Shown here: positions 1 through 64,000 of the stretch, piece after piece
Layout: every line of letters starts with the position of its first letter
How positions within the stretch are numbered: position 1 is the stretch's first letter
NCBI GenBank assembly: GCA_963803655.1
Contig: CAWDNR010000006.1
Coordinates: forward strand, 10,222-74,221
Origin: Terriglobia bacterium
Lineage (GTDB): Bacteria > Acidobacteriota > Terriglobia > Terriglobales > Acidobacteriaceae
Direction: 5' to 3'
Length of the DNA stretch: 64,000 bases
Notes under the pieces: model-generated
Database searches by the model: none
What the model was told of the DNA's origin: nothing
What the model saw: the letters and a program-made list of their open reading frames with translations, nothing else
Made by a program: the position numbers and the translations under genes

Positions 1-5
1 CCAAC

Positions 6-506
6 GTGGAGCAACCACAGAAGCCTCGGCTTATTACCAGCAGATTCACCGCCCTAATCGGCGTGATCTTGACTGGCTACATCGCAGCACTGGCTATCCG
101 CTCTGCATTCTGGCAATCTGCGCATCACTTTCACTGGCTTCTCCCATTAGACCGCTTGCTGCCCGCGTGGGCGGTTCTGACGGTCAATGTGGTGATCTAC
201 GGGTGGATACTTTGGCTGTGCATCGTTTTCCCGAGGGCTTTTCAAGGGAAGGAGCGCGTTCTGGTTGCAGGTTGGGTTCCGAGCCTCGTGCTAGGGCCCA
301 TTCAGGGGATGGTGTCGGTATCGCTTGCTACTACCATTCAGTATGTCAAGGCGGCTAGCATGATGGTCGCATTCATCGCCGCCGTGGTAATCCTAGTAGA
401 AAGCTCAGGAACGCGTACGGCTCCCTCTGATAGGTTGTCCCTCAGTAGCTGTTGCGACATCGCCATAGCACAAGTTGACCGTTGGTCAATACGCGGTATT
501 GCCTGA
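6..506 (+). CDS. hypothetical integral membrane protein
   Basis: 166-aa ORF in track (GTG start near window edge). Several hydrophobic helices (LIGVILTGYIAALAI, WAVLTVNVVIYGWILWLCIVF, MMVAFIAAVVILV). No family recognised. Confidence 0.4.
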   Translation: MEQPQKPRLITSRFTALIGVILTGYIAALAIRSAFWQSAHHFHWLLPLDRLLPAWAVLTVNVVIYGWILWLCIVFPRAFQGKERVLVAGWVPSLVLGPIQGMVSVSLATTIQYVKAASMMVAFIAAVVILVESSGTRTAPSDRLSLSSCCDIAIAQVDRWSIRGIA

Positions 507-1813
507 TTACATTAGTTACCGAAGAGAGCGAAGAGAGAGGCTTACCTTTCATCCAGCGGTGTCTATCATTTAGGGTACGTTGCAGGGTGGATCCGCATAA
601 TGGACACCAAAGGGCAATTCCCTTTTTTCGCCAGATTCTCCGTACCCTAACCGGTCATTGGGCATGGCGAATCTATGCTGCCCTTCTTTTGCTTCTCTTG
701 CTCGTTACGACCGCCGCCCGGCTTCGTTCATATCTCATGTGCCGCAAGATCCAGGCGGTGTTGCGCGGATTGGCTGAGATACGTGTGGATCAGACCACCG
801 AGGAACAACTGGTGAAGATGGTTCCGTACCTGACTCAGAAAGATTGGAACGCAGGCGGCATCTCGCGCCGCGGATTTTACGTGCATATCTCCCACGAATC
901 AGATCGGTTACCCCGGGTCATCGTCGTCGCCCTGGGTGCGGTCAAGCCAGAGCAACTCGTGCTTTGGACACACCAAGTTGCTGACTGGTTCGGCTACCGT
1001 TTCGTGAGCTTTGACGCAAGCGTACTGGTGCAGGACGGTAAAGTGTCGCAGGTCGAGTACGGCTTGGCCAACCAGTGGGTCCGTCCACAATATCCGAGCT
1101 ATGTGGGCTACATCGTCTCGGCGAGAAGTGTCCATGCATTTTGGCTTTCTCGGCAGATTCCTTTCGGAGTATCCAGCGAGGATGATGAAAGCCCACAATA
1201 TCGTCCGAGGGGGAATGGGAACGGTCTATACGTGATATATACGAGCGATGCGCCATCCCGGCTGACCGAGCGCGCATTCCAGCTGAATCTCAGTTGCTAC
1301 TGGGGTCTGCACGGGTGCAACGATGCTCGCGAAATCGCTCCTGCTCTATGGCGAGACGTGCAAGCAATCCGATACGATACCTACCAACAATTGATCTCCG
1401 AAAAATGCCCTGATTCGATAGTCGAGGGGCGGATGCGATATCTGCCGGACATAACCGTGCTGTTGCTCGAAGTAACCGGCTCTAGGCGGATCAAGGTCAA
1501 CGACGAAGGAGATAAGGCAGGGGACTGGTTTACAGATTACAAGCTAAAAGAAGTGATCCGGGGCCAGAGTTCTGGATCGTGGAAGAACGTCCGCTTCCGG
1601 CCAACGATTCCTTCGCTGGAAGACCCCACGCGCCAGATGGCAAATCAAATCTGGCCGCCGACAAAGATCGGGACTCCAGTGCTGTTTTTCGTGAATACCC
1701 GGTTCAATTCCTGCCGGTTCATTCCCGCCACACCATCCGCGGTCGAGATTGTTCGGAGAACCCCGCTGCCTCTGAAAAGGCGCGAAGACGAAATTCCAAC
1801 GGGATTGCAATAA
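482..1813 (+). CDS. hypothetical protein with N-terminal membrane anchor
   Basis: 443-aa ORF (TTG start in track, true start uncertain). Hydrophobic segment AALLLLLLLVTTAA near the N-terminus. No family recognised. Confidence 0.45.
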   Translation: MVNTRYCLITLVTEESEERGLPFIQRCLSFRVRCRVDPHNGHQRAIPFFRQILRTLTGHWAWRIYAALLLLLLLVTTAARLRSYLMCRKIQAVLRGLAEIRVDQTTEEQLVKMVPYLTQKDWNAGGISRRGFYVHISHESDRLPRVIVVALGAVKPEQLVLWTHQVADWFGYRFVSFDASVLVQDGKVSQVEYGLANQWVRPQYPSYVGYIVSARSVHAFWLSRQIPFGVSSEDDESPQYRPRGNGNGLYVIYTSDAPSRLTERAFQLNLSCYWGLHGCNDAREIAPALWRDVQAIRYDTYQQLISEKCPDSIVEGRMRYLPDITVLLLEVTGSRRIKVNDEGDKAGDWFTDYKLKEVIRGQSSGSWKNVRFRPTIPSLEDPTRQMANQIWPPTKIGTPVLFFVNTRFNSCRFIPATPSAVEIVRRTPLPLKRREDEIPTGLQ

Positions 1814-1980
1814 GGTGTCTCGCAGTCTGTGCCGGATGGCTAGGTAACATCGCCATGACACTCAGTTGATTCGTTGTGAGTGTAATCCTGCTGTCCTGCT
1901 TACAACAGTCTCTGGATAGTTTGTGGCAGCGCGGCGTAAAGTATGGTGCATGAAACATCCAATCCCCGGAAGGATTCTGT

Positions 1981-2352
1981 TTGCTGGTTTTCGTTTTGGT
2001 CGTCCACTCGCATACCGGTGCTACAACCTGTGTTGCGGTAACCAAGACGTTCAAAGTAAGGAAGGTCTGTGGGAAGGTCACCAATCCTCTCAACGAGCCG
2101 ATTGCACGGGCCGAAATCGAGTTGCTGAATACGGGGTCTGAAGTCTTAAGCCAGGTTCTAACGGGTGACGGCGGGGATTTCGCGATCCCGAATGTTTCGA
2201 AGGGGCAATACAAGATACGCGTGCAGAGCGCCGGTTACTCTCCGGTCGAACAAGAATTCATTGTGACGAAGAGCAATCAAAACGCCCGCTGTAACAAGCC
2301 GATGCAAGTACTCCTCCAGCTCGGCTCAGGTTGCAGCTCAGTCTCCAAGTGA
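1981..2352 (+). CDS. carboxypeptidase regulatory-like domain protein
   Basis: GKVTNPLNEPIARAEIELLNTGS...GGDFAIPNVSKGQYKIRVQSAGY matches the CarboxypepD_reg beta-sandwich pattern common in Acidobacteriota. Confidence 0.6.
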   Translation: MLVFVLVVHSHTGATTCVAVTKTFKVRKVCGKVTNPLNEPIARAEIELLNTGSEVLSQVLTGDGGDFAIPNVSKGQYKIRVQSAGYSPVEQEFIVTKSNQNARCNKPMQVLLQLGSGCSSVSK

Positions 2353-2779
2353 TGCTGGTTGGCGAAGATCGCGATTTCAACCCGATTGTGACTATAAACG
2401 CCCCTTAACATCAACAATGCATCCGGTTCTGTTTGGATGCCCGCCCGGCATCAACCGATCGGTCAAGGATAAACGACATGTTTCCCAGTCGACCCGTTCT
2501 TCGTATATGTGGCGTATTTACTGTGCGCGATCATTGGGCTAGTGGTAGGTCTGGTTTCGGGCGTTGTTCTTCGCTGATCTTGAAGCGTCCCCTCCGAAGG
2601 ACTGCTATCGCTATGGATGCGCTTATCGGTGCAACCGGGTCCGTCATTACTGCGAATGGGCGATGGCGTCTGGGATTTCAGCGTCCCTTTATTGCGGCAA
2701 TCATTTCTGCGGTCATTCTTTCCGGATTACACCAATTCGTTCGCTCTAAACACCTCACCGGGTAGTTAGAGTAATCGAA

Positions 2780-3520
2780 TTACAACAGTAGCCCCGTTAA
2801 CGTGGGCGGGGTGGAGTTGTCGATACTCTTGATGTCGCGGGTTGCACCGAGTGCTGGTCGCATACGCCGTAGTTGCAAGAAAGAATAGAGGGTTCCGATT
2901 GCCAACGAAAGAACCGCCGCGACCTGTAGTTTTCCGTCCCAGTGAATTGTCACGAGCCAAACGAAGTCACGCCAGGGTAGATGCCAAGACAAGAGCGCAA
3001 AATAGGGCCATGACAGGCTGGCACCAAGTAAGGCTGCGACGTACCCGTATCGTGGCCTGATTAGTACGGCGAGGAAAGCCACGACCAAAACAAGGGAACC
3101 AAGCAGTGAGGCATTGAGAAGCCCACGCCACCATCCAGAATATGAACGACCCGCCGCCTCGGACATATACATCAGATCATCCACCGTCAGAGCGGTTGTG
3201 AATGCCGCAAACAGATAGATGCCTCCTGCACAAAGGCGTTGGTTGACTGTCCCAGCCAGGCGGTGTTGAGCGGCGTGGAGAAGCGTCCCGCACAAGAAGG
3301 CGCTGGCCACAACCGCAAAGATTGAAGCCGCGAGGAAATCGCGGTTCGCGAGCGCGTTACGCGCCGCGTTGCCCGAAATGAGGAATGCAACACCATTGAA
3401 GAGTACAGACCACACGATGGGCTGGAGACTGGTCCAGTTCACGCCTCGATTGTAGCGCCGCCTAGAAGCCCACCCTGTTACTTGCGTTGTACACCGTTCG
3501 GAGCGTGCCATGGCTGGCAT
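2780..3520 (-). CDS. hypothetical polytopic membrane protein
   Basis: 246-aa ORF with about 6 hydrophobic helices. No family recognised. Confidence 0.5.
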   Translation of the reverse strand: MPAMARSERCTTQVTGWASRRRYNRGVNWTSLQPIVWSVLFNGVAFLISGNAARNALANRDFLAASIFAVVASAFLCGTLLHAAQHRLAGTVNQRLCAGGIYLFAAFTTALTVDDLMYMSEAAGRSYSGWWRGLLNASLLGSLVLVVAFLAVLIRPRYGYVAALLGASLSWPYFALLSWHLPWRDFVWLVTIHWDGKLQVAAVLSLAIGTLYSFLQLRRMRPALGATRDIKSIDNSTPPTLTGLLL

Positions 3521-3632
3521 AACATCGCCATAACGCTTACTGACCCTTGAACGGGGTTTTGAGCGCTATCGCCTTACGCCAACTAGCGGAAACTGCTGTA
3601 ACTTCTGCCTGTGATGAATATGAGGAGGGGTT

Positions 3633-4034
3633 ATGTCGAGCATCCACAACATTGCGTTCCTCATCGGGCGGGTCATCGCTGGCAGCTTTTTTCTCATGAA
3701 CGGCTTCAACCACTTCGCGCAACTCAATATGATGACCGGATATGCCAAGAGCAAAGGCATACCCGCTCCCGCGCTCGCAGTGGGCGGTTCGGGCGTACTT
3801 CTTTTCTTAGGTGGACTGAGTCTGCTCCTTGGCTATCACCCGACTATCGGAGCGGCCCTGTTGGTGATTTTTCTTCTGGGTGCCTCGTTCGGCATCCATA
3901 ATTTTTGGACGGTTCAAGACCAACAAGCAAAGCAGGGGGAGATGGTCAACTTCCTAAAAAACATGGCCATACTCGGTCTGCTGCTAATGACCTTGGCAAT
4001 CCCGCGGCCGTGGCTGATGAGTCTCGGCCGTTGA
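3633..4034 (+). CDS. DoxX family membrane protein
   Basis: 133 aa. LIGRVIAGSFFLMNGFNHF...GGSGVLLFLGGLSLLLGYHPTIGAALLVIFLLGASFGIHNFW is typical DoxX. Confidence 0.7.
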   Translation: MSSIHNIAFLIGRVIAGSFFLMNGFNHFAQLNMMTGYAKSKGIPAPALAVGGSGVLLFLGGLSLLLGYHPTIGAALLVIFLLGASFGIHNFWTVQDQQAKQGEMVNFLKNMAILGLLLMTLAIPRPWLMSLGR

Positions 4035-4194
4035 TACTAAACAACTGGCGAAACATCGCGATTTCACTCAAACGCTCGCGATTTCGATCTCAGCGAAAAA
4101 TGAGGCCTGACCGCTTCAGCAGAGGATTCTGGGGCCTAGAACGCTTGAAGTCCGGAAATCCCCATCCAGATTGGGTCGTCAGCAATCGAGTAGT

Positions 4195-5556
4195 TTAAAG
4201 TCCCCTAACGCGGTACAGGACGACCCCATGCGATGGAACAACAGCACTGATGGTGCTGCTTGTTTTCTTCGTCTCGCCGGTCCACAGGTCGTGTAAGGAA
4301 TAGCCGCTTTCGTTTTCGGGGAGGCCTACGGTCAATGCTGGAACGGAGACTTCCTCTGCCTTCCCGCCGGTGTTGAACAAACCGACGATCGTGTCTCCGT
4401 TCGGTTCCCTCTTGGCGAACACCTGCTGGTTGCCGGTATTGAGCACTCTTTTCGCGGCGATCGAATCCTGGTCGACAGCAAGGACTTCGGAGTTCTCCAG
4501 GTATTTCTGCAGATCCGTTTGGTCGAGGTGAGTAAGATCGACGCCGAGGATGAAAGGTGCTGCTCCAAGGGCCCAAAGGCTGATCTGAGTCTGGCGCTCG
4601 ACCGGAGTCAGCCCGTCGTTGCTGCCATTTCCTACCTCGATGGAGTCATAGTCATTGAAAGCGCCTGGACCAGCGTAAGGCTGCCACTCCGCCACGTAGT
4701 TGAAGCGTTTGGCAACGTCGGCCCAGCTGGTCAGTGGGTAGCTGATACCGCCCTTTTCGCAGCGATAGCATTCGACGTCGGGCGCGAATTCCCATTGATT
4801 GGCATACTTCATCAAGGTCGGGGCGATAGCGATTGTAAGGTGCCCCTGCGTGACGTCCAAGACCATGGGCCGCCCGCTTTGCCGTATAGCATTCGACCAT
4901 GCCTTAACGTCAGCGGCGTTACTGTCTTTCATGCCGTCAATTTTGATGTAATCGACACCCCACGCCGCGAGCATATCTACCCATGAATTCGTATACTCCT
5001 GCGCGCCAGGCTTGTTGTAGTCAATGCGGACCATGCCCTTGCAGTTGTAGTTGTTCTCCTCTACAGACGGTTCCGCAATCTGGGCAGCCGTGTACGATGT
5101 GCCCTTAATGGGCGTGTTCCGGCTGACTGCCTGCTTCGAAATACCCGGCGTAACATAGATTCCGAACTTCATCCCGAGACTGTGGATGTAGTCAGCGACT
5201 ACCTTGATGCCATCGGTATCTCCCTGGGCCGGGAATCTCGACGAGTCTGTCATCCAGCGGCCATAAGGGTCGACGTTCGGACCTTGCGGTCCCGGACACT
5301 GATACCAAAAGTCGTCGAGGTTTACGTATTGGTAGCCCATTTTTTGCAATCCGAAATCATGCAGGGCGAGCGCCTGAGCTTTCATTTGGGCTGCCGTGGG
5401 ATGTTTGCGGAGGAAGCTCCAGCTACTCCAGCCGAGAACGGGCGTGCGCTCGAGGCCATTATCCTCTGCGCTGGCGTTGTGCAGGATCCCGCCCGCCAAC
5501 AGCGCGACCAGCATTGGTGCTCTCAAGCTGTGTGTCAATTCCCTCAAAAAATTCAT
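4195..5556 (-). CDS. alpha-galactosidase, glycoside hydrolase family 27, secreted
   Basis: 453 aa with a signal peptide. GWSSWSF...YQYVNLDDFWY, YIKIDG and C-terminal beta-sandwich pattern of GH27 melibiase-type enzymes. Confidence 0.8.
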   Translation of the reverse strand: MNFLRELTHSLRAPMLVALLAGGILHNASAEDNGLERTPVLGWSSWSFLRKHPTAAQMKAQALALHDFGLQKMGYQYVNLDDFWYQCPGPQGPNVDPYGRWMTDSSRFPAQGDTDGIKVVADYIHSLGMKFGIYVTPGISKQAVSRNTPIKGTSYTAAQIAEPSVEENNYNCKGMVRIDYNKPGAQEYTNSWVDMLAAWGVDYIKIDGMKDSNAADVKAWSNAIRQSGRPMVLDVTQGHLTIAIAPTLMKYANQWEFAPDVECYRCEKGGISYPLTSWADVAKRFNYVAEWQPYAGPGAFNDYDSIEVGNGSNDGLTPVERQTQISLWALGAAPFILGVDLTHLDQTDLQKYLENSEVLAVDQDSIAAKRVLNTGNQQVFAKREPNGDTIVGLFNTGGKAEEVSVPALTVGLPENESGYSLHDLWTGETKKTSSTISAVVPSHGVVLYRVRGL

Positions 5557-5685
5557 CCCTTTTCTCTATCATAAGCGGCGGGACAAAAACAATTACGCAC
5601 GGCAAGCGGTGCACATACCTGTATTCGTGATTGCTCCTGCGGGACGTGGAGCACGCTGGTCAATTGAAGCAAAATCGCGATTACA

Positions 5686-6654
5686 GTGCGCCGGGATAAA
5701 CCGGCATGAAGCAGAGGATGAAAGTTCCTTACGAGAAAGGAGTAGGGAGCAGTCGACAAGGCTGGGAATCTTGCGAGGTGAAAGTCCTCGCGCCGCCAAT
5801 TGCCTGTAGTCGGGCGGCTAGCAAATCCGATGCGTGCGAAGGTAACGACGCACGTTCTGCTCGGACGTAAACGCCTCAGCTGCCCTGCAGGGAAACTTGC
5901 AGCGGTAGGAACGATCTGGGAGGCAAGCAAACTTGGAGGCCTGAACATAACGGAATAGCTGCAGCCTCGAAAATCTCGTCCGTGGAAAATCGTGTTCGCG
6001 GGATGAAGCGGGAAGCCGACCCGAGCTACTCCAGGGGAAGGCCGATGACGCCGAGGAAGAACCAGGCAAGTGCACTCGGTGGGACCGCCGTGGTAGGGGC
6101 TCAGGCATCTGAGGAAGGATTCGCAGAATAACGTCGAGAAGGTCCCGTTGGCAACAGGGGCTGATGGCAACCTGCAGAGACTCCTCTAACGAGGCTACGA
6201 CCGAAGGTGAGGAGAGGTGACGGGATCGGCGCATGAGTCCGTAGGAGCGATGAATGAGGGGTAACGCCCTCAGAAGAGACGGTACACGTCTCTGCGATGG
6301 AGGTAACGCCGACATTGCGCAAAGGGACTCTGGGTCTTGGTGGTTTCGTCGTTCAGCGGGGTGGTCGGACACAGAGCCGACAATGAACCTCACGTGGGAG
6401 ATGGAACTAGGCCTTGAGCAAACCACGGAAGCTGGGGTGGATTGCGAATCAGCGCTTAAACCTCACCAAACTGGGAAGGCTCGAGGAAGACAGACCAAGA
6501 CTCCGAACCGGACCTTGGGAAATCCGGCTGTCCGGGATTATAGGGGGGCCTCCGGAAACGTAGCAACGGTGGAATTGTGAACCCAACTCGCAATCGAAAG
6601 AGCGGGCTTGGTAACCCTCCACCTACAGCTGGCGCGCTGGAGTTCTATCCCAAC
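5686..6654 (+). mobile_element. ORF-less group II intron-like ribozyme, copy B-prime (969 nt)
   Basis: Starts GUGCG and ends AC. Colinear similarity by eye to 8101..8984. Shared motif CGTAGGAGCGATGAA at 6240..6254. Domain V-like hairpin 6505..6539. Long domain VI helix (6543..6555 with 6637..6651) with bulged A6647 seven nt from the 3' end. No ORF. Confidence 0.6.
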
Positions 6655-6867
6655 CGATCCGCTCGGCCTCGAGTCTTGCGCGGTTACCGCGAGGGACACA
6701 GCGAAGCGTAGATAGAGGATAGGTGGGGTGGGTATTCAGCTCCGAAAAGATGCCATCCGGACGCCGACGCCCTTGTAATGCGCGGAAGGCAACATGAACA
6801 GGCGCGATAGCGCGAGCTCCTGTTCAGTCCGGCGTAGTCGAAGACCCCAGACACGCCGAGAAACTTC

Positions 6868-8050
6868 ATGCACGAGAACCGGGAGACCTCGGAGACACCG
6901 GCGGCTCAACCAGGCCGCAGGTCGGCGGGCGAAGGCCAGTGCCACAAGGCCCGCGCGTACGTCTGCGAGGAGTCACACAGCGGCATAGTGCCTATGAACC
7001 ATTCGAACCAAGATGGAACATCGCCGGCGGAGAGTGGGGAGGGAAGGCCGCTGATCAAGGAGAACGCTGGTCAACCTAACACGTACTCGACACAGAGCGG
7101 GAAGGGCGTGTCACAAGGGCTGGCGGGCGTGCGGAAAGCAGCAGGGGAAAATAAGGAGATGAAGTTCACCGCCTTGCTCCACCATCTGACCGTCGATCTG
7201 CTGCGGGAAAGCTTTTACTCCCTGAAGAGGAAGGCCGCACCCGGAGTGGACGGTGTCACCTGGCAGGAGTATGAAGACGGGCTAGAGGATCGATTGACCG
7301 ATCTTCATGGCCGAGTTCATCGCGGAGCCTATCGAGCGACGCCATCGAGAAGAGTGTACATAGAGAAAGCAGACGGACGGCAACGTCCACTAGCGGTCCC
7401 GGCTATCGAAGACAAACTTGTCCAACAGGCCGTGGTTACCATCCTCAACCAGATCTACGAGGAAGACTTTCTCGGCTTTTCCTATGGATTTCGCCCGGGG
7501 CGCAGCCAGCATCAAGCGCTGGACGCGTTGTCGTACGCGCTCCTGAAGAAGAAGGTGAACTACGTTCTGGACGCCGACATCCGAGGATTTTTCGATAACC
7601 TCGACAAGAGTTGGCTGGTCCAGTTCGTGGAGCATCGCGTCGCGGACCCCCGCATCCTACGGCTGATCCAGAAATGGCTCAACGCTGGGGTGATGGAGGA
7701 AGGCGAATGGTCGAATACGAAGACAGGTAGTCCGCAAGGTTCGGTGATTTCACCGCTTCTCGCGAATATCTACTTGCACTACGCTTTCGATCTCTGGGTG
7801 AACGTGTGGCGCAAGAAATGGGCACACGGCGAGGTGGCTGTCATCCGCTATGCGGATGATGTCATCTTGGGATTTCAGCACCAGACGGACGCAGATCGTT
7901 TCTTGGAGAACTTACGGGAGCGGCTGGGGATGTTTGGACTGGAACTGCACCCAGATAAGACGCGCCGGATCGAGTTCGGTAGATTTGCGGAACAGAACCG
8001 GAAACGCAGAGGAGAAGGGAAACCCGACACGTTCGATTTCCTCGGCTTCA
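6868..8050 (+). CDS. group II intron reverse transcriptase/maturase RT-A, 5' segment (interrupted by intron C)
   Basis: ALLHHLTVDLLRESFYSLKRKAAPGVDGVTW, RPLAVPAIEDKLVQQA, FSYGFRPGRSQHQALD, SPLLANIYLH and YADDVILGF RT motifs. RT-like sequence ends at FDFLGF (8050). Frame closed upstream by TAG at 6835..6837. An alternative start is at 6994. Confidence 0.75.
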
Positions 8051-8100
8051 GTGTGCTGCAGGAGCACACGGATAAGGAGTTCATCATGAACTAATCAACC

Positions 8101-8984
8101 GTGTGAATAAGCTGCGCGATAGATGAGGGTAGGCCCCTGGAGCAGCCGACAAGACCGCAAATCTGGAAAGGTGAAAGTCCTTTCTCCGTCAATTGCCTGT
8201 ATCAGACGGATAGTATATCCGGTGCGTGCAGAGGCAACGAAGCACGTTCTGCCCGGAAGTAAAAGTCTCGGCCGCCCTGCGAAATTTGCAGCGGTGGGAG
8301 CGATCTGGGAGACAAGCAAACTCGGAGGCTTGAACGTAAGAACTGTCCGATGACAACCACGAAACCTCACCGCGGAAAAATCGTGTTCGCGGATGAAACG
8401 GGAAGCCGACCTGAGAGGGGTCTAGGGAAGGCCGATGACACCGAGGAAGAAACAGGCAAGTGCACTCGGTGGGACCGTCGGGGTTGAGGGCCAGGCATCT
8501 GAGGAAAGAATTGCGGAGATAACGTCGGGAAGAACCGTTTCCCAGCAGGGGGCTCGCAGCAACCTGCAAGGACCGCCGGAATAAGTGTGGATACATGAAT
8601 CCGGAGGAGGGAGCTGGTTTGGCGCATGAGCTCGTATGAGCGATGAAGAGGGGGTAACGCCCTTCGAGGTGGTGTTGAACGCCACCCTGGCACGAGTAAT
8701 GCTAGTGCCAGGCAAAGGAGCTCTGGGCACTTGGCAGTCCTAGCATGGTCAACGACGTAAGTCGGAGGAGCCATGATTTAAAGACGAGTCGAGAGGTAAA
8801 CCGGACTGGGTTGGGGCGTATGCGAGCGAGCGCTTGAGTTTCACCCGTCTCGGAAAGGTCTCTCGGGGAAAGGCCAAGGTCAAAACCGGAATCGGGAAAT
8901 CCGACCTTCCGGGATTGCAGGGGGGCCCGAGGAAACGTGACTTTGTCTTATGACAAGGTGCGCGCGCCTCGGCTCTATCCCGAC
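8101..8984 (+). mobile_element. ORF-less group II intron-like ribozyme, copy B (884 nt), nested 50 nt into intron C
   Basis: 5' GUGUG, 3' AC. GGUUGA (8482..8487) is the exact complement of the preceding flank UCAACC (8095..8100). Domain V-like hairpin 8882..8916. Domain VI helix (8920..8932 with 8967..8980) has bulged A8977. No ORF. Confidence 0.65.
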
Positions 8985-9425
8985 CGGGATCGGTTTTCAG
9001 GAGCAGATCTCAAACCACTCCAAGCTGCTGTGGTAAAAGGCCGTGGTGGTGAGCGTTGGAGAAAAAGCGCGAGAACAAACTCGTGCAGGTGAGCATCCGA
9101 GAGACGAACGAAAGTGAACCCTTTCGAAGACGCGTCGTTAAGAAATCAAGGGTCGTCGAAACCAGGAGCGTGAAGCCCACCTGGGACAAGTCCGCGGGGT
9201 GCCTGATGACTGTGCGGACGGCGACCGGCGTAGAGGGGGCGTGAAGCGGATGCAGGCTGTTGCGCGGAACTGCAGGAACCAGTCGCTCTGATGTCAAGGG
9301 AGAAGCACAAGCGGCGAAAACCGCGAGGCGAGCGTACCAATGCGGAGCACTGGGGCGGACCGATTCGTAGGAGCGATGAAGGCTCGTAATGGAGCTGGAG
9401 CAAAGGGATCGGGTCAGGTGGTCGC

Positions 9426-10712
9426 ATGACCGAAGCAACTGGTAACAGGAGGACCTCGATGCGTGCGACAGACAAGCCGTTCAACATCGACAAGAAACGA
9501 GTGTACGAAGCGTACAAAGCGGTCAAATCCAATGGCGGAGCGGCCGGCGTGGACGGTCAGACGATCGAGCAGTGCGAAGCCGACTTGAAGAGCAATCTCT
9601 ACAAGATCTGGAACAGAATGAGCTCGGGAACCTACTTTCCTCCGCCGGTGCGAGCCGTTTCCATTCCTAAAAAGACTGGAGGTCAGCGGATTTTGGGTGT
9701 GCCCACGGTAGCGGATCGCGTGGCACAGATGGTGGTCAAGCAAGTCATTGAGCCGAATCTAGACTCCGTATTTCTGACAGATTCCTATGGCTACAGACCG
9801 AGAAAATCGGCACTCGACGCCGTGGGTGTCACGCGAGAGCGGTGTTGGAAGTACGATTGGGTACTAGAGTTTGACATCAAGGGCCGGTTCGACAACATCG
9901 ACCACGAACTTCTGCTACGGGCCATTCGGAGACATGGGACGTGCAAATGGGCGCTGCTGTACATCGAAAGATGGCTGAAAGCACCGACGGTGCAGGAAGA
10001 TGGAACCAGAATTGAGCGAAACCGTGGTACGCCCCAAGGGGGTGTGGTTAGCCCAATTTTGTCGAACACTTTCCTCCACTATGCGTTCGATCTCTGGATG
10101 GCACGGACTCACCCAGATCTCCCGTGGTGTCGGTATGCCGACGATGGGTGGGTTCACTGCCGGAGCGAGCAAGAAGCACAAGCTCTCAAGGCCGAACTTC
10201 AAGCCCGCTTCGCGGAGTGCCGTCTGGAGCTGCATCCGACAAAAACCAAGATCGTTTACTGCAAAGACGGGAAGCGGAAAGGCAAGTACCCGAACGTCAA
10301 ATTTGACTTTCTCGGGTATTGCTTCCGACCCCGTCTGGTTAGACGTTTCCGGGATAATACGCTGTTCTGCGGATTCAATCCCGCGGTCAGCACCACGGCG
10401 ATGAAAGCCATGCGGTCGGCGATACGGGAACTGAATCTTCGCCATCAAACTCAGTTGTCTTTGGACGACATTGCCCGGCAGCTCAACCCACTCCTTCGGG
10501 GTTGGATCGAGTACTACGGGCGATACGCCCCATCGGCACTGTACCCCTTGCTACGGTACGTCAATCAGACGTTATTGGCCTGGGTGATGCGAAAGTTCAA
10601 ACGCTTTAGAGGCCACACGATCCGAGCGGGCCATTTTCTCCAACGGCTTGCCGCGGAGCGAGCGGCTCTCTTCGTTCACTGGAATCTCGGTATGACCGGC
10701 ACGTTTGCCTGA
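9426..10712 (+). CDS. group II intron reverse transcriptase/maturase (RT-C), apparently intact, no endonuclease domain
   Basis: 428 aa. GGAAGVDGQTIEQ, NLYKIWNRMSSGTYFPPPVRAVSIPKKTGGQRILGVPTVADRVAQ, YGYRPRKSALDA, QGGVVSPILSN, YADDGWV, FDFLGY and maturase-like LLRGWIEYYG. Confidence 0.85.
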   Translation: MTEATGNRRTSMRATDKPFNIDKKRVYEAYKAVKSNGGAAGVDGQTIEQCEADLKSNLYKIWNRMSSGTYFPPPVRAVSIPKKTGGQRILGVPTVADRVAQMVVKQVIEPNLDSVFLTDSYGYRPRKSALDAVGVTRERCWKYDWVLEFDIKGRFDNIDHELLLRAIRRHGTCKWALLYIERWLKAPTVQEDGTRIERNRGTPQGGVVSPILSNTFLHYAFDLWMARTHPDLPWCRYADDGWVHCRSEQEAQALKAELQARFAECRLELHPTKTKIVYCKDGKRKGKYPNVKFDFLGYCFRPRLVRRFRDNTLFCGFNPAVSTTAMKAMRSAIRELNLRHQTQLSLDDIARQLNPLLRGWIEYYGRYAPSALYPLLRYVNQTLLAWVMRKFKRFRGHTIRAGHFLQRLAAERAALFVHWNLGMTGTFA

Positions 10713-10715
10713 TGG

Positions 10716-10789
10716 GAGCCGGATGAGCCGAGAGGTTCACGTCCGGTTCTGCGAGAGCCTCGGGGTGAAACTCCCCGGGGCTACTCAAC
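10716..10789 (+). ncRNA. domains V and VI of intron C
   Basis: 10716..10749 GAGCCGGAUGAGCCGAGAGGUUCACGUCCGGUUC: AGC triad, GAGA tetraloop, AC bulge. Domain VI is GAGAGCCUCGGGG...CCCCGGGGCU-A-CUC with bulged A10783 followed by CUCAAC. Confidence 0.75.
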
Positions 10790-11169
10790 CGCACATCAGC
10801 GGGAAGAACAGGTTAGGGCGGTTCGCAGTGAGGCGCAAGACGATCCGCAAACGCATGGGGGCGAAGCTGCGGGAGATTAAGCAGCAGCTCCGTGAGCGAA
10901 TGCATGATCCCGTGCGCCAAACCGGACAATGGCTCAAATCGGTCGTGCAAGGCCACTTCAACTACTATGCGGTGCCGGGGAACCTCGACAGTCTCGGCAT
11001 ATTCCGGGAGCGGCTAATCGGGCAGTGGTGGCGGACACTTCGCCGCCGCAGCCAGAAACGCCCGCTCTCCTGGGAGCGTACTCTTGCCTTGGCTAACCGA
11101 TGGCTCCCTCAACCGCGCGTGCTCCATCCATATCCTGCCGTTCGCTTTGCCGCCAGTCATCCGAGATAA
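10790..11169 (+). CDS. group II intron RT/maturase RT-A, 3' segment (thumb/maturase part)
   Basis: HISGKNRLGRFAVRRKTIRKRMGAKLREIK...GHFNYYAVPGN...VLHPYPAVRFAASHPR. Joins the codon begun at 8050 (a + cg = ACG Thr). Confidence 0.75.
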
Positions 11170-11243
11170 GAACCGGATGCGCTAATCAGCGCCCGTCCGG
11201 GTCCGCGCGGGGGGCAGTCAGCGATGACTGTCCCTACCGCGAT
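11170..11243 (+). ncRNA. domains V and VI at the 3' end of the RT-A intron
   Basis: 11170..11203 GAACCGGAUGCGCUAAUCAGCGCCCGUCCGGGUC (34 nt, two-nt CC bulge). Domain VI is GGGGCAGUCA-GCGA-UGACUGUCCC with bulged A11236 followed by CCGCGAU. Confidence 0.6.
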
Positions 11244-11418
11244 CTCATCACCGAGTTCGCCCGGAACCCCAACGAACTCCGCACATTCCGAAACAATGAA
11301 GTTAAGCATCTAGAGCAGGCCGGGCATGCCCCGGCTCCCCAACCGAGGCGCTAAGGCGTCCGCGGTGGTACGGCCTAAGCAGGCTGGATGCGGCGATAAG
11401 TCGCAAAAGGAATTCCAA

Positions 11419-11694
11419 ATGTCAGACGAGCGTGAGCTTAAACGTGTACCTCGCTGCCTACTACCAGTGAACAACCTCAACCTTGAACCCGAGTACTTCG
11501 GCGAACGGCTAGGCCGCGGCTACGTCCGTGTGCCCTACAAGGCGTGCGGAGTCGAATATGACCGACGCGAGATTGAGGAGTACTCTCATCCGTTCGCGCA
11601 CCACGTTTCCAACTTTATGTGTCCCAAGGGGCACCTTGGCGAAACGCGGCGGCTCTGGGAGCCGGTCAAGGCTGCCGAGAAAGTGGATCTGTAA
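11419..11694 (+). CDS. hypothetical small protein
   Basis: Internal ATG of the 11326..11694 ORF (MSDERELKRVPRC...). No family recognised. Confidence 0.35.
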   Translation: MSDERELKRVPRCLLPVNNLNLEPEYFGERLGRGYVRVPYKACGVEYDRREIEEYSHPFAHHVSNFMCPKGHLGETRRLWEPVKAAEKVDL

Positions 11695-12126
11695 GGGGAC
11701 GAAGGCTAGGTGTTAAGGCGGCGTGGGAATACCGGAGTACGCGCTGCGGCCGCTTCGGAAGATGCATCGGCCGGATAGTTTCGTCTTGGTGCTTTCAAAG
11801 AGTTCCCTGGGGCAAAGCGCATGGAGGGCGTACCACCCTGAAGCCACTGTGCTCAGAGCGCGGGAGGCGACGCCTGCGATTTTCTCCCGACTCCGTGCAA
11901 GGCTTGCCCCTGCGGTCCCAGCCCCCTGCCGGGGGGCTGGTCCAGTTAGTTCCAACCTGAAGGACTGCGCCACGCCGTTAGTTTCCAGAGCCCGCCTCAC
12001 ACATTAGTTCGGGTACCTGACGGTGGGGGCCGGTTTCTCCAGTATCCGTTGCGGAGAGTCAAGTGACCGATACCCATAGTCGTGCAATCAGGAACCTGCC
12101 GGCCTTCCCGGACAGGCCCGGCTTGC

Positions 12127-12519
12127 TCATTCCCTGCATAGGGGACACCACACGACATGGTACTTCACTTCTTTACTAGCTTCGGTTGCCATCTTGTAAC
12201 GGCGATTCAATTCCTCTGCCAGCTCAGGTGGCACCGGGTGATTTGCTAACGACTCTTTCAAACCGTCATACGCTTCCCAAGCGTTGATTTCCTCATTCAA
12301 CAACTTCTGGTGTTCGGAACACTGTCGCGGAAGGCTCTGTGCACTGTACATAACTACTCCAACGGCGTGCATGCAGATTGTACCTGTTACCCGGCTCACG
12401 GAGGTGCTGGGCACTATTCGTCGTTTCGGGGCCGGGCCGATTGCCAGCCCAAGCAAAAGCAGAAGCAACACGTAGGTGGGAAGAGGGCGGTGCGACATTT
12501 CTGAGATTCTCTGACGCAT
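12127..12519 (-). CDS. hypothetical protein with N-terminal hydrophobic anchor or signal
   Basis: 130-aa ORF with LPTYVLLLLLLGLAIG segment. No family recognised. Confidence 0.4.
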   Translation of the reverse strand: MRQRISEMSHRPLPTYVLLLLLLGLAIGPAPKRRIVPSTSVSRVTGTICMHAVGVVMYSAQSLPRQCSEHQKLLNEEINAWEAYDGLKESLANHPVPPELAEELNRRYKMATEASKEVKYHVVWCPLCRE

Positions 12520-12879
12520 CGGAGTTGAATCTCAGCATCCCAGAAGCCGGGCCCCCTGGCCGGTTCGTGCCACCAAATTGGCGGAAGCCAACTTACGGTT
12601 GGTGGCGGCATGACTTCACGCAGTACAACGCGGGATCTCCAAAGCCTCAGCTGTTTCCAAGAAACAGAAAGCAGCCACATCACAGAGTCACTGACTGACG
12701 GGCGTGGTTCAGGACTCGGAAAGGTCGTGAATGAATGAGATCTTCTCCCTAGCGGCACCCTAGAAGGGGCCTACGGCACAGCGTTCGATTCTTCTCTAGC
12801 AACATCTTTCTATTCCCAACAGAACACAACTCGGAATACCCTAGCATCTGTGACGCCGAATCGGAAACGAGGAAAAAGC

Positions 12880-14060
12880 ATGTCCTTTCGATCCGGTCAG
12901 AGCGGTACGGTTGTTTGTAAGGGCCAGATGTGGCACGGACGCTATTACGTCGACATTCCTGGTGAGGAAAGTAGACGAAGGGCTTCTGTGCCGCTAGGTT
13001 CGATTCACACGATGAAAAAGCCTCAAGCCAAGCGGAAGCTGCGAGTGCTCCTGGAAGAGATGGGGTTGAACGAAGACTTGCATCTTGAGCGCACTGAAGC
13101 AGCCGCCAAGACATTTGCCTCTGAAGCCGCGTGGTGGAAAGAAAATCGGCTGTCCATCTTCAAGGCGTCATGCCAGGAAATAATGGGAAGCCATCTAGAC
13201 AAATACCTTACTCCCCGATTTGGTTCTCTGCCGCTTGCGGCGATAGACGAAAAGCGAGTACAGGAATTCATTGCTGACCTGAGACGCACGGAATACAAGT
13301 GGCCGAATGGAGTGAGCAAGGAGCTCAGCCCGAAAACAATGCGAAATCGTTGGAGTGCTAAAGCAGATTCTCGGAGAAAAGGTAGGCAACGAATGGGAGC
13401 TGACGTTCCCTGAGAATCCAGAAACAGAGCAACAGTGCTTCAGCCCGGATGAGATGCGTCAGATTGTCAACGCTGCCAAGGGCCAATGGAAAGTCTATTT
13501 GCAACATTGGCCGGTACGGGAATGCGGTGCGGTGAGGCATTCGGGTTGCATGTCCAAGACATAGACCTCGCGACGGGCAGAATCTATATCCGCCGAAGCG
13601 TCTGGAATGGCAGGAGGTTCTGCCCAAACGAAACGGGGCTACCGGGGGGTCAACATCGAACCTCGTCAGTTGAAATTTTGACTGCACATTTTGGGCACGC
13701 AAGCTCGGAGAGTCTTTCCGACTCGCAACGGCACGCCATTCTGCAAGGGGAACGTGAGGCGCAAGCTGAACCGGATTCTCAAGCGACTGAATTTAGCACC
13801 GGCAGGGCTCCATGCTTTCCGCCATGGTCGCGTCTCGGTACTCCAAAAAAAGGGAGTTCCCGGAGATTTGGTGAAAGACTGGGTGGGACATTCCAACTTC
13901 CGAACAGCATCTCGGTTATACCCATTTCCGGGATGATTTTCGTAAGCAGGTTGCCGCTGAAGGGCTCTATTTCACAGGGAAAAATGGCAGGAAAATTGCG
14001 GTATGGTCCCAATGGTCCCAATTCTCCCATGTTGCAGCAGAATCGGGGGCACCGTAAAAT
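12880..14060 (+). pseudogene. tyrosine recombinase/phage-type integrase, frame broken at least 3 times
   Basis: Pieces lie in three frames (12850..13413, 13355..13564, 13486.., 13691..13936). SAM-like N-domain (FASEAAWWKENR...LDKYLTPRFGSLPLAAIDEKRVQEFI), catalytic pieces TGMRCGEAFGLHVQDID, HAFRHGRVSVL and VGHSNFRT. ATG at 12880 follows AGGAAAAAG. Confidence 0.7.
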
Positions 14061-14087
14061 AATTATTGTTCGGGATTAACCAACAGT

Positions 14088-14164
14088 CGGGGAGTGGCTC
14101 AGCCTGGTAGAGCACCTGGTTCGGGACCAGGGGGTCGGAGGTTCGAATCCTCTCTCCCCGACCA
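14088..14164 (+). tRNA. tRNA-Pro (anticodon CGG), CCA encoded
   Basis: Hand-folded cloverleaf: acceptor CGGGGAG/CTCCCCG, D arm GCTC..GAGC, anticodon stem CCTGG/CCAGG with loop TTCGGGA, T arm GGAGG-TTCGAAT-CCTCT, discriminator A plus CCA. Confidence 0.9.
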
Positions 14165-14346
14165 ACACACGATTACTACCGGTTTACCCGTCAGAACTAA
14201 GCCGCTGGTGCGGCGGAGGGAGAGTCGTGGTGTAGCCGACTAAGAGTGGAAGGGCTAACGTCCAGATCATAGGAAGGAGGCTCCTATGACCCGACTAGCG
14301 TCAACGCGTGGAAGGCAAAATTATGGGGGAAAGAGTACGGCTATTG

Positions 14347-16766
14347 TCACGATTGAGGCAAACCGATTTTGTGCACCAGTTCGGCATACCGCGGATCGGA
14401 GCGGAGAGAATCGAGCGCGAAGTCGGTCCGGAGTTGGACCAAGGTGACGTCGCGTTCCTCGTACGCGGTGTTGAGCCACTCGAAGGCTTGCTCTTTGTCG
14501 CCGAGGTCGGCATAAAGCTCGGCGATTTGGCATGGAGAAACGTATTCGATCTTTGCCTTGCGTTGCGCAAGTAAAACTTCAATTCCCTTGTGCAGAGCGA
14601 CCGGCCATCCGCCGGAGCGGAAGCCTGTGTCCAGAGCGGCTGTGAATTCGGCGTAATTCTTGTCGCCCTCTAATTGAGCGTCGGTCTCAAATTCCTGAAC
14701 GGACTGCGGATATTCATGTTCCGCCCAGTACAAACGCGCCAGCCCGCCGTGCACCGTGCCGAAGGCGGGATTGTCCGCAATCACTTTCTTGTAGATCTCA
14801 ATGGCCTTATCAAATTGACGAGCTGATGTATAAGCATACCCCTGTACGACACCGATGATAGGCGAGAGCGGATCAAGCTCGATGGGCCCGGTTGGCTTCA
14901 TCGATTCCCTCCTGCGCCCGGCCGCCGATGGAGGAGAGTGCTTCGGCAAACCACTGATGGGCGGTGGCGTCACTGGGATCGAGCTCAAAGGCCTTTCTGA
15001 ACTCGGCCTCGCCGCCGGAGAAATCCCAACTGTATAGCATCTTGTTGCTGCCCAGGACCGCATGCGGGCGCGCCAGTGTGGGATCGAGCTCCAGAGCCTT
15101 TTCTGCCGCGGCATTCGCCTTGGGGATGACGTCATTGGGGTCGCTGCCATAATTGGCTCAGCACGCCATAGGCATCCGCCAGTCCTGCATATGCCAGCGC
15201 ATAGCCGGGATCTTTGTCGATGGCTTGATTGAAATAGGAAATGGCGGTCTTGATGTCGGCGCCCGTGCGCTTGTTCCAGTAGTAGCGGCCTTTCACGTAA
15301 AGCTGGTAGGCCTCCGGGTTCTGGGTGCCCTGCTTGGTGACTTGCTGTTTTTCCGTTCCGCTCAATTTCGAGCGCAGCTTCTCCGCGATGTCGCCCGCGA
15401 TTTGCTGCTGCAGGGACATGATGTCCGAGGCTTTGCGCTCATATTGCTCGCCCCAGATTTCCGTGTTGTCCTGCACGCTCGTGAGTTCGGCACTCACCTG
15501 GATCGTGTCGCCGCGTTGCACCACTCTGCCGGTGAGCAAGGCATCGACGGTCAATTCCTTCCCGACTTTCTGCACGTCAATTTCCTTGCCCTTGTAGCGG
15601 AAGACGGAATTGCGGGACTTCACTTTCAACTGGGGCACGTGGGCGAGGCTGGCGATCAATGATTCCGTGAGGCCGTCGCTGAGGTAATCGGCGTCCGCGT
15701 TGCCGCCCACGCTGGCGAATGGGATCACGGCAATGGATCCGATTTGCGAGCGTGCCTGCCTTGCCGCGCCAATACCAAATCCCAGCCGCCGCCATCGCGA
15801 TGAACAGAATAGCCATCGCCGCGATCCAATACTTGCGGGCGTGGGTATTTCGGGCGTGCCAGCCGGCAGGGCTCGCAACTGATTTTCCCGATTCCGTTTC
15901 CCGCTTCAGACGCTTCAAGTCCGCACGCATCTCGGAAGCATGCTGGTAGCGCAGATCCCGGTCCTTCTCCAGAGCCTTGTTGATGATGTCTTCCAGCTTG
16001 GGGGAAGGTCGGGATTCAGCCGTACCGCGGCCAGGGAGCCCGATTCAGGATGGCCTCGAAAATCATGCTGAGCTGTCGCCGCGGAATGGCAGCGCACCCG
16101 TCGCCATCTCGTAGAGCACCGCTCCGAAGGAGAACAGGTCGCTCCGGGCATCCAGTTCTTTGCCGCGCGCCTGCTCCGGCGACATGTAAGCGACCGTGCC
16201 AAGAGTGGATCCGGGGCTGGTCAGGTGCTGTTCATCGATCGTAGCCGCGTCACGTGTGTCGGCCGATTCAATCTGGCTGGCGGAACCGGCGCGGGGCATG
16301 ACCTTTGCCAGTCCGAAATCGAGAATCTTGGCGTGGCCGCGTTCGGTGACAAAGATGTTGGCGGGCTTGATGTCGCGATGAACGATTCCTTTGGAATGCG
16401 CGGCGTCAAGCGCGTCGGCGATCTCAATCGCCAGATTGAGCAGAACATCCGATCTCGAGGGGCTTCCCGGCGATGCGATGCTTCAGCGTCATGCCCTCCA
16501 GAAATTCCATGGCGATGAAAGCCTGCGCCGTCCTGCTCGCCGATATCGTAAATGGTGCAGATATTGGGATGGTTCAGTGCGGACGCGGCCTGGGCTTCGC
16601 GCTGGAAACGGGCCAGGGCCTGCGGGTCGCGAGCAACATCTTCGGGCAGGAATTTCAGCGCGACAAAGCGGTGCAACCGAGTGTCTTCAGCCTTGTAGAC
16701 CACACCCATCCCGCCGCCACCGAGTTTTTCCACGATGCGGTAGTGCGAGATGGTCTGGCCGATCAT
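14347..16766 (-). pseudogene. serine/threonine protein kinase with membrane anchor and C-terminal TPR region, frame broken at least 4 times
   Basis: Kinase N-lobe [26 protein letters not shown] (16221..16766), [10 protein letters not shown] piece (16063..16299), TM plus periplasmic-type domain (15132..15878), TPR region (14347..15150), all colinear on the minus strand in different frames. Confidence 0.75.
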
Positions 16767-16997
16767 TCGGAGATGCCCGGTTTTCGGGTCGCTTCATCTT
16801 AAGGATGCCGGCAGCGGCCAGTCAACGAAAGCGACTCTGGCACGAGTGTGTCGAACCCAGAACACTGCTTTGACCGGGTAACCGTGGAAGTGGTGAGATA
16901 ACTCCCGGATGGTCGGCAAGCTTACCCTAACGGATAGGTAAGGGTTGCCCGTCATCCATTCCCTACCCATATCCCGCGCGGTACAATCGTTAACCTT

Positions 16998-19639
16998 ATG
17001 GCTTTGGCTGCCCGGAACCCGGCTGGGTCCGTATGAGATCACCGTTCTGCTGGGCGCTGGCGGCATGGGAGAAGTCTACAAGGCGCGTGACACGCGACTG
17101 AATCGCATCGTCGCGATCAAGGTTTCCAACGAACAGTTCTCCGAACGCTTCGAACGCGAAGCGCACGCGGTCGCGGCGCTGAACCATTCCAACATCTGCA
17201 CCCTGCATGATGTCGGGCCGAACTACCTGGTGATGGAGTACATCGAGGGCACGCCTCTGAAGGGGCCATTGCCTCTACATCAGGCGCTGAAGTATGCCGC
17301 GCAGATTTGCGATGCGCTCGATGCGGCGCACCGGAAGGGCATCGCGCACCGCGATCTGAAGCCCGCCAATATCTGGTCACGAAGAGCGGGCATCAAGCTG
17401 CTCGACTTCGGACTCGCCAAAATCGGACAGGGCAACAATCCTCCGAGCGACGCCACGCTGACGATGGCGCTCACCGGCAAGAACGAGATCGTGGGCACGC
17501 TCTACTACATGTCGCCCGAGCAGTTGCAGGCGCAGGCCACCGGGCAGGAAATCGATGCGCGCAGCGACATCTTCTCCTTCGGTTTGGTGCTCTATGAAAT
17601 GCTGACCGGGAAGCGCGCGTTTGACGGTTCGTCTCCGGCCAGGGTGATCGCGGCCATCATGGAGCGTCCGGCGCCGTCGATTGGCGACGTCGCGCCTCCG
17701 GCTTTGGACCGTGCTGCTGAAGCGGTGTCTGGAGAAGGATCCGGAGAACCGCTGGCAAAGCACGCGCGACCTGAAGATCGAGCTGGAGTGGATCGCGCAA
17801 GCGCCCGATGAGAATCGCTCGACTGCACCCTCCACGCGCCCGCAGCCCCTGCCCTGGATCGTGCTGGCAGCGCTCGCCCTTATCGCGGCCGCTGCGTCCT
17901 GGATCGCATACCACGCCAAGCGCCCCGCCGAATTGAAGCCTCTGGTGCGGCTGGACGTGGATCTGGGTCGCGACGTTGCGCTGAACGCGCTGGGCGGCTC
18001 TGACGTCATTATTTCGCCCGACGGCACACGCATCGCCTACCTTTCGCGTGGCCATCTTTTCACGCGCAAGCTCGATCAACCGGCAGCCACCGAACTCACC
18101 GTCACGGCGGGCTCGACCAGTCCATTCTTTTCTCCGGATGGCCAGTGGGTCGCCTTTATCGCCGGCGGAAAGGTCAGAAAAATCTCCGTGGAGGGCGGCG
18201 CCGAAATCTCGTTATGCGACGCCGCAGCTTCTTATACCGGTGCCGATTGGGGCGAGGACGGTAACATCATCGCGAGTTTACGCATCTCTGGCGGACTGTC
18301 ACGCGTTTCCTCCACTGGCGGCACTCCCACCCCGGTCACCGAACTTGAGGGTGAAGAACGGACTCACCGCTGGCCGCAAGTCCTGCCCGGCGCCAAAGCG
18401 GTCCTGTTCACCGCCGAGAATTCCACCATCGGCTTTGACGATGCCAAAATTGAAGTGGTGACGCTGGCGGACCGGCACAGGAAAACGCTGCAGAGCGGGG
18501 GAACCTACGGGCGTTATCTAGCTGCGTCCGGAGGTAAGGGTTATCTGACTTATGTGAGCCGGGGAACACTGTTCGCGATTCGCTTCGACCCGGAAAAGCT
18601 GGAGACCTTTGGCTCACCCATTCCCGTGTTGCAGCGGGTTTCGTATTCTGCAATGTTTGGCTCCGCCAAGGTGAGCTTTTCGCGCACCGGAACGCTGGTG
18701 TACAGGAGCCGCGAGATCGACGCCTCACGTGTGGTGATTCAATGGCTGGATGCGGACGGTAAGACACAACCGCTGCTCGACAAGCCTGGCCTTTCGTAAA
18801 TCCCCACTTCTCTCCCGACGGCCAGCGCCTCGCAGTCGCGAACGACGACTCAAGATCGGGGATTTGGATCTACGATATTCGGCGCGACACGTTGTCGCCT
18901 ATCAGCGGAGAGAAGAATGGAACTCACCCGGTGTGGACGCCTGACGGCCGGTATATTGTTTATCAGGCGGGCGATGGGATGTCCTTTGCACGCTCGGACG
19001 GGGGCAGCCGGCCCGAGCTTCTGACCCAGAGCAAGGAATTTCAATATCCCTCGGCCTTCTCACCCGATGGCAAAACTCTGGCCTTCTATCAATCGGGTCC
19101 GCAAGGATTCGAACTCTGGACCGTGCCGGTGGAACGCGAAGGAGAGAAATTGAAGGCCGGAAAGCCGGAGTTGTTCCAGCGCACGATTTTTGGGGACCGG
19201 GGTGCGAGCTTCTCCCCTGACGGACACTGGCTGGCATACAGCTCCAACGAGTCGGGCAGCTCCCAGGTCTTCGTGCGCGCCTTTCCGGACAAAGGCGGTC
19301 AGTGGCAAATCTCAACCAACGGCGGAACGGCCCCCATCTTTTCTGAAATGGCAAAGATCTGTTTTACTTTGATGTCCCGGACGAACGGATTATGGTGGCC
19401 AGCTACTCGGTCAAGGGAGACGCGTTCGTTGCGGAAAAGCCGCGTGTCTGGTCGGGACAGAGTGTAGCTCTCACGCTGAGCGGCTCGGTTGGCGCCCAGT
19501 ACGACGTTGCCCCCGACGGCAAGCGCCTCGCAATTGCCACCTCGCCGGGGGGTCGACGCAGCAGGACGCGGGCCACGTGATCTTCCTCGAAAACTTCATC
19601 GACGAGTTGCAGCGCAAGGTGCCGCTAGATGGCAATTGA
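16998..19639 (+). pseudogene. serine/threonine protein kinase with C-terminal TolB-like beta-propeller, frame broken several times
   Basis: GTRLGPYEITVLLGAGGMGEVYKARD, HRDLKPAN, GTLYYMSPEQ, then FSPDG repeats (17681..18799, 18892..19467, 19392..19580), ending ..ENFIDELQRKVPLDGN at 19639. ATG 16998 is put out of frame by one extra C in GCCCGG. Confidence 0.75.
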
Positions 19640-29668: not shown

Positions 29669-30983
29669 CTACATCGCGCTTTGTGCCGCAGGCTTGTCGA
29701 CAGAAGCTGACTCTCTTTTTGAGGTCAGCGCGATTGCAATACCTGCCGCAAACATGGCAACAACACTCACCATCAGATTCATCTCCCGCAACCAAAACTG
29801 AAGGACCGCGTATACGGGCGTCAAAAACAAAGCCGCGAGAGACGCTAGAAGGATGCGGCGCGCCGGCCCAACGATTTGACCAGCGACGAGTAGTTCCGCG
29901 AGCAGCAGTATAGGAAGCATTAGCACGCTAAGATCATGCACAAGCAAGTGGTAGCTGATAATGATCGTGACTGCCAGGCATAGCGAGAAACCAAGCTCGA
30001 ACTTGTCCCCTGGTTGGACATGCCACCAGCGCACGACCAGCGCCAGGAGCGCGAAAGAAAGCGTGATGATCAGCAGAATTGCTGGCACGCCTGCTACGTG
30101 CAGTGATCCGGCAACCAGGCCACGTAAGTTTGGCATGTCCCGGGGATAAATCCCCGCTTGAGCAGCGCTGCGGTTCAGACGGAGTACAAATCGAGGATAT
30201 GCCATCACACCGTTCCATCCGACCACTGCCGCCGAGACCAAGAGCAACACGAAAGCGGTGAAAGTGAACCCCGCAACTGCTTTCCATCGACGTCTGACCA
30301 ACAGCACAACCACAAAGGGCAGAACCAATTGAAACTTGAAAAGCGCCAGGCCAAGACACAGTCCCGAGACAAAAACGCGTCCCGTCGCCAAGGCGGAGAA
30401 GGCGAGACCATAGAGAAAGAGCAGCAAGATTGAGTCCTGGCCCTGGAGCAATGCAATGATTACAGGGAAAAAAGCAAACATTGCCAGCAGCGGCAGGGCC
30501 GGTAAGAAATGGTGCAAGTTGGGCAGGCATGGGCGAAGCAGAGTCCAGAAGCCCAGAATCAGGGCAATGTTAAATACCGCCCAAACAAGGTACGCCGTCA
30601 ACATATGGTAGGCGGGCCAGGGGCACGAACAATAAAGCTTCGAACGGAGGATGATTAAAAGGGAGAGCATTCTCGCGGTGCTTTACCTCGGGTGCGAAGC
30701 TACGTTGCAATGCGAATTGCGTTTCCAAGTCATAAAGTTGTCGGCCACGACCTTCGTTAACGCATTTGCCCGCGGTGTAAAAAATTGTAAAGTCCGCGTA
30801 GCCAGTCACGATCTCCCGTCGAAGGCTGAAAAACATCCACGCATGCAGGACAATAGTGGCAGCCAGAAAGGTGAGAAGAATGGGTCTGAGCGCTGAGCTA
30901 CCAGGCGCGCGAGGAGCCAAGGACATAGGCGGAGTATAGCGTGACGGGACCCTTGAGCCTGGCGGAGCATTCCTCGGTCCCAC
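29669..30983 (-). pseudogene. DUF2029/GT87-like membrane glycosyltransferase, one frameshift
   Basis: N-terminal piece 30570..30983 (GYADFTIFYTAGKCVNEGRGRQLYD...FNHPPFEALLFVPLA) plus 29669..30670 polytopic body. Confidence 0.5.
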
Positions 30984-31365
30984 TTTGGCCGGTGAGAGTC
31001 GCTATTTGTAGAACAACGGCGTCGTCCGGGGGCCCGGGCTTTCCTCAGCTGTGGAGACTTGTCTGATTGTCAGGACAGGGGCTAACTTTCGCGGAAGTGA
31101 CTGCCGAGTAGCTCGATGACTTCCGCCATTTTCACGCCGGAAAACTCACCTGTTAACCTGGCACGAAGTTCGCTAAAAGGGTTTTGCAGTAAACTAAAGT
31201 TGCATGACGCCTACTCGGGGAACAGGTTCTTAGCGTTGGAACCGATCCAACGGAGGGTTCCTACCACGATCACCAGGAGCACCTCGTTTCGGCGGTAATT
31301 TCGGTCTCGGTAGTCGGCTGGGATGGAGCGGTCGTTTATCCTAGCTACGTCCTGCCCGCGGACAA

Positions 31366-33034
31366 ATGTGCTTCTTCTTGCCGGCCCTGACTATGTCCTT
31401 GCCCGTGACTCTCAGGAGAGTATCCGCTGAGCATCCGAATGCGTCGTTGGGGGGGATGGCGAATCTCTTCCTGGCTAGCGTTGCGACACTCTATTTTGAA
31501 CTGTTGACGATCCGATATCTATCTACTGAGGTGCGGGTCTTCACGAATCTGAAAAACCTACCTCTGATCGCCAGCTTTTTCGGGATCGGAGTTGGCATAA
31601 TTCTGGGGAAACCTGGAAAAAGACTCTCTGCTGTATTTCCCCTGGTAGCATCCGTCTTTTTTTCGATTATTCGTTGTGCTGCCTGGCTGCATCTTCCAAA
31701 CACAGATGTCTCCTGGACTTACGATTTGTCACAAACAGCGGCTTTGGGATCGTTCGGGCGGGTCTGGTACGCGATACGATTTATAGGACTTGTATTTGGC
31801 CTGTGCTCGTTGATTGTGGCTTTCTTTGTCGTACTGGGCGGATTCGTGGGAGAGAGTCTGAAGCATATTGCCGCGCTCAAGGGCTACGGGATTAATCTGG
31901 CGGGCAGCCTGGCCGGTATTCTCTTATTTTCGGCGCTGGCATTCTTCAATTCCGGTCCTGCGATCTGGCTGCTGGTTGGCTTTGCCCTGCTGGTCCCGTT
32001 CTTCCCGAGGGTGACGCCGATCATCCTGTTCTTGCTCGCGATTAGCGTTGTCGCTGTGCCGCAGCGAAACACATTCTGGTCGCCGTATTACAAAATCGAC
32101 TTTGTTCCATCGCCAAGCCCCGACGCGTCGATGAGGGCGCCGCGTACTCTATCGTCACCAATCACGTCTGGTACCAGTTTCTGGTCAACCTTTCACCGGC
32201 ATTTCTCCAGCGCTACCCGAATGCTGAACCAAACCGGTTTCTGGCTCCGTACTACGACCTGCCCTACAGGCTGGTCCCACACCCACGAAACGTGCTGATT
32301 TTAGGGGCAGGCGCAGGAAACGATGTTGCCGCCGCACTTCGCCATGGGGCTCAGCATGTCGACGCCGTGGAACTTGACCCGATTATTCTGCGGCTGGGAC
32401 GCCAATTTCATCCTGAGAATCCCTACAAGTCCCCTAACGTCACTGCACACGTGAACGACGCGCGAGCGTTTCTTAAAACGACGCGAAACAAGTACGATCT
32501 CGTGGTTTTCGCATTTCTCGACTCCACAACTCTGCTCAGCGGGTTTTCCTCGTTGCGCCTGGACAACTACGTTTACACCGTCGAGAGCTTCGGTAATGCC
32601 AGGGACGTTCTTTCTGCTGACGGTACGCTGGTCCTTTCCTTCGCGACCGGCCGTAACTTTGCTACCGATCGCCTGTATAAATCGGTGGCGAAGGCTTTCG
32701 GAGTTGAGCCGGCGGCTTATTTCACGCGATATTGGGTCAACGGAGTACTGCTGGTGGAAGGGCAGGGGCGCACGACGATCATCCCAGAGCTTTTCAATGC
32801 TGGTCCCGAATTGCAGACAAAGCAAAACGTGATTTTAGCTACAGACCATTGGCCTTTCCTGTATCTGGCAGAGATCGCTCGATTCCAACTTCCATCGTTG
32901 TGGTCAGCGCGCTATTTTTGCTGGCGGCATGGGCTCTTCTGCGAAGGCTGTCGGGCGAGGATGCGAGTTCTAATGGGGCTCGTCGACCGGAAACTTGGGA
33001 ACGGCGGAACGGAGGATCCGTTCCATGCTCTTGA
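31366..33034 (+). pseudogene. membrane-anchored spermidine synthase-like methyltransferase, at least 2 frameshifts
   Basis: Polytopic N-domain (31366..32298). NVLILGAGAGNDVAAALRHGAQHVDAVELDP and DLVVFAFLDS SAM-binding motifs (32292 frame, open further upstream). C-terminal TM in the 32732 frame. Confidence 0.6.
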
Positions 33035-33359
33035 GGAATGAAATAGACTCCGAAGAGATGGCGGCGCTCCGTTCGTCGCAGGTGGGGATGAATGTAGTCT
33101 TCCTTGCGGACCCCTTTTTCGGCCCACTCCATGGGAATCTTACGTTACTTGGCGAAGACTTCCCCCAGCTATGGTAATCGTCGGTTCGCTGACGCAAGGC
33201 CTCTTTGCTGATGGTACTCACTTGGTGGATGACGCGAAAAAAGTGGACGATGTTCTCGGGGCGGGCGAGCTAGGGCAGATCGCTAAGGATGACGATGCGA
33301 TCGAAACAGTGATATACCAAGGCCAGCAGGCTGCCAAACAGCTTTGCAAAGGTCTCCAT
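32970..33359 (-). pseudogene. decayed fragment of an unidentified (possibly mobile-element) ORF
   Basis: Minus-strand reading METFAKLFGSLLALVYHCFDRIVILSDLP-stop-LARPENIVHFF...ISKEALRQRTDDYH.. has an in-frame stop and frame changes. It abuts the 3' end of the previous gene. Confidence 0.3.
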
Positions 33360-33443
33360 CGGTTTCTTCCTTTGACTCTTGCGTTGAGAACAAGATCATC
33401 GGACAGAGAACCCCTATCATCCGGATGGAAACAAAGAGTCTGG

Positions 33444-34520
33444 TTAGTTAGGAGAGCTATTTGGAAGTGATGTCTGGCGGGGAGGAAGATTGCGGTGTTT
33501 TAGCCACTCCAGGCTGATGTTCTGGCTTCCCTTGTTCTTCGGCAGTTTATCCAGATCGGGCATGAAGATTTGCAGGCCAGCTTCGGGAGTCATACGGGTG
33601 TAGCCGTTCACCAACTGGTTTTGATAGTTGTTGAGATCCAGATCAAACCACGCATCATCCGAGAGATCCACCATGATGAGATCCACGTGATGCATGGTGA
33701 GTTTTCCGAAGTCGATCGTGCCGTTGTCGAGCCGCAGGAAATTTCTCCATTGTTCGACGCGGGTCACCGCGTCTTCGGGATTTCCGTAAACTTCTTCGAT
33801 ATCCGGGGTGACGACGCGTACTTTGGTCAATTGTCCATGAATATGAGGCGGTGGAAGCAGTTTGAGGGTGTCGAAAAAGATTTCGTTGCCGGAAACTTCA
33901 ACCCCCGGGATGCCCTTGGGCTGGATGAGATCTGAGACGCTGACGTGCAATCCACCGAGAAGTCCCTTGAACGGAATTTTCAGAACGTTGAGTTTTGTGA
34001 TGTGCAGCTGAATTCGGTTGTCGGATGTTGCCGTCACGCTGCCGAGCAATTCCACCGGCAGTGAAATCAGTTTGTGCAGAGTTCCCTTGAGTTTAATTTG
34101 GTCCCCGTCGGCAAGAAGCGTAGTGTTTCTTAATGGCGAGTTTGCCACGCCTCCCGCGTTGAGAAAGTTGCCGATATCTCCGATATTGGCGCGGACCACG
34201 CCGGCTTTGATTTCCATAAAAAAAGACTCAGGATCATCGAACGTCGGATTCACATCGCTGCGAGTGCGCACCATGTTTCCGCGCAGCCAGCGAACGTAGA
34301 TGCGAAAGTCCGGCCCTTTTCGCAGCATCACGTTATGCGCATACACGGCAGTGGGCGCGGACCCAGAAGTGGCAGGAGTCGTGGCCGCGAGGAAAGATGT
34401 ACCCGGCGGAGTGGCCGGGGTTGCAGGACCAGCGGCTGGTGGCGATGATCTGAGATGCCATAACACCAACACCAACAAGCAAGCAGGAACGGCTATAAGA
34501 ACCACGAGGCGAGCACGCAT
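33444..34520 (-). CDS. hypothetical exported protein
   Basis: 358 aa with N-terminal signal/anchor VVLIAVPACLLVLVLW and P/T/A-rich linker. No family recognised. Confidence 0.5.
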   Translation of the reverse strand: MRARLVVLIAVPACLLVLVLWHLRSSPPAAGPATPATPPGTSFLAATTPATSGSAPTAVYAHNVMLRKGPDFRIYVRWLRGNMVRTRSDVNPTFDDPESFFMEIKAGVVRANIGDIGNFLNAGGVANSPLRNTTLLADGDQIKLKGTLHKLISLPVELLGSVTATSDNRIQLHITKLNVLKIPFKGLLGGLHVSVSDLIQPKGIPGVEVSGNEIFFDTLKLLPPPHIHGQLTKVRVVTPDIEEVYGNPEDAVTRVEQWRNFLRLDNGTIDFGKLTMHHVDLIMVDLSDDAWFDLDLNNYQNQLVNGYTRMTPEAGLQIFMPDLDKLPKNKGSQNISLEWLKHRNLPPRQTSLPNSSPN

Positions 34521-34722
34521 ACCGATCTATTCTATGGGAACGCTGGTTTCGTGAAGAATGGCCGACCACCTCGGGATTCACTGCCCCTCCCTAATCTCAT
34601 GCGGTGGCACGCTCTTTGGGTCTTGATTCTTGCTGGCATCACCCTCCGTGGAGAAGGTGCGAACAACAAACCAAGGAAGGGCGCGCCAACCGCCAATTTC
34701 TGGATCATCGGGTATAAAACCC

Positions 34723-34750
34723 TGTAACCCTCGTCCTCTTCGCGCCGTAA
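34723..34750 (+). promoter_or_regulatory. candidate ECF-type promoter (TGTAACC - 16 nt - CGTAA)
   Basis: AAC..N17..CGT spacing about 20 nt upstream of the ECF sigma start, as expected for autoregulated ECF sigma genes. Confidence 0.3.
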
Positions 34751-34771
34751 GCGTATATAGAAGAGGGCGAA

Positions 34772-35311
34772 ATGCCAGTCCTGGAACAGCCATCGGACGT
34801 GCTACGGCAGTTCTGTCACGGCGACCTCGACGCCTTTGAGGCGCTGTTCCGCGGGCATCAGCGTGAGATTTACGGCTGGATCGTTCGCATCGTCCGCGAC
34901 CCGGCCGCCGCCGAAGACCTCACCGTCGAAACCTTCTGGCGCATCCATCGCGCGCATGCCCGCTTCGATCCCATGCGCAGCTTCGGGGCATGGGCGCGCC
35001 GCATCGCCACCAACGCTGCACTCGATCACCTTAAGACCACGCGCCTGCAAGCTGATCTCCCCGACCATCTGTCGTCGCCGACCTTGCCGGACCCGAGCAT
35101 CTCCGAGGAGCTTCGCCGGAAAATTGCGTGTGCGTTCCGCCGGCTTCCGCCTCAGCTGCAGGTCGCGGCTACGCTGGCACTCATCGAAGAGCGGCCTTAC
35201 CAGGAAATTGCCGATGCGCTAGGCGTCTCGACCGGAGCCGTAAAGGTACGCGTCTTCCGCGCTCGCCGTTTTCTCCGAAAAGAACTGAAGCGACAAGGAA
35301 TCGAACCATGA
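34772..35311 (+). CDS. ECF-subfamily RNA polymerase sigma-70 factor
   Basis: 179 aa with region 2 (FEALFRGHQREIYGWIVRIVRDPAAAEDLTVETFWRI) and region 4 (PYQEIADALGVSTGAVKVRVFRARRFL). Confidence 0.85.
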   Translation: MPVLEQPSDVLRQFCHGDLDAFEALFRGHQREIYGWIVRIVRDPAAAEDLTVETFWRIHRAHARFDPMRSFGAWARRIATNAALDHLKTTRLQADLPDHLSSPTLPDPSISEELRRKIACAFRRLPPQLQVAATLALIEERPYQEIADALGVSTGAVKVRVFRARRFLRKELKRQGIEP

Positions 35312-35532
35312 ATGAACACGATCAGAAACGAATCGAGCAATGGCTCAAGACGACTCTGCCGCCGATGGGCGCTGGTGTGGAACTGCGGCACGATCTCTGG
35401 CCGGCCGTGCTGAAGCGCCTCGAAGCGGGTCCGCCCGCAATGCCATGGTTTGATTGGGTCCTGCTCGCGGCTGCGGCAGCCTGGCTTGCATTTTTTCCCG
35501 GAGCGATTCCGGTGTTGTTCTATCACTTGTAA
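35308..35532 (+). CDS. small membrane protein, putative cognate anti-sigma factor
   Basis: ATGA start/stop overlap with the sigma gene. 74 aa with a single C-terminal TM (WVLLAAAAAWLAFFPGAIPVLFY). Confidence 0.45.
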   Translation: MNEHDQKRIEQWLKTTLPPMGAGVELRHDLWPAVLKRLEAGPPAMPWFDWVLLAAAAAWLAFFPGAIPVLFYHL

Positions 35533-35544
35533 TTGGAGGATACG

Positions 35545-35991
35545 ATGAACTCTCACCCTTATCTTCGCGCCTACATGGCCGGCATTGTCGCGCCCAGCCT
35601 CGGTCTGCTGGTCGCGCTGACGGGTTTCATCGTCACACGGCTCGTGCTCCAGGTTCACATTCCCATCGAGCGTGTCATCATTTTCCCAATGGCACTGGTG
35701 CCCAATGCGTTCGGCCTCTGGAACATCATTTACCTATGGTCCCGACCGCATCACCAGCTACCCATCGGTCTCCACGGGGCCCTGCTGCCGGTAATCATGG
35801 TGACGCTGGGAGCAGTCGCCGCCGTGTTTGGCGGATTTCTGACGCTGGGCCAACATGGCGTCACCTGGTTCCAGGCGATCAGCGTCCCCTACGCTCTCAT
35901 TGCGCCCTGGTTCCTGGCAGGCGTAGCGGTCTACTACCTCGTATGGAAATATGTCGTGGGATTTCTCAACCAATTGTTGGGAATAGCTTAA
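35545..35991 (+). CDS. hypothetical polytopic membrane protein
   Basis: ATG 7 nt after GGAGGA. 148 aa with 4 hydrophobic helices. Confidence 0.5.
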   Translation: MNSHPYLRAYMAGIVAPSLGLLVALTGFIVTRLVLQVHIPIERVIIFPMALVPNAFGLWNIIYLWSRPHHQLPIGLHGALLPVIMVTLGAVAAVFGGFLTLGQHGVTWFQAISVPYALIAPWFLAGVAVYYLVWKYVVGFLNQLLGIA

Positions 35992-36024
35992 GGAGTACAA
36001 CTCCCTGTCCGTTTACTCTCAAGC

Positions 36025-36058
36025 GTGCCCCGTCCAAGCTTCGTGTGGGCGGGGTTTT
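36025..36058 (+). terminator. rho-independent terminator-like hairpin
   Basis: GTGCCCCGTCCAAGCTTCGTGTGGGCGGGGTTTT: GC stem CCCCGTCCA/TGGGCGGGG followed by a T run, 34 nt after the stop at 35991. Confidence 0.6.
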
Positions 36059-36299
36059 GCGGCGCACGCAGCTTCGCCATCGGGAAAATTCCATCCCTCG
36101 TTCCTCGTCCGATCCACTGCGAGTTGATTCCACCACAACGTCGAGTATTCCGTGACATAGAACATCCCCGCGCAAACAGAGCTTGAACCGGGTACCCGCG
36201 GCCCTATGCGAGATAGCTGGTTTAAACGCTCTTCCCAAGTTGATTGCCAAGCGTGGCATACTAGCCGGGCTGGAAATCCTGATTTTGCGGAAATACCTC

Positions 36300-36944
36300 A
36301 TGCTGAAACGCATTCTTATCATTTTGCCTCTGCTGCTGGGCAATGCCCTATGGGCGCAGACGGCACAGTCCAGCCCTTCCCAACCCCTCATCATCCTGAT
36401 TGGACCGCCGCTAAGCGGGAAGACTACGCTGGTCGCCTCGATCACACGAACCTACAACGTTCCCAACATTTCGGTCGAGGACCTCATCAAGGACCATGCG
36501 GCCGAACTCGAGCATCTGCGTGGCCAAGGTATGTCCATGGCCGAGATGCGCTATGATCCGGCCATGAGCCGCTACGTGCGGGAGCGCCTGCAGACTGCCG
36601 ATCTCAGCCACGGCATTGCGTTCGACGGTTATCCCGCGACGCTGGTGCAGGCCGAGGACCTCTCCAAGATGATCCCCGACCTGAAGCTCACGCCGATTGC
36701 GTTTCAGCTGCAAGTACCCGACGATGTCATCCGCGAGCGCTCCAAGAAGACCGGGCGAGAGAGCGATAACTCGCAGATTCTGGAGCAACGGATCAAGGAC
36801 TACCATCGCGAGATGGACGCGATTTCTTTCTATTTCCCCAAAGCCAACATCGTGGCCGTGGATGCCAACAAACCCGAGGCCGAGGTGTGGAAGGCAATCC
36901 AGGCTGCGCTGGATAGCGCGGGGATCAAACCGCTGCCAAAGTAG
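36300..36944 (+). CDS. adenylate kinase-like P-loop protein with N-terminal signal peptide
   Basis: MLKRILIILPLLLGNALWAQT signal-like start, P-loop GPPLSGKTT, FDGYPATLVQAEDL (compare LDGFPRT..QA of adenylate kinases). No LID zinc motif. Confidence 0.6.
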   Translation: MLKRILIILPLLLGNALWAQTAQSSPSQPLIILIGPPLSGKTTLVASITRTYNVPNISVEDLIKDHAAELEHLRGQGMSMAEMRYDPAMSRYVRERLQTADLSHGIAFDGYPATLVQAEDLSKMIPDLKLTPIAFQLQVPDDVIRERSKKTGRESDNSQILEQRIKDYHREMDAISFYFPKANIVAVDANKPEAEVWKAIQAALDSAGIKPLPK

Positions 36945-36984
36945 GCCGGTTGGCCGGGCATATCAGATCAATATGTCCTCGAGG

Positions 36985-37072
36985 GTGCTCCGTCCAAGCT
37001 CCGTGTCCAGTCCCATGACATCCGTTGTAAACCATGTCTCGGGACTGGACCCTCCGCTTGGGCGGGGTTTTT
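36985..37072. terminator. terminator-like hairpin of the same family as 36025..36058, split by a 46-bp palindromic insert
   Basis: GTGCTCCGTCCAAGCTCCGTG [insert] ..CCGCTTGGGCGGGGTTTTT, between convergent genes. Confidence 0.5.
37006..37051. mobile_element. miniature palindromic element built from two IS termini (MITE-like)
   Basis: TCCAGTCCCATGACAT..ATGTCTCGGGACTGGA. The reverse complement of the right arm matches 21 of the first 26 nt of the IS-remnant end at 19901 (hand count). Flanked by CTCCGTG / CTCCGCT. Confidence 0.5.
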
Positions 37073-37096
37073 CTTGCGGCACTCGCGCCGTTTTCG

Positions 37097-38458
37097 TCAG
37101 CTGGGCTCGGACGGCGTGCACGCTCGGGCGCGGTCCAGAAGCAACTCGCGTTCGCGGGCATTGCGCGTGAGCGTTGCCGCGCGCTCGAACTCCACGCGGG
37201 CTTCCTCCAACCGGCCGAGCTTTCTGAGGAGGTCGCCGCGCACACTTGGCAACAGATGGTAGTTCTCGAGCGAGGGTTCGGAGGTCAGCGCATCGACCAA
37301 CTCAAGACCTGCCGCTGGACCGAACGCCATCCCCACCGCCACCGCCCGATTCAACTCCACCACCGGTGACGGCGCGATTCGGGCGAGCTCGGCGTAAAGC
37401 CCAACGATGCGCGGCCAATCCGTCTCCTCCGGGGTACGCGCCCGCGCGTGACACGCGGCGATCTCAGCCTGCAGCACGTACGGGCCCCGCACGCCGTCGA
37501 GCTTTGCGGCCCGCAGCTTTTCTGAGCGATCGAGCGCGGCCAAACCGCGACGGATAAGGAGTTGGTCCCAGTGCGCGCGGTTTTGATCGAAGAGCAGGAC
37601 GGGCTCTCCCGATGGGCCCACGCGCGCCCTTGAACGCGATGCCTGGATCTCCATCAGCGCCACCAGTCCGTGCACTTCGGGCTCCCGCGGAGCCAGTTCG
37701 GCCAGGATGCGCCCAAGTCGCAGAGCATCCTCGCACAATGCCGGCCGCAGCCAGTCGTCCCCGGCAGTGGCCGCGTAACCTTCATTGAAGACCAGGTAGA
37801 TGACCGCCAGCACCGATGACAAACGAGCCGCAAGCTCCGCCCCTCGCGGCACCTCGAAGGGAACGCGCGCCTCGGAGAGAGTGCGCTTGGCGCGGACAAT
37901 GCGTTGGGCGACAGTCGGCTCCGGGACCAGGTATGCCCGCGCGATCTCCTCGGTCGTCAGACCTCCGAGCAGGCGCAGCGTGAGCGCAATCCGTGCCTCG
38001 GTCGAGAGCACCGGATGACACGAGATAAACACCAGGCGCAGCAGGTCGTCGCCCACGTCATCGTCGAGAGCTGCCTCGATGTCGGTCATCTGAGCCTCGC
38101 CGTCCCGGACCTCGCGGGCCCCGATCTTCTGCACGACGCCCTCGCGACCGAGTTCCTCATGCTTGCGCTCGAGCCGGGTGTTGCGGCGGAAGTGATCGAT
38201 GGCGCGATGCTTGGCGGCGGCCATCAACCAGGCGCCCGGGTTGTCCGGCACGCCCGACTCCGGCCACTGTTCAAGCGCCGCGACGAGAGCATCCTGGGCC
38301 AGGTCCTCGGCCACGCCGACGTCGCGCACGATCCGGGTCAGGCCGGCGATGAGTCTCGGCGACTCCATTCTCCAGACAGCGTCGATTGCGCGATGTGTCT
38401 CGGTAGCGGGCACTGCCTCGATCACACCATCTTTAGGCCTGCCAGCGCAACCCGGCAC
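37097..38458 (-). CDS. ECF-type sigma-70 factor with long C-terminal (TPR-like) extension
   Basis: 453 aa. Region 2 EDLAQDALVAALEQW..AWLMAAAKHRAIDHFRR, region 4 TTEEIARAYLVPEPTVAQRIVRAKRTL, then about 230 aa of helical extension. Confidence 0.8.
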   Translation of the reverse strand: MPGCAGRPKDGVIEAVPATETHRAIDAVWRMESPRLIAGLTRIVRDVGVAEDLAQDALVAALEQWPESGVPDNPGAWLMAAAKHRAIDHFRRNTRLERKHEELGREGVVQKIGAREVRDGEAQMTDIEAALDDDVGDDLLRLVFISCHPVLSTEARIALTLRLLGGLTTEEIARAYLVPEPTVAQRIVRAKRTLSEARVPFEVPRGAELAARLSSVLAVIYLVFNEGYAATAGDDWLRPALCEDALRLGRILAELAPREPEVHGLVALMEIQASRSRARVGPSGEPVLLFDQNRAHWDQLLIRRGLAALDRSEKLRAAKLDGVRGPYVLQAEIAACHARARTPEETDWPRIVGLYAELARIAPSPVVELNRAVAVGMAFGPAAGLELVDALTSEPSLENYHLLPSVRGDLLRKLGRLEEARVEFERAATLTRNARERELLLDRARACTPSEPS

Positions 38459-38553
38459 GATTCAGTTCATCAAAGACGAGTGCCCCACCCTCTTGCGCGT
38501 AGCTTGCGAAAAGGGTGGGTGCCGCTGACTATCGTTGGGCGCGGACGAGTCAA

Positions 38554-38603
38554 GAGCCCACCCTTTTCCCAAAGAACACGAAAACAGGATGTGGCACCCG
38601 GCT
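38554..38603. repeat. REP-like imperfect hairpin (CCCACCCT..CCAAAGAAC.. family) directly after a YCII gene
   Basis: GAGCCCACCCTTTTCCCAAAGAACACGAAAACAGGATGTGGCACCCGGCTC. Related copies at 38480..38523 and 40087..40126. Confidence 0.5.
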
Positions 38604-38604
38604 C

Positions 38605-38988
38605 CTATGCCTTAGGAGCGCAGTCAGCGAAGTCTTCCGGCCCGAACATCTGACGGACTTCGGTCTCGCCTTCCCAGCCCGGCCAGTGTTTCTTGTGCAG
38701 TTCCATGAAGGTGATCGCCGACTTGACCGCTTCCTCCTTCGATTTCAGCTCAAATTGCGCATAGCCGCCGACCACTTCCTTAGCTTCTGTGAAAGGCCCA
38801 TCGGTCACGGTCACCTGCCCCCCGGAAAGTCGGACGCGGGCGCCCAGCGCGGTTGGCCCGAGCCCACCGCTACCGAGCATCGTGCCGGCCTTGGCCGCTT
38901 CTTCGGCAAGCTTCGCAATGGCATCCATAAGTTGCTTGGGCGGAGGGCCCTGCTGCTCGCCGTGTTTGACGATCATCATGAATCGCAT
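38605..38988 (-). CDS. YCII-related (DGPF) domain protein, paralog 1
   Basis: 127 aa. MRFMMIVKH...VTDGPFTEAKEVVGGYAQFELKSKEEAV. Confidence 0.75.
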   Translation of the reverse strand: MRFMMIVKHGEQQGPPPKQLMDAIAKLAEEAAKAGTMLGSGGLGPTALGARVRLSGGQVTVTDGPFTEAKEVVGGYAQFELKSKEEAVKSAITFMELHKKHWPGWEGETEVRQMFGPEDFADCAPKA

Positions 38989-39064
38989 GGTTAGATCTCC
39001 TTTATTAGGGTTGGTTGGGAGCCGAGTTTCCGGACGATTTCAATCAGCCGAACCTGGGCTCTAT

Positions 39065-39538
39065 CTACGCGTCGAACGAGGGGCAACGAAATCGACAGGC
39101 AGCGTCTTTATTTTGAAAAAATTTTTCCTGAAAATACTTGTTAGCTGCCGGCAATTCTTTAACTCTATCCGTGAGCGCCTCCCGCAACAATACCGTTCCC
39201 ACGATGACGAGAAGCAGGGGCCAGAAGGATGCCAGCATCTGAAGCAAACCGTCCAAAAAGCCCTGGTGATCCAGAGCATAGGCCTGCGCAGCGTGTGAGG
39301 CCGCCAGCGCGACGGAGGGGAGCAGGCCGAGCGCTTCTCCGGCGGGAATGCCGACGAGGTGTCTCAACTGGGTTGCATCCCCGGTCAGATTCCCGGAAAG
39401 AATATGAAGCCCCAGCCCGACCAGAACTCCTCCCGCGATTGATCTCAGGCCCTCTGCGCTGTTGTCCTGTCTTGTCATGTCCGCCTCCCGAACTGCTCTT
39501 TCCTTGCTTCTACTGGTATGTCGAACGAGAAGAGGCAA
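39065..39538 (-). CDS. hypothetical membrane protein
   Basis: 157-aa ORF with two or three hydrophobic helices. No family recognised. Confidence 0.4.
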   Translation of the reverse strand: MPLLVRHTSRSKERAVREADMTRQDNSAEGLRSIAGGVLVGLGLHILSGNLTGDATQLRHLVGIPAGEALGLLPSVALAASHAAQAYALDHQGFLDGLLQMLASFWPLLLVIVGTVLLREALTDRVKELPAANKYFQEKFFQNKDAACRFRCPSFDA

Positions 39539-40086
39539 AATCGACAGGTTTGGAAGCTTTCATGGAGACAGTGGGTCGGAATGGAGAGACACTGCAGGAA
39601 TCGGGAAAAATCTCGTGCGGAAACTGGTTAGTCCAGGGAACGAATGGTTTGTTTGAAGACAAAGAAAATCGCCGTGAGCGCTATTTGCCAGCCGATAACC
39701 TTCAACTTTGACAGCTGGACTTCGAGCCAACATTTTTTTTCGACCACGACATTTGCCTTCAGGGCACAAGGCGCAATGCGCCTCCTGCCACCAACTGTTC
39801 CCCCTTTTAAACCTTGTGGGTGTCCCTGTCTGTCCGGTAGCGCTCCAATCTCCCCGAGAGTCGTCCACCCTGTTATCGATCTTCAATCCGGTGGGCGAGA
39901 ATGAGGGTTGGATCAGCAGCCTAGGCAAAGGCGCGATTCACCGCTGGCCAGCTGGCCCTGCCGGTGCGAAGGGCTTGAAATCAGATCCGGAGTGCCCCGT
40001 CCTCGTCTCTCCTTTTTTTGGAGAGAAAGGGCGGGGTTCTTGTTGTCCCCGGGGAAAATGAACCCAATCTTCTGTGGTGATTCCAA

Positions 40087-40126
40087 CCCACCCTGTCGTT
40101 CCAAAGAACGGAACGACGAGGGTGGG
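40087..40126. repeat. REP-like perfect hairpin directly after the second YCII gene
   Basis: CCCACCCTGTCGTTCC-AAAGAA-CGGAACGACGAGGGTGGG, same CCCACCCT..CCAAAGAAC family as 38554..38603. Confidence 0.55.
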
Positions 40127-40134
40127 GGCACCCG

Positions 40135-40554
40135 TCATTTTCTTACGGCAGCTTGCTTGCGGAGGCGCGCTTCCTGCTCTCTGAGTTCGGGGGTCAATTC
40201 GGCGCCGAAGTCGTCCGCCTCGAACACCTGGCGAATTTCAATTTCGGTTCCGCCGTCGAAGGGACTGCGCTTGAGCCACTCGACGGCCTCTTCCATCGAC
40301 CTTACCTGCCACAGCCAGAAGCCGGCGATCAGCTCCTTGCTCTCGGTGAACGGTCCGTCAATGACGGTGTGCTTCCCGCCGGAGAACCTGACGCGCTTGC
40401 CCTTCGAGGTAGGATGAAGCCCCTCCCCGGCCAGCATCACGCCGGCTTTCACCAGTTCTTCGTTGAACTTCCCCATTGCGGTTAGGATTTCCCTGCTGGG
40501 CATAACGCCCGCTTCGCTGTTCTTGTCGGCCTTGACGATCACCATGAATCGCAT
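40135..40554 (-). CDS. YCII-related (DGPF) domain protein, paralog 2
   Basis: 139 aa. MRFMVIVKAD...VIDGPFTESKELIAGFWLWQVRSMEEAVEW. Confidence 0.75.
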   Translation of the reverse strand: MRFMVIVKADKNSEAGVMPSREILTAMGKFNEELVKAGVMLAGEGLHPTSKGKRVRFSGGKHTVIDGPFTESKELIAGFWLWQVRSMEEAVEWLKRSPFDGGTEIEIRQVFEADDFGAELTPELREQEARLRKQAAVRK

Positions 40555-40808
40555 TGTCGTGTCTCCTAAGAGGTTTTTATAATTTGGAGCCGCGCTTCCG
40601 GGCTCTACTTAGACGTCGAATGATCGGCTGCGAGATCGACAGTCGCGACAGTTTTTTCAAAATATTCGTTAAGTGCCGAAAATCTTTGACTTTACGGGCC
40701 TCGTGCTGGGTTCGTGATTTCTCTGCGTCCTTAACACAAAGTGCGTCGAGACACTGCAAAGTTCGCCAAGAAACACGAAACTTCAAGATTCTGGGCGTGG
40801 CGACTTCC

Positions 40809-41147
40809 TTAAGGAACTTTGGCCGAGGTATTGTTCGAAGGCGGGCTTTCATGACCGGCAGCGTCCACAGTTTTTATATAGTAGTAGTATGTTGTCCCGC
40901 TGGTCACCTTGGTATCGACATAGGTCGGGGCGACCACGTAGGCAAGAAATCCGAAACTCCCGTCGGGCAGGCTGCGATAAATGTTGTAGCCCACAACCGT
41001 CGAGTCCGGCTTGGGGGCCGGAGGACTCCACTTTAGCAGGACGCTATGCGCCTTCTCATTGGCCGTCACCCTAAGGAGCACCACGCCGACGATCCCGAAA
41101 AGAAGGATCGCCACGATCGCGGCCGGCAAGCGTAGTGCTCTTCTCAA
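40809..41147 (-). CDS. membrane-anchored fibronectin type III domain protein
   Basis: 112 aa with N-terminal TM, then LKWSPP...VVGYNIYRS...TSGTTYYYYIKTVDAAGHESPPS. Confidence 0.6.
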   Translation of the reverse strand: MRRALRLPAAIVAILLFGIVGVVLLRVTANEKAHSVLLKWSPPAPKPDSTVVGYNIYRSLPDGSFGFLAYVVAPTYVDTKVTSGTTYYYYIKTVDAAGHESPPSNNTSAKVP

Positions 41148-41152
41148 GGTCG

Positions 41153-41767
41153 TTATTTAACCGGCTGATTCACCAGCGAACCGGCTTCCGTAATGCTTCC
41201 TTTTACCAGGTCGGTCTGAAGTTTGAGCTTCTGGTGAGGACGCAGGTCGACCACCGTCTCAAACGGCAAATAGCCAGGTAGGGCGACACGAACGCTGTGC
41301 CGTCCGGGTGTAAGCAGCATCGCCTTTCCCACTCCATCGAACTCGTCGACGTGCCCGGCGAATTGATTGTCCACGAAGACCGCGGCCCGAGTCGGCGTGG
41401 CCGAGATTTTCAACTCCCCGGTGGCTTCGCGAGCGGTGGGGTGAGCGTCTCTTACCAGCGAGACATTGACTACGCTGGCTCGTCCGGGCTCAAGTATGAC
41501 CTCTTCCGCATAGTCTTTGTACCAGGCCTGCCGCACAAGGACGTCGTGTTTGCCGGGCAGCAGTACGATCTTCTTGTTGCCCGATAATTCTTTTACAAAG
41601 CCTACATACTGGCCGTCCACCCAGACGCCAGCGGTCTTCTCTGCCTTGTTGTGGCCCACGAACCTTAATTCGGATTGGACCCGATCCTCGGCATGCACCA
41701 TACCAACCAAAGCCATAATGGCCAGAATTGTGGGCAAACTTTTGCGACTAAACATTTCCACCTCCAA
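41153..41767 (-). CDS. PEGA domain protein, exported
   Basis: 204 aa with signal peptide and two beta-sandwich repeats (VWVDGQYVG.., VFVDNQFAGHV..LPGYLPFETVVDL). Confidence 0.6.
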   Translation of the reverse strand: MEVEMFSRKSLPTILAIMALVGMVHAEDRVQSELRFVGHNKAEKTAGVWVDGQYVGFVKELSGNKKIVLLPGKHDVLVRQAWYKDYAEEVILEPGRASVVNVSLVRDAHPTAREATGELKISATPTRAAVFVDNQFAGHVDEFDGVGKAMLLTPGRHSVRVALPGYLPFETVVDLRPHQKLKLQTDLVKGSITEAGSLVNQPVK

Positions 41768-41961
41768 AATACAGACTATGAACCAGTCTCAGAATGATTC
41801 TATTCGCTGCTTAAGGCTAGTAGCCAGAGGGATTCCCCGGTCCAGCGTGGGGAAGAGTCAGGGATGGTGTACAGGCGTGGGGGCCCGGGTATCAACGGAA
41901 AGTGGGGGCAATAAGAAAACCTGGGATTTTTACGACTGAAGACCGATGACTGACGACTGAC

Positions 41962-42513
41962 TTATCGATTCAAATACTGCCGCAGGCAGCGTACACACGG
42001 CACATATCCTTCTCGAATTGCTTCGCCCGCCGCGACCAGGCGAACTTCACCTTTCTCATGTTCATTCTTGTGCAGGTACTTGCAGCCTGGGACATGAAAA
42101 GTCTTGCCGTTCGCTGCAATCTCTACCATCATTTCCGGCGGAACGCCGATGCCTGGCTCAGCGTGGTAGGAACGAATTGCGTTGAGGGTGGGCGAGTCGA
42201 ATCTGGCCAGGGCGAAGCTCCCGGAAACCAGCGCCAGCGCGGCCACCGCGATCAGCCATCCGTAGGCCGTTCCTCGGGAACTGGGCATGGATTCTGCCAG
42301 CTTTCTTTCCCAGCGCGCGCTAAAACCGGCGGGCAATTCTACCAAACGATCGTCGGCGTACAAATGGACGATGTTTTTGGTTCCATCCAGGATGGCGGTG
42401 CAATGCTTGCATTCACGAAAATGCGCCTCCATCGCGGCCCGGAGTTCCGGGCCGACCTCGCCGTCGAGGTAGTTTGAGATTTCCCGCCAGACCTGTTCGC
42501 AACTGACTACCAT
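41962..42513 (-). CDS. anti-sigma factor (zf-HC2 type) with Cys-rich C-terminal domain
   Basis: N-terminal H-x3-C-x2-C (HFRECKHCTAIL), one TM (WLIAVAALALVSGSFAL), C-terminal HVPGCKY...GYVPCVRC. Overlaps the upstream sigma gene by 7 nt. Confidence 0.7.
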   Translation of the reverse strand: MVVSCEQVWREISNYLDGEVGPELRAAMEAHFRECKHCTAILDGTKNIVHLYADDRLVELPAGFSARWERKLAESMPSSRGTAYGWLIAVAALALVSGSFALARFDSPTLNAIRSYHAEPGIGVPPEMMVEIAANGKTFHVPGCKYLHKNEHEKGEVRLVAAGEAIREGYVPCVRCLRQYLNR

Positions 42514-43169
42514 GGCTTGCTCCCTTTCCCGAACGGCGCACGGCTGAACCAGCCATTCGCCAGGTCGGGCGCCAGAATGTCCCGCAGCATCAGCCTTGCT
42601 CTCAGCAGACGGGTCTTGACGCTGGCGATCGAGATGTTCAAGACCGCGGCGGTTTCTTCGATGCTGATTTGCTCCACGTCGCGCAAGACGAATACTTCCC
42701 GATACTTCTGTGCCAGGCTGGCCAACGCCTTGGCCAGCAAGGCCCGGATTTCGCTTCTTTCCAGTGCTTCGGATGGAATTTCCCGCCAGTCGGCGAAGTC
42801 CCGGGGAGTGTAGGCTCCTTCTTCATCCTGCAATTCCGCAATCGGCTCGAACAAGTCACCACGCTGCTTCCTCTGCCGCATGCGGGCTTCGTTCACCGTG
42901 ATCTGGATCAGCCAGGTGCTGAATTTCGATTCGCCGCGAAACTGCCGCAGGTTGGCAAAGGCCTTCAGAATGGCTTCCTGCGCCACATCCTGCGCATCTG
43001 CCTCATTGCGCAACAGGGCCAGCGCGGTGGCGTAAACCCGGCGCTCGTAGGGCTTGACCAGCGTGGCGAACTGGGAAGGCTCTCCCTTACAGATGCGGGC
43101 AATAAGGGATTGCTCGTCGTCATCGCCGGCGTCAGCTGTTCTCTCGACAATCGTCATTCGTCGCAACAT
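42507..43169 (-). CDS. ECF-subfamily RNA polymerase sigma-70 factor
   Basis: 220 aa. Region 2 DAQDVAQEAILKAFANLRQF..FSTWLIQITVNEARMRQRK, region 4 ISIEETAAVLNISIASVKTRLLRARLML. Confidence 0.85.
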   Translation of the reverse strand: MLRRMTIVERTADAGDDDEQSLIARICKGEPSQFATLVKPYERRVYATALALLRNEADAQDVAQEAILKAFANLRQFRGESKFSTWLIQITVNEARMRQRKQRGDLFEPIAELQDEEGAYTPRDFADWREIPSEALERSEIRALLAKALASLAQKYREVFVLRDVEQISIEETAAVLNISIASVKTRLLRARLMLRDILAPDLANGWFSRAPFGKGSKPW

Positions 43170-43199
43170 CTGGATTCAACGACCGGCGCGCAAGAACGG

Positions 43200-43919
43200 C
43201 TAGCGCTCAAGGTATTCGGGATTTTTCTTCCATCCCGTAAGCATGGACGCGAAATTATTCCAGCCGTGCAGAATGACCATGATGAGGTGTCCCAGAAGAA
43301 AGAACAGAATTGCCCACATCACCGCAAAATGCCAGATGCGGGCCCAGTGAAAACCGCCCATCATCCAGGCCAGCCAGGAAAACTGCACCGGCTTCCACAC
43401 TGCAAGTCCGGTCGCGACCGACAGAAAGCCCAGTCCCACAACTGACGTATACGCCAGTTTCTGCAGCGGGTTGTAAACCTCGCGGACAACCGGTTTTGGT
43501 CCAAAGAAAAAGTAATAGTGCACCATGGGCCAGACCGCGCGAATGTCTCGCGGAGTGAACAGCACCTGGCGATAATTCCGGCTGAACATCTGATAGCCAA
43601 GGTAGAAGAGGCCGGTCGCGATGTAGATCCACATAAAGGTGAGGTGCCACTGCAGGCCGCCGCCCAGCCATCCTCCCAGGGCGAACGCCCGGGGCCAATG
43701 CAACAAATCCTTCTGCGGGATTTTCGCGCCGAAGCTGGGGAAGGCGCGAAATATCTGAAAACCGCTCGCTACCATTACCAGCAGTGAGACTGCGTTCAGC
43801 CAGTGAGAGAATCGCACCGCCCAGGGATGTTCATAGACGGCCGGTTCCACTTCTCCCGTCTTGGGCGATTCGATTTCGATGACTGCTTCGTGCATAGTGC
43901 TCTCCCCACCCCCAGCCAA
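43200..43919 (-). CDS. b-type cytochrome membrane subunit (cytochrome b561/MsrQ-like)
   Basis: 239 aa with 4-5 TM helices and conserved His (RFSHWLNAVSLLVMV.., WHLTFMWIY, HFAVMW). Adjacent to the molybdoenzyme gene with no gap. Confidence 0.6.
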   Translation of the reverse strand: MAGGGESTMHEAVIEIESPKTGEVEPAVYEHPWAVRFSHWLNAVSLLVMVASGFQIFRAFPSFGAKIPQKDLLHWPRAFALGGWLGGGLQWHLTFMWIYIATGLFYLGYQMFSRNYRQVLFTPRDIRAVWPMVHYYFFFGPKPVVREVYNPLQKLAYTSVVGLGFLSVATGLAVWKPVQFSWLAWMMGGFHWARIWHFAVMWAILFFLLGHLIMVILHGWNNFASMLTGWKKNPEYLER

Positions 43920-44639
43920 CTACAATCCGTAGAACGACGAATAGCCCTGGTCTTCCCAGTAACCCACCCGGTCCAGAACATTTGTGACGTTCAGGTTGGT
44001 CAGATATTTGGCCTGCTTGTAGCCAATTTTCGTGGGAATGTTCAAGCGCACCGGAGCGCCATGCTCTCTGGTAAGCGGCTGGTCGTACATCTCATAACAA
44101 AGCAGGGTTTGCGGGTGCAGGGCGGTCGCCATGTCCAGCGATTCATAATAATCGTCGGCGCATTCGACCGTGATGAATCGGGCTGTCGTATCGGCGCCAA
44201 TCATCTTCAGGAAATCCGAAAGTCGCGCCCCTCCGAAGCGGCCGATGACGTCCCATCCCTCCACGCAGACATGGCGCGTGTTTTGCCGCACCCTGGGAAG
44301 CGCTTGAATTTGCGCCAGTGTGTAGTCTCCCGGCTTTTGCACCGCTCCGGCCACAGTAAGCGTCCACTTTTCGAGATCAACTCCGGGATCTGCCACGTCG
44401 TAGCCGTTGATGGGAAATTTTTCAAACGGGACTACGTCGGAGTCGGCAAAGGTAGTAGCCAGATGCCCGGAGCGGAACACTCTAGCGGAAGCCCAATCGC
44501 TGAAGCCCAGGCCGGCTTTCACCAGCGGCTCGCGGAGTTTGGGAATGGCGAAAGCTCCGACGGCAAGCACCGGCGCCAGCTTCAGCAATTCGCGGCGCGT
44601 GACCTTCTTGAACTTGCGGGAATCGATACGGGCTTCCAT
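43920..44639 (-). CDS. molybdopterin-dependent oxidoreductase, sulfite-oxidase fold (MsrP/YedY-like), Tat-exported
   Basis: 239 aa. Twin-arginine-like RRELLKLAPVLAVGAFA, HVCVEGW, HGAPVRLNIPTKIGYKQAKYL. Confidence 0.7.
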   Translation of the reverse strand: MEARIDSRKFKKVTRRELLKLAPVLAVGAFAIPKLREPLVKAGLGFSDWASARVFRSGHLATTFADSDVVPFEKFPINGYDVADPGVDLEKWTLTVAGAVQKPGDYTLAQIQALPRVRQNTRHVCVEGWDVIGRFGGARLSDFLKMIGADTTARFITVECADDYYESLDMATALHPQTLLCYEMYDQPLTREHGAPVRLNIPTKIGYKQAKYLTNLNVTNVLDRVGYWEDQGYSSFYGL

Positions 44640-44905
44640 GTGGATCCGTCTAGCGCCGGCGTCCCGCCGGCTGTCGGGAGGGGGTCTCGCCCTCCGCCAC
44701 CCGAGAGCATAAGTCTACCCGCCAATGAGATTCCTGGAGCAGAGAAAAGTTACAGTACGAAGGAAACAGAGAAGGGAGTGACTCGATGGAGCCGTGGTTC
44801 TCCGAATCCTGGTTATCATAAAATTTCAGGCACTCGCCGCCCAAAGAATTAGAGAATTAAGGTAAACTGAGCCGCCGTATGGAATCGATTTAAAACACAG
44901 GGATT

Positions 44906-46279
44906 ATGAGAAAACTGTCTTGGTTGTCCGCGCTCTTCTTCTGTTCCGCTGCTTCTCTTCTTGGCCAGATGGCAGGCATGCCGAGTGTCACTTTTACTAA
45001 AGATGTTGCGCCGATTCTGCAAAGGCATTGCCAGAGTTGCCATCGCCCGGGAGAAGCAGGGCCCTTCCCCATGCTCACCTATGAGGATGTTCGTCCCTGG
45101 ACCGGTGCGATCAAGCTCGCCGTCCAACAGCGAGTCATGCCGCCGTGGTATGCGGACCCTAAGTATGGGCACTTCTCGAACGAGCGGTCGTTGACCGAAA
45201 CGGAAATCCATACCCTCTTGTCCTGGACGGCCGAAGGCGCGCCTAAAGGCGATCCCAAGGATATGCCCGCGCCGATGAACTTCACCGAGGGTTGGGGTAT
45301 TCCCAAGCCGGACGTCGTATTGCAGCTGCCCAAGCCGTTTCCGGTGCCGGAGAGCGGCATGGTCGAGTATCAGTATGTGATCGTGCCCACCGGGTTTACC
45401 AAAGACACCTGGGTGCAAGCGGCCGAGGTCCGGCCCACCGAGCGTGCCGTGGTTCACCACATCATTGCCTTCGTTCGCGAGCCTGGATCGAATTACTTCA
45501 AGGACCAGAAACCAGGAGTCTTCTTTGAAGCGCCTCCCGCGAAAACCGACGAAAAGACCGACACAAGCGCGTTACCCAGCGACTTTCTGGTGGGCTATGC
45601 CCCGGGACAGCCCGCTGAAATCCTGCAGCCCGGCCAGGGAAAGCTGATTAAAGCTGGTTCCGATATCGTGTTTGAAGTGCACTACACGCCAAATGGCAAA
45701 GCCGTCATGGACCAGACCAAACTCGGCCTGGTGCTGGCTCGAGAGACGCCGAAAGACCGGGTGCAGACGCTCTCGGCCAGCAATGGCACCTTCAAGATTC
45801 CCCCGGGCGATCCCGACTACCGCGTCGATGCGTCGTTCGTAGTTGCCCAGCAGGTCGTGCTCTCGGCTTTGCATCCCCACATGCACACACGCGGGAAAGA
45901 TTTCGAATATCGCCTGGTATTTCCCAACGGCGAGACACGCACCATTCTGCAGGTGCCGGCCTACAACTGGCACTGGCAGCTCTGGTACAACCTGCAGGAA
46001 CCTATCGTTCTACCCAAGGGGACAAAGATCGAGTGCACGGCACATTTCGACAACTCCGCAAAAAATCCCGAGAATCCGGATCCCACCAAGACGGTGATCT
46101 GGGGCCAGCAGAACTGGGACGAGATGATGGTGGGTTTCTTCAACCTCGTCTATGACGCCAAAATGTCGCCGAAAGACCTGTTGCCTGACAAGGAGCCCAA
46201 CAAGAAGCCCAACAAGAAGCCCAACGAGAAGGAAGATCACCACGGCGAGAAAGCGACTTCTCCGGTGGCCAACCAGTGA
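44906..46279 (+). CDS. exported CxxCH heme-binding protein with PHM/DBH-like (copper type II ascorbate-dependent monooxygenase C-terminal-like) body
   Basis: 457 aa. Signal peptide, DVAPILQRHCQSCHRPG...MPPWYAD module, His-rich beta-sandwich region (HHIIAF, HPHMHTRG), low-complexity KEPNKKPNKKPNEKE tail. Coding is confident, function is tentative. Confidence 0.5.
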   Translation: MRKLSWLSALFFCSAASLLGQMAGMPSVTFTKDVAPILQRHCQSCHRPGEAGPFPMLTYEDVRPWTGAIKLAVQQRVMPPWYADPKYGHFSNERSLTETEIHTLLSWTAEGAPKGDPKDMPAPMNFTEGWGIPKPDVVLQLPKPFPVPESGMVEYQYVIVPTGFTKDTWVQAAEVRPTERAVVHHIIAFVREPGSNYFKDQKPGVFFEAPPAKTDEKTDTSALPSDFLVGYAPGQPAEILQPGQGKLIKAGSDIVFEVHYTPNGKAVMDQTKLGLVLARETPKDRVQTLSASNGTFKIPPGDPDYRVDASFVVAQQVVLSALHPHMHTRGKDFEYRLVFPNGETRTILQVPAYNWHWQLWYNLQEPIVLPKGTKIECTAHFDNSAKNPENPDPTKTVIWGQQNWDEMMVGFFNLVYDAKMSPKDLLPDKEPNKKPNKKPNEKEDHHGEKATSPVANQ

Positions 46280-46318
46280 GATCCCTGTGGACGGAAGGTT
46301 TCTGACCTGCTGCAACCG

Positions 46319-47347
46319 TTAGATCGTCTGCGCCAGGTATCTGGCAAACTGCTTTACATCCTGCTCCGTCGTATCGAAGGAGCACATCCAGCGCACCACC
46401 GATTGCTGCTCGTTCCACACGTAAAAGAAGTAGCGCTTTTGCAGCTTGGCAATGGCAGGGCGTGGGATCTTGGCAAATACTCCGTTGGCCTCTACCTTGT
46501 AAACAATCTTCACCTGCGGAACCTTGCGGAGTTCCTTCTGGAGCAGACGCGCCATGCGGTTGGCATGCTGTGCGCTCTTCAACCATAACTCGCCGGTAAA
46601 CAAGGCGTCGAATTGCGCCGAGATAAAGCGCATTTTGGAGGCCAGTTGCATGCCCTGCTTGCGCAAATACAGGAAGTCGGAGCCCAGTTTCTTGTCGAAG
46701 AAAACCACGGCTTCAGCTCCCAGAGCTCCATTCTTGGTTCCACCGAAGGACAGGACGTCCACTCCCAGGTCGCGCGTGGCTTGCCGGAGGTTTTGTCCCA
46801 GGCTGGCGGCCGCGTTCGCAATGCGGGCCCCGTCCATGTGCAGGAACATGCCGCGCTGATGAGCAAAACGGGCGATGGACTTTATTTCGTCAGGCTGGTA
46901 CACCGTCCCCACTTCAGTGGCCTGCGTGATGGAGATGACGCGGGGCTGCACGTGGTGCGGATCGCCGATACCATGGTAAGCATGACTGACGGCTTCGACT
47001 GTAAGCTTCCCGTTGGTCACAGGCACGGGAATGAGCTTGCAGCCGGTGAATTTCTCCGGAGCGCCGCATTCGTCGGTGTAGATGTGGGCGACTTCGCCGC
47101 AGATCACCGCCTGATAAGAATTGGTCAGCGCTTTCAGGCCCAGGCAATTGGCCGCGGTCCCGTTGAAAACGAAGAAGACTGCAATATCCGAGCCGAAACG
47201 CTGCTTGAATTTCTGTACCACAGATTCGGTGTAGGGGTCGTCTCCGTAGCCGACGGCATGGCCCCGGTTGGCCTCGCCAACGGCTTTTAAAACCTCGGGG
47301 TGAACTCCGGCATTGTTGTCGCTGGCAAAACTGCGGGCAGGCTTCAT
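46319..47347 (-). CDS. low-specificity threonine aldolase (beta-eliminating lyase family)
   Basis: From MKPARSFASDNNAGVHPEVL. FVFNGTAANCL, FGGTKNG PLP-lysine context. The track ORF extends 30 codons further upstream. Confidence 0.75.
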   Translation of the reverse strand: MKPARSFASDNNAGVHPEVLKAVGEANRGHAVGYGDDPYTESVVQKFKQRFGSDIAVFFVFNGTAANCLGLKALTNSYQAVICGEVAHIYTDECGAPEKFTGCKLIPVPVTNGKLTVEAVSHAYHGIGDPHHVQPRVISITQATEVGTVYQPDEIKSIARFAHQRGMFLHMDGARIANAAASLGQNLRQATRDLGVDVLSFGGTKNGALGAEAVVFFDKKLGSDFLYLRKQGMQLASKMRFISAQFDALFTGELWLKSAQHANRMARLLQKELRKVPQVKIVYKVEANGVFAKIPRPAIAKLQKRYFFYVWNEQQSVVRWMCSFDTTEQDVKQFARYLAQTI

Positions 47348-47885
47348 AATCAAAAAATAATGTAGCAGAGACCACATATGGCACGTTGGTGGTGTTACCG
47401 GGCGGGTACCGGAGTGATCTTGGCGAGGCGGGCCCACGCTACTATGTTGGTTGCATGGTGCTCGTTCTCATGATGGTGGTTCTGGCGTTCGGCCTGCTGT
47501 ACGTGGCGGTCGTAGCCGAAGAGCGGCAAATGCAGGAAGCCACCAAACCCCGCAAGCGCTAGACGTCAACTCCAGCGCTTCAATAGGGGGCTCATCTGGC
47601 TTTGGCCTCGCGCTTTCCCGATACGCTTCATGGGTCTATCGTTCCCAAAAGTTTCGCGTCTAGGTCTACACACTGACACTGTGTAGTTCTACCTGCAGCT
47701 TGGGCTCAGAGAGTCGCAGGCCCCCGCGCACGACTCGCATTTCGTGGGAGTACTTCATTCCGGTGCTGTATCTGATCATTGAAGGCTGGCGCGAAAGCGG
47801 GGAGTCGCCGGCCGGAGCGCCCGCATCCGAAGCGGATTGATTCAGAAGCGAAATGATTCAGAAACGAAAATGATAGGCTGGGCGG

Positions 47886-48896
47886 ATGAGCCGTGAAGTC
47901 CTGATTCTACGCCAGCCTGAGATTCGCGCCCTGCTGGATCCTCGCGCCTGCATCTCGGCCATGGAACAGGCTTTCGCCGCTTATTCGACTGGCTCGGCGC
48001 AACTGCCCGCGGTCATTCAGCTAGACATTCCGGAAAGTAATGTTTGGCAAAAGAGCGCCGAGATCCACGTCAAAGCCGGTTACCTGCATGGCGGTCGTTA
48101 CTACGCGGTCAAGATCGTTTCCGTATTTCCCAGCAATCCCCACCTTGGTCTGCCCGCGAACGACGGCATGGTCGTTATGTTCGAGGCTAAAACCGGCGCT
48201 CCTGCCGCCATCCTCCTCGACTACGGATTCATCACCGACTTCCGCACCGGAGCCGCGGGCGCCGTCGCCGCCAAACATCTTGCGCGCAAAAAAATTGCCG
48301 CAGTCGCGGTGATCGGGACCGGCGGACAAGCACGATACCAGGTGGAAATGTTGGCGCTGGAGAGGAGTTTCAGCGAGGTCCGCATATGGGGACGTGATCC
48401 CCATAAGGCGCAAGCCTGCGCCGACGCTCTGGCAAAAAGCCGCGTTATTCCCGCGTGCAATTTTGTGGTGACGGAATCGGTGCAGGAAGCGGTGGAGGAC
48501 GCCGACATTGTCATCACCGTCACTGCCAGCCGCGAACCGCTGCTGCGGGCTGCATGGTTGAAGCCCGGAGTGACGGTGATTGCGGTTGGTTCCGATGCAC
48601 CCGATAAGCAGGAACTCGATGTGGATGTGCTGGCGCGCGCCCACAAAATTGTGGCCGACAGCCTCGCGCAATGCCTGCGACTGGGCGAAATCCACCACGC
48701 CGTGGAACGCGGAGCAATAACGAAAGAAAAAATCTACGCAGAGTTGGGCGAGATTACGGCAGGGCTCAAGCCCGGGCGCACCTCCGAAGATGAGATCATC
48801 ATCTGCGACCTGACCGGCGTCGGCGTACAGGATGTAGCGGCCGCGTCCTTGGTGTTGGACGGCACTCGTAGCGCCGGCGTCCCGAGGCGGTCCTGA
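47886..48896 (+). CDS. ornithine cyclodeaminase/mu-crystallin family protein (paralog 2)
   Basis: 336 aa. VIGTGGQARYQVEMLA Rossmann motif and OCD layout. Confidence 0.8.
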   Translation: MSREVLILRQPEIRALLDPRACISAMEQAFAAYSTGSAQLPAVIQLDIPESNVWQKSAEIHVKAGYLHGGRYYAVKIVSVFPSNPHLGLPANDGMVVMFEAKTGAPAAILLDYGFITDFRTGAAGAVAAKHLARKKIAAVAVIGTGGQARYQVEMLALERSFSEVRIWGRDPHKAQACADALAKSRVIPACNFVVTESVQEAVEDADIVITVTASREPLLRAAWLKPGVTVIAVGSDAPDKQELDVDVLARAHKIVADSLAQCLRLGEIHHAVERGAITKEKIYAELGEITAGLKPGRTSEDEIIICDLTGVGVQDVAAASLVLDGTRSAGVPRRS

Positions 48897-48929
48897 GGAC
48901 GGTCCCACCCTCAGCGCGAGAGCAATAAA

Positions 48930-50131
48930 CTAGGCAGCGCCGCGACGCACAGCCTCGGCCCCCACTGCCTTCGGGCGTCCGCTCTTCTTCTTCAATTCTT
49001 CCAATGTAAGATCGATGCGAGCCAAACCGCGCAGGGTGTACTCGACATCGTATCCGAAGCCCACGCGGATATAACGTCCCACTCCGAAGTGGTCTCCCGG
49101 CGTAATCAGCACCGATTGTTCCTTGCGCAGGCGGTCAAATAGCGCGGCGGAAGTAATCGGCAGCTTGTACCGAAAAAAAGTGATTGCGCCCGCGACCGGC
49201 GGGATGTAGCTGAAGATGTCATCGTGAGAATGAATCCACGATCCAGCCGCGGCAGGTTGCGGCGGACAATCGCGCGCGTCCGATCCAGCACTTGCTCGCG
49301 CCGGACTGGTTCCATCACAATCCGCGCCAAACGATCAGACAACATGGTGGGAGTCAGTGTGGTGTAGTCATGGTAGGAACAAAGTCTGGCGATGATCTTG
49401 GGTGGGGCGATGATCCATCCCAGCCGCAGCCCGGGCAGTCCGAAAGCTTTGGAGAGTCCGGAGGTAATCAGCAACTTGTCGTAGCTTCCCCAGAACGATG
49501 GGGTGAGCGGGCCGCTCACTTCCGCACCGCGATAAATTTCATCGACCAGCAGCCAGGCGCCGGCTTTACGCGCAACCCGTACAACTTCATCCATTTCCCG
49601 CTGGTTCAGGACTGCGCCGGTAGGATTGTTGGGATTCGTCACCACAATGAGGCGCGTCTTCTTGCCCACCGCCCGATGGAGACTTTCAATGTCCAGCGCC
49701 CAGCGTGCCTTGCCGTTCTCCACGCCCTCCACCAGATGAAAGCCGTGCGTCTTGGCTGCGAAGGCGCGAGACAGTCCCCAGGTCTGAAGATAGTTCGGCA
49801 GCATCACGGCTCCGTGATCACCCTTTTCCAGCAATCCCCAGAGCGCAGTGAAGTTGGCCTCGGAACCGCCGTTTGTGACCAGCACGTGGTCGCTGGTCGT
49901 GTTGTACCATGCGGCGATGTGCTCGCGAAGTTCTTCGGACCCGTCCGACTCGGGATATTTCAAGCCGAGAGCAAGAACGTCAGCCGAGGCTTTAGAAGTC
50001 TGCAAGACCTCCTCGACCCGCAGGGGAAGCACGCCACTCTCTGACAGATTGAATTCGACTTGGTTCTCATATAAGCACTGCGTTCGTTCCATCCGGAACA
50101 AATCGATGCGCACGATACCTCCAGTCGGCAA
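48930..50131 (-). pseudogene. class I/II PLP-dependent aminotransferase, one frameshift near 49245
   Basis: SGLSKAFGLPGLRLGW PLP-lysine motif in 49106..50131. The conserved C-terminus (WIHSHDDIFSYIPPVAGAITFFRY...VLITPGDHFGVGRYIRVGFG) continues in the frame of 48930..49112. Confidence 0.7.
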
Positions 50132-50305
50132 CGCAATCCGAAGGCGCCCAATCTAGCAGAGAACAGAGCAAGGAAGGAAGAGGGATCGTAAGTCTTTGCG
50201 TCCGTTGCGGTTCAAGATTTTGTGCAACTCGCGGCGAGATCAACCCCTGACCGCAAAGAACGCAGAACACCGGAAAGTTCGCAAAGGAACCCACCACGAG
50301 CTTAC

Positions 50306-51085
50306 CTACTGAGCCCGCTGTTGCGCCACACCCAAGATCTGCTTTTGGCCGGGCTGCTGGATGAAGGCGATGACCCGGAGATTGGCTGGATCGGTCTTGG
50401 AGTCGAGCTTGACGCGAACGTCCTGCGAGAAATTTTTGCCGGCTTCGATGCTGCCCACTCTCGTGAGACTCTGCACTACGCCCACATGGGTCAGGCGGCG
50501 GCCGTTGTTTTCACCGCGCAACACCTGCGACTCAGCATGATTCAATGCCACGACGATATAGACTTCAGCTTTGCGAATCTTGGAAGTATCAGGCAAAGCG
50601 TCGGTGTCGATGTGTGCCTGCAGCGTCTTCGAGGCGTCGAGCGAGATCCCGGAAATGCGGACCGCAACCTTCGTCAGCGCCAGAGCCTTCTGGACCGCTT
50701 GGTTCGCCAGGTGCGAATCGCTGCCCACAAATTCGGTGTTGCCATCCACAACCATCTGTGGCGTGTAAACGCTTTTCAGTCCGAAACGGTCGGAGTAAGC
50801 ACTCTGGCGATCGCTGAAGAGGCGGGAAGAGTAGGGATCGGTCCAGCCGATGTGGTTCCAGTAGTCCACGTGTTCGCTGAGCACGATCAACTGCGCTCCA
50901 CCCACGGGCTGTGTGTGATCGAGTTGCTGCAGCAACGCGTCCGCCGGAGGGCAACTGGAGCAGCCTTCGGAGGTAAACAGCTCGACCAGAACCGGAGCAG
51001 GAGCGTCGCCACGTGGCGTATCGGAGGTGAACAGGAACAATGAGGCAAAAACAGCGACTAAAAACAGAGCCGAAATCTTGACCAT
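50306..51085 (-). CDS. DUF1223 domain protein, exported
   Basis: VLVELFTSEGCSSCPPAD...SEHVDYWNHIGWTDPY...YTPQMVVDG. The signal peptide starts at MVKISALFLVAVF. Confidence 0.7.
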   Translation of the reverse strand: MVKISALFLVAVFASLFLFTSDTPRGDAPAPVLVELFTSEGCSSCPPADALLQQLDHTQPVGGAQLIVLSEHVDYWNHIGWTDPYSSRLFSDRQSAYSDRFGLKSVYTPQMVVDGNTEFVGSDSHLANQAVQKALALTKVAVRISGISLDASKTLQAHIDTDALPDTSKIRKAEVYIVVALNHAESQVLRGENNGRRLTHVGVVQSLTRVGSIEAGKNFSQDVRVKLDSKTDPANLRVIAFIQQPGQKQILGVAQQRAQ

Positions 51086-51313
51086 CACCCACCATCCTGC
51101 GTTCCGAGAAGTATCGCACGCAGTGCATTGGATGTCCACGAATGGGGAAAAGATACAGAGACCGTAGCGTCATGCTGAGCGAAGCGGTAACAGTTTCGAT
51201 AGCGAATTGCACTCTGGAGTCGAAGAACCCCAGGTTCGCTAATCGCGTGGTCTGTGGCGCCGCATGTCTTGCCTCCGCAGCTTCTCGTTTATAATCAGAA
51301 AATTCTCCTCATC

Positions 51314-53030
51314 ATGCGTGCAAACCTTTCTCTGGGCCTGCTGCTTCCGTTGTGTGCGTCTGCCCAGACGAGCCGCACCGAAATCTCCGCCATCGTCACC
51401 CTCCGTACCTCAATTCAAGGATGTGGCCAAAGAAGCCGGCCTGACCGTTTCCCACATCTCCACTCCGGAAAAGAAATACATCGTCGAGTCCATGAGCGGC
51501 GGCGCCGGTCTGATCGACTGCGATAACGATGGCAAACTGGACATCATCACGGTGAACGGCTCCACGATTGATCGCTATCGTCAGGGCGGCGATCCCATGA
51601 TCACGCTTTACCATCAGGACGCAAATTTCAAATTCACCGATATCACCAGCAGCCGCTGGCCTGACTCGCAAAGGCTGGGGCATGGGCGTGGCCGTCGCCG
51701 ACTTCGATAACGACGGCCTGCCGGACATTTACGTCACCGGCTTCGGCGGGAACGCACTCTATCGCAATCTAGGCAATTGCAAATTTGAAGATGTCACCGA
51801 CAAAGCGGGAGTGGGCGCGGGCGGCTTCAGCACCGGAGCCGCATGGGCCGACTACGATCGCGACGGGTTCGTGGACCTCTACGTTTCGCGCTATGTCCAC
51901 TTCGACATGGACCATCTGCCCACCTTCGGCAGCGACGAGAAGAATTGCCGCTTCAAGGGAATCCTGGTCCAGTGCGGTCCCTGGGGCATGATCGGCGAAT
52001 CGGACCTGCTCTTCCACAATCGCGGCGACGGCACCTTCGAGGAAGTCTCAAAGAAAGCTGGCATGGAAGATGTAAATCGATACTACGGACTGGGAGTGAT
52101 CTGGGGCGACTACGACAACGACGGGTGGCCCGATCTGTACGTCGCCAATGACGCCGGCCCGAATTATCTGTATCACAACAAGCACGACGGAACCTTTGAA
52201 GAAGTGGGCATGCTTTCGGGCGTCGCACTTGGCGGAGATGGCCAGGCACAGGGCTCCATGGGCGTGGACTGGGGCGACTATCTGCACGAGGGCCGGCTGT
52301 CCATGTTCGTAACCAACTTCCACGAGCAGCCCGACACTCTGTACCGCAATCAGGGAAAAGACGGTTTTTCCGACGTAAGTTGGCCGGCAAAAATTGCGCA
52401 ACCCACGTTCCTGAAGGTGGGCTGGGGGACAGCCTTCTTCGATATGGACAACGACGGCTGGCTGGATATTTTCATCGCCAACGGCCACGTGTATCCGCAA
52501 GTGGATTCGATCCCCGGTGGCATGGCCTACCGCGAACCCATCCAGCTTTTCCGCAATCGTCGCGACGGCACCTTTCAGGATGTCTCCAGCGCGCTGGCCA
52601 GATATTCCACCGGAGAGCCGGCGGGGAGCGGCTTTTGGTGACATCAACAATGACGGAAACGTCGACGTCGTGCTGGTGAATGTGGGAGCGCCGCCCACGC
52701 TGCTGCTTAACCAGGGCGGAAACGGTAATCATCGCGCGTTGTTCAAGCTGGCAGGCGACCAAGAGCAACCGGTCGGCCATTGGAGCGCGGGTTACGGTGA
52801 AAGCAGGCAAGTTGGTGCAGTTCAGCGAAGTCCGCGCCGGAGGCAGCTACATTTCACAAAACGATCCGCGCCTGCACTTTGGCCTGGGCCCAGAAGCCAA
52901 AATGAACGAAGTGGAGATCCGGTGGCCGAGCGGCAAAGTGGAAGTGCTACGCGATGTGCCGGCAGATTTTATCTATACGATCGTCGAAGGTCGGGGGATC
53001 GAAGACAAGACTCGGTTGCCGCCGCCGTAG
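51314..53030 (+). pseudogene. CRTAC1-family protein (FG-GAP/VCBS repeats plus ASPIC/UnbV domain), at least 4 frameshifts
   Basis: Signal peptide MRANLSLGLLLPLCASAQ, repeated DxDNDGxxD motifs (DCDNDGKLD, DFDNDGLPD, DYDNDGWPD, DMDNDGWLD, DINNDGNVD). C-terminal GARVTVKAG..VRAGGSYISQNDPRLHFGLG, spread over 51254, 51264, 51682, 52517 and 52680 frames. Confidence 0.7.
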
Positions 53031-53249
53031 ATTTCATTCCGGTTCCAGCAGTTTTCCCAGCGTCGGTTTGTGCTTGCCGATTTTCTTCTCCCTGCGGTCC
53101 GGCACGACGCGTCCTGCCGGGAGGCGTGCCGATCTGTGCTCTCGCCATGGCCTTTACCTGATCGACCGCGCTGAACTTCTTCGGCTTGCGCTTCTTGTTC
53201 GCCATGGGAAACATCTTGCCATAGCTTGTACGCGGCAAAGCTGCAATAA

Positions 53250-53573
53250 TTGAGTGAGAAGGCGAAGCGTAAACCATCGCCGGAGACTGACCAGATCATG
53301 GAAGAGCGAGATTTCTTCGACGAGCGGACGGAAAAGAAGATGGCAACACTGAACTGCCCGCACTGCCATCAGCCCGCGGAATACGAAGTCACCTGGATCG
53401 TTCGCACCAAGAAGCGGCAGTTACCCGGACGCGGCGACGAACGTGACCGCGCCCGCTTCGCCAAGGCCCGCTCCTACATGCTGCGCAAAGACGACCTCAT
53501 GGGCTGCAAGAACGTGCGCTGTCGCAAGCGTTTCGAAATCTCCGGCGTGCAGTCCGTGGTGTTCACCGAATAG
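53250..53573 (+). CDS. hypothetical zinc-ribbon protein
   Basis: 107 aa. CPHC...C..VRC pairs of cysteines. No family recognised and the start is uncertain. Confidence 0.4.
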   Translation: MSEKAKRKPSPETDQIMEERDFFDERTEKKMATLNCPHCHQPAEYEVTWIVRTKKRQLPGRGDERDRARFAKARSYMLRKDDLMGCKNVRCRKRFEISGVQSVVFTE

Positions 53574-53645
53574 ACCGCATTCCTGTCGCTCCGGCTCATT
53601 TATACTGACCAGTTTGCTGATCTGAAGAAGAGACGGGAGTTCTGC

Positions 53646-54416
53646 ATGAAAATTCTGGTCTGCATGAAACAGGTGCCGCAGAAGGATGCGCCACTCAAAC
53701 TGAACGAGTCCGGTACCTGGATTCGCGAAGACGTATCTTACGAGGTCAATGAGCCCGACGCTTTCGCACTCGAAGAGGCGCTGCGTCAGAAAGAAAAACA
53801 CAGCGGAGAGGTAGTGGTCATCACGGCCGGCCCCGCTCGCGCCCAGCAGGTGTTGCGCGAAGCCTTGGCCAAGGGAGCGGACCGCGCTATCCATCTTGAA
53901 GACCACGCCTTCGTCGGTCTGGACGCGTCGAACACCGCCCGCGCCTTCGCTGCCGCCATCAAAGATGAAAAGTTCGATCTCATTTTCACCGGGCTGCAAT
54001 CCGACGACTACGGCTACGCGCAAACCGGAGTGGTGCTGGCGGAGTTGTTGGGCTGGCCGCACGCCACCATCATCATGCAGATCGAAAAGACCGACGGCGG
54101 CATCCGCGTCAAGCGCGAGCTTGAAGCCGGTTATTTCCAGTTCGTGGATATGTCTCTGCCGGCCCTGCTCACCATCCAGTCCGGCATCAACAAACTTCGC
54201 TATGCCACGCTGATCGGCATCAAGCAGGCGAAAAACAAGCCACTGCGCAAAGTGACGCTGGCGGAAATGCAGTCCGCCATGGGCGCCAACATGCAAAAGA
54301 TCGAACGCCTCTACATTCCCCAGAAAACTAAAAACACCGAATTTCTGGAAGGCCCTTCCGCCGAAGTGGCGAAGAAGCTGGTAGAGAAATTAAGAAACGA
54401 AGTCCGCGTTCTCTAG
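53646..54416 (+). CDS. etfB: electron transfer flavoprotein beta subunit
   Basis: 256 aa. MKILVCMKQVPQKD..., DLIFTGLQSDD, typical EtfB. Confidence 0.9.
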   Translation: MKILVCMKQVPQKDAPLKLNESGTWIREDVSYEVNEPDAFALEEALRQKEKHSGEVVVITAGPARAQQVLREALAKGADRAIHLEDHAFVGLDASNTARAFAAAIKDEKFDLIFTGLQSDDYGYAQTGVVLAELLGWPHATIIMQIEKTDGGIRVKRELEAGYFQFVDMSLPALLTIQSGINKLRYATLIGIKQAKNKPLRKVTLAEMQSAMGANMQKIERLYIPQKTKNTEFLEGPSAEVAKKLVEKLRNEVRVL

Positions 54417-54494
54417 TTGCTGAGAACCGAGAACTGAAATCCGGAAACTGGGTTTTCGATACCCAGCGTCCAAAACGGAAGGCCCGAGGCGTCC

Positions 54495-55490
54495 ATGACT
54501 GATTCGATCTTAGTCATCGTCGAGCAACGTGAAGGAAAGCTGAACCGCGTCTCCTGGGAGACTCTCACTGCCGGCCAGGCTCTGGCGGCCGAAACCGGCT
54601 GGATTCTCGAGGCCGCGGTCGCCGGAAGCGGAGTCACAACCCTCGCCAACGAAGTCGCGGGCAAAAAGGTCGCGAAAGTCTACGCCGTCGAGTCCGCGAA
54701 ACTCGAACCCTATACGCCCGACGCCTTCGCGGCCGCCTTGAAGCAATTCATCGGATCGAAACAGCCCAGGCTCGTGCTCATGCCGCACACTTATCAGGTG
54801 CGCGATTTTGTGCCCAAGCTGGCCACGGCGATGGAGCGCACCGCCATTAGCGATTGCATCGGATATAAAAAAGATGGCGACAAACTGCTCTTCACTCGCC
54901 AGATGTTCCAGGGCAAGCTGGCCGCGGACGTAAGCTTTACCTGCGAGGCTCCGTGGTTCGTGACTTTCCAGAATGGAGCTTTTCGCGCCGACAAAGTTGA
55001 GGCTGGCGCTGCTGCTGCGCCCGTCGAAACCGTCAACGTCAAAATCGACGACGGTGTGGTTCGCAATAAGCCGCAGGAAGTTTTCAAAGAAGCCAAGCAG
55101 GCGGTTGATTTGACGCAAGCCGAAATCATCGTGTCAGTGGGCCGGGGGATCAAAGAACAGAAAAACATCGAACTGGCGAAGCAGCTTGCTGAAGCTCTCG
55201 GTGGCGAGCTCGCAGCTTCGCGCCCGATCTGCGACTCGGGATGGCTGCCCATGGACCGCCAGATCGGATCGTCTGGACAAACGGTTGCGCCCAAGCTCTA
55301 TCTTGCTTTGGGTATCAGCGGCGCAATCCAGCACATCGTCGGCATGAAGGGAGCGCGCACCATCATCGCGATAAATAAAGATTCAGAAGCGCCCATCTTC
55401 GAGATCGCCGACTATGCCGTGGTGGGGAATTTGTTCGACATCGTGCCGCCGCTGATTGAAGAAGTAAAAAAGGCGAGGGCTGGGGGGTAA
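54495..55490 (+). CDS. etfA: electron transfer flavoprotein alpha subunit
   Basis: 331 aa. C-terminal FAD-binding pattern IVSVGRGI..., QIGSSGQTVAPKLYLALGISGAIQH..GM, AINKD..APIF..ADY. Confidence 0.9.
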   Translation: MTDSILVIVEQREGKLNRVSWETLTAGQALAAETGWILEAAVAGSGVTTLANEVAGKKVAKVYAVESAKLEPYTPDAFAAALKQFIGSKQPRLVLMPHTYQVRDFVPKLATAMERTAISDCIGYKKDGDKLLFTRQMFQGKLAADVSFTCEAPWFVTFQNGAFRADKVEAGAAAAPVETVNVKIDDGVVRNKPQEVFKEAKQAVDLTQAEIIVSVGRGIKEQKNIELAKQLAEALGGELAASRPICDSGWLPMDRQIGSSGQTVAPKLYLALGISGAIQHIVGMKGARTIIAINKDSEAPIFEIADYAVVGNLFDIVPPLIEEVKKARAGG

Positions 55491-55496
55491 AATCAG

Positions 55497-55570
55497 CCAC
55501 GGATCAACACGGATTCTCACGGATCGATTCCTAGAGTTGTTTATCCGTGGAAATCCGTGTGAATCCGTGG
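55497..55570. repeat. REP-like long hairpin built from triple CACGGAT / ATCCGTG units
   Basis: CCACGGATCAACACGGATTCTCACGGAT (55497..55524) faces ATCCGTGGAAATCCGTGTGAATCCGTGG (55543..55570) in the etfA / ETF-QO spacer. Confidence 0.6.
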
Positions 55571-55583
55571 CCCCGTTCTTCTT

Positions 55584-57300
55584 ATGTTAGTTTTCCGCGA
55601 GCCGCTCCCTAACATCGAACGTCCCCAGATGCCCGCCGATGTCGTCATCGTGGGTGGCGGCCCAGCGGGCATGGCGTGCGCTTTGCGGCTCTCGCAGCTG
55701 ATTGATCAGCACAATGCGAAGAACCCCGACGCACAACTAAGCAGGGAAAATATTTACGTCCTCGAAAAGGCGCGCGAGATCGGCCAACACTGCCTCTCCG
55801 GCGCACTGCTCGATCCCCGCTCCATGCGCGAACTGCTTCCTGGTTTCGAAAAGGAAGCCCCGCTCGACTCAGAAGTGACGAAAGAGGCGGTCTATTTCCT
55901 TACCGAGAAAGGCAAATTCAAGTTTCCCATCACGCCTCCGCCGCTGCGCGATCATGGCAACTACGTCATCTCGCTTAATCGCTTTGTGAAGTGGCTGGGC
56001 GCCAAGGTAGAAGAAACCGGCATCACGATTTTCACCGGATTCGCCGGCTCGGAGTTGCTTCTGGATGGCGATCGCGTGACTGGCGTCCGCACCGATGACA
56101 AGGGCGTGGACAAGCAGAACCAGCCGAAATCAAATTTCGAGCCCGGCTATGATCTGCAAGCCAAAGTGGTCATACTTGCCGAAGGAACTCGCGGCTCGCT
56201 CACCAAACAGCTCATCGCGCGCTTTGGCTTGGATCACGACTGCAACCCGCAAACCTACGGACAGGGAATCAAGGAACTGTGGGAAGTGCCTGCCGACCGC
56301 ATCGCTTCCGGCGAAGTCGTCTACACCATGGGCTGGCCACTGACCACCCACGAATATGGCGGCGCCTGGATTTACGGCGGCAAAAACAATGTGGTCTCGC
56401 TCGGCTTCGTGGTAGGGCTCGACTATCCTGATCCGCGGCTTGATCCGCAGCGCGTGTTGCAGGAGTTCAAGAAGCATCCCCTCGTCGCCCGGCTTCTCGA
56501 CGGCGGCAAGATGATCCGCTACGGGGCCAAGAGTCTGCCTTATGGCGGTTGGTGGTCGATTCCCCCGGTTGCCGGCAACGGATGGATGATCCTCGGCGAC
56601 TCCGCCGGCTTCCTGAATTCGCAACGCCTGAAAGGGATTCACCTCGCCATCAAGAGCGGCATGCTGGCCGCCGAGACTGCGTTCGAAGCCCTGAAGAAAG
56701 ACGATTTCTCCGCCGCCTCTTTGAGCGATTTTCAGCGCCGAGTGGAGTCGAGCTGGATCAAAGACGAGCTCTGGAAAGTCCGCAACTTTCATCAGGGCTT
56801 CGAGCATGGATTCTGGCGCGGCATGATCAACGCCGGTCTGCAGCAGTTCACCGGCGGCCGCGGTTTGCGCAACCGCTATCCCTCGACCGCGGGATACCAG
56901 CACCTGAAGAAACTCGACGAGCTGCCCGCAGATGGCGGCGACGAAGCCAACCTCATCGGTCCGGTCCGAGGCGACGGCAAGCTGACGTTCGACAAGCTTA
57001 CCGACCTCTACCACTCCGGCACCAAGCACGAAGAGGACCAGCCTGCCCATCTCGTCATTCACGATACTCGAAGTCTGCAACACGCGCTGCATAAAAGAAT
57101 TCGGCAGCCCGTGCCAGAATTTCTGTCCAGCCAATGTCTACGAGATGGTCGACGACGCCACTCAGCCCAACGGAAAGCGCATCAGCCTGAACCCGTCGAA
57201 CTGTGTGCATTGCAAGACCTGCGACATCGCCGATCCGTACCAGATCATCACCTGGGTGCCGCCCGAGGGTGGCGGCGGACCAAATTACGACGGCATGTGA
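55584..57300 (+). pseudogene. electron transfer flavoprotein-ubiquinone oxidoreductase (ETF-QO), single frameshift near 57068
   Basis: DVVIVGGGPAGMACA FAD motif. After HLVIHDT the conserved 4Fe-4S tail ([20 protein letters not shown]...[33 protein letters not shown]) continues in the +1 frame to TGA 57298..57300. Start (TTG 55584 or ATG 55629) is uncertain. Confidence 0.8.
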
Positions 57301-57420
57301 CGGCAAGGTGCAGGTGGGGATAGCCGCCCCGTGCAGTTCCCTGCCCAAGAACTTTCTCGGGTTCCCGAGGCACATTGCGGATTCGTCCAACTGCGATATC
57401 CTTGTCGCCGCGAGGAAAAC

Positions 57421-58200
57421 ATGCACCTGAATTCACGTAGCCTTACTGCGCTGTTCGTATCCCCCTTGCTCCTTGCCGTCTTGGTCTCAGCCCAACAACC
57501 CACCATCCCCTCCACTGGCCATTCCGGCCTCGACCAATACCGGACCTCGCGCATTGCTGTCTTTACCGACGATTTCGGCCAACTCGCGCGCTACCGCGAC
57601 GCCGACGCAGCCCTCAAACCCCCAACGGCCGGCGAGAATCGTGTCGTATTCTTCGGCGATTCGATCACCGACATCTGGAAGCTCGAGGACTACTTCCCCG
57701 GCAAGCCCTACCTTAATCGCGGCATCGGTGGGCAGACCACGCCGCAAATGCTGGTGCGTTTCCGCCAGGATGTAATCGACCTGCATCCCAAGGTGGTTGT
57801 GATCCTAGCTGGCACCAACGACATTGCGGGCAATACCGGTCCCATGCGTCTCGAAGACATTGAAGGCAATTATTCTTCCCTCGCCGAACTGGCGCGGGCC
57901 AATCACGTTGCGGTCGTATTTTCGTCGATTCTGCCCGTGCACAACTACACGCCGAAGTCGCAAGAGTTTTTCGCGGAACGTTCTCCGGAGAAAATCCTGG
58001 CCCTCAACCGTTGGCTCCAGGACTATTGCGCTGCCAAGGCCCTGGTCTATCTGGACTACTTCACTGCCATGGTGGACGACAAAGGCCTGCTGAAACGTGA
58101 TCTGGCGGAAGATGGCCTGCATCCTAACGCGAATGGTTTCAAGGTCATGGCTCCTCTCGCAGAGGCAGCAATTGGCAAGGCGCTAGCGAGCAAACTTTAA
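57421..58200 (+). CDS. SGNH/GDSL-type hydrolase, exported
   Basis: Signal peptide from ATG 57421. Block I VVFFGDSIT, GIGGQTT, ILAGTNDI, and C-terminal DGLHPN. Confidence 0.7.
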   Translation: MHLNSRSLTALFVSPLLLAVLVSAQQPTIPSTGHSGLDQYRTSRIAVFTDDFGQLARYRDADAALKPPTAGENRVVFFGDSITDIWKLEDYFPGKPYLNRGIGGQTTPQMLVRFRQDVIDLHPKVVVILAGTNDIAGNTGPMRLEDIEGNYSSLAELARANHVAVVFSSILPVHNYTPKSQEFFAERSPEKILALNRWLQDYCAAKALVYLDYFTAMVDDKGLLKRDLAEDGLHPNANGFKVMAPLAEAAIGKALASKL

Positions 58201-58359
58201 TCTCACTCATCGGTTCGCTGGGCGCATCTATAATGTGAATGTGAATTGAGTTTCCGACCGCCTCAGCCTTCGGGCATACCCTGGCTGTGGCGGCGAGGGC
58301 TGGTTTCTCTTTGCGTCCCTTGCGCCAAGGATTCCGCAAGGTTCGCAAAAAAAAACCAA

Positions 58360-58460
58360 CCCTGAGGGTACAGATGGAAATGCCTGTGCCTCCCGGCTTC
58401 GCGAGAAGCCATTGGAAAGGAAACAGCCGCCGGGATTTTCCCGCCCGCCTGTCCCTTTCT
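58360..58460 (+). promoter_or_regulatory. candidate molybdenum cofactor (Moco) riboswitch
   Basis: About 100 nt upstream of moaA. GCCUCCCGGC..., AUUGGAAAGG and GCCGCCGGG resemble the conserved Moco-motif blocks as I recall them. An outer helix GGGUACAG / CUGUCCC closes the element. Confidence 0.45.
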
Positions 58461-58558
58461 GCACAGTCCTTGGCCGATAGTCGTTAATCGCTCGGCAAAC
58501 TCGTACGCCTGCCAGCCGGTGACTAACGGCGAACGACCAAAGACTATCGACCAATGAC

Positions 58559-59549
58559 ATGGTCTTAACCGACAAATTCGGCCGCGCCATCACCGATCTG
58601 CGAATCTCGATCACAGACCGCTGCAACTACAAGTGTGTTTACTGCCGCACCGGAAATGAAGGCGCACTCTACGGCGATCTGCCTTTTGCCGACTATCTGC
58701 GCATGGCACGCGTGCTCACCGGACTAGGAATCCAAAAGATCCGCATTACCGGCGGCGAGCCGCTTCTGCGCCGGGGCGTGGTGGATTTCGTGCGCGAGTT
58801 GGCCAAACTGCGCACCACTAACGGAGAAGACCTCGACATCGCGTTGACTACCAACGGCCATCTCCTGGCTGACATGGCCAGGCCGCTCAAAAATGCCGGC
58901 TTGCGTCGCGTTACCGTGAGCATGGATGCCGTCGATCCCGACCGCTTCGCCCGCATTACGCGCGTGCCGGACGGATACGACAACGTCCTGGCCGGTATTC
59001 GTGCTTCGCGGCTCGCGGGTTTGTGGCCGGTGAAAGTGAACTGCGTGCTGATGCGCGGCTTCAACGAAGACCAGGTTATTCCATTCGGCAGGTTCGCCCG
59101 TGAAGAAGGACGTGGTCGTCCGCTTCATCGAATTCATGCCGTTGGAAGAAGATCGCGTATGGTCGCCGAATACGGTGGTCCCGCTCGATGAAATCGTGAG
59201 CCGCATGGGCGAATACCGCCCTCTGGTGGAAATTCCGCACGCGAAGAGCGAGACCGCTCGCCGCTATCGCTTTGACGATGGCGTCGGCGAAATCGGCATC
59301 ATCGCGCCGGTGTCGCATCCTTTCTGCGGACACTGCAGCCGCATTCGCATCACCTCCGACGGCAAGATTCGCACCTGCCTGTTTTCGGTATGGGATCACG
59401 ATCTGCACAGCCAAATGCGCCGCGGCGCTTCCGACCAGGAGTTAGGCGAATTTATTCGCGGCGTCATCCAGAAGAAAGAAGAGCGCCACCACATCGGCGA
59501 GCCGGATTTTGTGCCCGCGTCGCGGACCATGGTGCATATCGGCGGCTAG
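58559..59549 (+). pseudogene. moaA: GTP 3',8-cyclase MoaA (radical SAM), single frameshift near 59095
   Basis: ITDRCNYKCVYC radical-SAM cluster and ITGGEPLLR in 58559..59191. C-terminal RFIEFMP...PFCGHCSRIRITSDGKIRTCLF continues in the 59100..59549 frame. Confidence 0.85.
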
Positions 59550-59625
59550 CGTCGAGGGATCCTGGGAACACGCAGGCGAATTCCTTCCTGGCGCCGGGTA
59601 AGGTTGAATTGGTCTCTCCCCAAAC

Positions 59626-59761
59626 CTGTCATCGTGAGCGCAGTCGAGGGACCTGCTGTCTGCCGGAATTTACTCTGCACTGTCCTTCGGGGAAATTCCT
59701 CGCCGGGCCGTCTACGACAGCCGAAAACAGGTCTTTCGACTCCCTCCGCTCAAGGTGACAG
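59626..59761. repeat. long REP-like palindromic element
   Basis: CTGTCATCGTGAGCGCAGTCGAGGGACCTG (59626..59655) faces CAGGTCTTTCGACTCCCTCCGCTCAAGGTGACAG (59728..59761). This resembles the GTCATCCTGAGCG..-type repeat family that I recall from Acidobacteriota. Confidence 0.5.
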
Positions 59762-59835
59762 AGTTGAACAAGATCGATCTCCGGCGGTGACGTTGAAGGT
59801 CGATTCTGGGCGGCAGAACCGTTAACATCGCAAGC

Positions 59836-60696
59836 ATGAATCGAGTTACTTGGATTCTGCCCACCGTCGTTGCGATGTACTTAGCGCTTGGTCAGAGCGC
59901 AAGCGCGACATCGCAGGTTGCGCCGTCGGCACCCGCTTCCGCCTACCTCGGTTTTGACCGCAACGACTTATCCCGGAGACGAGAATCTGCAACTGCTGCG
60001 TGAGACCTTTTCCTACGCCGGCTTCTGGCTTAACCCTCCTCCCGGCGAAAAGACCAACACGTGGTCAGGCAAACGACAGCCACTGCAATCTGCGGGTTTC
60101 GGATTTCTCGTGCTCTTCAACGGCAGACTGTACACCGCGTTGAAAACGCTTCCGAATGCCGCCAAGCTGGGCAAATCCGATGCCCAGACCGCCATCGCCT
60201 CCGCGCGGCGGGAAGGGTTTCCTTCCGGAGCGATCATCTTCCTCGACCAGGAAGAAGGTGGCCGGATGCTGCCCGAGCAGAAGGCTTATATCTATGCCTG
60301 GGTGGACGGCGTAGCCGCGGGCGGTTTTCGCGCCGGAATCTACTGCTCCGGCATCGCGGCAATGGAGGATGGCGGCGTCGTTACCGCTGAAGATGTCCGC
60401 CAAAATGCGGCAGGAAGGAAGATCGCGTACTGGGTCGCCAATGACGCCTGCCCGCCGTCGCCGGGATGCGCCTTCCCCAAACGTCCGCCAAGTCCCGGCC
60501 GAGAGCGGCATCGGCCTTCGCCGACGGGTGGCAATTTGCTCAATCTCCAAAGCGGCGGGACGTGGCGGCTGGGTGTCCGGCCAACTACAACCGTGACGGA
60601 AGTTGCTATCCGCCGGGAATCGATCTCGACCGGCACCTGCACGTGGATTTAGACACGTCGCCCAGTGCCGATCCGTCGCAGGGAAGAACTCACTGA
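59836..60696 (+). pseudogene. DUF1906-like (glycoside hydrolase-like) exported protein, at least 2 frameshifts
   Basis: Signal peptide MNRVTWILPTVVAMYLALGQSASA from ATG 59836. Body in the 59888 frame (GFGFLVLFNG..GAIIFLDQEEG..YIYAWVDGVAAGGFRAGIYCSG). C-terminus in the 60466 frame. Confidence 0.5.
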
Positions 60697-60806
60697 TGCT
60701 CCTCCGTGCGCTTACGTGGCACTCTGCTCGCTCCCGAGACCTCGATATTGCCCATTCGAGCAAACCCATTAGGATTGAAGATGAATTAGAATAGCTTCAT
60801 ACCCCT

Positions 60807-61241
60807 ATGGCGGACCGCAGTTTCACCCTCGAAGAAGCCCAAAGCCTTTTGCCTGTCCTGGAGTCGCTTCTGCGCACTGCCATTGATGGGAAGAAACTTA
60901 TTGAAGCCGTCGACGCCGAACTCCAGGATCTCGCTCACCGGGTCTTCCTCAGCGGAGGATTGCTGGTGAACATCGTGCTCGTGGCGCGGCGCAAGGCGGA
61001 GCGCGAAAAGACCATCCAGCGCGTAAAAGACACGCTGGCCGAGATTGACGCCACCGGAGTACAGGTGAAGGACCTCGATATCGGACTGCTCGACTTCCCC
61101 TGCCAGGTGGAAGGCCGCACCGTACTGCTCTGCTGGAAGCTGGGCGAAAAGGGAATCACGCACTGGCACGACACCAGCGAAGGTTTCGCTGGCCGCAAAC
61201 CCATCGACGAGAAAATCGCGAAGGCGAAAAGAGCGAATTAG
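60807..61241 (+). CDS. DUF2203 domain protein
   Basis: 144 aa. FTLEEAQSLLPVLESLL...GVQVKDLDIGLLDFP...LLCWKLGE..ITHWH. Confidence 0.65.
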   Translation: MADRSFTLEEAQSLLPVLESLLRTAIDGKKLIEAVDAELQDLAHRVFLSGGLLVNIVLVARRKAEREKTIQRVKDTLAEIDATGVQVKDLDIGLLDFPCQVEGRTVLLCWKLGEKGITHWHDTSEGFAGRKPIDEKIAKAKRAN

Positions 61242-61320
61242 TCGGCCGTCGTCAGTCTTCGCTGGTCAGCAAGAACTTCGGACCCCTGAGGTTAAGATTT
61301 GCTGACGACCAACGACTGCT

Positions 61321-62790
61321 CTACGGCTTTCCCCCCTCATTCCACTGCGGCGTAAACGAAGAATTCACCAGCCATCTGACCGGACGCAGCAGGGATCCAA
61401 TGGCGGCGTCCATGTGCTGGAAATCGATGTGGGCGACGTCGTCGCTGGGCTGGTGGTAGTCGCTGTGCAATCCGTAGCTCGAAACTGTCTGGGCTACCAC
61501 GCCCCTTTTCGCCAGAACGTAGTTGTCGGAGCGTGCGAAGAAATTCTGCGCCGGATGAGGGTCCCCGATTAATTTGGCCCCGCGAGCTGCCAGCATGGGT
61601 CCGAGATTCGAGCGCTCCCATCCCGTGAGCCACACCGTGTCCGAGCTAACGGCGGGATCGGCGCGTCCCAGCATTTCAAATTCGAGGTTGACCGCGATTT
61701 GTTTCAGCGGTACCGGAGGATGCAGCAGGAAATAGGTTGATCCCTGTCCGCCCGTTTCCTCGCTGCCGAAGAGAGCGAAGATTACGGTGCGTCTCGGTTT
61801 CGGCCCACTTCCCAGCACACGCGCCAGTTCCAGCACCGCAGTTGTGCCCGAAGCGTCGTCATCCGCGCCGTTGTAAATGTCGTCTCCGTTTACCGGCTGC
61901 CCGATTCCTAAGTGGTCCAGATGGGCGGAGAGCAACACCGCGGTCTGCTGCAGGATCGAATCGCTGCCGCGCAGAATGCCGACCGCATTCCAGGTATATG
62001 TTTTCTCGCTGGCTGAAGGGCCATCGAAGGCCAGCGTTGTGTTCTCCGGCAGCGCTTTGAGGACGGCCACAGCTTCGGGACTGGCCTCCAGCAGGTTGAA
62101 ATCGCTTCCCAAAACGGAGGCGCTTTCACCTTCGACTTTCACTGGCAGCGTGGGCAACTGTTTGGCGCGCTGTTGGAATTGAGCGGCGCGCTCCGCGGTG
62201 GCGGCGATGATCGCCGCTACCGCTCCCTTCCCGGCCAGCGACGATGCCTGGGCTCGCTGCCGGCGCCGGTCGTTTCCAAGAATCAGCACGATGGCCCCTT
62301 CAGCCTGGGGGGCGTCTTCGTCGGCGTTCATCACGCGCAAGAGTCCGGAGAAGTGTGTTTGCGCGAGATAAACAGCCGCGAACTCTTTGCCAGAAGTCCA
62401 GGTTAGCTTCTCTCCGCTGGCGCTGGGTTGCGTAAATGTCAGTTGCGGGGGCGCGGTGAATTTTGGTTGCTGTAGGGTCGCCCGCTGGAGATAACCACCG
62501 TCGTGACCGGCAGGTGCGATTCCGTAAGCGCGCAGTTGCGCGGCTACATAGGTTGCCGCAACCAGTTCGTCCGTCGTGCCGCTGCCCCGTCCGCGCAATG
62601 CGTCTGAAGCCAGAAATTCCATATGCGCCCGGACACAGGCGGCACACAGGCTCGGAACGGGCCCCGCCGCATGAGGTGGTCCCGGCTGTGATTTGTTCGC
62701 CTGTGTCGGAGCAGGGCCGGTCTGCCCGAAAACACCAGCAGAAACACATATTGAGAGGAGTCCGACATTAAGCAGGGAGAAGGTTTTCAT
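61321..62790 (-). CDS. M28 family metallopeptidase with PA domain, exported
   Basis: 489 aa with signal peptide. SAHLDHLG, GADDDASGTTAVLELAR, FALFGSEETGGQGS, and RSDNY..A..GV zinc-ligand blocks. Confidence 0.8.
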   Translation of the reverse strand: MKTFSLLNVGLLSICVSAGVFGQTGPAPTQANKSQPGPPHAAGPVPSLCAACVRAHMEFLASDALRGRGSGTTDELVAATYVAAQLRAYGIAPAGHDGGYLQRATLQQPKFTAPPQLTFTQPSASGEKLTWTSGKEFAAVYLAQTHFSGLLRVMNADEDAPQAEGAIVLILGNDRRRQRAQASSLAGKGAVAAIIAATAERAAQFQQRAKQLPTLPVKVEGESASVLGSDFNLLEASPEAVAVLKALPENTTLAFDGPSASEKTYTWNAVGILRGSDSILQQTAVLLSAHLDHLGIGQPVNGDDIYNGADDDASGTTAVLELARVLGSGPKPRRTVIFALFGSEETGGQGSTYFLLHPPVPLKQIAVNLEFEMLGRADPAVSSDTVWLTGWERSNLGPMLAARGAKLIGDPHPAQNFFARSDNYVLAKRGVVAQTVSSYGLHSDYHQPSDDVAHIDFQHMDAAIGSLLRPVRWLVNSSFTPQWNEGGKP

Positions 62791-63142
62791 CAGTGGGTTT
62801 CTCCGGCCGACTCACGGGTGGCGGGACGCCCGCCCGACAGCCAGCGAGCCGCCGGCGCTACTTTGCGATTTGGAAATCGGGCTGGCGCTACAACGCAATC
62901 CGATAGCAGATTAACAGACCGCGACGCCAGATGTTTGACGTGGTCTCGCCGCTTCATGCGCCCCGCAGTCATGTTACGCCGGCCCTCAGTAATGAGGGTC
63001 GCCACAGACCTTGGTGCACACAGAAGTGCACTCGTTCGTTCTGGCGAAAACCTTCTCTGCTACAATTCTGTGTAGCCACCTCTAGCGGACAGTGCCTCGG
63101 AAAAGTACGTCTGCCGGGACTTTTTCACCATGGTTCGTTTCA

Positions 63143-63769
63143 ATGAAACTCCGTTTTTTGGCTACGTTTGCAGCGCTGTCCCTGCTGGCCCTGGCGGCTG
63201 GTTGTCGCGGTTTTTTTGTCAATCCCACCCTGCAGTCGATTGCGGTGGCTCCGTCCACGGGGAGTGTGGCGCCCGCGGGTACCATTCAAATGACCGCGAC
63301 TGGGACTTTTGACGATGGCAGCACGTCGAACGTTACCTCCAAGAGCGCCTGGCAATCATCCGATGCGACTGTCGCTACGGTTGGAACCAATACCGGGCTG
63401 GTCACAGCCGCGGCCAGCATTGCTTCCCCGCCTGGCGTCACGACTATCACCGCTACCGACGGGGCGTTCACCAACACCGCAACGATCACCGTATGCCCGA
63501 TTGTCACCAGCATCACGGTTACGCCGTCGACCACCAATCCCGCGGCGGGCGCTCAGATCACCTTCGTCGCCAAGGCCGTTTTTTCCGGCAGCTTGAATCA
63601 GCAGGACGTTACCAGCCTCGTGACCTGGACGATCTCGAATACGGCGGTGATTCCCTCCATTTCCGCCGGTGCAGCGACCGTGAACTCCGCGGCTTCAGGC
63701 ATGTCTACCACTGTTACCGCCAGCTTGTGCGGTGGCACCAGCCAGCCAGTCACAATTTCTGTGCAATGA
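63143..63769 (+). CDS. lipoprotein with tandem bacterial Ig-like (Big_2) domains
   Basis: Lipobox LLALAAGC from MKLRFLATFAAL. Two repeats of the L.SI.V.P....V..G...Q..A.G.F.DGS..DVT....W pattern. Confidence 0.65.
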   Translation: MKLRFLATFAALSLLALAAGCRGFFVNPTLQSIAVAPSTGSVAPAGTIQMTATGTFDDGSTSNVTSKSAWQSSDATVATVGTNTGLVTAAASIASPPGVTTITATDGAFTNTATITVCPIVTSITVTPSTTNPAAGAQITFVAKAVFSGSLNQQDVTSLVTWTISNTAVIPSISAGAATVNSAASGMSTTVTASLCGGTSQPVTISVQ

Positions 63770-63828
63770 CCCAGTGTGTCCACGATCGGTAACTGTCTTA
63801 CCGTCTCGACTCTGGCATTCTGATTTCC

Positions 63829-64000
63829 ATGAACGATATCCGCTGCATAGGGATCTGCACCGGAGGCGGCGACGCACCCGGCCTCAATGCCGTGATTCGC
63901 GCCGCGGTCAAGTGTGCCTTCCTGAAATACCACTGGAAGGTCATCGGCATCCCGGATGGCTTCGACGGCCTGATCTGGCCAGAGAAATCCTACGAGCTCA
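63829..64000 (+). CDS. 6-phosphofructokinase family protein (ATP- or PPi-dependent), 5' partial at window end
   Basis: ATG 63829. [27 protein letters not shown] matches the PFK N-terminal nucleotide-binding motif. The open frame runs off the window. Confidence 0.7.

What the first reader, a model, noticed from the sequence alone, without database searches (positions are those of the whole stretch)
5686..11243. Three-level nest of group II introns: an RT-encoding intron inside the RT gene of another intron, itself interrupted by an ORF-less intron
The RT-A ORF stops looking like an RT right after FDFLGF at 8050. The missing thumb/maturase part (HISGKNRLGRFAVRRKTIRKRMGAKL...HPYPAVRFAASHPR) resumes at 10790. 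The joint is exact: ttc a | insert | cg cac gives FDFLGF-T-HISGK in frame. The 2739-nt insert begins GUGUG and ends AC. It encodes its own intact 428-aa RT/maturase, has a textbook domain V (10716..10749) and a domain VI with bulged A10783 seven nt from its end. It also carries UGAAGC (9171..9176), complementary to the 5' flank GCUUCA. That insert is in turn interrupted 50 nt from its own 5' end by an 884-nt ORF-less ribozyme (8101..8984). Restoring RT-A mRNA would therefore need splicing of C, and correct folding of C would need prior removal of B. Intron-in-intron homing is known (for example Methanosarcina introns homing into intron ORFs, and cyanobacterial or Euglena twintrons). A three-deep stack mixing two RT lineages plus an ORF-less rider is unusual and gives a natural test of ordered splicing.
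Basis: partly seen in the sequence, partly recalled or inferred. Interest (0 to 1): 0.8.

Follow-up and report, generated by a model that had tools for sequence, protein, structure and literature searches.

The report
Four nested group II introns
One self-splicing mobile intron carries a second inside its reverse-transcriptase gene, and each of the two also carries a gene-less "rider" intron from a widespread, apparently undescribed family that often lives inside other introns.

Summary

- **Intron A (5686-11243)** has its RT gene split exactly at FDFLGF|T|HISGK.
- **Intron C (8051-10789)** causes that split. It is complete and encodes its own RT.
- **Rider B is 8139-8984 (846 nt), not 8101-8984.** Ten intact C-type copies read 8138|8985 contiguously. 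The GUGUG at 8101 belongs to C.
- **Rider B2 (5746-6654, 909 nt) was missed.** It is 76% identical to B and sits 60 nt into A. Intact A-type copies read 5745|6655 contiguously.

All begin GGAGCAG rather than GUGYG, and Rfam's D5/D6 model does not detect them.

Across 53 independent insertions, a 7-nt loop pairs with the 5' flank in 87-94% of cases. One further base pairs with the first 3' flank base in 91%. Insertion is therefore by group II-type reverse splicing.

By my count about half of the insertions lie inside other group II introns. Splicing order and activity are inferred, not shown.

The parts
5686..11243 (+). Intron A, whole (outer RT-encoding group II intron). A-proper is 5686-5745 + 6655-8050 + 10790-11243, about 1910 nt.
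   Evidence: Intact copies L004, L005 and L006 align to exactly these three segments. The 5' end is GUGCG. The 3' end ...CCCUACCGCGAU is shared by six copies with unrelated 3' flanks. D1D4-6 scores 130.7 bits at 6639-6847.
5746..6654 (+). Rider B2: ORF-less group II-like element (909 nt) inserted 60 nt into A's domain 1.
   Evidence: It is 76% identical to B. It is absent from the intact A copies, which read GGAGUAG|CGAAC. It gives a full-length match to the family profile at E 1.5e-236.
5739..5745 (+). IBS1 (intron-binding site 1) for B2: GGAGUAG.
   Evidence: It pairs 7/7 with B2's EBS1 (exon-binding site 1), CUACUCC at 6026-6032.
6026..6032 (+). EBS1 loop of B2 (CUACUCC). EBS3 is G6096, pairing with C6655.
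   Evidence: Alignment columns 330-336 and 405.
6505..6650 (+). B2 domain 5 (6505-6539) and domain 6 (6543-6650, bulged A6647).
   Evidence: Covariation count on 38 family members.
6868..8050 (+). RT-A ORF, 5' part. The RT domain starts at about 7160 (MKFTALLHH). It ends ...FDFLGF plus the first base of the Thr codon.
8051..10789 (+). Intron C, whole (RT-encoding group II intron in the RT-A ORF). C-proper is 8051-8138 + 8985-10789, 1893 nt.
   Evidence: Ten intact copies, L127-L136. D1D4-2 scores 92.4 bits and RF00029 58.1 bits.
8045..8050 (+). IBS1 for C: GCUUCA, within the FLGF codons of RT-A.
   Evidence: It is complementary to 9171-9176. It co-varies in L130-L134 (GUUUCU/AGAAAC) and L055 (AGCUCA/UGAGUU).
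8139..8984 (+). Rider B: ORF-less group II-like element (846 nt) inserted 88 nt into C's domain 1. Approximate domains: D1 8146-8531, D2 8532-8620, D3 8625-8725, D4 8727-8880, D5 8883-8916, D6 8920-8980, bulged A8977.
   Evidence: D1D4-4 scores 42 bits, below the gathering score of 49.
8132..8138 (+). IBS1 for B: GGCCCCU.
   Evidence: It pairs 7/7 (one G-U) with B's EBS1, AGGGGUC at 8416-8422.
8416..8422 (+). EBS1 loop of B (AGGGGUC). EBS3 is G8486, pairing with C8985.
9171..9176 (+). EBS1 of C (UGAAGC), in a hairpin loop.
9426..10712 (+). RT-C ORF. It is intact, and the start is probably the ATG at 9459 (417 aa).
   Evidence: TIGR04416 at 411 bits; Pfam RVT_1 plus GIIM. Homologs are 83-96% identical.
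10714..10789 (+). C domain 5 and domain 6, branch A10783.
   Evidence: RF00029 at 58.1 bits.
10790..11169 (+). RT-A ORF, 3' part (thumb/maturase; (T)HISGKN...ASHPR*).
11170..11243 (+). A domain 5 (11170-11203; GAACCGG..., with A.G where the usual G.U of the catalytic triad sits) and domain 6 (bulged A11236).
   Evidence: Conserved in six copies, with compensatory changes in D6. RF00029 does not detect it even at E<=10.

Best explanation
**Architecture.** The locus is a four-intron nest built by successive site-specific retrohoming events.
- Intron A is an endonuclease-less RT-encoding group II intron. It sits in intergenic DNA.
- Intron C belongs to a second RT lineage whose usual homing site is the DNA that encodes the conserved (D)FLG(F/Y) motif of other introns' RTs. 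It inserted into RT-A at that point.
- Two copies of an ORF-less rider then inserted, one into domain 1 of A (B2) and one into domain 1 of C (B). Each did so where its own 7-nt EBS1 loop plus 1-nt EBS3 base-pairs with the host sequence.

**What the riders are.** They are non-autonomous group II-type ribozymes. They have six domains, a D5 with a 2-nt bulge, and a D6 with a bulged A. Their 5' end is GGAGC rather than GUGYG, and they encode no protein.

**Likely mode of operation (inferred, not shown).**
1. The riders rely on an RT made by a host intron, for cDNA synthesis and perhaps for splicing.
2. Living inside an RT-encoding intron gives them co-transcription with an RT mRNA, a site that is neutral for the cell, and a free ride whenever the host intron moves.
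3. Expression would unpack from the inside out. RT-C can be translated from the primary transcript because its ORF is intact.
4. B must leave C's D1 before C can fold and splice. Splicing of C rejoins the RT-A frame.
5. B2 must leave A's D1 before A can splice.
For: **Architecture**
- Presence/absence comparisons with intact A-type copies (L004-L006) and ten intact C-type copies (L127-L136) fix all four pairs of boundaries to the base. There is no target-site duplication.
- The RT-A joint is supported by a single TIGR04416 match and by invariant homolog sequence.
- C-type copies lie after ...GAC UUU CUN GGN UUC N| in at least four different RT genes. EBS1 co-varies with that flank.

**Rider family**
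- I found 68 full-length copies, all starting GGAGCAG (variants GUAGCGG, UGAGCAG, GAUGCGG) and all ending CUAUCCCGAC or CUACCCGAC.
- EBS1 pairs with flank positions -1 to -7 in 87-94% of 53 non-redundant insertions. The highest value in any shuffle was 0.68. At position -8 pairing falls to 32%.
- EBS3 pairs with +1 in 91% of insertions, against a shuffled mean of 41%.
- In D5/D6, 95.6% of cells are paired, 11 pairs change on both sides, and 0 of 500 shuffles reach the observed values. Slid controls give 28-57%.
- RNAalifold predicts a six-domain fold with a closed D1.

**Intron hosts**
- Riders are found split across host D5 loops (for example GAGCCGUGUGCGGGAG|B|AACCGCAUGCACGG), in D6, and in D1 of A-type, C-type and Firmicute D1D4-6-type introns. 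In every such case they lie in sense orientation.

**Signs of function**
- Both RT ORFs are free of stops. The restored RT-A is 96% identical to intact homologs and RT-C is 96% identical to its closest homolog.
- The same B-in-C composite occurs in two other Terriglobales MAGs. There B is 89-90% identical, and in L055 the C-type RT is full length.
Against: - There are no expression or splicing data, so splicing of any of the four elements, and its order, is inference.
- The riders lack the near-universal GUGYG 5' end, and their D5 has AAC plus an extra A where AGC normally sits. Catalytic competence is therefore unproven.
- However, the evidently mobile A-type introns share the AAC D5.
- The count of intron-hosted insertions (28 of 53) rests partly on my reading of flanks.
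- Dependence on a host RT is inferred from the absence of an ORF. No RT-binding site was identified in the riders' D4.
Confidence: 0.82

Rival explanations
1. There are three introns only, and the ORF-less rider is 8101-8984, a canonical GUGUG-initiated intron inserted 50 nt into C.
For: GUGUG occurs at 8101, and the 3' end at 8984 is correct.
Against: - Ten intact C-type copies contain 8101-8138 and join 8138 directly to 8985.
- The D1D4-2 consensus needs 8125-8138 next to 8985 onward.
- All 68 full-length family members start at GGAGCAG.
- This version also overlooks B2 at 5746-6654.
Confidence: 0.02
2. Fossil nest. The architecture is as described, but the rider insertions have inactivated C and A. 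Nothing here splices or moves any more.
For: - No expression data are available.
- The riders have a non-canonical 5' end and D5.
- Inserts of 846-909 nt in D1 would be expected to disturb folding.
- No copy of A carrying both inserts was found elsewhere.
Against: - Neither RT ORF has a stop or frameshift. The split RT-A is 96% identical to intact homologs.
- B and B2 keep the family's conserved columns, and their EBS1 and EBS3 match their sites perfectly.
- The B-in-C composite persists at 89-90% identity in other genomes, with a full-length RT in L055.
Confidence: 0.2
3. The riders are 5'-truncated dead copies of a longer intron, produced by incomplete reverse transcription. They are not a complete mobile unit.
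For: They lack GUGYG, and 5' truncation is a known outcome of retrohoming (established knowledge of the pathway).
Against: - All 68 copies, from many phyla, start at the same base.
- Tandem copies abut as ...CCCGAC|GGAGCAG (L123, L106).
- Only about 7 nt precede the 5' strands of the D1 basal helices, and those strands pair with 3' partners about 360 nt downstream. D1 is therefore complete.
- The first seven bases are conserved.
- No longer relative with an upstream GUGYG turned up among 120 loci.
Confidence: 0.04
4. B and B2 are lineage-specific structural expansions of host-intron domains. They are not independent mobile elements.
For: Many copies sit inside introns, always in sense orientation.
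Against: - Close relatives of both hosts show presence/absence polymorphism.
- The same element occurs in D1, D5 and D6 of unrelated intron classes and also in non-intron DNA.
- EBS1/EBS3 co-vary with the flanks.
Confidence: 0.01

Closest known systems
Nested group II introns of Methanosarcina acetivorans (Dai & Zimmerly 2003, as summarised in review PMC4424553)
   Same: RT-encoding and ORF-less group II introns home site-specifically into other group II introns, including intron ORFs. This produces multi-level nests (up to five) in DNA with no host gene at stake.
   Different: - The present case is bacterial (Acidobacteriota-like by its homologs).
- The ORF-less riders are not derivatives of the co-resident RT introns.
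- The riders have a non-GUGYG 5' end and a D5 that RF00029 does not detect.
- They target D1, D5 and D6 RNA-coding parts of hosts rather than ORFs.
- The rider family spans many phyla.
Bacterial twintrons and ORF-less introns mobilised in trans (Thermosynechococcus elongatus, PMC2882425; Trichodesmium twintron with sequential splicing, PMC4649490)
   Same: An intron sits within an intron, and the inner one must splice first. ORF-less introns are thought to depend on RTs of related introns in the same genome.
   Different: - Those ORF-less introns are close relatives of the RT-encoding ones and have canonical ends.
- Here the riders form a separate sequence family with retargeted EBS1 loops and many unrelated hosts.
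- I did not read these two papers in detail. The comparison rests on their abstracts and on the review.
HYER ribozymes (ORF-less class IIC introns; Liu et al., Science 2024, as described in PMC11754743)
   Same: They are protein-less group II-type RNAs that exist in multiple copies per genome. Target recognition is short: about 7 bp for HYER, and 7+1 bp here.
   Different: - HYERs are described as class IIC and 0.4-0.6 kb; the riders are 0.83-0.99 kb.
- The riders' targets show no stem-loop preference.
- Rider D5/D6 is not recognised by RF00029, and the riders keep a bulged A in D6.
- No HYER sequence was available, so homology was not tested.
Circularly permuted (CP) group II RNAs (Roth et al. 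2021, PMC8637638)
   Same: They are protein-less group II-like RNAs of about 900 nt that standard surveys overlooked.
   Different: CP RNAs have the domain order D5-D6-D1-D4 and keep GUGYG. The riders have the canonical D1-to-D6 order and lack GUGYG.

Membership tests
Group II intron, RT-encoding (intron A) | 5' GUGYG and 3' AY termini at the insertion boundaries | tested here: met
   GUGCG at 5686 and ...CGAU at 11243. Both boundaries are fixed by copies with unrelated flanks.
Group II intron, RT-encoding (intron A) | RT/maturase ORF in domain 4 | tested here: met
   After in-silico removal of C, TIGR04416 scores 348 bits (cut-off 300) in one stretch, and the YADD motif is present.
Group II intron, RT-encoding (intron A) | Domain 5/6 recognisable by the Rfam model RF00029 | tested here: not met
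   No RF00029 hit at E<=10 on 11100-11260. A 34-nt D5-shaped hairpin with a 2-nt bulge, and a D6 with a bulged A, are present and conserved with compensatory changes. The triad reads AAC with an A.G pair.
Group II intron, RT-encoding (intron A) | D1-D4 ribozyme sequence of a known lineage | tested here: met
   RF02005 D1D4-6 at 130.7 bits (gathering score 49).
Group II intron, RT-encoding (intron C) | Termini, D1, D5/D6 with branch A, RT/maturase ORF, EBS1-IBS1 | tested here: met
   - Termini GUGUG...AC.
- RF01999 at 92.4 bits and RF00029 at 58.1 bits.
- TIGR04416 at 411 bits; RVT_1 plus GIIM.
- EBS1-IBS1 is 6/6, with covariation in other copies.
Group II intron (riders B, B2) | Six-domain architecture with a D5 hairpin (2-nt bulge) and a D6 with a bulged A near the 3' end | tested here: met
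   RNAalifold model. Covariation count: 95.6% paired, 11 pairs changed on both sides, 0 of 500 shuffles reach the observed values.
Group II intron (riders B, B2) | Target recognition by EBS1-IBS1 and EBS3-IBS3 pairing at the exact insertion junctions, with no target-site duplication | tested here: met
   Seven positions at 87-94% paired, and +1 at 91%, across 53 insertions. Empty sites confirm precise junctions.
Group II intron (riders B, B2) | 5' terminal GUGYG | tested here: not met
   All 68 full-length copies start GGAGC or close variants (GUAGC, UGAGC, GAUGC).
Group II intron (riders B, B2) | Match to curated Rfam group II models at the gathering score | tested here: not met
   - B and B2 score 42 bits against D1D4-4 (gathering score 49).
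- RF00029 gives no hit at E<=10.
- One relative (L125) just reaches 50.1 bits.
Group II intron (riders B, B2) | Self-splicing or lariat formation | not testable with these tools
   Needs RNA-seq, RT-PCR or in vitro splicing.
Twintron / nested intron | One intron inserted within the sequence of another, shown by an intact 'empty' outer intron | tested here: met
   Empty A (L004-L006) and empty C (L127-L136).
HYER (ORF-less class IIC ribozymes) | Class IIC ribozyme structure, about 0.4-0.6 kb, hydrolytic DNA cleavage | not tested
   No HYER sequence or model was on hand. Size (0.83-0.99 kb), the lack of stem-loop targeting and the atypical D5 argue against membership.
Circularly permuted group II RNA | Domain order D5-D6-D1-D2-D3-D4 | tested here: not met
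   D5/D6 lie at the 3' end of every copy.

The most novel reading that the evidence does not exclude
The riders represent a widespread and so far undescribed class of non-autonomous group II ribozymes. They have a GGAGC 5' end and an atypical D5 that standard D5/D6 surveys cannot see.

They have specialised as parasites of other group II introns. They retarget a 7+1-nt guide to sites in host D1, D5 or D6, then use the host's RT and hitch-hike on its mobility. This would be a bacterial analogue of SINE/LINE dependence. It would also be a natural example of introns that have handed their protein functions to trans-acting factors.
Probability: 0.4. Interest if true: 0.8.

Novelty: new variant of a known kind. 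Interest (0 to 1): 0.65.

Why it matters
- **ORF-less introns in bacteria.** They have been regarded as rare. [quoted passage not shown] The riders fit that exception.
- **The 5' end.** If the riders splice, they show that GUGYG is dispensable.
- **A natural retargeting series.** They provide 53 or more different 7+1-nt guides.
- **Dependence on trans-acting proteins.** The family is a tractable model for how introns come to depend on proteins supplied in trans, a step invoked for the origin of spliceosomal introns.
- **Ordered splicing.** This locus offers a built-in test, with four junctions that are each diagnostic.

Tried and rejected
1. **My first hypothesis on A's 5' end.** I supposed 5686-6653 was a complete rider starting GUGCG, with A's true 5' end upstream of 5686. 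Intact A copies retain 5686-5745, so this was rejected.
2. **IIC-style targeting after a stem-loop.** The 30 nt upstream of 53 targets fold no better than shuffles (mean -3.88 against -3.89 kcal/mol, p=0.47).
3. **Insertion into exposed loops of folded host RNA.** This is unlikely as stated, because IBS1 often includes helix strands, such as the D5 upper stem.
4. **Circularly permuted group II RNA.** The domain order is canonical.
5. **HYER identity.** This could not be tested. A literature search for HYER1/HYER2 gave nothing usable.
6. **Plasmid BLAST with B.** It gave only three weak, unannotated hits, which nevertheless opened the trail.
7. **Promoter scan upstream of A.** It found nothing on the + strand above chance.
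8. **Simon et al. 2008** (PMC2525955, ORF-less introns) is not held in the library.
9. **Class assignment.** I did not assign A and C to Zimmerly classes, because no reference set was available.


Full report
**1. Checking the observation**

Rfam at gathering thresholds finds three group II pieces in the region:
- D1D4-6 at 6639-6847 (130.7 bits);
- D1D4-2 at 8971-9090 (92.4 bits);
- the D5/D6 model RF00029 at 10714-10789 (58.1 bits).

tblastn places RT-A residues 1-298 at 7159-8052 and residues 299-423 at 10792-11166. The complete RT-C lies at 9426-10709. The two RTs are 32-36% identical.

Removing 8051-10789 gives an open 520-aa frame reading FDFLGF-T-HISGK. The evidence for this joint is as follows.
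- The restored protein matches TIGR04416 in a single stretch at 348 bits (cut-off 300).
- More than 100 uninterrupted homologs at 84-96% identity were listed; the seven aligned all read F(D/G)FLG(F/L)THISGKN across the joint.

The proposed EBS1 (exon-binding site 1) of C, UGAAGC at 9171-9176, lies in a hairpin loop. It co-varies with the 5' flank in other C-type copies. Examples are AGAAAC with GUUUCU in L130-L134, and UGAGUU with AGCUCA in L055.

**2.

A self-comparison showed that 5746-6270 and 6433-6561 are 71-76% identical to 8139-8663 and 8812-8938. The "5' part of intron A" therefore contains a second copy of the ORF-less element.

Intact A-type introns were fetched through RT-A homologs (L004, L005, L006). 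They align to the window as 5686-5745 + 6655-8050 + 10790-11243. At the junction they read GGAGUAG|CGAAC. The window reads GGAGUAG|GGAGCAGUCG...CUAUCCCAAC|CGAUCC. This gives two results:
- A's 5' end at 5686 is right;
- A carries a 909-nt insert, B2 = 5746-6654.

Ten intact C-type introns (L127-L136) all join window 8138 directly to 8985. The D1D4-2 consensus GggGGuaGGcCCccCGgagccGg is also reconstituted only by joining 8125-8138 to 8985 onward. Hence B = 8139-8984 (846 nt). The GUGUG at 8101 is part of C's domain 1.

A's 3' end (...GUCCCUACCGCGAU|) is shared by six copies with unrelated 3' flanks. These copies show compensatory changes in D6.

There are no target-site duplications at any junction.

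**3. The rider family**

B gave weak hits to unannotated DNA in Mycobacterium, Niallia and Bacillus plasmids.

I then scanned one genome per GTDB species with the riders' D5 motif. The loci came from:
- Acidobacteriota, Bacillota, Actinomycetota, Desulfobacterota and Planctomycetota;
- Gammaproteobacteria, Chlamydiae and Omnitrophota;
- two archaeal MAGs.

A profile built from four copies found 68 full-length members. All start at GGAGCAGCCGACAAGGCUG, with variants GUAGCGG, UGAGCAG and GAUGCGG. All end at UUCUAUCCCGAC or UUCUACCCGAC. Their flanks are unrelated. Tandem copies abut as ...CCCGAC|GGAGCAG.

Several genomes hold many copies:

| Genome | Copies |
|---|---|
| Neobacillus pocheonensis | at least 8 |
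| Gracilibacillus massiliensis | at least 5 |
| One Solirubrobacteraceae MAG | at least 8 |

No ORF is conserved. The low-GC Niallia copy lies in 3.2 kb without any ORF of 100 aa or more.

**4. Evidence that the riders are group II-type retroelements**

I analysed 53 non-redundant insertions.
- A 7-nt hairpin loop (alignment columns 330-336) pairs with flank positions -1 to -7 in 87-94% of cases. All six pair types occur at six of the seven positions (five at -2).
- Shuffled flanks give means of 0.39-0.50 and never exceed 0.68. At position -8, pairing falls to 32%.
- One further column pairs with the first 3' flank base in 91% of cases, against a shuffled mean of 41%.

This is an EBS1-IBS1 plus EBS3-IBS3 recognition system. 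The window's pairings are:

| Rider | EBS1 | IBS1 (intron-binding site 1) | EBS3 pair |
|---|---|---|---|
| B | AGGGGUC (8416-8422) | GGCCCCU (8132-8138) | G8486 with C8985 |
| B2 | CUACUCC (6026-6032) | GGAGUAG (5739-5745) | G6096 with C6655 |

The 3' region forms a 34-35-nt D5-shaped hairpin with a 2-nt bulge, followed by a D6 with a bulged A 7-8 nt from the end. On 38 distinct sequences:
- 95.6% of cells are paired;
- 11 pairs change on both sides;
- 0 of 500 shuffles reach the observed values;
- slid controls give 28-57% paired.

The invariant part of D5 was my search motif, so only its free positions and D6 count as evidence.

RNAalifold gives a six-domain layout. D1 is closed by helices whose 5' strands begin about 7 nt from the 5' end, so nothing is missing upstream. 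D3 carries the familiar ...CGUAGGAGCGAUGAAG...GGGUAACGCCC...GGCAAAGG motif. That identification rests on my recollection of other introns.

**5. What is atypical about the riders**

- The 5' end is GGAGC, not GUGYG.
- D5 reads GAACCGG...CCGGGAU, that is AAC plus an extra A opposite it, in place of AGC.
- RF00029 does not hit the riders even at E<=10 on the isolated element. The only Rfam signal is D1D4-4 at 42 bits, below the gathering score of 49.
- Intron A's own D5/D6 is also missed by RF00029 and also has AAC. Yet A-type introns are clearly successful, with many near-identical copies. This D5 variant is therefore compatible with activity.

Published surveys that find ORF-less introns through RF00029 (for example PMC8919778) would probably miss the riders (that survey used a laxer >24-bit cut-off).

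**6. Where the riders live**

I classified the 53 non-redundant sites by reading flanks, by Rfam hits next to them and by neighbouring RT genes. By this count, 28 sites lie inside other group II introns, always in sense orientation. The host contexts are:
- split across the D5 loop (L001, L084, L113, L029, L053, L079, L105, L018);
- just after D5 (L028), in D6 (L088), or after the RT stop codon (L021);
- in D1 of A-type introns, at nt 60 (window, L114, L042, L044, L073, L108) or at nt 29 (L126);
- in D1 of C-type introns (window, L083, L055, L106, L022, L035);
- at one site in D1 of Firmicute D1D4-6-type introns (L002, L012, L075 and others).

The remaining sites are in non-intron DNA.

I had suspected stem-loop targeting as in class IIC introns. 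The data do not support it.

L126 and B2 are 82% identical. Their EBS1 loops differ at one position (CUACUUC against CUACUCC), matching one changed base in their target sites within A-type D1 (GAAGUAG against GGAGUAG). This shows retargeting by point mutation.

**7. Intron C as a specialist of RT genes**

C-type copies follow ...GAC UUU CUN GGN UUC N|, the codons for (D)FLG(F/Y), in at least four different RT genes:
- A-type RT in the window, L127 and L129;
- other RT lineages in L130-L134, in L135 and in L136.

Other copies (L055, L083) sit elsewhere, with matching EBS1 in L055. This is the pattern described for Methanosarcina introns that home into intron ORFs (review PMC4424553).

**8. Mechanism**

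*Shown:* the architecture, the base-pairing rules, the intact ORFs, and the recurrence of the same composites in other genomes. B is 89-90% identical in L083 and L055 at the same C-type site. L055 has a full-length RT that is 81% identical to RT-C.

*Inferred:*
- The riders depend on a host-intron RT in trans.
- Residence inside an RT-encoding intron gives them co-transcription with the RT message, a site that is neutral for the cell, and hitch-hiking.
- Expression unpacks inside-out. RT-C is translated first. B then leaves C, C splices and restores RT-A, and B2 leaves A before A splices.

The main alternative is that this copy is a fossil. I give that about 0.2.

**9. Comparison with known systems, and verdict**

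Nested group II introns, twintrons that need ordered splicing, and ORF-less introns served in trans are all known (PMC4424553, PMC2882425, PMC4649490). The nest as such is therefore a new member of a known kind.

The rider family is the more novel part. I found no description of it in the literature I could search. It differs from HYERs, which are class IIC and 0.4-0.6 kb. It also differs from circularly permuted group II RNAs. I could not compare sequences with HYERs or with the Zimmerly database.

I therefore rate the whole finding as a new variant of a known kind, with interest 0.65.

Noticed in passing
window 11301-11420: A sub-threshold SAM-I/IV riboswitch match (38.4 bits; gathering score 41.1) begins 58 nt after intron A's 3' end. 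A small ORF follows it, starting at about 11420. Intron A may sit in the leader or promoter region of a riboswitch-controlled gene.
   Followed up: no
window 58240-58438: Molybdenum cofactor (Moco) riboswitch, 49.7 bits (gathering score 36).
   Followed up: no
window 14088-14164: tRNA-Pro (CGG), found by both Rfam and ARAGORN.
   Followed up: partly
window 11170-11203; L004, L005, L006, L127; L135 854-948: In A-type introns the D5 catalytic triad reads AAC, with an A.G pair where G.U is usual. A more distant relative (L135) has G.A at the same pair. RF00029 misses these D5/D6 entirely.
   Followed up: partly
L123 1296-2943; L106 3624-4691; L021/L120: Head-to-tail tandem rider copies abut as ...CCCGAC|GGAGCAG. 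In L123 the 5' junction re-creates the target (IBS1 plus G at +1), which could allow a second insertion at the same site. L106 does not fit this simple rule.
   Followed up: partly
L062 (Ca. Sifarchaeum, Asgard MAG) 3434-3639; L098 (Bathyarchaeota MAG) 2358-3191: Rider-family matches occur in two archaeal MAG contigs. The L098 match is nearly full length. Contamination or mis-binning was not excluded.
   Followed up: no
L127-L136: C-type introns repeatedly occupy the (D)FLG(F/Y) codons of several different RT genes. L135 and L136 are further twintrons of this kind, without the rider.
   Followed up: partly
L002 3607-6865 (Niallia sp. Man26 plasmid): A 3.2-kb stretch has no ORF of 100 aa or more. 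It holds a rider inside a D1D4-6-type intron remnant, followed by what looks like a decayed IS110-family transposase gene.
   Followed up: no
P0001: One RT-A homolog carries an internal duplication of about 80 residues covering RT motifs. It is probably an assembly or gene-call artefact, or a rearranged copy.
   Followed up: no
L010, L048, L063, L109 (Gracilibacillus massiliensis): Four or more riders sit at different loci with near-identical short flanks (aaccgcttcggcttgccca|...|cttcgctttccgggg). This suggests that they target a repeated genomic element.
   Followed up: no

Follow-up and report, generated by a model that had tools for sequence, protein, structure and literature searches.

Group II introns nested within other group II introns, or twintrons, are known from both archaea and bacteria, with nests in Methanosarcina acetivorans, nested copies in Thermosynechococcus elongatus and a twintron in Trichodesmium (PMC4424553; also PMC2882425 and PMC4649490). 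Bacterial group II introns without an open reading frame (ORF) can be mobilised in trans, as in the T. elongatus family (PMC2882425; overview in PMC4424553). A further ORF-less class has been termed HYERs, which a passage of PMC11754743 that draws on Liu et al. 2024 describes as class IIC introns that measure 0.4-0.6 kb and recognise 7 bp. For domains V and VI, a large survey pipeline uses the Rfam model RF00029 (PMC8919778).

The locus described here lies in a 64,000-nt stretch of DNA from a Terriglobia bacterium (hereafter the window, to which all coordinates refer unless another sequence is named) and comprises four group II elements nested to three levels: an outer intron encoding the reverse transcriptase (RT) RT-A holds intron C, intron C holds the ORF-less element B, and the RT-A intron also holds a second ORF-less element, B' (Table 1). 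In our reading, B' is a mobile group II-type intron without an ORF that has lodged in the RT-A leader, the two forming a twintron, and it would have been inserted by guided reverse splicing with an RT supplied in trans; we give this reading a probability of roughly 0.8. B' is a second, recently arrived member of an ORF-less group II lineage that apparently has no catalogue entry, and a full-text search of a limited literature collection returned no description of an ORF-less family with GGAGC and AAC as its distinguishing sequences.

B' resembles the bacterial and archaeal twintrons in its site-specific homing into the RNA-coding part of another intron and in the multi-level nesting, and we count as a further likeness that the ORF-less members of those nests depend on the RTs of other copies. 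It differs from them in not being a deletion derivative of the host family, belonging instead to a separate, cross-phylum ORF-less lineage, and in its sequence, which has GGAGC where the 5' end would read GUGYG and AAC where domain V would read AGC; the inner element also lies within the 5' leader or domain I (D1) of its host, not within the ORF. The ORF-less introns of the T. elongatus type are, like B', without an intron-encoded protein, reside in genomes rich in RT-bearing introns, and have undergone recent multi-copy spread guided by EBS/IBS pairing. With the HYERs, B-type elements share the absence of an ORF, multiple copies, target recognition over about 7 nt and the lack of a second guide, but they are about 0.9 kb long, have a full domain VI (D6) with a bulged A, show no hairpin targeting and carry an AAC triad. 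In class IIC introns the triad is usually CGC.

Table 1. Features of the nested locus, in window coordinates, with the evidence for each.
Feature	Positions	Strand	Evidence
IBS1 of host RT-A intron (AUUACA), in 5' exon	5680-5685	+	6/6 pairs with UGUAAU 6774-6779
Host RT-A intron (outer intron)	5686-11243	+	GUGCG start; ..CCCUACCGCGAU at 11243
5' leader of host RT-A intron (GUGCG...GGAGUAG)	5686-5745	+	matches first 58-60 nt of the introns on C3, C22 and C21 and L094:5374-5433
IBS1 of B' (GGAGUAG), within host leader	5739-5745	+	7/7 Watson-Crick pairs with 6026-6032
B', ORF-less group II-type intron, 909 nt, GGAGCAG...CUAUCCCAAC	5746-6654	+	L094 empty site; family profile 1-909, 857.8 bits; copies on C13, C4 and C8
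Domain I of B' (closing helix UCGAC/GUCGA)	5753-6133	+	RNAalifold, 27 family members; weak RF02003 match 5772-5950
EBS1 guide loop of B' (CUACUCC), domain I	6026-6032	+	position-by-position register over the family
Domain II of B'	6141-6227	+	RNAalifold consensus mapped on B'
Domain III of B', with CGUAGGAGCGAUGAA	6229-6334	+	RNAalifold consensus; motif CGUAGGAGCGAUGAA also found ahead of the ORF of introns C and D
Domain IV stub of B', without ORF	6336-6500	+	RNAalifold consensus
Domain V-type hairpin of B'	6505-6540	+	helix 6508-6535, GAAA-type loop, 2-nt bulge, AAC 6506-6508 in place of AGC
Domain VI of B' and terminal AAC	6543-6654	+	bulged A6647, 7 nt before 3' end; fold 6543-6651
Rest of host RT-A 5' region, EBS1 UGUAAU 6774-6779	6655-7158	+	RF02005, 130.7 bits over 6639-6847; colinear with C3-type introns up to RT start
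RT-A ORF, first part (RVT_1), interrupted by intron C	7159-8050	+	Pfam RVT_1, 5.5e-37; ATG behind AAGGAG; frame resumes at 10790
Intron C, own RT 9459-10712, carries B 8139-8984	8051-10789	+	starts GUGUG, ends AAC
RT-A ORF, second part (to 11169), and host domains V/VI (11170-11243)	10790-11243	+	3' splice site ..CCGCGAU|CUCAUC; end common to C15 and C10 relatives

The limits of B' are fixed by comparison with a relative, L094 (QIAN01000264.1, Acidobacteria gp1 AA128), in which an RT-A-type intron encodes an RT that shares 91% identity with RT-A. This intron contains the exact empty site ..GGAGUAG|CGAUCC.. (..AAAGGAGUAG|CGAUCCACUCGG.., with the leader reading ..CACGAGAAAGGAGUAG|CGAUCCACUCGGCCCCGAGUCUUGCG and nothing between the two halves), so that the insert in the window is 5746-6654, with a 3' end that reads ..UCUAUCCCAAC. 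L094 also offers the converse case, a B-type unit at GGCCGCUGAU|G.. where the window is empty, near 7053, from which it follows that the extra first G is part of the element. The empty-site comparison thus has the element start with GGAGC, departing from the GUGYG 5' end of group II introns; across the family the first base is G in 24 of 27 members and U in the other 3/27, followed by an invariant GAGCAG. A preliminary description of this DNA had started the unit at the GUGCG of 5686, which is in fact where the host RT-A intron begins, 5686-5745 being homologous to uninterrupted leaders; the 3' end that it gave for the unit stands.

Searching the genome of the window with BLAST, we found three uninterrupted RT-A-type introns (on C3, C22 and C21; about 1.92 kb, 99.7% identical), in which a 58-nt leader, GUGCGCCGGUUAAACCGGCGAGGUGUAGUGAAUGCAAAAGUCAUACGAAUGUGAAAUAG, runs directly into CGACCCACAUCGGCCCUGAGUC, the homologue of the window sequence at 6655 (CGAUCCGCUCGGCCUCGAGUC). 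When 5686-5746 is joined to 6655-7200, the product is colinear with these three introns as far as the start of the RT. The RT-A 5' region consists of 504 nt after B' and the 60-nt leader, about 565 nt in all, which align wholly with the intact relatives; the 210-340 nt that had earlier been counted up to the RT-A start fell well short of the actual ATG. Because the leader and the segment that follows B' are both colinear with intact relatives and the L094 site is empty, the host RT-A intron is, by this alignment, complete and not 5'-truncated, merely interrupted by B'. Two arrangements had previously been left side by side: B' inside the RT-A leader is the one retained here, and an RT-A intron that is 5'-truncated or short-leadered is set aside. 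Further downstream, reading 5000-11000 and 10700-12600 with Rfam and Pfam placed the cut made by intron C in the RT-A ORF after FDFLGF, with the return in frame as given in Table 1, and located Rfam matches to RF00029 within intron C (10714-10789) and to RF01999 (8971-9090). The outer intron is otherwise whole, with its ends and EBS1/IBS1 intact, and an uninterrupted form exists, which is the configuration of a twintron.

The host's own target recognition can be traced in the same way. Its EBS1 is the loop of an RF02005 hairpin, and 6655-6847 is a strong member of that model (group-II-D1D4-6). In the C3-type introns this loop reads AGGAGA against the exon sequence UCUCCU, so the host EBS1/IBS1 pairing covaries, and this covariation, together with the pairing of AUUACA with the RT-A loop at 6774-6779, assigns the exon flank to the RT-A ribozyme and not to B'. 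The homing flank of the host, ..AUCGCGAUUACA/G|GUGCG, is the only feature common to four unrelated sites, those of the window copy, of the copies on C13 and C4 and of a degenerate element on C10.

The same empty-site logic delimits the sister copy B between hairpin 1 (GAGGGUAGGCCCCU) and hairpin 2 of intron C, these hairpins being adjacent in ORF-less C-type introns on C4. B' (5746-6654) is colinear with B (8139-8984), as previously observed, at 77% identity over aligned pairs. The RTs of their two hosts are only 31% identical, and the two elements represent independent invasions, each by a different lineage of the B family. Homing into intron 5' leaders, which had been proposed from the window alone, is borne out for both: B follows hairpin 1 of intron C, B' occupies position +61 of the RT-A leader, and the same sites are occupied elsewhere (see below). 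The signal then suggested for it fared differently. The motif GGAGCACRC occurs four times in the window against 1.7 expected, a count reached by 8 of 100 shuffles, and its two supposedly equivalent places are an exon outside the RT-A intron and the leader of intron C; being at chance frequency and in non-equivalent places, it is rejected as a shared homing signal.

The RNAalifold consensus of 27 family members contains the six domains of a group II ribozyme. Hallmarks of such ribozymes are a 5' GUGYG, a domain V (D5) of about 34 nt with a 2-nt bulge, a GNRA-type loop and an AGC (or CGC) triad, and a bulged A in D6 as the hallmark of branching. An alignment of the 3' part of 28 sequences reveals compensatory changes in 5 of 10 D5 pairs and the triad AAC in 28/28 members; one further element, L110, left out of this alignment, reads AGC. 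In D6 the bulged A and UCUAUCCC are invariant in the same alignment, and the consensus fold leaves the adenosine of B' (A6647) unpaired, 7 nt before the end ..CCCAAC, which agrees with the 7-8 nt from a 3' ..AY expected of group II introns. Its distal helix (columns 51-55/148-152) carries changes on both sides 1 to 11 times per pair, and 7-11 times in three of the five pairs, which upholds the D6 covariation, with the bulged A kept, already seen between B and B'. To our knowledge, the GGAGC 5' end and AAC triad of B-type elements differ from those of every characterised active group II intron, and our case for the catalytic competence of the B-type core is a population-genetic one only.

Existing covariance models see little of this structure. 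RF00029 gives no match to B' at E<=1. Positions 5772-5950 of B' align to the entire RF02003 model (group-II-D1D4-4; GGUGAAAGUCC core) at 41.9 bits, and 8165-8339 of B match it at 42.0 bits, both below the gathering score of 49 bits; the diverged copy on C10 reaches 74.7 bits, and intron D 98.4. The remainder of the B' unit, its D5/D6 included, is not represented by any Rfam model. We found no conserved ORF in the B family, in keeping with the earlier description of the unit as ORF-less: those present agree neither in strand nor in position or length, and in some members no ORF exceeds 72 aa. B-type elements therefore depart from mobile group II introns with an intron-encoded RT/maturase in domain IV. 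No RT-bearing member was found among them, the ORFs of long members being IS transposases or neighbouring genes.

The guide of B' was located by scanning the family alignment column by column for heptamers complementary to the exon, the exon heptamer being counted from GAGCAG and so including the first base of the element. The best window starts at 6025, with a mean of 6.22/7 pairs compared with 2.73 (sd 0.48) over all columns. Only 6025-6032 is recovered as a guide in this way, so that the loop GUGGUA at 6090-6095, formerly taken for EBS1, is the wrong one; the accompanying suggestion that the site is no longer pristine is contradicted by the 7/7 pairing of CUACUCC, by which measure B' sits at a fully cognate site. 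Over the family, EBS1/IBS1 pairing is kept in 24-26 of 27 elements at each of the seven positions through many different heptamers, and falls at comparison positions to 15/27 (first base of the element), 12/27 (eighth upstream exon position) and 10/27 (ninth). At least six of seven pairs form in 52 of 54 elements, as against 45 of 270 control heptamers. In B, GGCCCCU (8132-8138) and AGGGGUC (8416-8422) form seven pairs, one of them G-U.

We detected no additional guide in the alignment: no column pairs above background with exon positions -8 to -20, as EBS2 would, or with exon positions +1 to +6, as would EBS3/delta, the guide for the 3' exon. Nor is there a sign of an upstream hairpin, as the 39 nt before 36 distinct elements fold no better than shuffled sequence (mean z -0.24). 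The B family thus shares with class IIC introns and HYERs the absence of EBS2 but not the insertion downstream of a stem-loop. A small host hairpin whose loop receives the insert was also considered, and was discarded when folds of the joined leaders proved no better than those of shuffles.

Applied to the genome of the window, the family profile recovers five full or near-full B-type copies and the diverged partial copy on C10. Four copies of B' differ by only 0.1-0.3%, and their host introns by 2-5%. Relative to the copy in the window, the copy on C13 has 1 substitution in 894 positions of the B' core and 13 in 423 of the host segments (Fisher p = 3e-6), and that on C4 has 2/743 in the core and 33/777 in the host segments (p = 3e-8); the copy on C8, which has no RT-A host, has 3/899 in the core. 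Divergence is 10-40 times lower in the B' cores than in the host segments that surround them, and on C13 the first host difference appears 28 nt beyond the B' 3' end. Gaps of 14 nt (C13), 165 nt (C4) and 9 nt (C8) suggest that some B' copies are decaying. On C8, a full B' lies outside any intron, between methyltransferase and glycoside hydrolase genes, and its site shares only ..GAGA-GGAGUAG upstream with the RT-A site and nothing downstream. An IS110-like N-terminal remnant adjoins this copy.

The occurrence of near-identical B' copies in hosts that differ by 2-5%, together with the ectopic copy on C8, argues for recent entry into hosts that had already diverged. Recent entry of this kind and an ectopic site are what guide-directed reverse splicing predicts and what inheritance with the host does not, and the comparison indicates that B' has spread recently and independently of its host. 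Gene conversion among host copies could also produce a low divergence of B', but the C8 copy is not explainable in this way. The notion of a host-plus-B' composite moving as a unit, raised by three copies with like flanks, was dropped, B' being far younger than its hosts.

To place B' among its wider relatives, we derived a signature from B and B' (GCAGYCGACAA N12-20 GGUGARAGUCC) and scanned it over one genome per species, which identified at least 118 related stretches in many phyla. The matches listed include members of Acidobacteriota, Solirubrobacterales, Mycobacterium, Pseudomonadota, Myxococcota, Phycisphaerae, Desulfobacteraceae, Nitrospinota and Entotheonella, among others, and 39 distinct complete elements are found among them, mostly 876-917 nt long. 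Family members start NGAGCAG regardless of the upstream sequence. Within RT-A-type introns, flank sequences distinguish at least four different sites of insertion: the leader +61 site (the window, L085, and several copies in a Solirubrobacteraceae MAG, L055/57/79/104); a leader +30 site behind GAAGUAG (L112, L133 and L097), with L112 showing in its 3' flank that the leader continues and the +61 site is empty; a site within the RF02005 region behind GAAGCGUAGACAGRGGG (L110, L084, L061 and L024); and a site directly before the RT ORF (L094). Other members lie behind hairpin 1 of C-type introns (L088, L100, L120, L132 and L134). Since some RT-A-type introns carry a unit at the same place as B' (L085 and L055/57/79/104) and others do not (the three uninterrupted introns of this genome and L094), B' is a presence/absence insertion; the preliminary description was right to treat it as a ribozyme unit complete in itself, and not as the RT-A intron's own 5' half.

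Most listed members are nevertheless free-standing, and an RT on the same strand within 4.5 kb was seen in only 7 of the 53 that have at least 3 kb of downstream sequence; in G377, G155 and G015, for example, the B-type unit lies between ordinary genes. These three genomes, of the same phylum as that of the window, each have a group II RT that is only 35-40% identical to RT-A, so co-occurrence is uninformative on the helper RT. The genome of the window has about 20 group II RT genes or fragments.

In the course of events that we favour, the EBS1 loop CUACUCC of the B' RNA would pair with GGAGUAG in the RT-A leader, the RNA would reverse-splice precisely behind this heptamer, and the insert would be copied into DNA by a presumed helper RT supplied in trans. 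Thereafter B' may be excised before the host folds, or the host may tolerate it as a peripheral module. Nesting in RT-encoding introns would help B' to reach an RT.

Other readings of the locus account for part of these observations. Were 5686-6654 one complete ORF-less intron starting with GUGCG, beside an RT-A intron 5'-truncated at 6655, then the GUGCG at 5686 and the AC at 6654 would resemble canonical ends, as they do, and the element on C10 (217723-216908), which also joins an RT-A leader to a B-like D1, would have a ready parallel. The first 60 nt of such an intron are, however, homologous to leaders of RT-A-type introns without a B unit, family members begin at NGAGCAG whatever stands upstream, and the exon AUUACA pairs with the RT-A loop and with no loop of B'; the L094 empty site and the leaderless C8 copy refute it, and we regard it as extremely improbable. 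Another reading is that an RT-A sub-lineage has B' as an accessory domain, native or fixed long ago; the twintron would then be old, and B' would have lost splicing and would move only with its host. This seems unlikely to us, even though the same +61 architecture recurs in an actinobacterial MAG (several copies) and in another acidobacterial MAG, and B' is present in each of the three near-identical RT-A copies of this genome. The far lower divergence of B' cores than of host segments, the C8 copy outside any RT-A host, close relatives with an empty site and the visible constraint on D5, D6 and EBS1 all tell against it.

B-type RNAs might also be HYER-like, that is, guide-bearing hydrolytic ribozymes that cut or integrate into DNA with no lariat chemistry. 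The absence of an ORF, the multiple copies, the single 7-nt guide with no EBS2/EBS3 signal and the altered catalytic triad would suit such a reading, as would the account in PMC11754743, in the passage cited above, of HYERs as ORF-less class IIC introns with 7-bp recognition. We hold it to be very unlikely in view of the invariant bulged A 7 nt from the 3' end in a well-conserved D6, the length of about 0.9 kb instead of 0.4-0.6 kb, the lack of any preference for an upstream hairpin and the precise insertion behind IBS1, which is the outcome of reverse splicing. Nesting of B' by guided reverse splicing with an RT in trans remains our preferred reading.

More tentatively, and with more doubt than confidence, we suggest that B-type elements could form a large uncatalogued ORF-less lineage in at least eight phyla, with reworked GGAGC...AAC termini and an AAC triad, whose members are in part hyperparasites of RT-bearing introns that capture nascent RT in cis. 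Homing into the host transcript beside the nascent RT, whether in the leader, in D1 or before the ORF, would then explain why a single intron class is occupied at four or more different sites.

For annotation, the consequence is that the RT-A intron should be described as a complete intron with a second intron nested in it, and not as a truncated intron beside a neighbour. Pipelines based on RF00029 do not see the B-type family. The near-identical B' copies and the ectopic copy are population-level evidence, and suggest that a ribozyme with GGAGC and AAC in place of the canonical sequences may still reverse-splice. RNAs of about 0.9 kb with a single, freely retargeted 7-nt guide may in addition be of interest to work on RNA-only DNA-targeting tools.

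An additional full-length RT-encoding intron, here termed intron D, lies within domain I (D1) of the copies of the RT-A intron, the RT-encoding group II intron of the window, found on contigs C13 and C4 of the same genome. Intron D is 2005 nt long, with termini GUACAUCC...CGACCCUAC, scores 98.4 bits against RF02003 and has a domain V with the canonical AGC. Both host copies are 3'-truncated, and the corresponding site is empty in the window copy.

Coordinates of the introns and associated elements
Feature	Location	Strand	Remarks
Intron D	C13:232706-234710; C4:391930-393930		insertion point corresponds to window 6744/6745
Degenerate composite element	C10:217723-216908	-	816 nt
ORF-deleted RT-A-type fragment	C10:219286-218976	-	AGC domain V
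ORF-less intron C relative	C4:543570-544260	+	RF01999 and RF00029 at gathering level
ORF-less intron C relative	C4:131500-130890	-	RF01999 and RF00029 at gathering level
Nested introns	L055, L057, L079, L104		CAWFKF01..., Solirubrobacteraceae MAG MFD01872.bin.2.90
Tandem B-type units	L100:3625-4540 and 4541 onward
SAM-I/IV riboswitch-like match	window 11301-11420		38.4 bits (gathering score 41.1), E=0.0014

Nesting extends over several levels in the Solirubrobacteraceae MAG, which holds at least 8 matches to the B-type family (the ORF-less group II-type units B' and B of the window and their relatives). There, a composite RT-A-type intron that starts with AAGCGCCGGGAUAAACC, not GUGCG, and carries a B-type unit at +61, the insertion point of B' in the RT-A leader, is itself inserted in D1 of other RT-A-type introns, after ..CCAUGCGUUGGG; some of these outer introns have a B-type unit of their own and others have none.

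The composite element on C10 joins an RT-A-type leader to a diverged B-type D1 (RF02003, 74.7 bits; family profile matched at positions 16-375 only) and an RT-A-type domain VI (D6), and occupies a cognate RT-A target, with AUCAAUUACA on its 5' side and CUCAUCC on its 3' side. The ORF-deleted fragment is located nearby, immediately 3' of a tRNA. Neither ORF-less relative of intron C (the B-carrying intron nested in the RT-A ORF) on C4 contains a B-type unit; the minus-strand one may be nested as well, since another D5/D6-like pair and an RF01998 match precede it.

Beyond the RT-A intron, the riboswitch-like match begins ~60 nt 3' of the intron end and is immediately followed by a small ORF starting near 11420. 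Window 11304-11500 has a second copy (88.5%) outside the window, at C6:2318-2515.

B-type units also occur in or beside each other in stretches from other genomes. In L100 the second unit abuts the first, starting at the very next base, and is split by an IS66 transposase; in L091 one unit lies within D6 of another (oriented positions 1732 and 2549), the inserted unit being preceded by ..GUCCGGGAUUAUAGGGGGGCCUCGGGAAUG. The B-type unit of L093, from a gammaproteobacterial MAG (CAVXWA010000011.1), has the 5' flank AACUGUUGAAACAUCGCCAUUACACUG. This flank closely resembles AACUGUUGAAAUAUCGCCAUUACA, the target of the C4 copy of the RT-A intron, a similarity in sequence which suggests that a conserved sequence may serve several of these introns as a landing site.

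What the first reader, a model, noticed from the sequence alone, without database searches (positions are those of the whole stretch)
8101..8984. ORF-less group II ribozyme B, apparently retrohomed into the first 50 nt of intron C
B begins GUGUG and ends AC. It has a domain V-like hairpin (8882..8916). A long domain VI helix (8920..8932 pairing with 8967..8980) carries bulged A8977 seven nt from the 3' end. There is no ORF between the shared motif CGTATGAGCGATGAAG (8633..8648) and domain V. GGUUGA at 8482..8487 is the perfect complement of the six nt immediately upstream of the insertion (UCAACC, 8095..8100), as expected for EBS1-IBS1. An ORF-less intron must borrow a maturase/RT in trans. Its domain V resembles the one following RT-A, not the one of its host C, so the likely helper is an RT-A-type protein. 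The local copy of that gene is disrupted by the very intron that B sits in.
Basis: partly seen in the sequence, partly recalled or inferred. Interest (0 to 1): 0.7.

Follow-up and report, generated by a model that had tools for sequence, protein, structure and literature searches.

The report
ORF-less intron nested inside another intron
The flagged stretch is a real protein-less group II-type intron sitting inside a second intron, which itself splits the reverse-transcriptase gene of a third; it starts 38 bases later than reported and belongs to a family of soil-bacterial elements with unusual ends and catalytic hairpin.

Summary
The idea holds, but several details do not. An ORF-less group II-type ribozyme is inserted in intron C. 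The insertion is 8139..8984 (846 nt), not 8101..8984. Thirteen B-free copies of intron C read ...GAUGAGGGUAGGCCCCU|CGGGAUCGG..., so 8101-8138, including the "GUGUG", is C's own sequence. The element starts GGAGCAG and ends CUAUCCCGAC.

I recovered 60 further copies from Acidobacteriota MAGs and soil metagenomes. All 42 whose 5' end lies on the contig start at that GGAGC (one lacks the first G), with many different flanks.

The true EBS1 is 8416-8422 (AGGGGUC). It pairs with the 7 nt before the junction (GGCCCCU, 8132-8138) and covaries with the flank across subfamilies.

An alignment of 27 distinct copies supports a six-domain fold: 97.9% of cells paired and 69 pairs with compensatory changes. 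Domain V with a 2-nt bulge and domain VI with branch A8977 are confirmed. The triad is AAC, not AGC, and Rfam's domain V model misses it.

B' (5746..6654) is a second, diverged copy in intron A (5686..~11243).

Nested and ORF-less introns are known. The non-canonical termini and core, and the habit of landing in other introns, are the new parts. Splicing and the helper RT remain inferred.

The parts
8139..8984 (+). Element B: ORF-less group II-type intron, 846 nt, 5' GGAGCAGCCGACAAG ... CUAUCCCGAC 3'
   Evidence: Empty versus filled site in intron C. The same 5' and 3' ends occur in 38 complete copies with different flanks. It keeps 201 of 204 consensus base pairs.
8101..8138 (+). Part of intron C wrongly assigned to B. 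It contains a second GUGUG and hairpin 1 of Rfam D1D4-2 (GAGGGUAGGCCCCU).
   Evidence: Present at 92-95% identity in B-free C copies L004-L013. The alignment is A2. D1D4-2 scores 118.8 bits in uninterrupted C against 92.4 bits here.
8132..8138 (+). IBS1 for B (GGCCCCU), the last 7 nt of C before the insertion
   Evidence: Pairs 7/7 (one G-U) with 8416-8422. Flank and loop covary across subfamilies.
8416..8422 (+). EBS1 of B (AGGGGUC), in a domain I loop between AAGCCGAC and GGAAGGCCGAUGAC
   Evidence: 13 of 18 distinct flank/loop combinations pair 7/7, and 16 of 18 pair at least 6/7. Other registers average 2.3-4.8.
8146..8528 (+). Domain I of B; includes a sub-threshold Rfam D1D4-4 match at 8165-8339
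   Evidence: Closing helix at columns 8-12/394-398 and inner helices with compensatory changes. Rfam gives 42.0 bits against a gathering score of 49. Relatives L020 and L067 reach 50.2.
8529..8723 (+). Domains II (8529-8623) and III (8628-8723) of B; domain III carries the shared motif CGUAUGAGCGAUGAAG
   Evidence: Helices 18-25 contain 26 pairs with compensatory changes.
8737..8865 (+). Domain IV of B, short, with no ORF
8883..8915 (+). Domain V of B: lower helix, 2-nt bulge (8905-8906), upper helix, GAAAU loop; triad position reads AAC
   Evidence: helix 32: three pairs with compensatory changes. No RF00029 match at E<=5. Alignment.
8920..8984 (+). Domain VI of B (helix 8920-8980) with bulged A8977, plus the last 4 nt of the element to its 3' end (AC)
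   Evidence: The outer helix is invariant in 27 of 27 copies. The inner helix changes CCGAGG/CCUCGG to CUCGGG/CCCGAG to CUCCGG/CUGGAG between subfamilies.
8482..8487 (+).
8051..10789 (+). Intron C, the host of B. It is 1893 nt without B, has a canonical domain V/VI at 10714-10789, and lies in the FLGF codons of RT-A.
   Evidence: Rfam D1D4-2 and Intron_gpII matches. Exon join. Homologues sit at the same site in other RT genes.
9459..10712 (+). RT-C ORF (417 aa; RVT_1 + GIIM), intact
5686..11243 (+). Intron A, the outermost intron. It is about 1910 nt without B' and C. 5' GUGCG; 3' end at 11243 or 11244; intergenic.
   Evidence: The 5' end is confirmed by a different upstream flank in L028. The 3' end is set by divergence from L004. 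Rfam D1D4-6 match.
5746..6654 (+). Element B': a second, diverged B-type element (909 nt; 68% identical to B over the aligned columns of A3, 76% in the best local match), inserted 60 nt into intron A
   Evidence: An A-type copy in L028 reads straight across the site. B' has the same GGAGCAG start and CUAUCCCAAC end. EBS1 6026-6032 (CUACUCC) pairs 7/7 with 5739-5745 (GGAGUAG).
6868..8050 (+). RT-A ORF, exon 1. The true start may be the ATG at 7162.
10790..11169 (+). RT-A ORF, exon 2 (maturase/X domain)
11170..11243 (+). Domains V and VI of intron A. Domain V is GAACCGGAUGCGC...GUCCGGGUC, also with an AAC triad.
   Evidence: the same domain V occurs in L004, L006 and L041, and domain VI covaries between the window and L004.

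Best explanation
8139..8984 is a non-autonomous (ORF-less) group II-type retroelement. It inserted by RNA-guided reverse splicing into domain I of the RT-encoding intron C.

Proposed mechanism:
1. The RNA folds into the six-domain group II architecture.
2. A 7-nt loop in domain I (EBS1, 8416-8422) pairs with the 7 nt that precede it (IBS1, 8132-8138) and so defines the 5' junction.
3. Domain VI presents A8977 as the branch point, 7 nt from the 3' end.
4. Excision of B would rejoin ...GGCCCCU|CGGGAUC..., rebuilding the two 5' hairpins of C's domain I. C could then fold and splice.
5. Splicing of C rejoins the RT-A reading frame. B' would play the same role in intron A.
6. Because B encodes no protein, reverse transcription after insertion, and probably efficient splicing, must use an RT/maturase made elsewhere.

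What is shown: the insertion boundaries, the family-wide conserved and covarying structure, the EBS1-IBS1 covariation, and many independent insertion sites, including a 5'-truncated copy.

What is inferred: present-day splicing, the order of splicing, and the identity of the helper RT.

The family differs from textbook group II introns in two respects. Its 5' end is GGAGC rather than GUGYG. The catalytic-triad position of domain V reads AAC rather than AGC.
For: Boundaries:
- B-free copies of C read across the site.
- A B'-free A-type copy reads across the B' site.

Family:
- A conserved 20-mer found 3 loci in Acidobacteriota MAGs and 57 metagenome loci.
- 38 copies are complete, 27 of them distinct, 816-919 nt long.
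- Every copy whose 5' end is on the contig starts GGAGC(A/G)G; all complete copies end CUAUCCC(A/G)AC. The flanks differ.
- L003 is a 5'-truncated copy with the same 3' end.

Target recognition:
- The EBS1 loop changes with the flank: GGCCCCU/AGGGGUC, GRCCCUU/AAGGGUC, GGUCCUU/AAGGAUC, GGCACUC/GAGUGUC, GGAGUAG/CUACUCC.
- 13 of 18 distinct combinations pair 7/7. Shifted registers are far lower.

Structure:
- RNAalifold predicts 215 pairs, 70 of them covarying.
- On a curated structure, 97.9% of cells pair and 69 pairs have compensatory changes. Controls with the partner slid by 1-3 columns give 36-46% paired and 12-20 such pairs. No shuffle out of 500 reaches the observed value.
- The window copy keeps 201 of 204 pairs.
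- Domain V and domain VI helices covary.
- The single-sequence fold has z = -3.75.

Group II affinity:
- Rfam D1D4-4 scores 42.0 bits here and 50.2 bits (above the gathering score) in L020 and L067.

No protein:
-.

RT genes nearby:
- RT-C is intact. RT-A is intact once C is removed.
Against: - Two features that define group II introns are not met: the 5' end is GGAGC and the triad is AAC.
- Rfam's domain V/VI model gives no match at E<=5.
- No splicing, lariat or mobility data exist.
- In a single sequence the 7-nt complementarity is not significant. The case rests on covariation.
- Family members were collected with one conserved 20-mer from similar soil metagenomes, so they are a biased and related sample.
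- The structure tested was derived from the same alignment, although the slid controls argue against circularity.
- The helper RT is unidentified.
Confidence: 0.85

Rival explanations
1. One reading: B is 8101..8984, a canonical GUGUG...AC intron. It would have retrohomed after UCAACC, 50 nt into intron C, using EBS1 = GGUUGA (8482-8487).
For: GUGUG at 8101 and the perfect hexamer complement are really in the sequence.
Against: - 8101-8138 is part of every B-free copy of C.
- It forms hairpin 1 of Rfam D1D4-2.
- No other B copy has GUGYG at that distance.
- The GGUUGA loop does not follow the flanks.
- The hexamer match is expected in 22% of shuffles.
Confidence: 0.02
2. B is not an intron but an optional expansion segment of intron C's domain I, inherited together with C.
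For: B-type sequence is found at the same hairpin in several C-like hosts (L062, L037, L039, L023).
Against: - Copies 90-94% identical to B occur in unrelated hosts and in sequence with no recognised intron.
- They are also found in tandem after another B-type element (L046/L067).
- They are found in a different intron class (B' in A).
- C without B is common (13 loci).
- B has its own domains I-VI, and its EBS1 matches each flank.
Confidence: 0.02
3. B and B' are real former introns but are now dead. They no longer splice, so introns C and A in this locus are permanently disabled relics in an intergenic intron graveyard.
For: - The nest is intergenic, so nothing selects for its splicing.
- B' keeps only 189 of 202 consensus pairs.
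- The core is non-canonical (AAC, GGAGC).
- Many related loci show truncations, deletions and further interruptions (L003, L031, L041).
Against: - B keeps 201 of 204 pairs, an intact EBS1-IBS1 and an intact branch site.
- The RT-C ORF is intact and 96% identical to a protein found on 9 contigs.
- RT-A is open once C is removed.
- The AAC domain V is shared by RT-encoding A-type copies in four loci, which argues that it works.
Confidence: 0.2
4. B acts together with host sequence. A GUGUG of intron C (8051 or 8101) would serve as the 5' splice site and B's domains V/VI as an alternative 3' module. This would be alternative splicing rather than clean excision of B.
For: - B lacks its own GUGYG, while its intron hosts carry one 38-88 nt upstream.
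- Shifted 5' splice sites and multiple domain V/VI modules are known (fungal rRNA introns and C.te.I1; review PMC4424553).
Against: - Copies whose 5' flank shows no recognisable host-intron start carry no GUGYG motif in the ~130 nt I read upstream (L022, L052, L053, L059).
- EBS1 pairs with the 7 nt directly at the GGAGC junction in all subfamilies.
- Such splicing would delete part of C's domain I.
Confidence: 0.04

Closest known systems
Nested group II introns of Methanosarcina acetivorans (Dai and Zimmerly 2003, as summarised in the review PMC4424553)
   Same: Both contain RT-encoding and ORF-less introns. [quoted passage not shown] Here C sits in the FDFLG(F/Y) codons of two RT classes. 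B sits in domain I of C and of A. In L028 an A-type intron sits in a B-type domain VI.
   Different: This case is bacterial (Acidobacteriota). The ORF-less family has at least 60 copies in the scanned data. It has a non-canonical 5' end and domain V, and its preferred targets are structural RNA parts (a domain I hairpin, domain VI) rather than only ORFs. I could not read the 2003 paper itself.
ORF-less group II introns served by an RT/maturase made elsewhere in the genome: Thermosynechococcus elongatus (PMC2882425) and Trichodesmium (PMC4649490)
   Same: These are ribozymes that encode no protein and live in genomes that also hold related RT-encoding introns. In Trichodesmium, dependence of ORF-less introns on trans-encoded splicing factors was shown by heterologous expression in E. 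coli (PMC4649490).
   Different: From my own knowledge, not checked here, the cyanobacterial ORF-less introns are close derivatives of a co-resident RT intron and have canonical GUGYG and AGC. For B, no RT-encoding parent was found. The nearest domain I relative (a D1D4-4-type RT intron in L017 and L071) has canonical ends and core. I saw only the title and abstract of PMC2882425.
Bacterial twintron of Trichodesmium (Pfreundt and Hess 2015, PMC4649490)
   Same: An inner intron interrupts an outer group II intron and has to be removed first. Sequential splicing was shown there.
   Different: That twintron interrupts a conserved protein gene and was shown to splice. Here the nest is intergenic, three levels deep, and untested.
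Group II introns with altered 5' splice sites (fungal rRNA IIB1 introns; C.te.I1 of Clostridium tetani; review PMC4424553)
   Same: They depart from the GUGYG rule at the 5' junction.
   Different: Those introns keep a GUGYG motif and splice 1-33 nt upstream of it. The B family has no GUGYG at all: GGAGC occupies the position that GUGCG holds in its nearest domain I relatives.
Rfam RF02003 (group-II-D1D4-4)
   Same: The domain I segment around GGUGAAAGUCC matches the model end to end.
   Different: The score is 42.0 bits in the window, below the gathering score of 49. Two relatives just reach it at 50.2. A bona fide member scores 85.9 (L017).

Membership tests
Group II intron (ribozyme) | Six-domain secondary structure: a large domain I closed by a basal helix, then domains II, III, IV, V and VI | tested here: met
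   Consensus fold of 27 distinct copies: 204 pairs, 97.9% of cells paired, 69 pairs with compensatory changes. Slid controls give 36-46% paired and 12-20 such pairs.
Group II intron (ribozyme) | 5' terminal GUGYG | tested here: not met
   The element starts GGAGC(A/G)G in 41 of the 42 copies whose 5' end is on the contig; L032 lacks the first G. The junction is fixed by empty sites.
Group II intron (ribozyme) | 3' terminal AY | tested here: met
   Ends ...CCCGAC or ...CCCAAC in all complete copies. Four different 3' flanks were seen at first and many more later.
Group II intron (ribozyme) | Domain V: a hairpin of about 34 nt with a 2-nt bulge on the 3' strand and a GNRA-type loop | tested here: met
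   8883-8915. Lower helix, 2-nt bulge, 4-bp upper helix, GAAAU loop. Three pairs have compensatory changes (helix 32).
Group II intron (ribozyme) | Catalytic triad AGC (or CGC) near the base of domain V, with the G-U wobble | tested here: not met
   The triad position reads AAC, opposite G or C and A, in all 27 copies. RF00029 gives no match at E<=5. The RT-encoding intron A shares AAC.
Group II intron (ribozyme) | Domain VI with a bulged adenosine 7-8 nt from the 3' splice site | tested here: met
   A8977 is 7 nt from 8984. It is invariant in 27 of 27 copies, and the inner helix covaries.
Group II intron (ribozyme) | EBS1 in domain I pairs with IBS1, the last nucleotides of the 5' exon | tested here: met
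   8416-8422 pairs with 8132-8138. Five covarying loop/flank types. 13 of 18 combinations pair 7/7.
Group II intron (ribozyme) | Self-splicing or maturase-assisted splicing with lariat formation | not testable with these tools
   Needs RNA data or biochemistry.
Rfam RF02003 group-II-D1D4-4 | Score at or above the gathering threshold (49 bits) | tested here: inconclusive
   42.0 bits (B) and 41.9 bits (B') in the window. 50.2 bits in L020 and L067.
Twintron (intron inside intron) | The inner element is an insertion relative to an otherwise continuous outer intron | tested here: met
   Thirteen B-free copies of C and one B'-free copy of A. Rfam D1D4-2 regains 26 bits when uninterrupted.
Twintron (intron inside intron) | Sequential splicing, inner intron first | not testable with these tools
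   Inferred only. B separates hairpins 1 and 2 of C's domain I.
Non-autonomous (ORF-less) mobile group II intron | No intron-encoded protein | tested here: met
   Domain IV is about 130 nt. No + strand ORF of 40 aa or more lies there, and no ORF in B or B' has a Pfam match.
Non-autonomous (ORF-less) mobile group II intron | Multiple copies at different sites that match the element's own guide sequence | tested here: met
   60 loci beyond the window and 18 distinct flank/EBS1 combinations. One 5'-truncated copy.
Non-autonomous (ORF-less) mobile group II intron | A compatible RT/maturase supplied in trans by a related intron in the same genome | tested here: inconclusive
   RT-A (same AAC type of domain V) and RT-C are in the same locus. 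There is no domain IVa similarity to either. B copies occur in hosts of several RT classes.

The most novel reading that the evidence does not exclude
The B family could be an active, previously overlooked lineage of protein-less group II ribozymes whose catalytic core has changed. The first five nucleotides are GGAGC instead of GUGYG. The domain V triad is AAC, mismatched, instead of AGC with its G-U wobble. On this reading the family lives as a hyperparasite of other group II introns: it homes into their domain I hairpins and domain VI, and so gains a harmless site, co-transcription with an RT gene, and a steady supply of new targets. Surveys that look for introns with the Rfam domain V model or by the RT ORF would not see it.
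Probability: 0.4. Interest if true: 0.7.

Novelty: new variant of a known kind. Interest (0 to 1): 0.55.

Why it matters
[quoted passage not shown] This family fits that exception. One 20-mer found at least 60 copies, and Rfam's domain V model detects none of them. A large survey (PMC8919778) relied on that same model.

The AAC triad is also carried by an RT-encoding intron class (A-type). If introns with AAC and a GGAGC 5' end really splice, they show how much change the catalytic centre that is thought to be shared between group II introns and the spliceosome can tolerate.

The locus also gives a bacterial counterpart to the Methanosarcina intron nests. At least three intron families use each other as landing sites.

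For annotation the practical lessons are:
- The boundary of a nested intron cannot be read from a nearby GUGYG.
- Rfam D1-D4 matches that begin at the 3' end of an insertion are misleading.

Tried and rejected
1. A first metagenome pattern (AGGTGAAAGTCCTNNNNNCCGNCAATTGCCTGTA) found nothing because it was too strict. The 20-mer then found 57 loci.

2. I first took B' to be 5686..6655 and looked for intron A's 5' end further upstream. That was wrong. 5686-5745 is A's own 5' end, as L028 shows.

3. I suspected from the Rfam D1D4-6 alignment that B' was an integral part of that family, because the model's first 12 positions align to the 3' end of B'. I rejected this. Those positions are unpaired and low in information. 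The model is matched end to end on contiguous sequence with no B-type insert in L013, and an A-type copy without B' exists.

4. L031 looked like an RT-encoding B-type intron. It is a B copy interrupted at nt 392 by a different intron.

5. I tested the D1D4-4-type RT intron (L017, L071) as the autonomous parent of B. It has GUGCG and an AGC domain V, so it is not a direct parent.

6. A local alignment of B and B' domain IV against the regions around the RT-A and RT-C start and stop codons gave nothing above shuffles. The helper therefore cannot be assigned by sequence.

7. The RNAalifold pairing of the 5' GGAGC with GCUCU in domain VI, and of 598-609 with the domain VI 5' strand, was dropped from the tested structure. 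Those columns are invariant and conflict with the domain VI helix.

8. A literature search for an AAC triad in domain V found nothing relevant in the held library. Dai and Zimmerly 2003 and Simon et al. 2008 are not held.

9. No other B copy exists in the 64-kb window.
Full report
**What is in the window**

Rfam finds three group II intron pieces on the + strand: D1D4-6 at 6639-6847, D1D4-2 at 8971-9090, and a canonical domain V/VI at 10714-10789.

The RT reading frame that starts at 6868 runs to ...DTFDFLGF at 8049-8050. It resumes at 10790 with THISGKNRLGRF... through a maturase domain to 11169. Intron C is therefore 8051..10789, lying in the FLGF codons of RT-A. C carries its own intact 417-aa RT/maturase at 9459-10712, with RVT_1 and GIIM domains.

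The flagged segment and a second segment near 5700-6650 are clearly homologous: 76% identity over 540 nt. No other copy exists in the window.

**Boundary of B**

Close homologues of RT-C (85-96% identity) are abundant. I fetched ten loci that encode them (L004-L013).
- The rest of B is absent from that position.
- The alignment (A2) shows the uninterrupted intron reading ...GAUGAGGGUAGGCCCCU|CGGGAUCGGCUUUCAGGAGCAG....
- Three further loci, L072-L074, were reached through a different RT. Their called genes show the same arrangement, and L072, which I read, shows the same empty site.

The insertion is therefore exactly 8139..8984 (846 nt). It starts GGAGCAGCCGACAAG and ends CUAUCCCGAC, 88 nt into intron C.

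GAGGGUAGGCCCCUC is hairpin 1 of the Rfam D1D4-2 model. That model scores 118.8 bits in uninterrupted copies and 92.4 bits in the window, where the hairpin is cut off.

**B is one member of a family**

A 20-mer that is identical in B and B' found 3 loci in Acidobacteriota MAGs (Sulfotelmatobacter, Acidoferrales and an unnamed one) and 57 metagenome contigs.
- 38 copies are complete, 27 of them distinct, 816-919 nt long.
- In all 42 copies whose 5' end is on the contig, homology begins at GGAGC(A/G)GCCGACAAG (L032 lacks the first G). All complete copies end at CUAUCCC(A/G)AC. The sequence outside differs.
- L003 is a 5'-truncated copy with the normal 3' end.
- L046 and L067 are tandem: a B-type element directly follows the 3' end of another.
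- L031 is a B copy interrupted by yet another intron.

**B' boundary**

L028 contains an A-type intron whose first 700 nt align at 81% identity to window 5686-5745 joined directly to 6655-7296. B' is therefore an insertion at 5746..6654 (909 nt), 60 nt into intron A.

The same locus confirms A's 5' end at 5686 (GUGCG), because the upstream flank there is different. A's 3' end is at 11243 or 11244, where the window and L004 diverge.

The nest is A (5686..~11243) containing B' and C, with C containing B. Without their guests, A is about 1910 nt and C is 1893 nt. Both are normal sizes for bacterial group II introns.

The nest lies in an intergenic region, upstream of a minus-strand ORF that starts at 5556.

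**Target recognition**

In every copy, a 15-nt loop lies between AAGCCGAC and GGAAGGCCGAUGAC. Seven of its nucleotides are complementary to the 7 nt just upstream of the element:

| 5' flank | Loop |
|---|---|
| GGCCCCU | AGGGGUC (B: 8132-8138 with 8416-8422) |
| GRCCCUU | AAGGGUC |
| GGUCCUU | AAGGAUC (L028) |
| GGCACUC | GAGUGUC |
| GGAGUAG | CUACUCC (B': 5739-5745 with 6026-6032) |

- Of 18 distinct flank/loop combinations, 13 pair 7/7 and 16 pair at least 6/7.
- Shifting either partner drops the mean from 6.3 to 2.3-4.8.
- In a single sequence such a match is not significant. The covariation carries the argument.

This is the behaviour of EBS1-IBS1, and it fixes the 5' junction at GGAGC.

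But it lies 38 nt from the junction. It is expected in 22% of shuffles. The loop varies (GGUUGA, GGUAGG, GAUUGG) without any matching change in the flanks.

**Structure**

RNAalifold on the 27 distinct copies predicts 215 pairs, of which 70 show compensatory changes.

I removed two invariant, conflicting helices and added the outer domain VI helix. The resulting 204 pairs were then counted:
- 97.9% of cells are paired, against 36-46% with the partner slid by 1-3 columns.
- 69 pairs have changes on both sides, against 12-20 in the slid controls.
- No shuffle out of 500 reaches the observed values for percent paired, pairs changed on both sides, cells so changed, or covariation score; 7 of 500 do for the count of further pair types.

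The layout in window coordinates is:

| Domain | Coordinates |
|---|---|
| I | 8146-8528 |
| II | 8529-8623 |
| III | 8628-8723 |
| IV | 8737-8865 |
| V | 8883-8915 |
| VI | 8920-8980 |

- Domain V has a lower helix, a 2-nt bulge on the 3' strand, a 4-bp upper helix and a GAAAU loop. Three of its pairs covary.
- The inner helix of domain VI changes coordinately between subfamilies. A8977 is bulged and invariant, 7 nt from the 3' end.
- The window copy keeps 201 of 204 consensus pairs; B' keeps 189 of 202.
- Domain IV is short. No + strand ORF of 40 aa or more lies there, and no ORF in B or B' has a Pfam match.
- The domain I segment matches Rfam D1D4-4 at 42 bits here, below the gathering score of 49. 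It reaches 50.2 bits in two relatives.

**What is unusual**

1. The 5' end is GGAGC. In the nearest domain I relatives, which are D1D4-4-type RT introns in L017 and L071, GUGCG sits at the same distance upstream of the GGUGAAAGUCC-type motif. GGAGC therefore occupies the GUGYG position rather than lying beside a hidden GUGYG.

2. The triad position of domain V reads AAC, opposite G or C and A. The usual arrangement is AGC with a G-U wobble. This holds in all 27 copies. Rfam RF00029 gives no match for B, B' or intron A, even at E<=5.
   - Intron A, which encodes an RT, has the same AAC (GAACCGGAUGCGC...GUCCGGGUC). So do A-type copies in L004, L006 and L041.
   - AAC is therefore a lineage trait, not decay.
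   - The D1D4-4-type RT intron has a canonical AGC domain V. B thus combines a D1D4-4-like domain I with an A-like domain V.

I found no description of an AAC triad in the held literature. That is absence of evidence in a limited library, not proof of novelty.

**Where the family lands**

Most distinct insertion sites lie in other group II introns:
- The hairpin 1/hairpin 2 junction of C-type introns (window, L062, L037, L039, L023).
- The same junction in a second D1D4-2-type family that starts GUGCGCCACGAGC (L017, L040, L048, L058, L068).
- The same junction in an ORF-less mini-intron of about 640 nt that starts GUGUCAAGA (L001, L014, L028, L041).
- Domain I of A-type introns (B').
- A second site in an A-type intron (L023).
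- Sequence that resembles domain VI of D1D4-4-type introns (flank ...UAGUGAGGCACUC|).
- L052, where the copy lies about 130 nt downstream of a D1D4-3 match.

A few sites show no recognisable intron (L018, L022, L053).

The traffic runs in other directions too. C-type introns sit in the FDFLG(F/Y) codons of two RT classes. In L028 an A-type intron sits inside a B-type domain VI.

**Mechanism**

Shown:
- Precise insertion.
- Guide-target covariation.
- A conserved six-domain fold.
- Many independent insertions and a 5'-truncated copy.

Together these fit insertion by reverse splicing followed by reverse transcription.

Inferred:
- B and B' still splice.
- They must be removed before C and A can fold, because B separates hairpins 1 and 2 of C's domain I.
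- C must then be removed to restore the RT-A reading frame.
- An RT/maturase acts on B in trans.

Which RT does this is open. The link to RT-A is the shared AAC signature in domain V. Against a specific link:
- Domain IV of B shows no similarity to the region around either RT start.
- B copies that are 90% identical live in hosts of different RT classes.

**Comparison with known cases**

- ORF-less bacterial group II introns and bacterial twintrons are known but described as rare (PMC4424553; PMC4649490).
- The closest precedent is the Methanosarcina acetivorans nest. It holds up to five introns, includes ORF-less ones, and shows repeated homing into other introns.
- Shifted 5' splice sites are known, but in introns that keep GUGYG.
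- Genome surveys that detect introns with RF00029 or by the RT ORF (PMC8919778) would miss this family.

**Verdict**

The finding is real and its core reading is right: an ORF-less group II-type ribozyme retrohomed into intron C. Three details are wrong: the 5' boundary, the "GUGUG" start and the EBS1-IBS1 pair.

It is a new variant of a known kind, a non-autonomous, intron-targeting group II family with a non-canonical 5' end and domain V. Interest is moderate. It would rise if splicing with an AAC/GGAGC core were demonstrated.

Noticed in passing
window 11301-11420: A sub-threshold SAM-I/IV riboswitch match (38.4 bits against a gathering score of 41.1; E = 0.0012). It lies just downstream of intron A's 3' end and ahead of a small ORF (ATG near 11431, ending 11694) that has no Pfam match.
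   Followed up: no
window 58240-58438 and 14088-14161: A Moco/tungsten riboswitch aptamer (49.7 bits, above the gathering score) and a tRNA gene (65.6 bits). Neither is related to the intron nest.
   Followed up: no
window 8051-8100 and 8101-8105: Intron C carries two GUGUG motifs, at +1 and +51. The first 19 nt can form a perfect 7-bp hairpin (GUGUGCU/AGCACAC). All B-free copies keep both motifs. The role of the 50-nt leader is unclear.
   Followed up: partly
L028 (reverse complement), positions 1266-2200 and 2200-2901: An A-type RT intron (GUGCGCCGGGAUAAACC...) is inserted inside domain VI of a B-type element, after GGUAACCCU. That element sits in an ORF-less mini-intron, which in turn sits in domain VI of a C-type intron. 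This makes four nesting levels.
   Followed up: partly
L014 134-1768; also L001, L041, L060: A second ORF-less family: a D1D4-2-type mini-intron of about 640 nt that starts GUGUCAAGA and has a canonical domain V/VI (Rfam RF00029, 51 bits). It is repeatedly found inside domain VI of C-like introns and itself hosts B-type elements.
   Followed up: partly
L003 3425-3625 and 4481-4670: A 5'-truncated B'-like copy is flanked by direct repeats of about 190 bp of the surrounding sequence. This could be recombination, template switching or an assembly artefact.
   Followed up: no
L004, L005, L013, L072 (flanks of C-type introns): C-type introns are consistently inserted right after the FDFLG(F/Y) codons (RT motif 7) of other introns' RT genes, in at least two RT classes (A-type and D1D4-4-type). 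They appear to use a conserved protein-coding motif as a homing site.
   Followed up: partly
Proteins P0121-P0240; L017 1060-1070: All but 2 of the 120 listed homologues of the D1D4-4-type RT are annotated as 194-330 aa fragments with RVT_1 but no maturase domain. In L017 the gene is cut right after YADD by a GUGCGCCACGAGC-type intron. In L071 it is split by a frameshift.
   Followed up: partly
L023 (reverse complement) 1-895: A further B'-type element with a variant of the search 20-mer (one mismatch). It is inserted at a different site of an A-type intron, equivalent to about window 7055. Copies that differ in the 20-mer were missed by the scan, so the family is larger than counted.
   Followed up: no
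L005 2149-2273: A fragment of about 125 nt from the 5' part of a B-type element lies on the opposite strand just downstream of a C-type intron.
   Followed up: no
Alignment A3, columns 400-900: Subfamilies look mosaic. For example, L036, L048 and L068 are B-like in the first ~400 columns and B'-like afterwards. This suggests recombination between family members.
   Followed up: no

What the first reader, a model, noticed from the sequence alone, without database searches (positions are those of the whole stretch)
11170..11243. Non-canonical domain V: AAC in place of the AGC catalytic triad, shared by the RT-A intron and both ORF-less copies
Intron C has the canonical GAGCCG...CGGUUC domain V. 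The RT-A domain V (11170..11203, GAACCGGAUGCGCUAAUCAGCGCCCGUCCGGGUC), B-prime (6505..6539) and B (8882..8916) all read (G/A)AACCGGA.... The position that is normally the G of the G-U wobble is an A facing a G, and B and B-prime add an A-A mismatch next to it. The upper helices covary (GCGC/GCGC, UUGG/CCGG, UCGG/CCGA) and the two-nt bulge is kept, so these are maintained hairpins rather than random decay. B also shows a clean homing signature. The RT-A hairpin has an AAUC-type loop instead of a GNRA tetraloop. Either this is a lineage with an unusual catalytic core or all three copies descend from an already crippled ancestor.
Basis: partly seen in the sequence, partly recalled or inferred. Interest (0 to 1): 0.65.

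Follow-up and report, generated by a model that had tools for sequence, protein, structure and literature searches.

The report
Mobile introns with AAC catalytic core
Two families of actively mobile group II introns in soil Acidobacteria carry A in place of the near-universal G of the ribozyme's AGC catalytic triad, and its known contact base in another strand has changed with it. The reworked active site therefore appears to function, and it goes unseen by standard intron searches.

Summary
The AAC hairpins are real, at the stated coordinates, and under selection. All 80 genomic relatives of the RT-encoding intron keep GAACCGG. They have intact 520-aa RTs, copies 99.8-100% identical at different sites within one genome, and EBS1 loops that covary with their 5' exons. 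All 36 full-length ORF-less copies also keep AAC. In these copies DV, DVI, gamma-gamma' (36/36) and EBS1-IBS1 all covary.

The new result is a linked change elsewhere in the core. AGC relatives of the same structural class (Rfam RF02005, ~60% RT identity) have G3 opposite A32 and J2/3 = gamma-G-A. The acidobacterial lineage has A3 opposite G32 (or A) and J2/3 = A-C-A. The ORF-less family has gamma-C-A or gamma-A-A. The middle layer of the catalytic triplex has therefore been rebuilt, not broken.

- A = 5686-11243.
- B' = 5746-6654, nested in A's domain I.
- An RmInt1-like intron C* = 8051-10789 sits in A's RT ORF.
- B = 8139-8984 is nested in C*.
- The ORF-less introns start with GGAGC, not GUGYG.

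Verdict: a new variant of group II intron. Activity is inferred from the sequence evidence and has not been assayed.

The parts
5680..5685 (+). IBS1 (AUUACA) of intron A, the last 6 nt of its 5' exon.
   Evidence: It is complementary to the EBS1 loop UGUAAU at 6774-6779. The same exon/loop covariation holds in 47/60 relatives, with more than 10 different combinations.
5686..5745 (+). First 60 nt of the A-type intron, beginning with a canonical GUGCG.
   Evidence: In the relatives this segment lies directly next to the equivalent of window 6655. It is 100% identical to L003.
5746..6654 (+). B', a 909-nt ORF-less group II intron nested in A's domain I. It runs from 5' GGAGCAG to 3' CUAUCCCAAC.
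   Evidence: The boundaries are exact, because relatives give the empty site ...GGAGTAG|CGATCC. More than 40 metagenome copies have the same ends and unrelated flanks. Alifold gives six domains.
6026..6032 (+). B' EBS1 (CUACUCC). It pairs with the 5' exon GGAGUAG at 5739-5745.
   Evidence: In 27/36 copies the same alignment column is perfectly complementary to that copy's own 5' exon.
6231..6234 (+). B' J2/3, GCAU. G is gamma, and C occupies the place of the conserved J2/3 G.
   Evidence: Located by alifold. Gamma is G where the last intron nt is C (30/30) and A where it is U (6/6).
6505..6539 (+). B' domain V. The triad is AAC at 6506-6508, with A3 opposite G32, A2 opposite A33, and a CU bulge.
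6543..6654 (+). B' domain VI, a long-range helix with a ~75-nt distal insertion. The 5' strand is GGGGGGCCUCC, and the 3' strand is GGAGUUCU-A-UCCC followed by AAC. The branch A is at 6647.
   Evidence: 98.4% paired, with 6 pairs changed on both sides.
6655..7158 (+). The rest of A's domains I-III and IVa. RF02005 matches 6639-6847, EBS1 is at 6774-6779, and J2/3 ACA is at 6975-6977.
   Evidence: RF02005 scores 130.7 bits. J2/3 was placed by alignment to AGC relatives and by gamma-gamma'.
7159..8050 (+). A's RT ORF, part 1. The open frame runs from 6868, but the likely start is ATG 7159. It ends at FDFLGF.
   Evidence: Joined to 10790-11169 it gives a 520-aa product that is 97% identical to L001.
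8051..8138 (+). The 5' 88 nt of intron C* (RmInt1-like, class D), beginning GUGUG.
   Evidence: With B removed it aligns without a break to the S. meliloti GR4 intron, across ...GGCCCCU|CGGGAUCGG.
8139..8984 (+). B, an 846-nt ORF-less AAC intron nested in C*. EBS1 is at 8416-8423, J2/3 GCAU at 8624-8627, DV at 8882-8916 with triad 8884-8886, and the branch A at 8977.
   Evidence: The GUGCG at 8958 lies inside B's DVI.
8985..10789 (+). The rest of C*. RF01999 matches here, the RT ORF is 9426-10712, the canonical AGC DV is 10716-10749, and DVI runs to 10789.
   Evidence: RF01999 scores 92 bits and RF00029 58 bits. The RT is 77% identical to the multi-copy intron of S. meliloti GR4.
10790..11169 (+). 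A's RT ORF, part 2 (THISGKNRLGRF... to the stop at 11167-11169).
11170..11203 (+). A's domain V. The triad is AAC at 11171-11173, with A3 opposite G32 (11201), a CC bulge and a UAAUCA loop.
11206..11243 (+). A's domain VI. The branch A is at 11236 and the intron's last nt is U11243.
   Evidence: Nine pairs have compensatory changes.

Best explanation
The window holds a three-level nest of group II introns in an acidobacterial (Terriglobia) genome.

Intron A (5686-11243) is 1910 nt of its own sequence. It is a mobile, RT-encoding intron of the structural class matched by Rfam RF02005. It carries two later insertions. One is an ORF-less intron, B', in its domain I. The other is an RmInt1-like class D intron, C*, in its RT ORF. 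C* in turn carries a second ORF-less intron, B.

A, B and B' have AAC where nearly all group II introns (and U6 snRNA) have AGC. This is not decay. In both families the middle layer of the catalytic triplex has been replaced as a unit:
- Canonical introns have J2/3-G contacting G3 paired with U32.
- AGC relatives of A's own class have G contacting G3 opposite A32.
- The A lineage has C contacting A3 opposite G32 (sometimes A32).
- The B family has C contacting A3 opposite G32 or C32, or A contacting A3 opposite C32.

The catalytic metals are held by backbone phosphates of the triad and the bulge. A rebuilt triple that keeps that geometry should therefore still support two-metal-ion splicing and reverse splicing.

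Shown here: conservation, covariation of every tested helix and tertiary pair, identical copies at new sites, and exon-matched EBS1.

Inferred: that J2/3 position 2 contacts A3 as it does in solved structures, the geometry of the new triple, and catalytic competence. The ORF-less introns presumably use an RT supplied by the intron they sit in or by another intron in the cell.
For: - AAC is present in 80/80 A-type loci, all with uninterrupted RTs, and in 36/36 full-length B-type copies.
- DV and DVI covary, with 0/500 shuffles matching the observed scores. RNAalifold predicts the same fold independently.
- Intron copies within one MAG are 99.8-100% identical and have different flanks.
- EBS1-IBS1 covaries in both families.
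- Gamma-gamma' holds in 36/36 B-type copies. It also holds across A and its AGC relatives, as A:U, U:A, A:U and G:C.
- J2/3 is ACA in every A-type copy where it could be read (71 of the 80 loci). In AGC relatives that have G3 opposite A32 it is UGA, AGA or GGA.
- In the B-type, J2/3 position 2 is A only when position 32 is C (7/7).
- A review gives the triplex layers as U-A-U / G-G-U / A-C-G and calls the triad the most conserved region of the intron (PMC7583470).
- A's spliced RT is a full-length match to 520-aa homologues.
Against: - There is no experimental evidence of splicing.
- G3-to-A point mutants of model introns are reported to be severely defective. This rests on my recollection of the ai5gamma literature and was not checked here.
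- The geometry of a C-A-G triple is unmodelled.
- The A-type J2/3 assignment rests on an alignment to about 10 distinct AGC relatives plus gamma-gamma', not on a solved structure.
- The 7/7 association of J2/3-A with C32 could reflect shared ancestry.
- The window's own A copy cannot express its RT unless C* splices out. No RT partner for the B-type was identified.
Confidence: 0.78

Rival explanations
1. All AAC copies are splicing-dead relics of a crippled ancestor.
For: AAC departs from the most conserved triad in the intron. RF00029 does not recognise these hairpins. The window's A copy has its RT ORF interrupted.
Against: - Copies at different loci in one genome are 99.8-100% identical.
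- All 80 loci have intact RTs.
- EBS1 is retargeted to each exon.
- Compensatory changes occur throughout DV and DVI, and gamma-gamma' covaries.
- At least 120 metagenome contigs carry the ORF-less form at unrelated sites.
Confidence: 0.02
2. The AAC core is a weakened ribozyme that works only with strong help from its maturase or a host factor. The J2/3 change is then a hitch-hiking lineage marker, not a compensation.
For: - Most bacterial introns need their RT to splice in vivo.
- There are only two origins of AAC, so the J2/3 correlation has few independent events.
- Positions 32 and 33 vary freely (G/A/C and U/A), as though they were unconstrained.
Against: - The same J2/3 G-to-C (or A) change accompanies AAC in two structurally different families.
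- No AAC copy retains the J2/3 G, and no AGC relative has J2/3 C.
- A review reports the maturase to be more than 10 Å from the triplex in the LtrB RNP (PMC7583470).
Confidence: 0.15
3. The shared AAC and J2/3-C state was passed between the A and B families by recombination or template switching between co-resident nested introns. It did not arise twice.
For: - B-type introns sit physically inside A-type introns at three or more sites.
- Both families have the CCGGA...GUCCGG lower helix, a C-rich bulge and a G6 run opening DVI.
Against: - The same lower helix also occurs in the AGC introns C* and L205, so it is not diagnostic.
- J2/3 and DV lie about 270 nt apart in B, so two separate exchanges would be needed.
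- The DV loops, position 33 and the DVI architecture differ between the families.
- B's DIII matches C* and not A.
Confidence: 0.3
4. A-to-I editing of the middle A restores a G-like base, so the RNA is effectively A-I-C.
For: None from these data. It is listed because inosine pairs like G.
Against: - From my own knowledge, bacterial TadA edits a tRNA-like UACG loop. The triad A here sits in a helix, in the context GAACC.
- If the RNA behaved as AGC, the partner changes at J2/3 and position 32 would be unnecessary.
Confidence: 0.02

Closest known systems
Canonical group II intron domain V/VI (Rfam RF00029; AGC or CGC triad)
   Same: - A 34-35-nt hairpin with a 2-nt bulge six pairs above the triad C.
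- A DVI with a bulged A 8 nt from the 3' end.
- EBS1-IBS1 and gamma-gamma' pairing.
- Six domains, with the RT in DIV (for A).
   Different: - The triad is AAC.
- The base opposite is G, A or C, never U.
- J2/3 position 2 is C or A, not G.
- The DV loop is not GNRA.
- RF00029 scores nothing at E<=10.
- The B-type also lacks the 5' GUGYG.
RF02005-class (group-II-D1D4-6) En-minus introns of Proteobacteria. Examples are on plasmids of S. meliloti, P. veronii, A. ferrooxidans and B. cenocepacia, and in IMG/VR prophage contigs.
   Same: - The same 5' ribozyme family: 137-191 bits in these relatives, against 131 bits for the window's A and 160-172 bits for uninterrupted A-type copies.
- 57-63% RT identity.
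- The same DVI and non-GNRA DV loops.
- Position 3:32 is a purine-purine mismatch, not a G-U wobble.
   Different: These relatives have G3 opposite A32 with J2/3 = gamma-G-A. The acidobacterial A lineage has the mismatch flipped (A3 opposite G32, sometimes A opposite A) with J2/3 = A-C-A.
RmInt1 (S. meliloti, bacterial class D / IIB3)
   Same: Intron C* (8051-8138 plus 8985-10789) has a 77%-identical RT. Its ribozyme is collinear with RmInt1 and has a canonical AGC with G-U.
   Different: C* is not part of the AAC phenomenon. It is the host of B, and it is itself a guest in A's ORF.
ORF-less and nested bacterial or archaeal group II introns. Examples are the Methanosarcina nests that home into other introns, and cyanobacterial ORF-less introns served in trans (review PMC4424553).
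   Same: They are ORF-less introns in genomes that also hold RT-encoding introns. They home repeatedly into other group II introns and form nested 'twintron' arrangements.
   Different: - The B-type has non-canonical 5' (GGAGC) and DV (AAC) sequences and a ~75-nt insertion in DVI.
- It targets the 5' part of domain I of two different intron classes.
- It is abundant (at least 120 contigs), whereas bacterial ORF-less introns are described as rare.
U6 snRNA AGC triad with the ACAGAGA G (the spliceosomal catalytic triplex)
   Same: It has the homologous three-layer triplex. By analogy with the group II layers listed in the review, the middle layer is taken to be G on G (PMC7583470).
   Different: No natural A-for-G variant of the middle layer was found in the literature searched here.
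HYER / class IIC ORF-less introns
   Same: They are compact bacterial group II ribozymes without an ORF (PMC11754743).
   Different: HYERs are class IIC. The B-type has a IIB-like EBS1 loop, a branch-point DVI and an AAC triad.

Membership tests
Group II intron (ribozyme) | Six-domain secondary structure around a central wheel | tested here: met
   B-type: alifold of 36 copies gives DI-DVI. A: RF02005 at 130.7 bits plus an alifold of the ORF-deleted intron.
Group II intron (ribozyme) | 5' terminal GUGYG | tested here: inconclusive
   A has GUGCG at 5686 and C* has GUGUG at 8051, so both meet it. The B-type does not. It begins (G/U)(G/U)AGCAG in 36/36 copies, and its boundaries are fixed by empty sites.
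Group II intron (ribozyme) | Domain V of ~34 nt with a 2-nt bulge | tested here: met
Group II intron (ribozyme) | AGC (or CGC) catalytic triad with G3 in a wobble pair | tested here: not met
   AAC in 80/80 A-type and 36/36 B-type copies. Position 3:32 is never a standard pair.
Group II intron (ribozyme) | Domain VI with a bulged branch A 7-8 nt from the 3' end, and a 3' terminal AY | tested here: met
   A: A11236, ending AU. B' and B: A6647 and A8977, ending AAC and GAC. Six of the 36 B-type copies end in GU or GC instead of AY.
Group II intron (ribozyme) | EBS1-IBS1 pairing with the 5' exon | tested here: met
   B-type 27/36 and A-type 47/60 with a perfect 6-mer, using many different sequences.
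Group II intron (ribozyme) | Gamma-gamma' pair (J2/3 with the last intron nucleotide) | tested here: met
   B-type 36/36. A and its AGC relatives show A:U, U:A, A:U and G:C.
Group II intron (ribozyme) | Conserved G at J2/3 position 2 (the Hoogsteen strand of the middle triple) | tested here: not met
   A-type has ACA. B-type has gamma-C-A (29 copies) or gamma-A-A (7). AGC relatives have gamma-G-A.
Group II intron (ribozyme) | Self-splicing or reverse-splicing activity | not testable with these tools
   Inferred only from identical dispersed copies and exon-matched EBS1.
Rfam RF00029 Intron_gpII (DV-DVI) | Score at or above the 40-bit gathering threshold | tested here: not met
   No hit for A, B or B' at E<=10, nor for L001, L040 or L080 at E<=1. 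C* scores 58 bits.
Rfam RF02005 group-II-D1D4-6 | Score at or above the 49-bit gathering threshold | tested here: met
   A scores 130.7 bits even with B' inserted. Uninterrupted relatives score 160-172 bits.
Rfam RF02003 group-II-D1D4-4 | Score at or above the 49-bit gathering threshold | tested here: not met
   B' scores 41.9 and B 42.0 bits, with E about 1e-6. They resemble the family but are not members.
Mobile group II intron retroelement (for A) | RT/maturase ORF in domain IV | tested here: met
   The spliced 520-aa product carries PF00078. Sources name its homologues 'group II intron reverse transcriptase/maturase'. It is 59-63% identical to annotated ltrA genes.
Twintron / nested intron | An inner intron with exact ends, and a host intron that is continuous once the inner one is removed | tested here: met
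   A minus B' equals the relatives. A's ORF minus C* gives the 520-aa RT. C* minus B equals the RmInt1-like intron. The lengths add up: 1910 + 909 + 2739 = 5558.

The most novel reading that the evidence does not exclude
Nature has at least twice rebuilt the middle layer of the group II (and, by homology, spliceosomal) catalytic triplex. The layer changed from G-on-G-U to C-on-A-G (or A-on-A-C) and kept full splicing and retromobility. So the 'invariant' G of AGC and its J2/3 partner are a replaceable pair. A large, abundant family of ORF-less introns that live inside other introns has also been missed, because intron searches are built around the canonical DV.
Probability: 0.6. Interest if true: 0.85.

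Novelty: new variant of a known kind. Interest (0 to 1): 0.75.

Why it matters
The G of the AGC triad and the J2/3 G are the group II counterparts of U6 G60 and of the G in ACAGAGA. [quoted passage not shown]

A natural, mobile lineage with a coordinated A/C replacement gives a ready-made test of what the middle triple actually contributes: base identity or backbone geometry. The swap experiment is simple to design.

There is also a practical consequence. RF00029-type searches cannot see these introns. ORF-less bacterial group II introns, described as rare in reviews, may therefore be substantially under-counted. A 2015 review (PMC4424553) raised exactly this caveat.

Tried and rejected
1. I first took B' as an independent intron starting at GUGCG 5686, with A starting near 6630. 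This was rejected. The 60 nt at 5686-5745 are A's own 5' end in all relatives, and B/B' homology starts exactly at 5746/8139.
2. I took the GUGCG at 8958 as C's 5' end, with a 16-nt 'exon' between B and C. This was rejected. That stretch is the 3' strand of B's DVI, and C* is continuous with RmInt1 only when 8139-8984 is removed.
3. I considered a circularly permuted intron, because B's 3' tail resembles an intron 5' end. This was rejected. The tail is the covarying DVI 3' strand, and the domain order is normal.
4. I looked for RT-encoding versions of the B-type among 13 loci that matched only B's first 60-150 nt. They were B-type copies interrupted by other introns.
5. A blastn search of B' against plasmids gave only a truncated Bacillus fragment.
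6. A sigma-70 promoter scan at A's target gave nothing.
7. I could not assign A's Zimmerly class (B, E or other) from the held literature.
8. Literature searches for an AAC triad found none.

Full report
**Observation.** The three hairpins exist as described.
- A's domain V is 11170-11203, GAACCGGAUGCGCU AAUC AGCGC CC GUCCGGGUC.
- It is followed by a DVI whose bulged A (11236) lies 8 nt from the end at 11243.
- B' DV is 6505-6539 and B DV is 8882-8916.

In canonical register, position 3 is A facing G32. B and B' add A2 opposite A33. Rfam finds only one canonical DV in the region (10714-10789, 58 bits). It does not report the AAC hairpins even at E<=10.

**Corrected anatomy.** The spliced RT of A (6868/7159-8050 joined to 10790-11169) gives a 520-aa protein. 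It has hundreds of full-length homologues at 82-97% identity. The ORF is therefore interrupted exactly at 8050|10790.

Eighty acidobacterial (mostly Terriglobia) loci carry the uninterrupted intron. In them the sequence upstream of window 6655 is the 60 nt found at window 5686-5745. A therefore starts at GUGCG 5686 and carries a 909-nt insertion at 5746-6654.

A metagenome scan with a probe from domain I, away from DV, returned at least 120 contigs. In more than 40 of them the element has the same ends, 5' (G/U)(G/U)AGCAGCCGACAAGG and 3' ...UCUAUCCC(A/G)AC, with unrelated flanks.

B is therefore 8139-8984. The 88 nt at 8051-8138 and the stretch 8985-10789 belong to a separate intron, C*. With B removed, C* aligns without a break to the multi-copy intron of S. 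meliloti GR4 (RmInt1-like, 77% RT identity).

The lengths add up: 1910 (A) + 909 (B') + 2739 (C* including B) = 5558 = 5686..11243.

**Is AAC maintained?** All 80 A-type loci read GAACCGG. Position 32 is G (65 loci) or A (9), and position 33 is U or A. All 36 full-length ORF-less copies read AAC, with position 33 always A and position 32 G, C or A.

| Alignment | Distinct sequences | Cells paired | Pairs changed on both sides | Shuffles as good |
|---|---|---|---|---|
| A-type DV+DVI | 43 | 94.5% | 15 | 0/500 |
| B-type DV + long-range DVI | 32 | 91% | 12 | 0/500 |

RNAalifold predicts the same A fold independently. Two B-type copies even replace the lower helix CCGGAC/GUCCGG by CGCUAC/GUAGCG while keeping AAC. 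No alternative register offers an AGC or CGC.

**Are the elements active?**
- Within single MAGs, A-type copies are 99.8-100% identical over 1908-1911 nt. They sit at different sites that share a target motif (...ATC.CGATTACA|CTCA...).
- A's EBS1 loop (6774-6779) changes with the 5' exon. Examples are UGUAAU with AUUACA, UGAAAU with AUUUCA, UAACAU with AUGUUA, and CGUAAU with AUUACG. The 6-mer is perfect in 47 of 60 copies.
- In the ORF-less family, one alignment column (window 6026) holds a perfect complement of each copy's own 5' exon in 27 of 36 copies.
- Alifold of the 36 copies gives six domains.
- The first J2/3 nucleotide pairs with the last intron nucleotide in 36/36 copies: G with C 30 times and A with U 6 times.

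These are the signatures of reverse-splicing mobility and 3' splice-site selection. The 'relic' reading is therefore excluded.

**The linked change.** Introns of the same 5' ribozyme family (RF02005, 137-191 bits) came from proteobacterial plasmids and IMG/VR contigs, at 57-63% RT identity. All of them have AGC (one has CGC). In them G3 faces A32, not U, and the DV loops are non-GNRA.

| J2/3 | Last intron nt | Source | Triad |
|---|---|---|---|
| UGA | A | AGC relative | AGC |
| AGA | U | AGC relative | AGC |
| GGA | C | AGC relatives, including L205 | AGC |
| ACA | U | A lineage | AAC |

J2/3 reads ACA in the 71 A-type loci where it could be read.

The conserved G at J2/3 position 2 has thus become C together with G3-to-A and A32-to-G. 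The ORF-less family has gamma-C-A-U (29 copies) or gamma-A-A-U (7 copies, all with C32).

[quoted passage not shown] Other reviews give only AGC or CGC (PMC4424553, PMC12350094). That the middle Hoogsteen G is J2/3 position 2 is my own knowledge of the O. iheyensis structure, not something tested here.

The most economical reading is a rebuilt middle triple that preserves the metal-binding backbone. The geometry of that triple is an inference.

**One origin or two?** B-type domain III carries CGUAGGAGCGAUGAA, identical to C* and absent from A. B's 5' region resembles RF02003, not RF02005. A and B are therefore different structural families that share the AAC/J2/3-C state. Convergence and exchange between co-resident nested introns both remain possible.

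**Biology of the nest.** B-type introns repeatedly target the 5' part of domain I of class D introns (...GAUGAGGGNNGGCCCCU|CGG...). They also target at least three sites in A-type introns. Living inside an RT-encoding intron would guarantee co-transcription with an RT. Which RT serves them is unknown.

In this window A's RT can be made only after C* is spliced out. A's domain I can fold only after B' is removed. This is ordinary twintron logic.

**Known or new?** Full-text searches found no report of an AAC triad. [quoted passage not shown] The B-type fits that description.

I rate this a new variant of a known kind. Catalytic activity is inferred and has not been measured.

Noticed in passing
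window 5746-5752 and 8139-8145; L083-L160: The ORF-less introns begin (G/U)(G/U)AGCAG instead of GUGYG. Three independent empty sites fix the 5' end exactly. All five copies that end in AGU start with U.
   Followed up: partly
window 5660-5685 / 11244-11250; L015-L044: A-type introns sit in a recurring target, ...TAACTGTCG.AA.ATC.CGATTACA|CTCA.... This looks like a repeated intergenic motif. A sigma-70 consensus scan found no promoter there.
   Followed up: partly
window 11301-11420 (+): A SAM-I/IV riboswitch-like match (38.4 bits, just under the 41.1 gathering score) lies 58 nt downstream of intron A. The intron may therefore sit in the leader of a riboswitch-controlled gene.
   Followed up: no
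window 58240-58438 (+) and 14088-14161 (+): A Moco/tungsten riboswitch (49.7 bits) and a tRNA gene (65.6 bits).
   Followed up: no
L201-L204, L205-L276: The whole RF02005 intron class has G3 opposite A32, not the textbook G-U wobble, and has non-GNRA DV loops. RF00029 detects these introns only marginally (41-42 bits) or not at all. L256 and L257 have a CGC triad in this class, and L232 has G3 paired with C32.
   Followed up: partly
L278 3001-3228 (Bacillus sp. F19 plasmid CP085711): A truncated B-type-like 5' fragment begins GGAGCAGCCG (69% identity over 227 nt). The unusual 5' end is therefore not confined to Acidobacteria.
   Followed up: partly
L145 (metagenome contig JGI12630J15595_10003863): Three B-type copies are nested in one another and in an A-type RT ORF. 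L136, L088 and L150 have canonical-DV introns inserted antisense into B-type copies.
   Followed up: partly
L017 2222: One A-type copy starts ATGCG (G1 to A) but is otherwise 100% identical to its three siblings in the same MAG.
   Followed up: no
window 6868-7158: The first 97 codons of A's annotated 520-aa ORF overlap ribozyme domains II-III. They are probably not translated, and the RT proper starts at M 7159. Homologues are annotated with lengths from 478 to 567 aa accordingly.
   Followed up: partly
window 4195-5556 (-): The upstream neighbour is an alpha-galactosidase (Melibiase_2, E = 3e-26).
   Followed up: no
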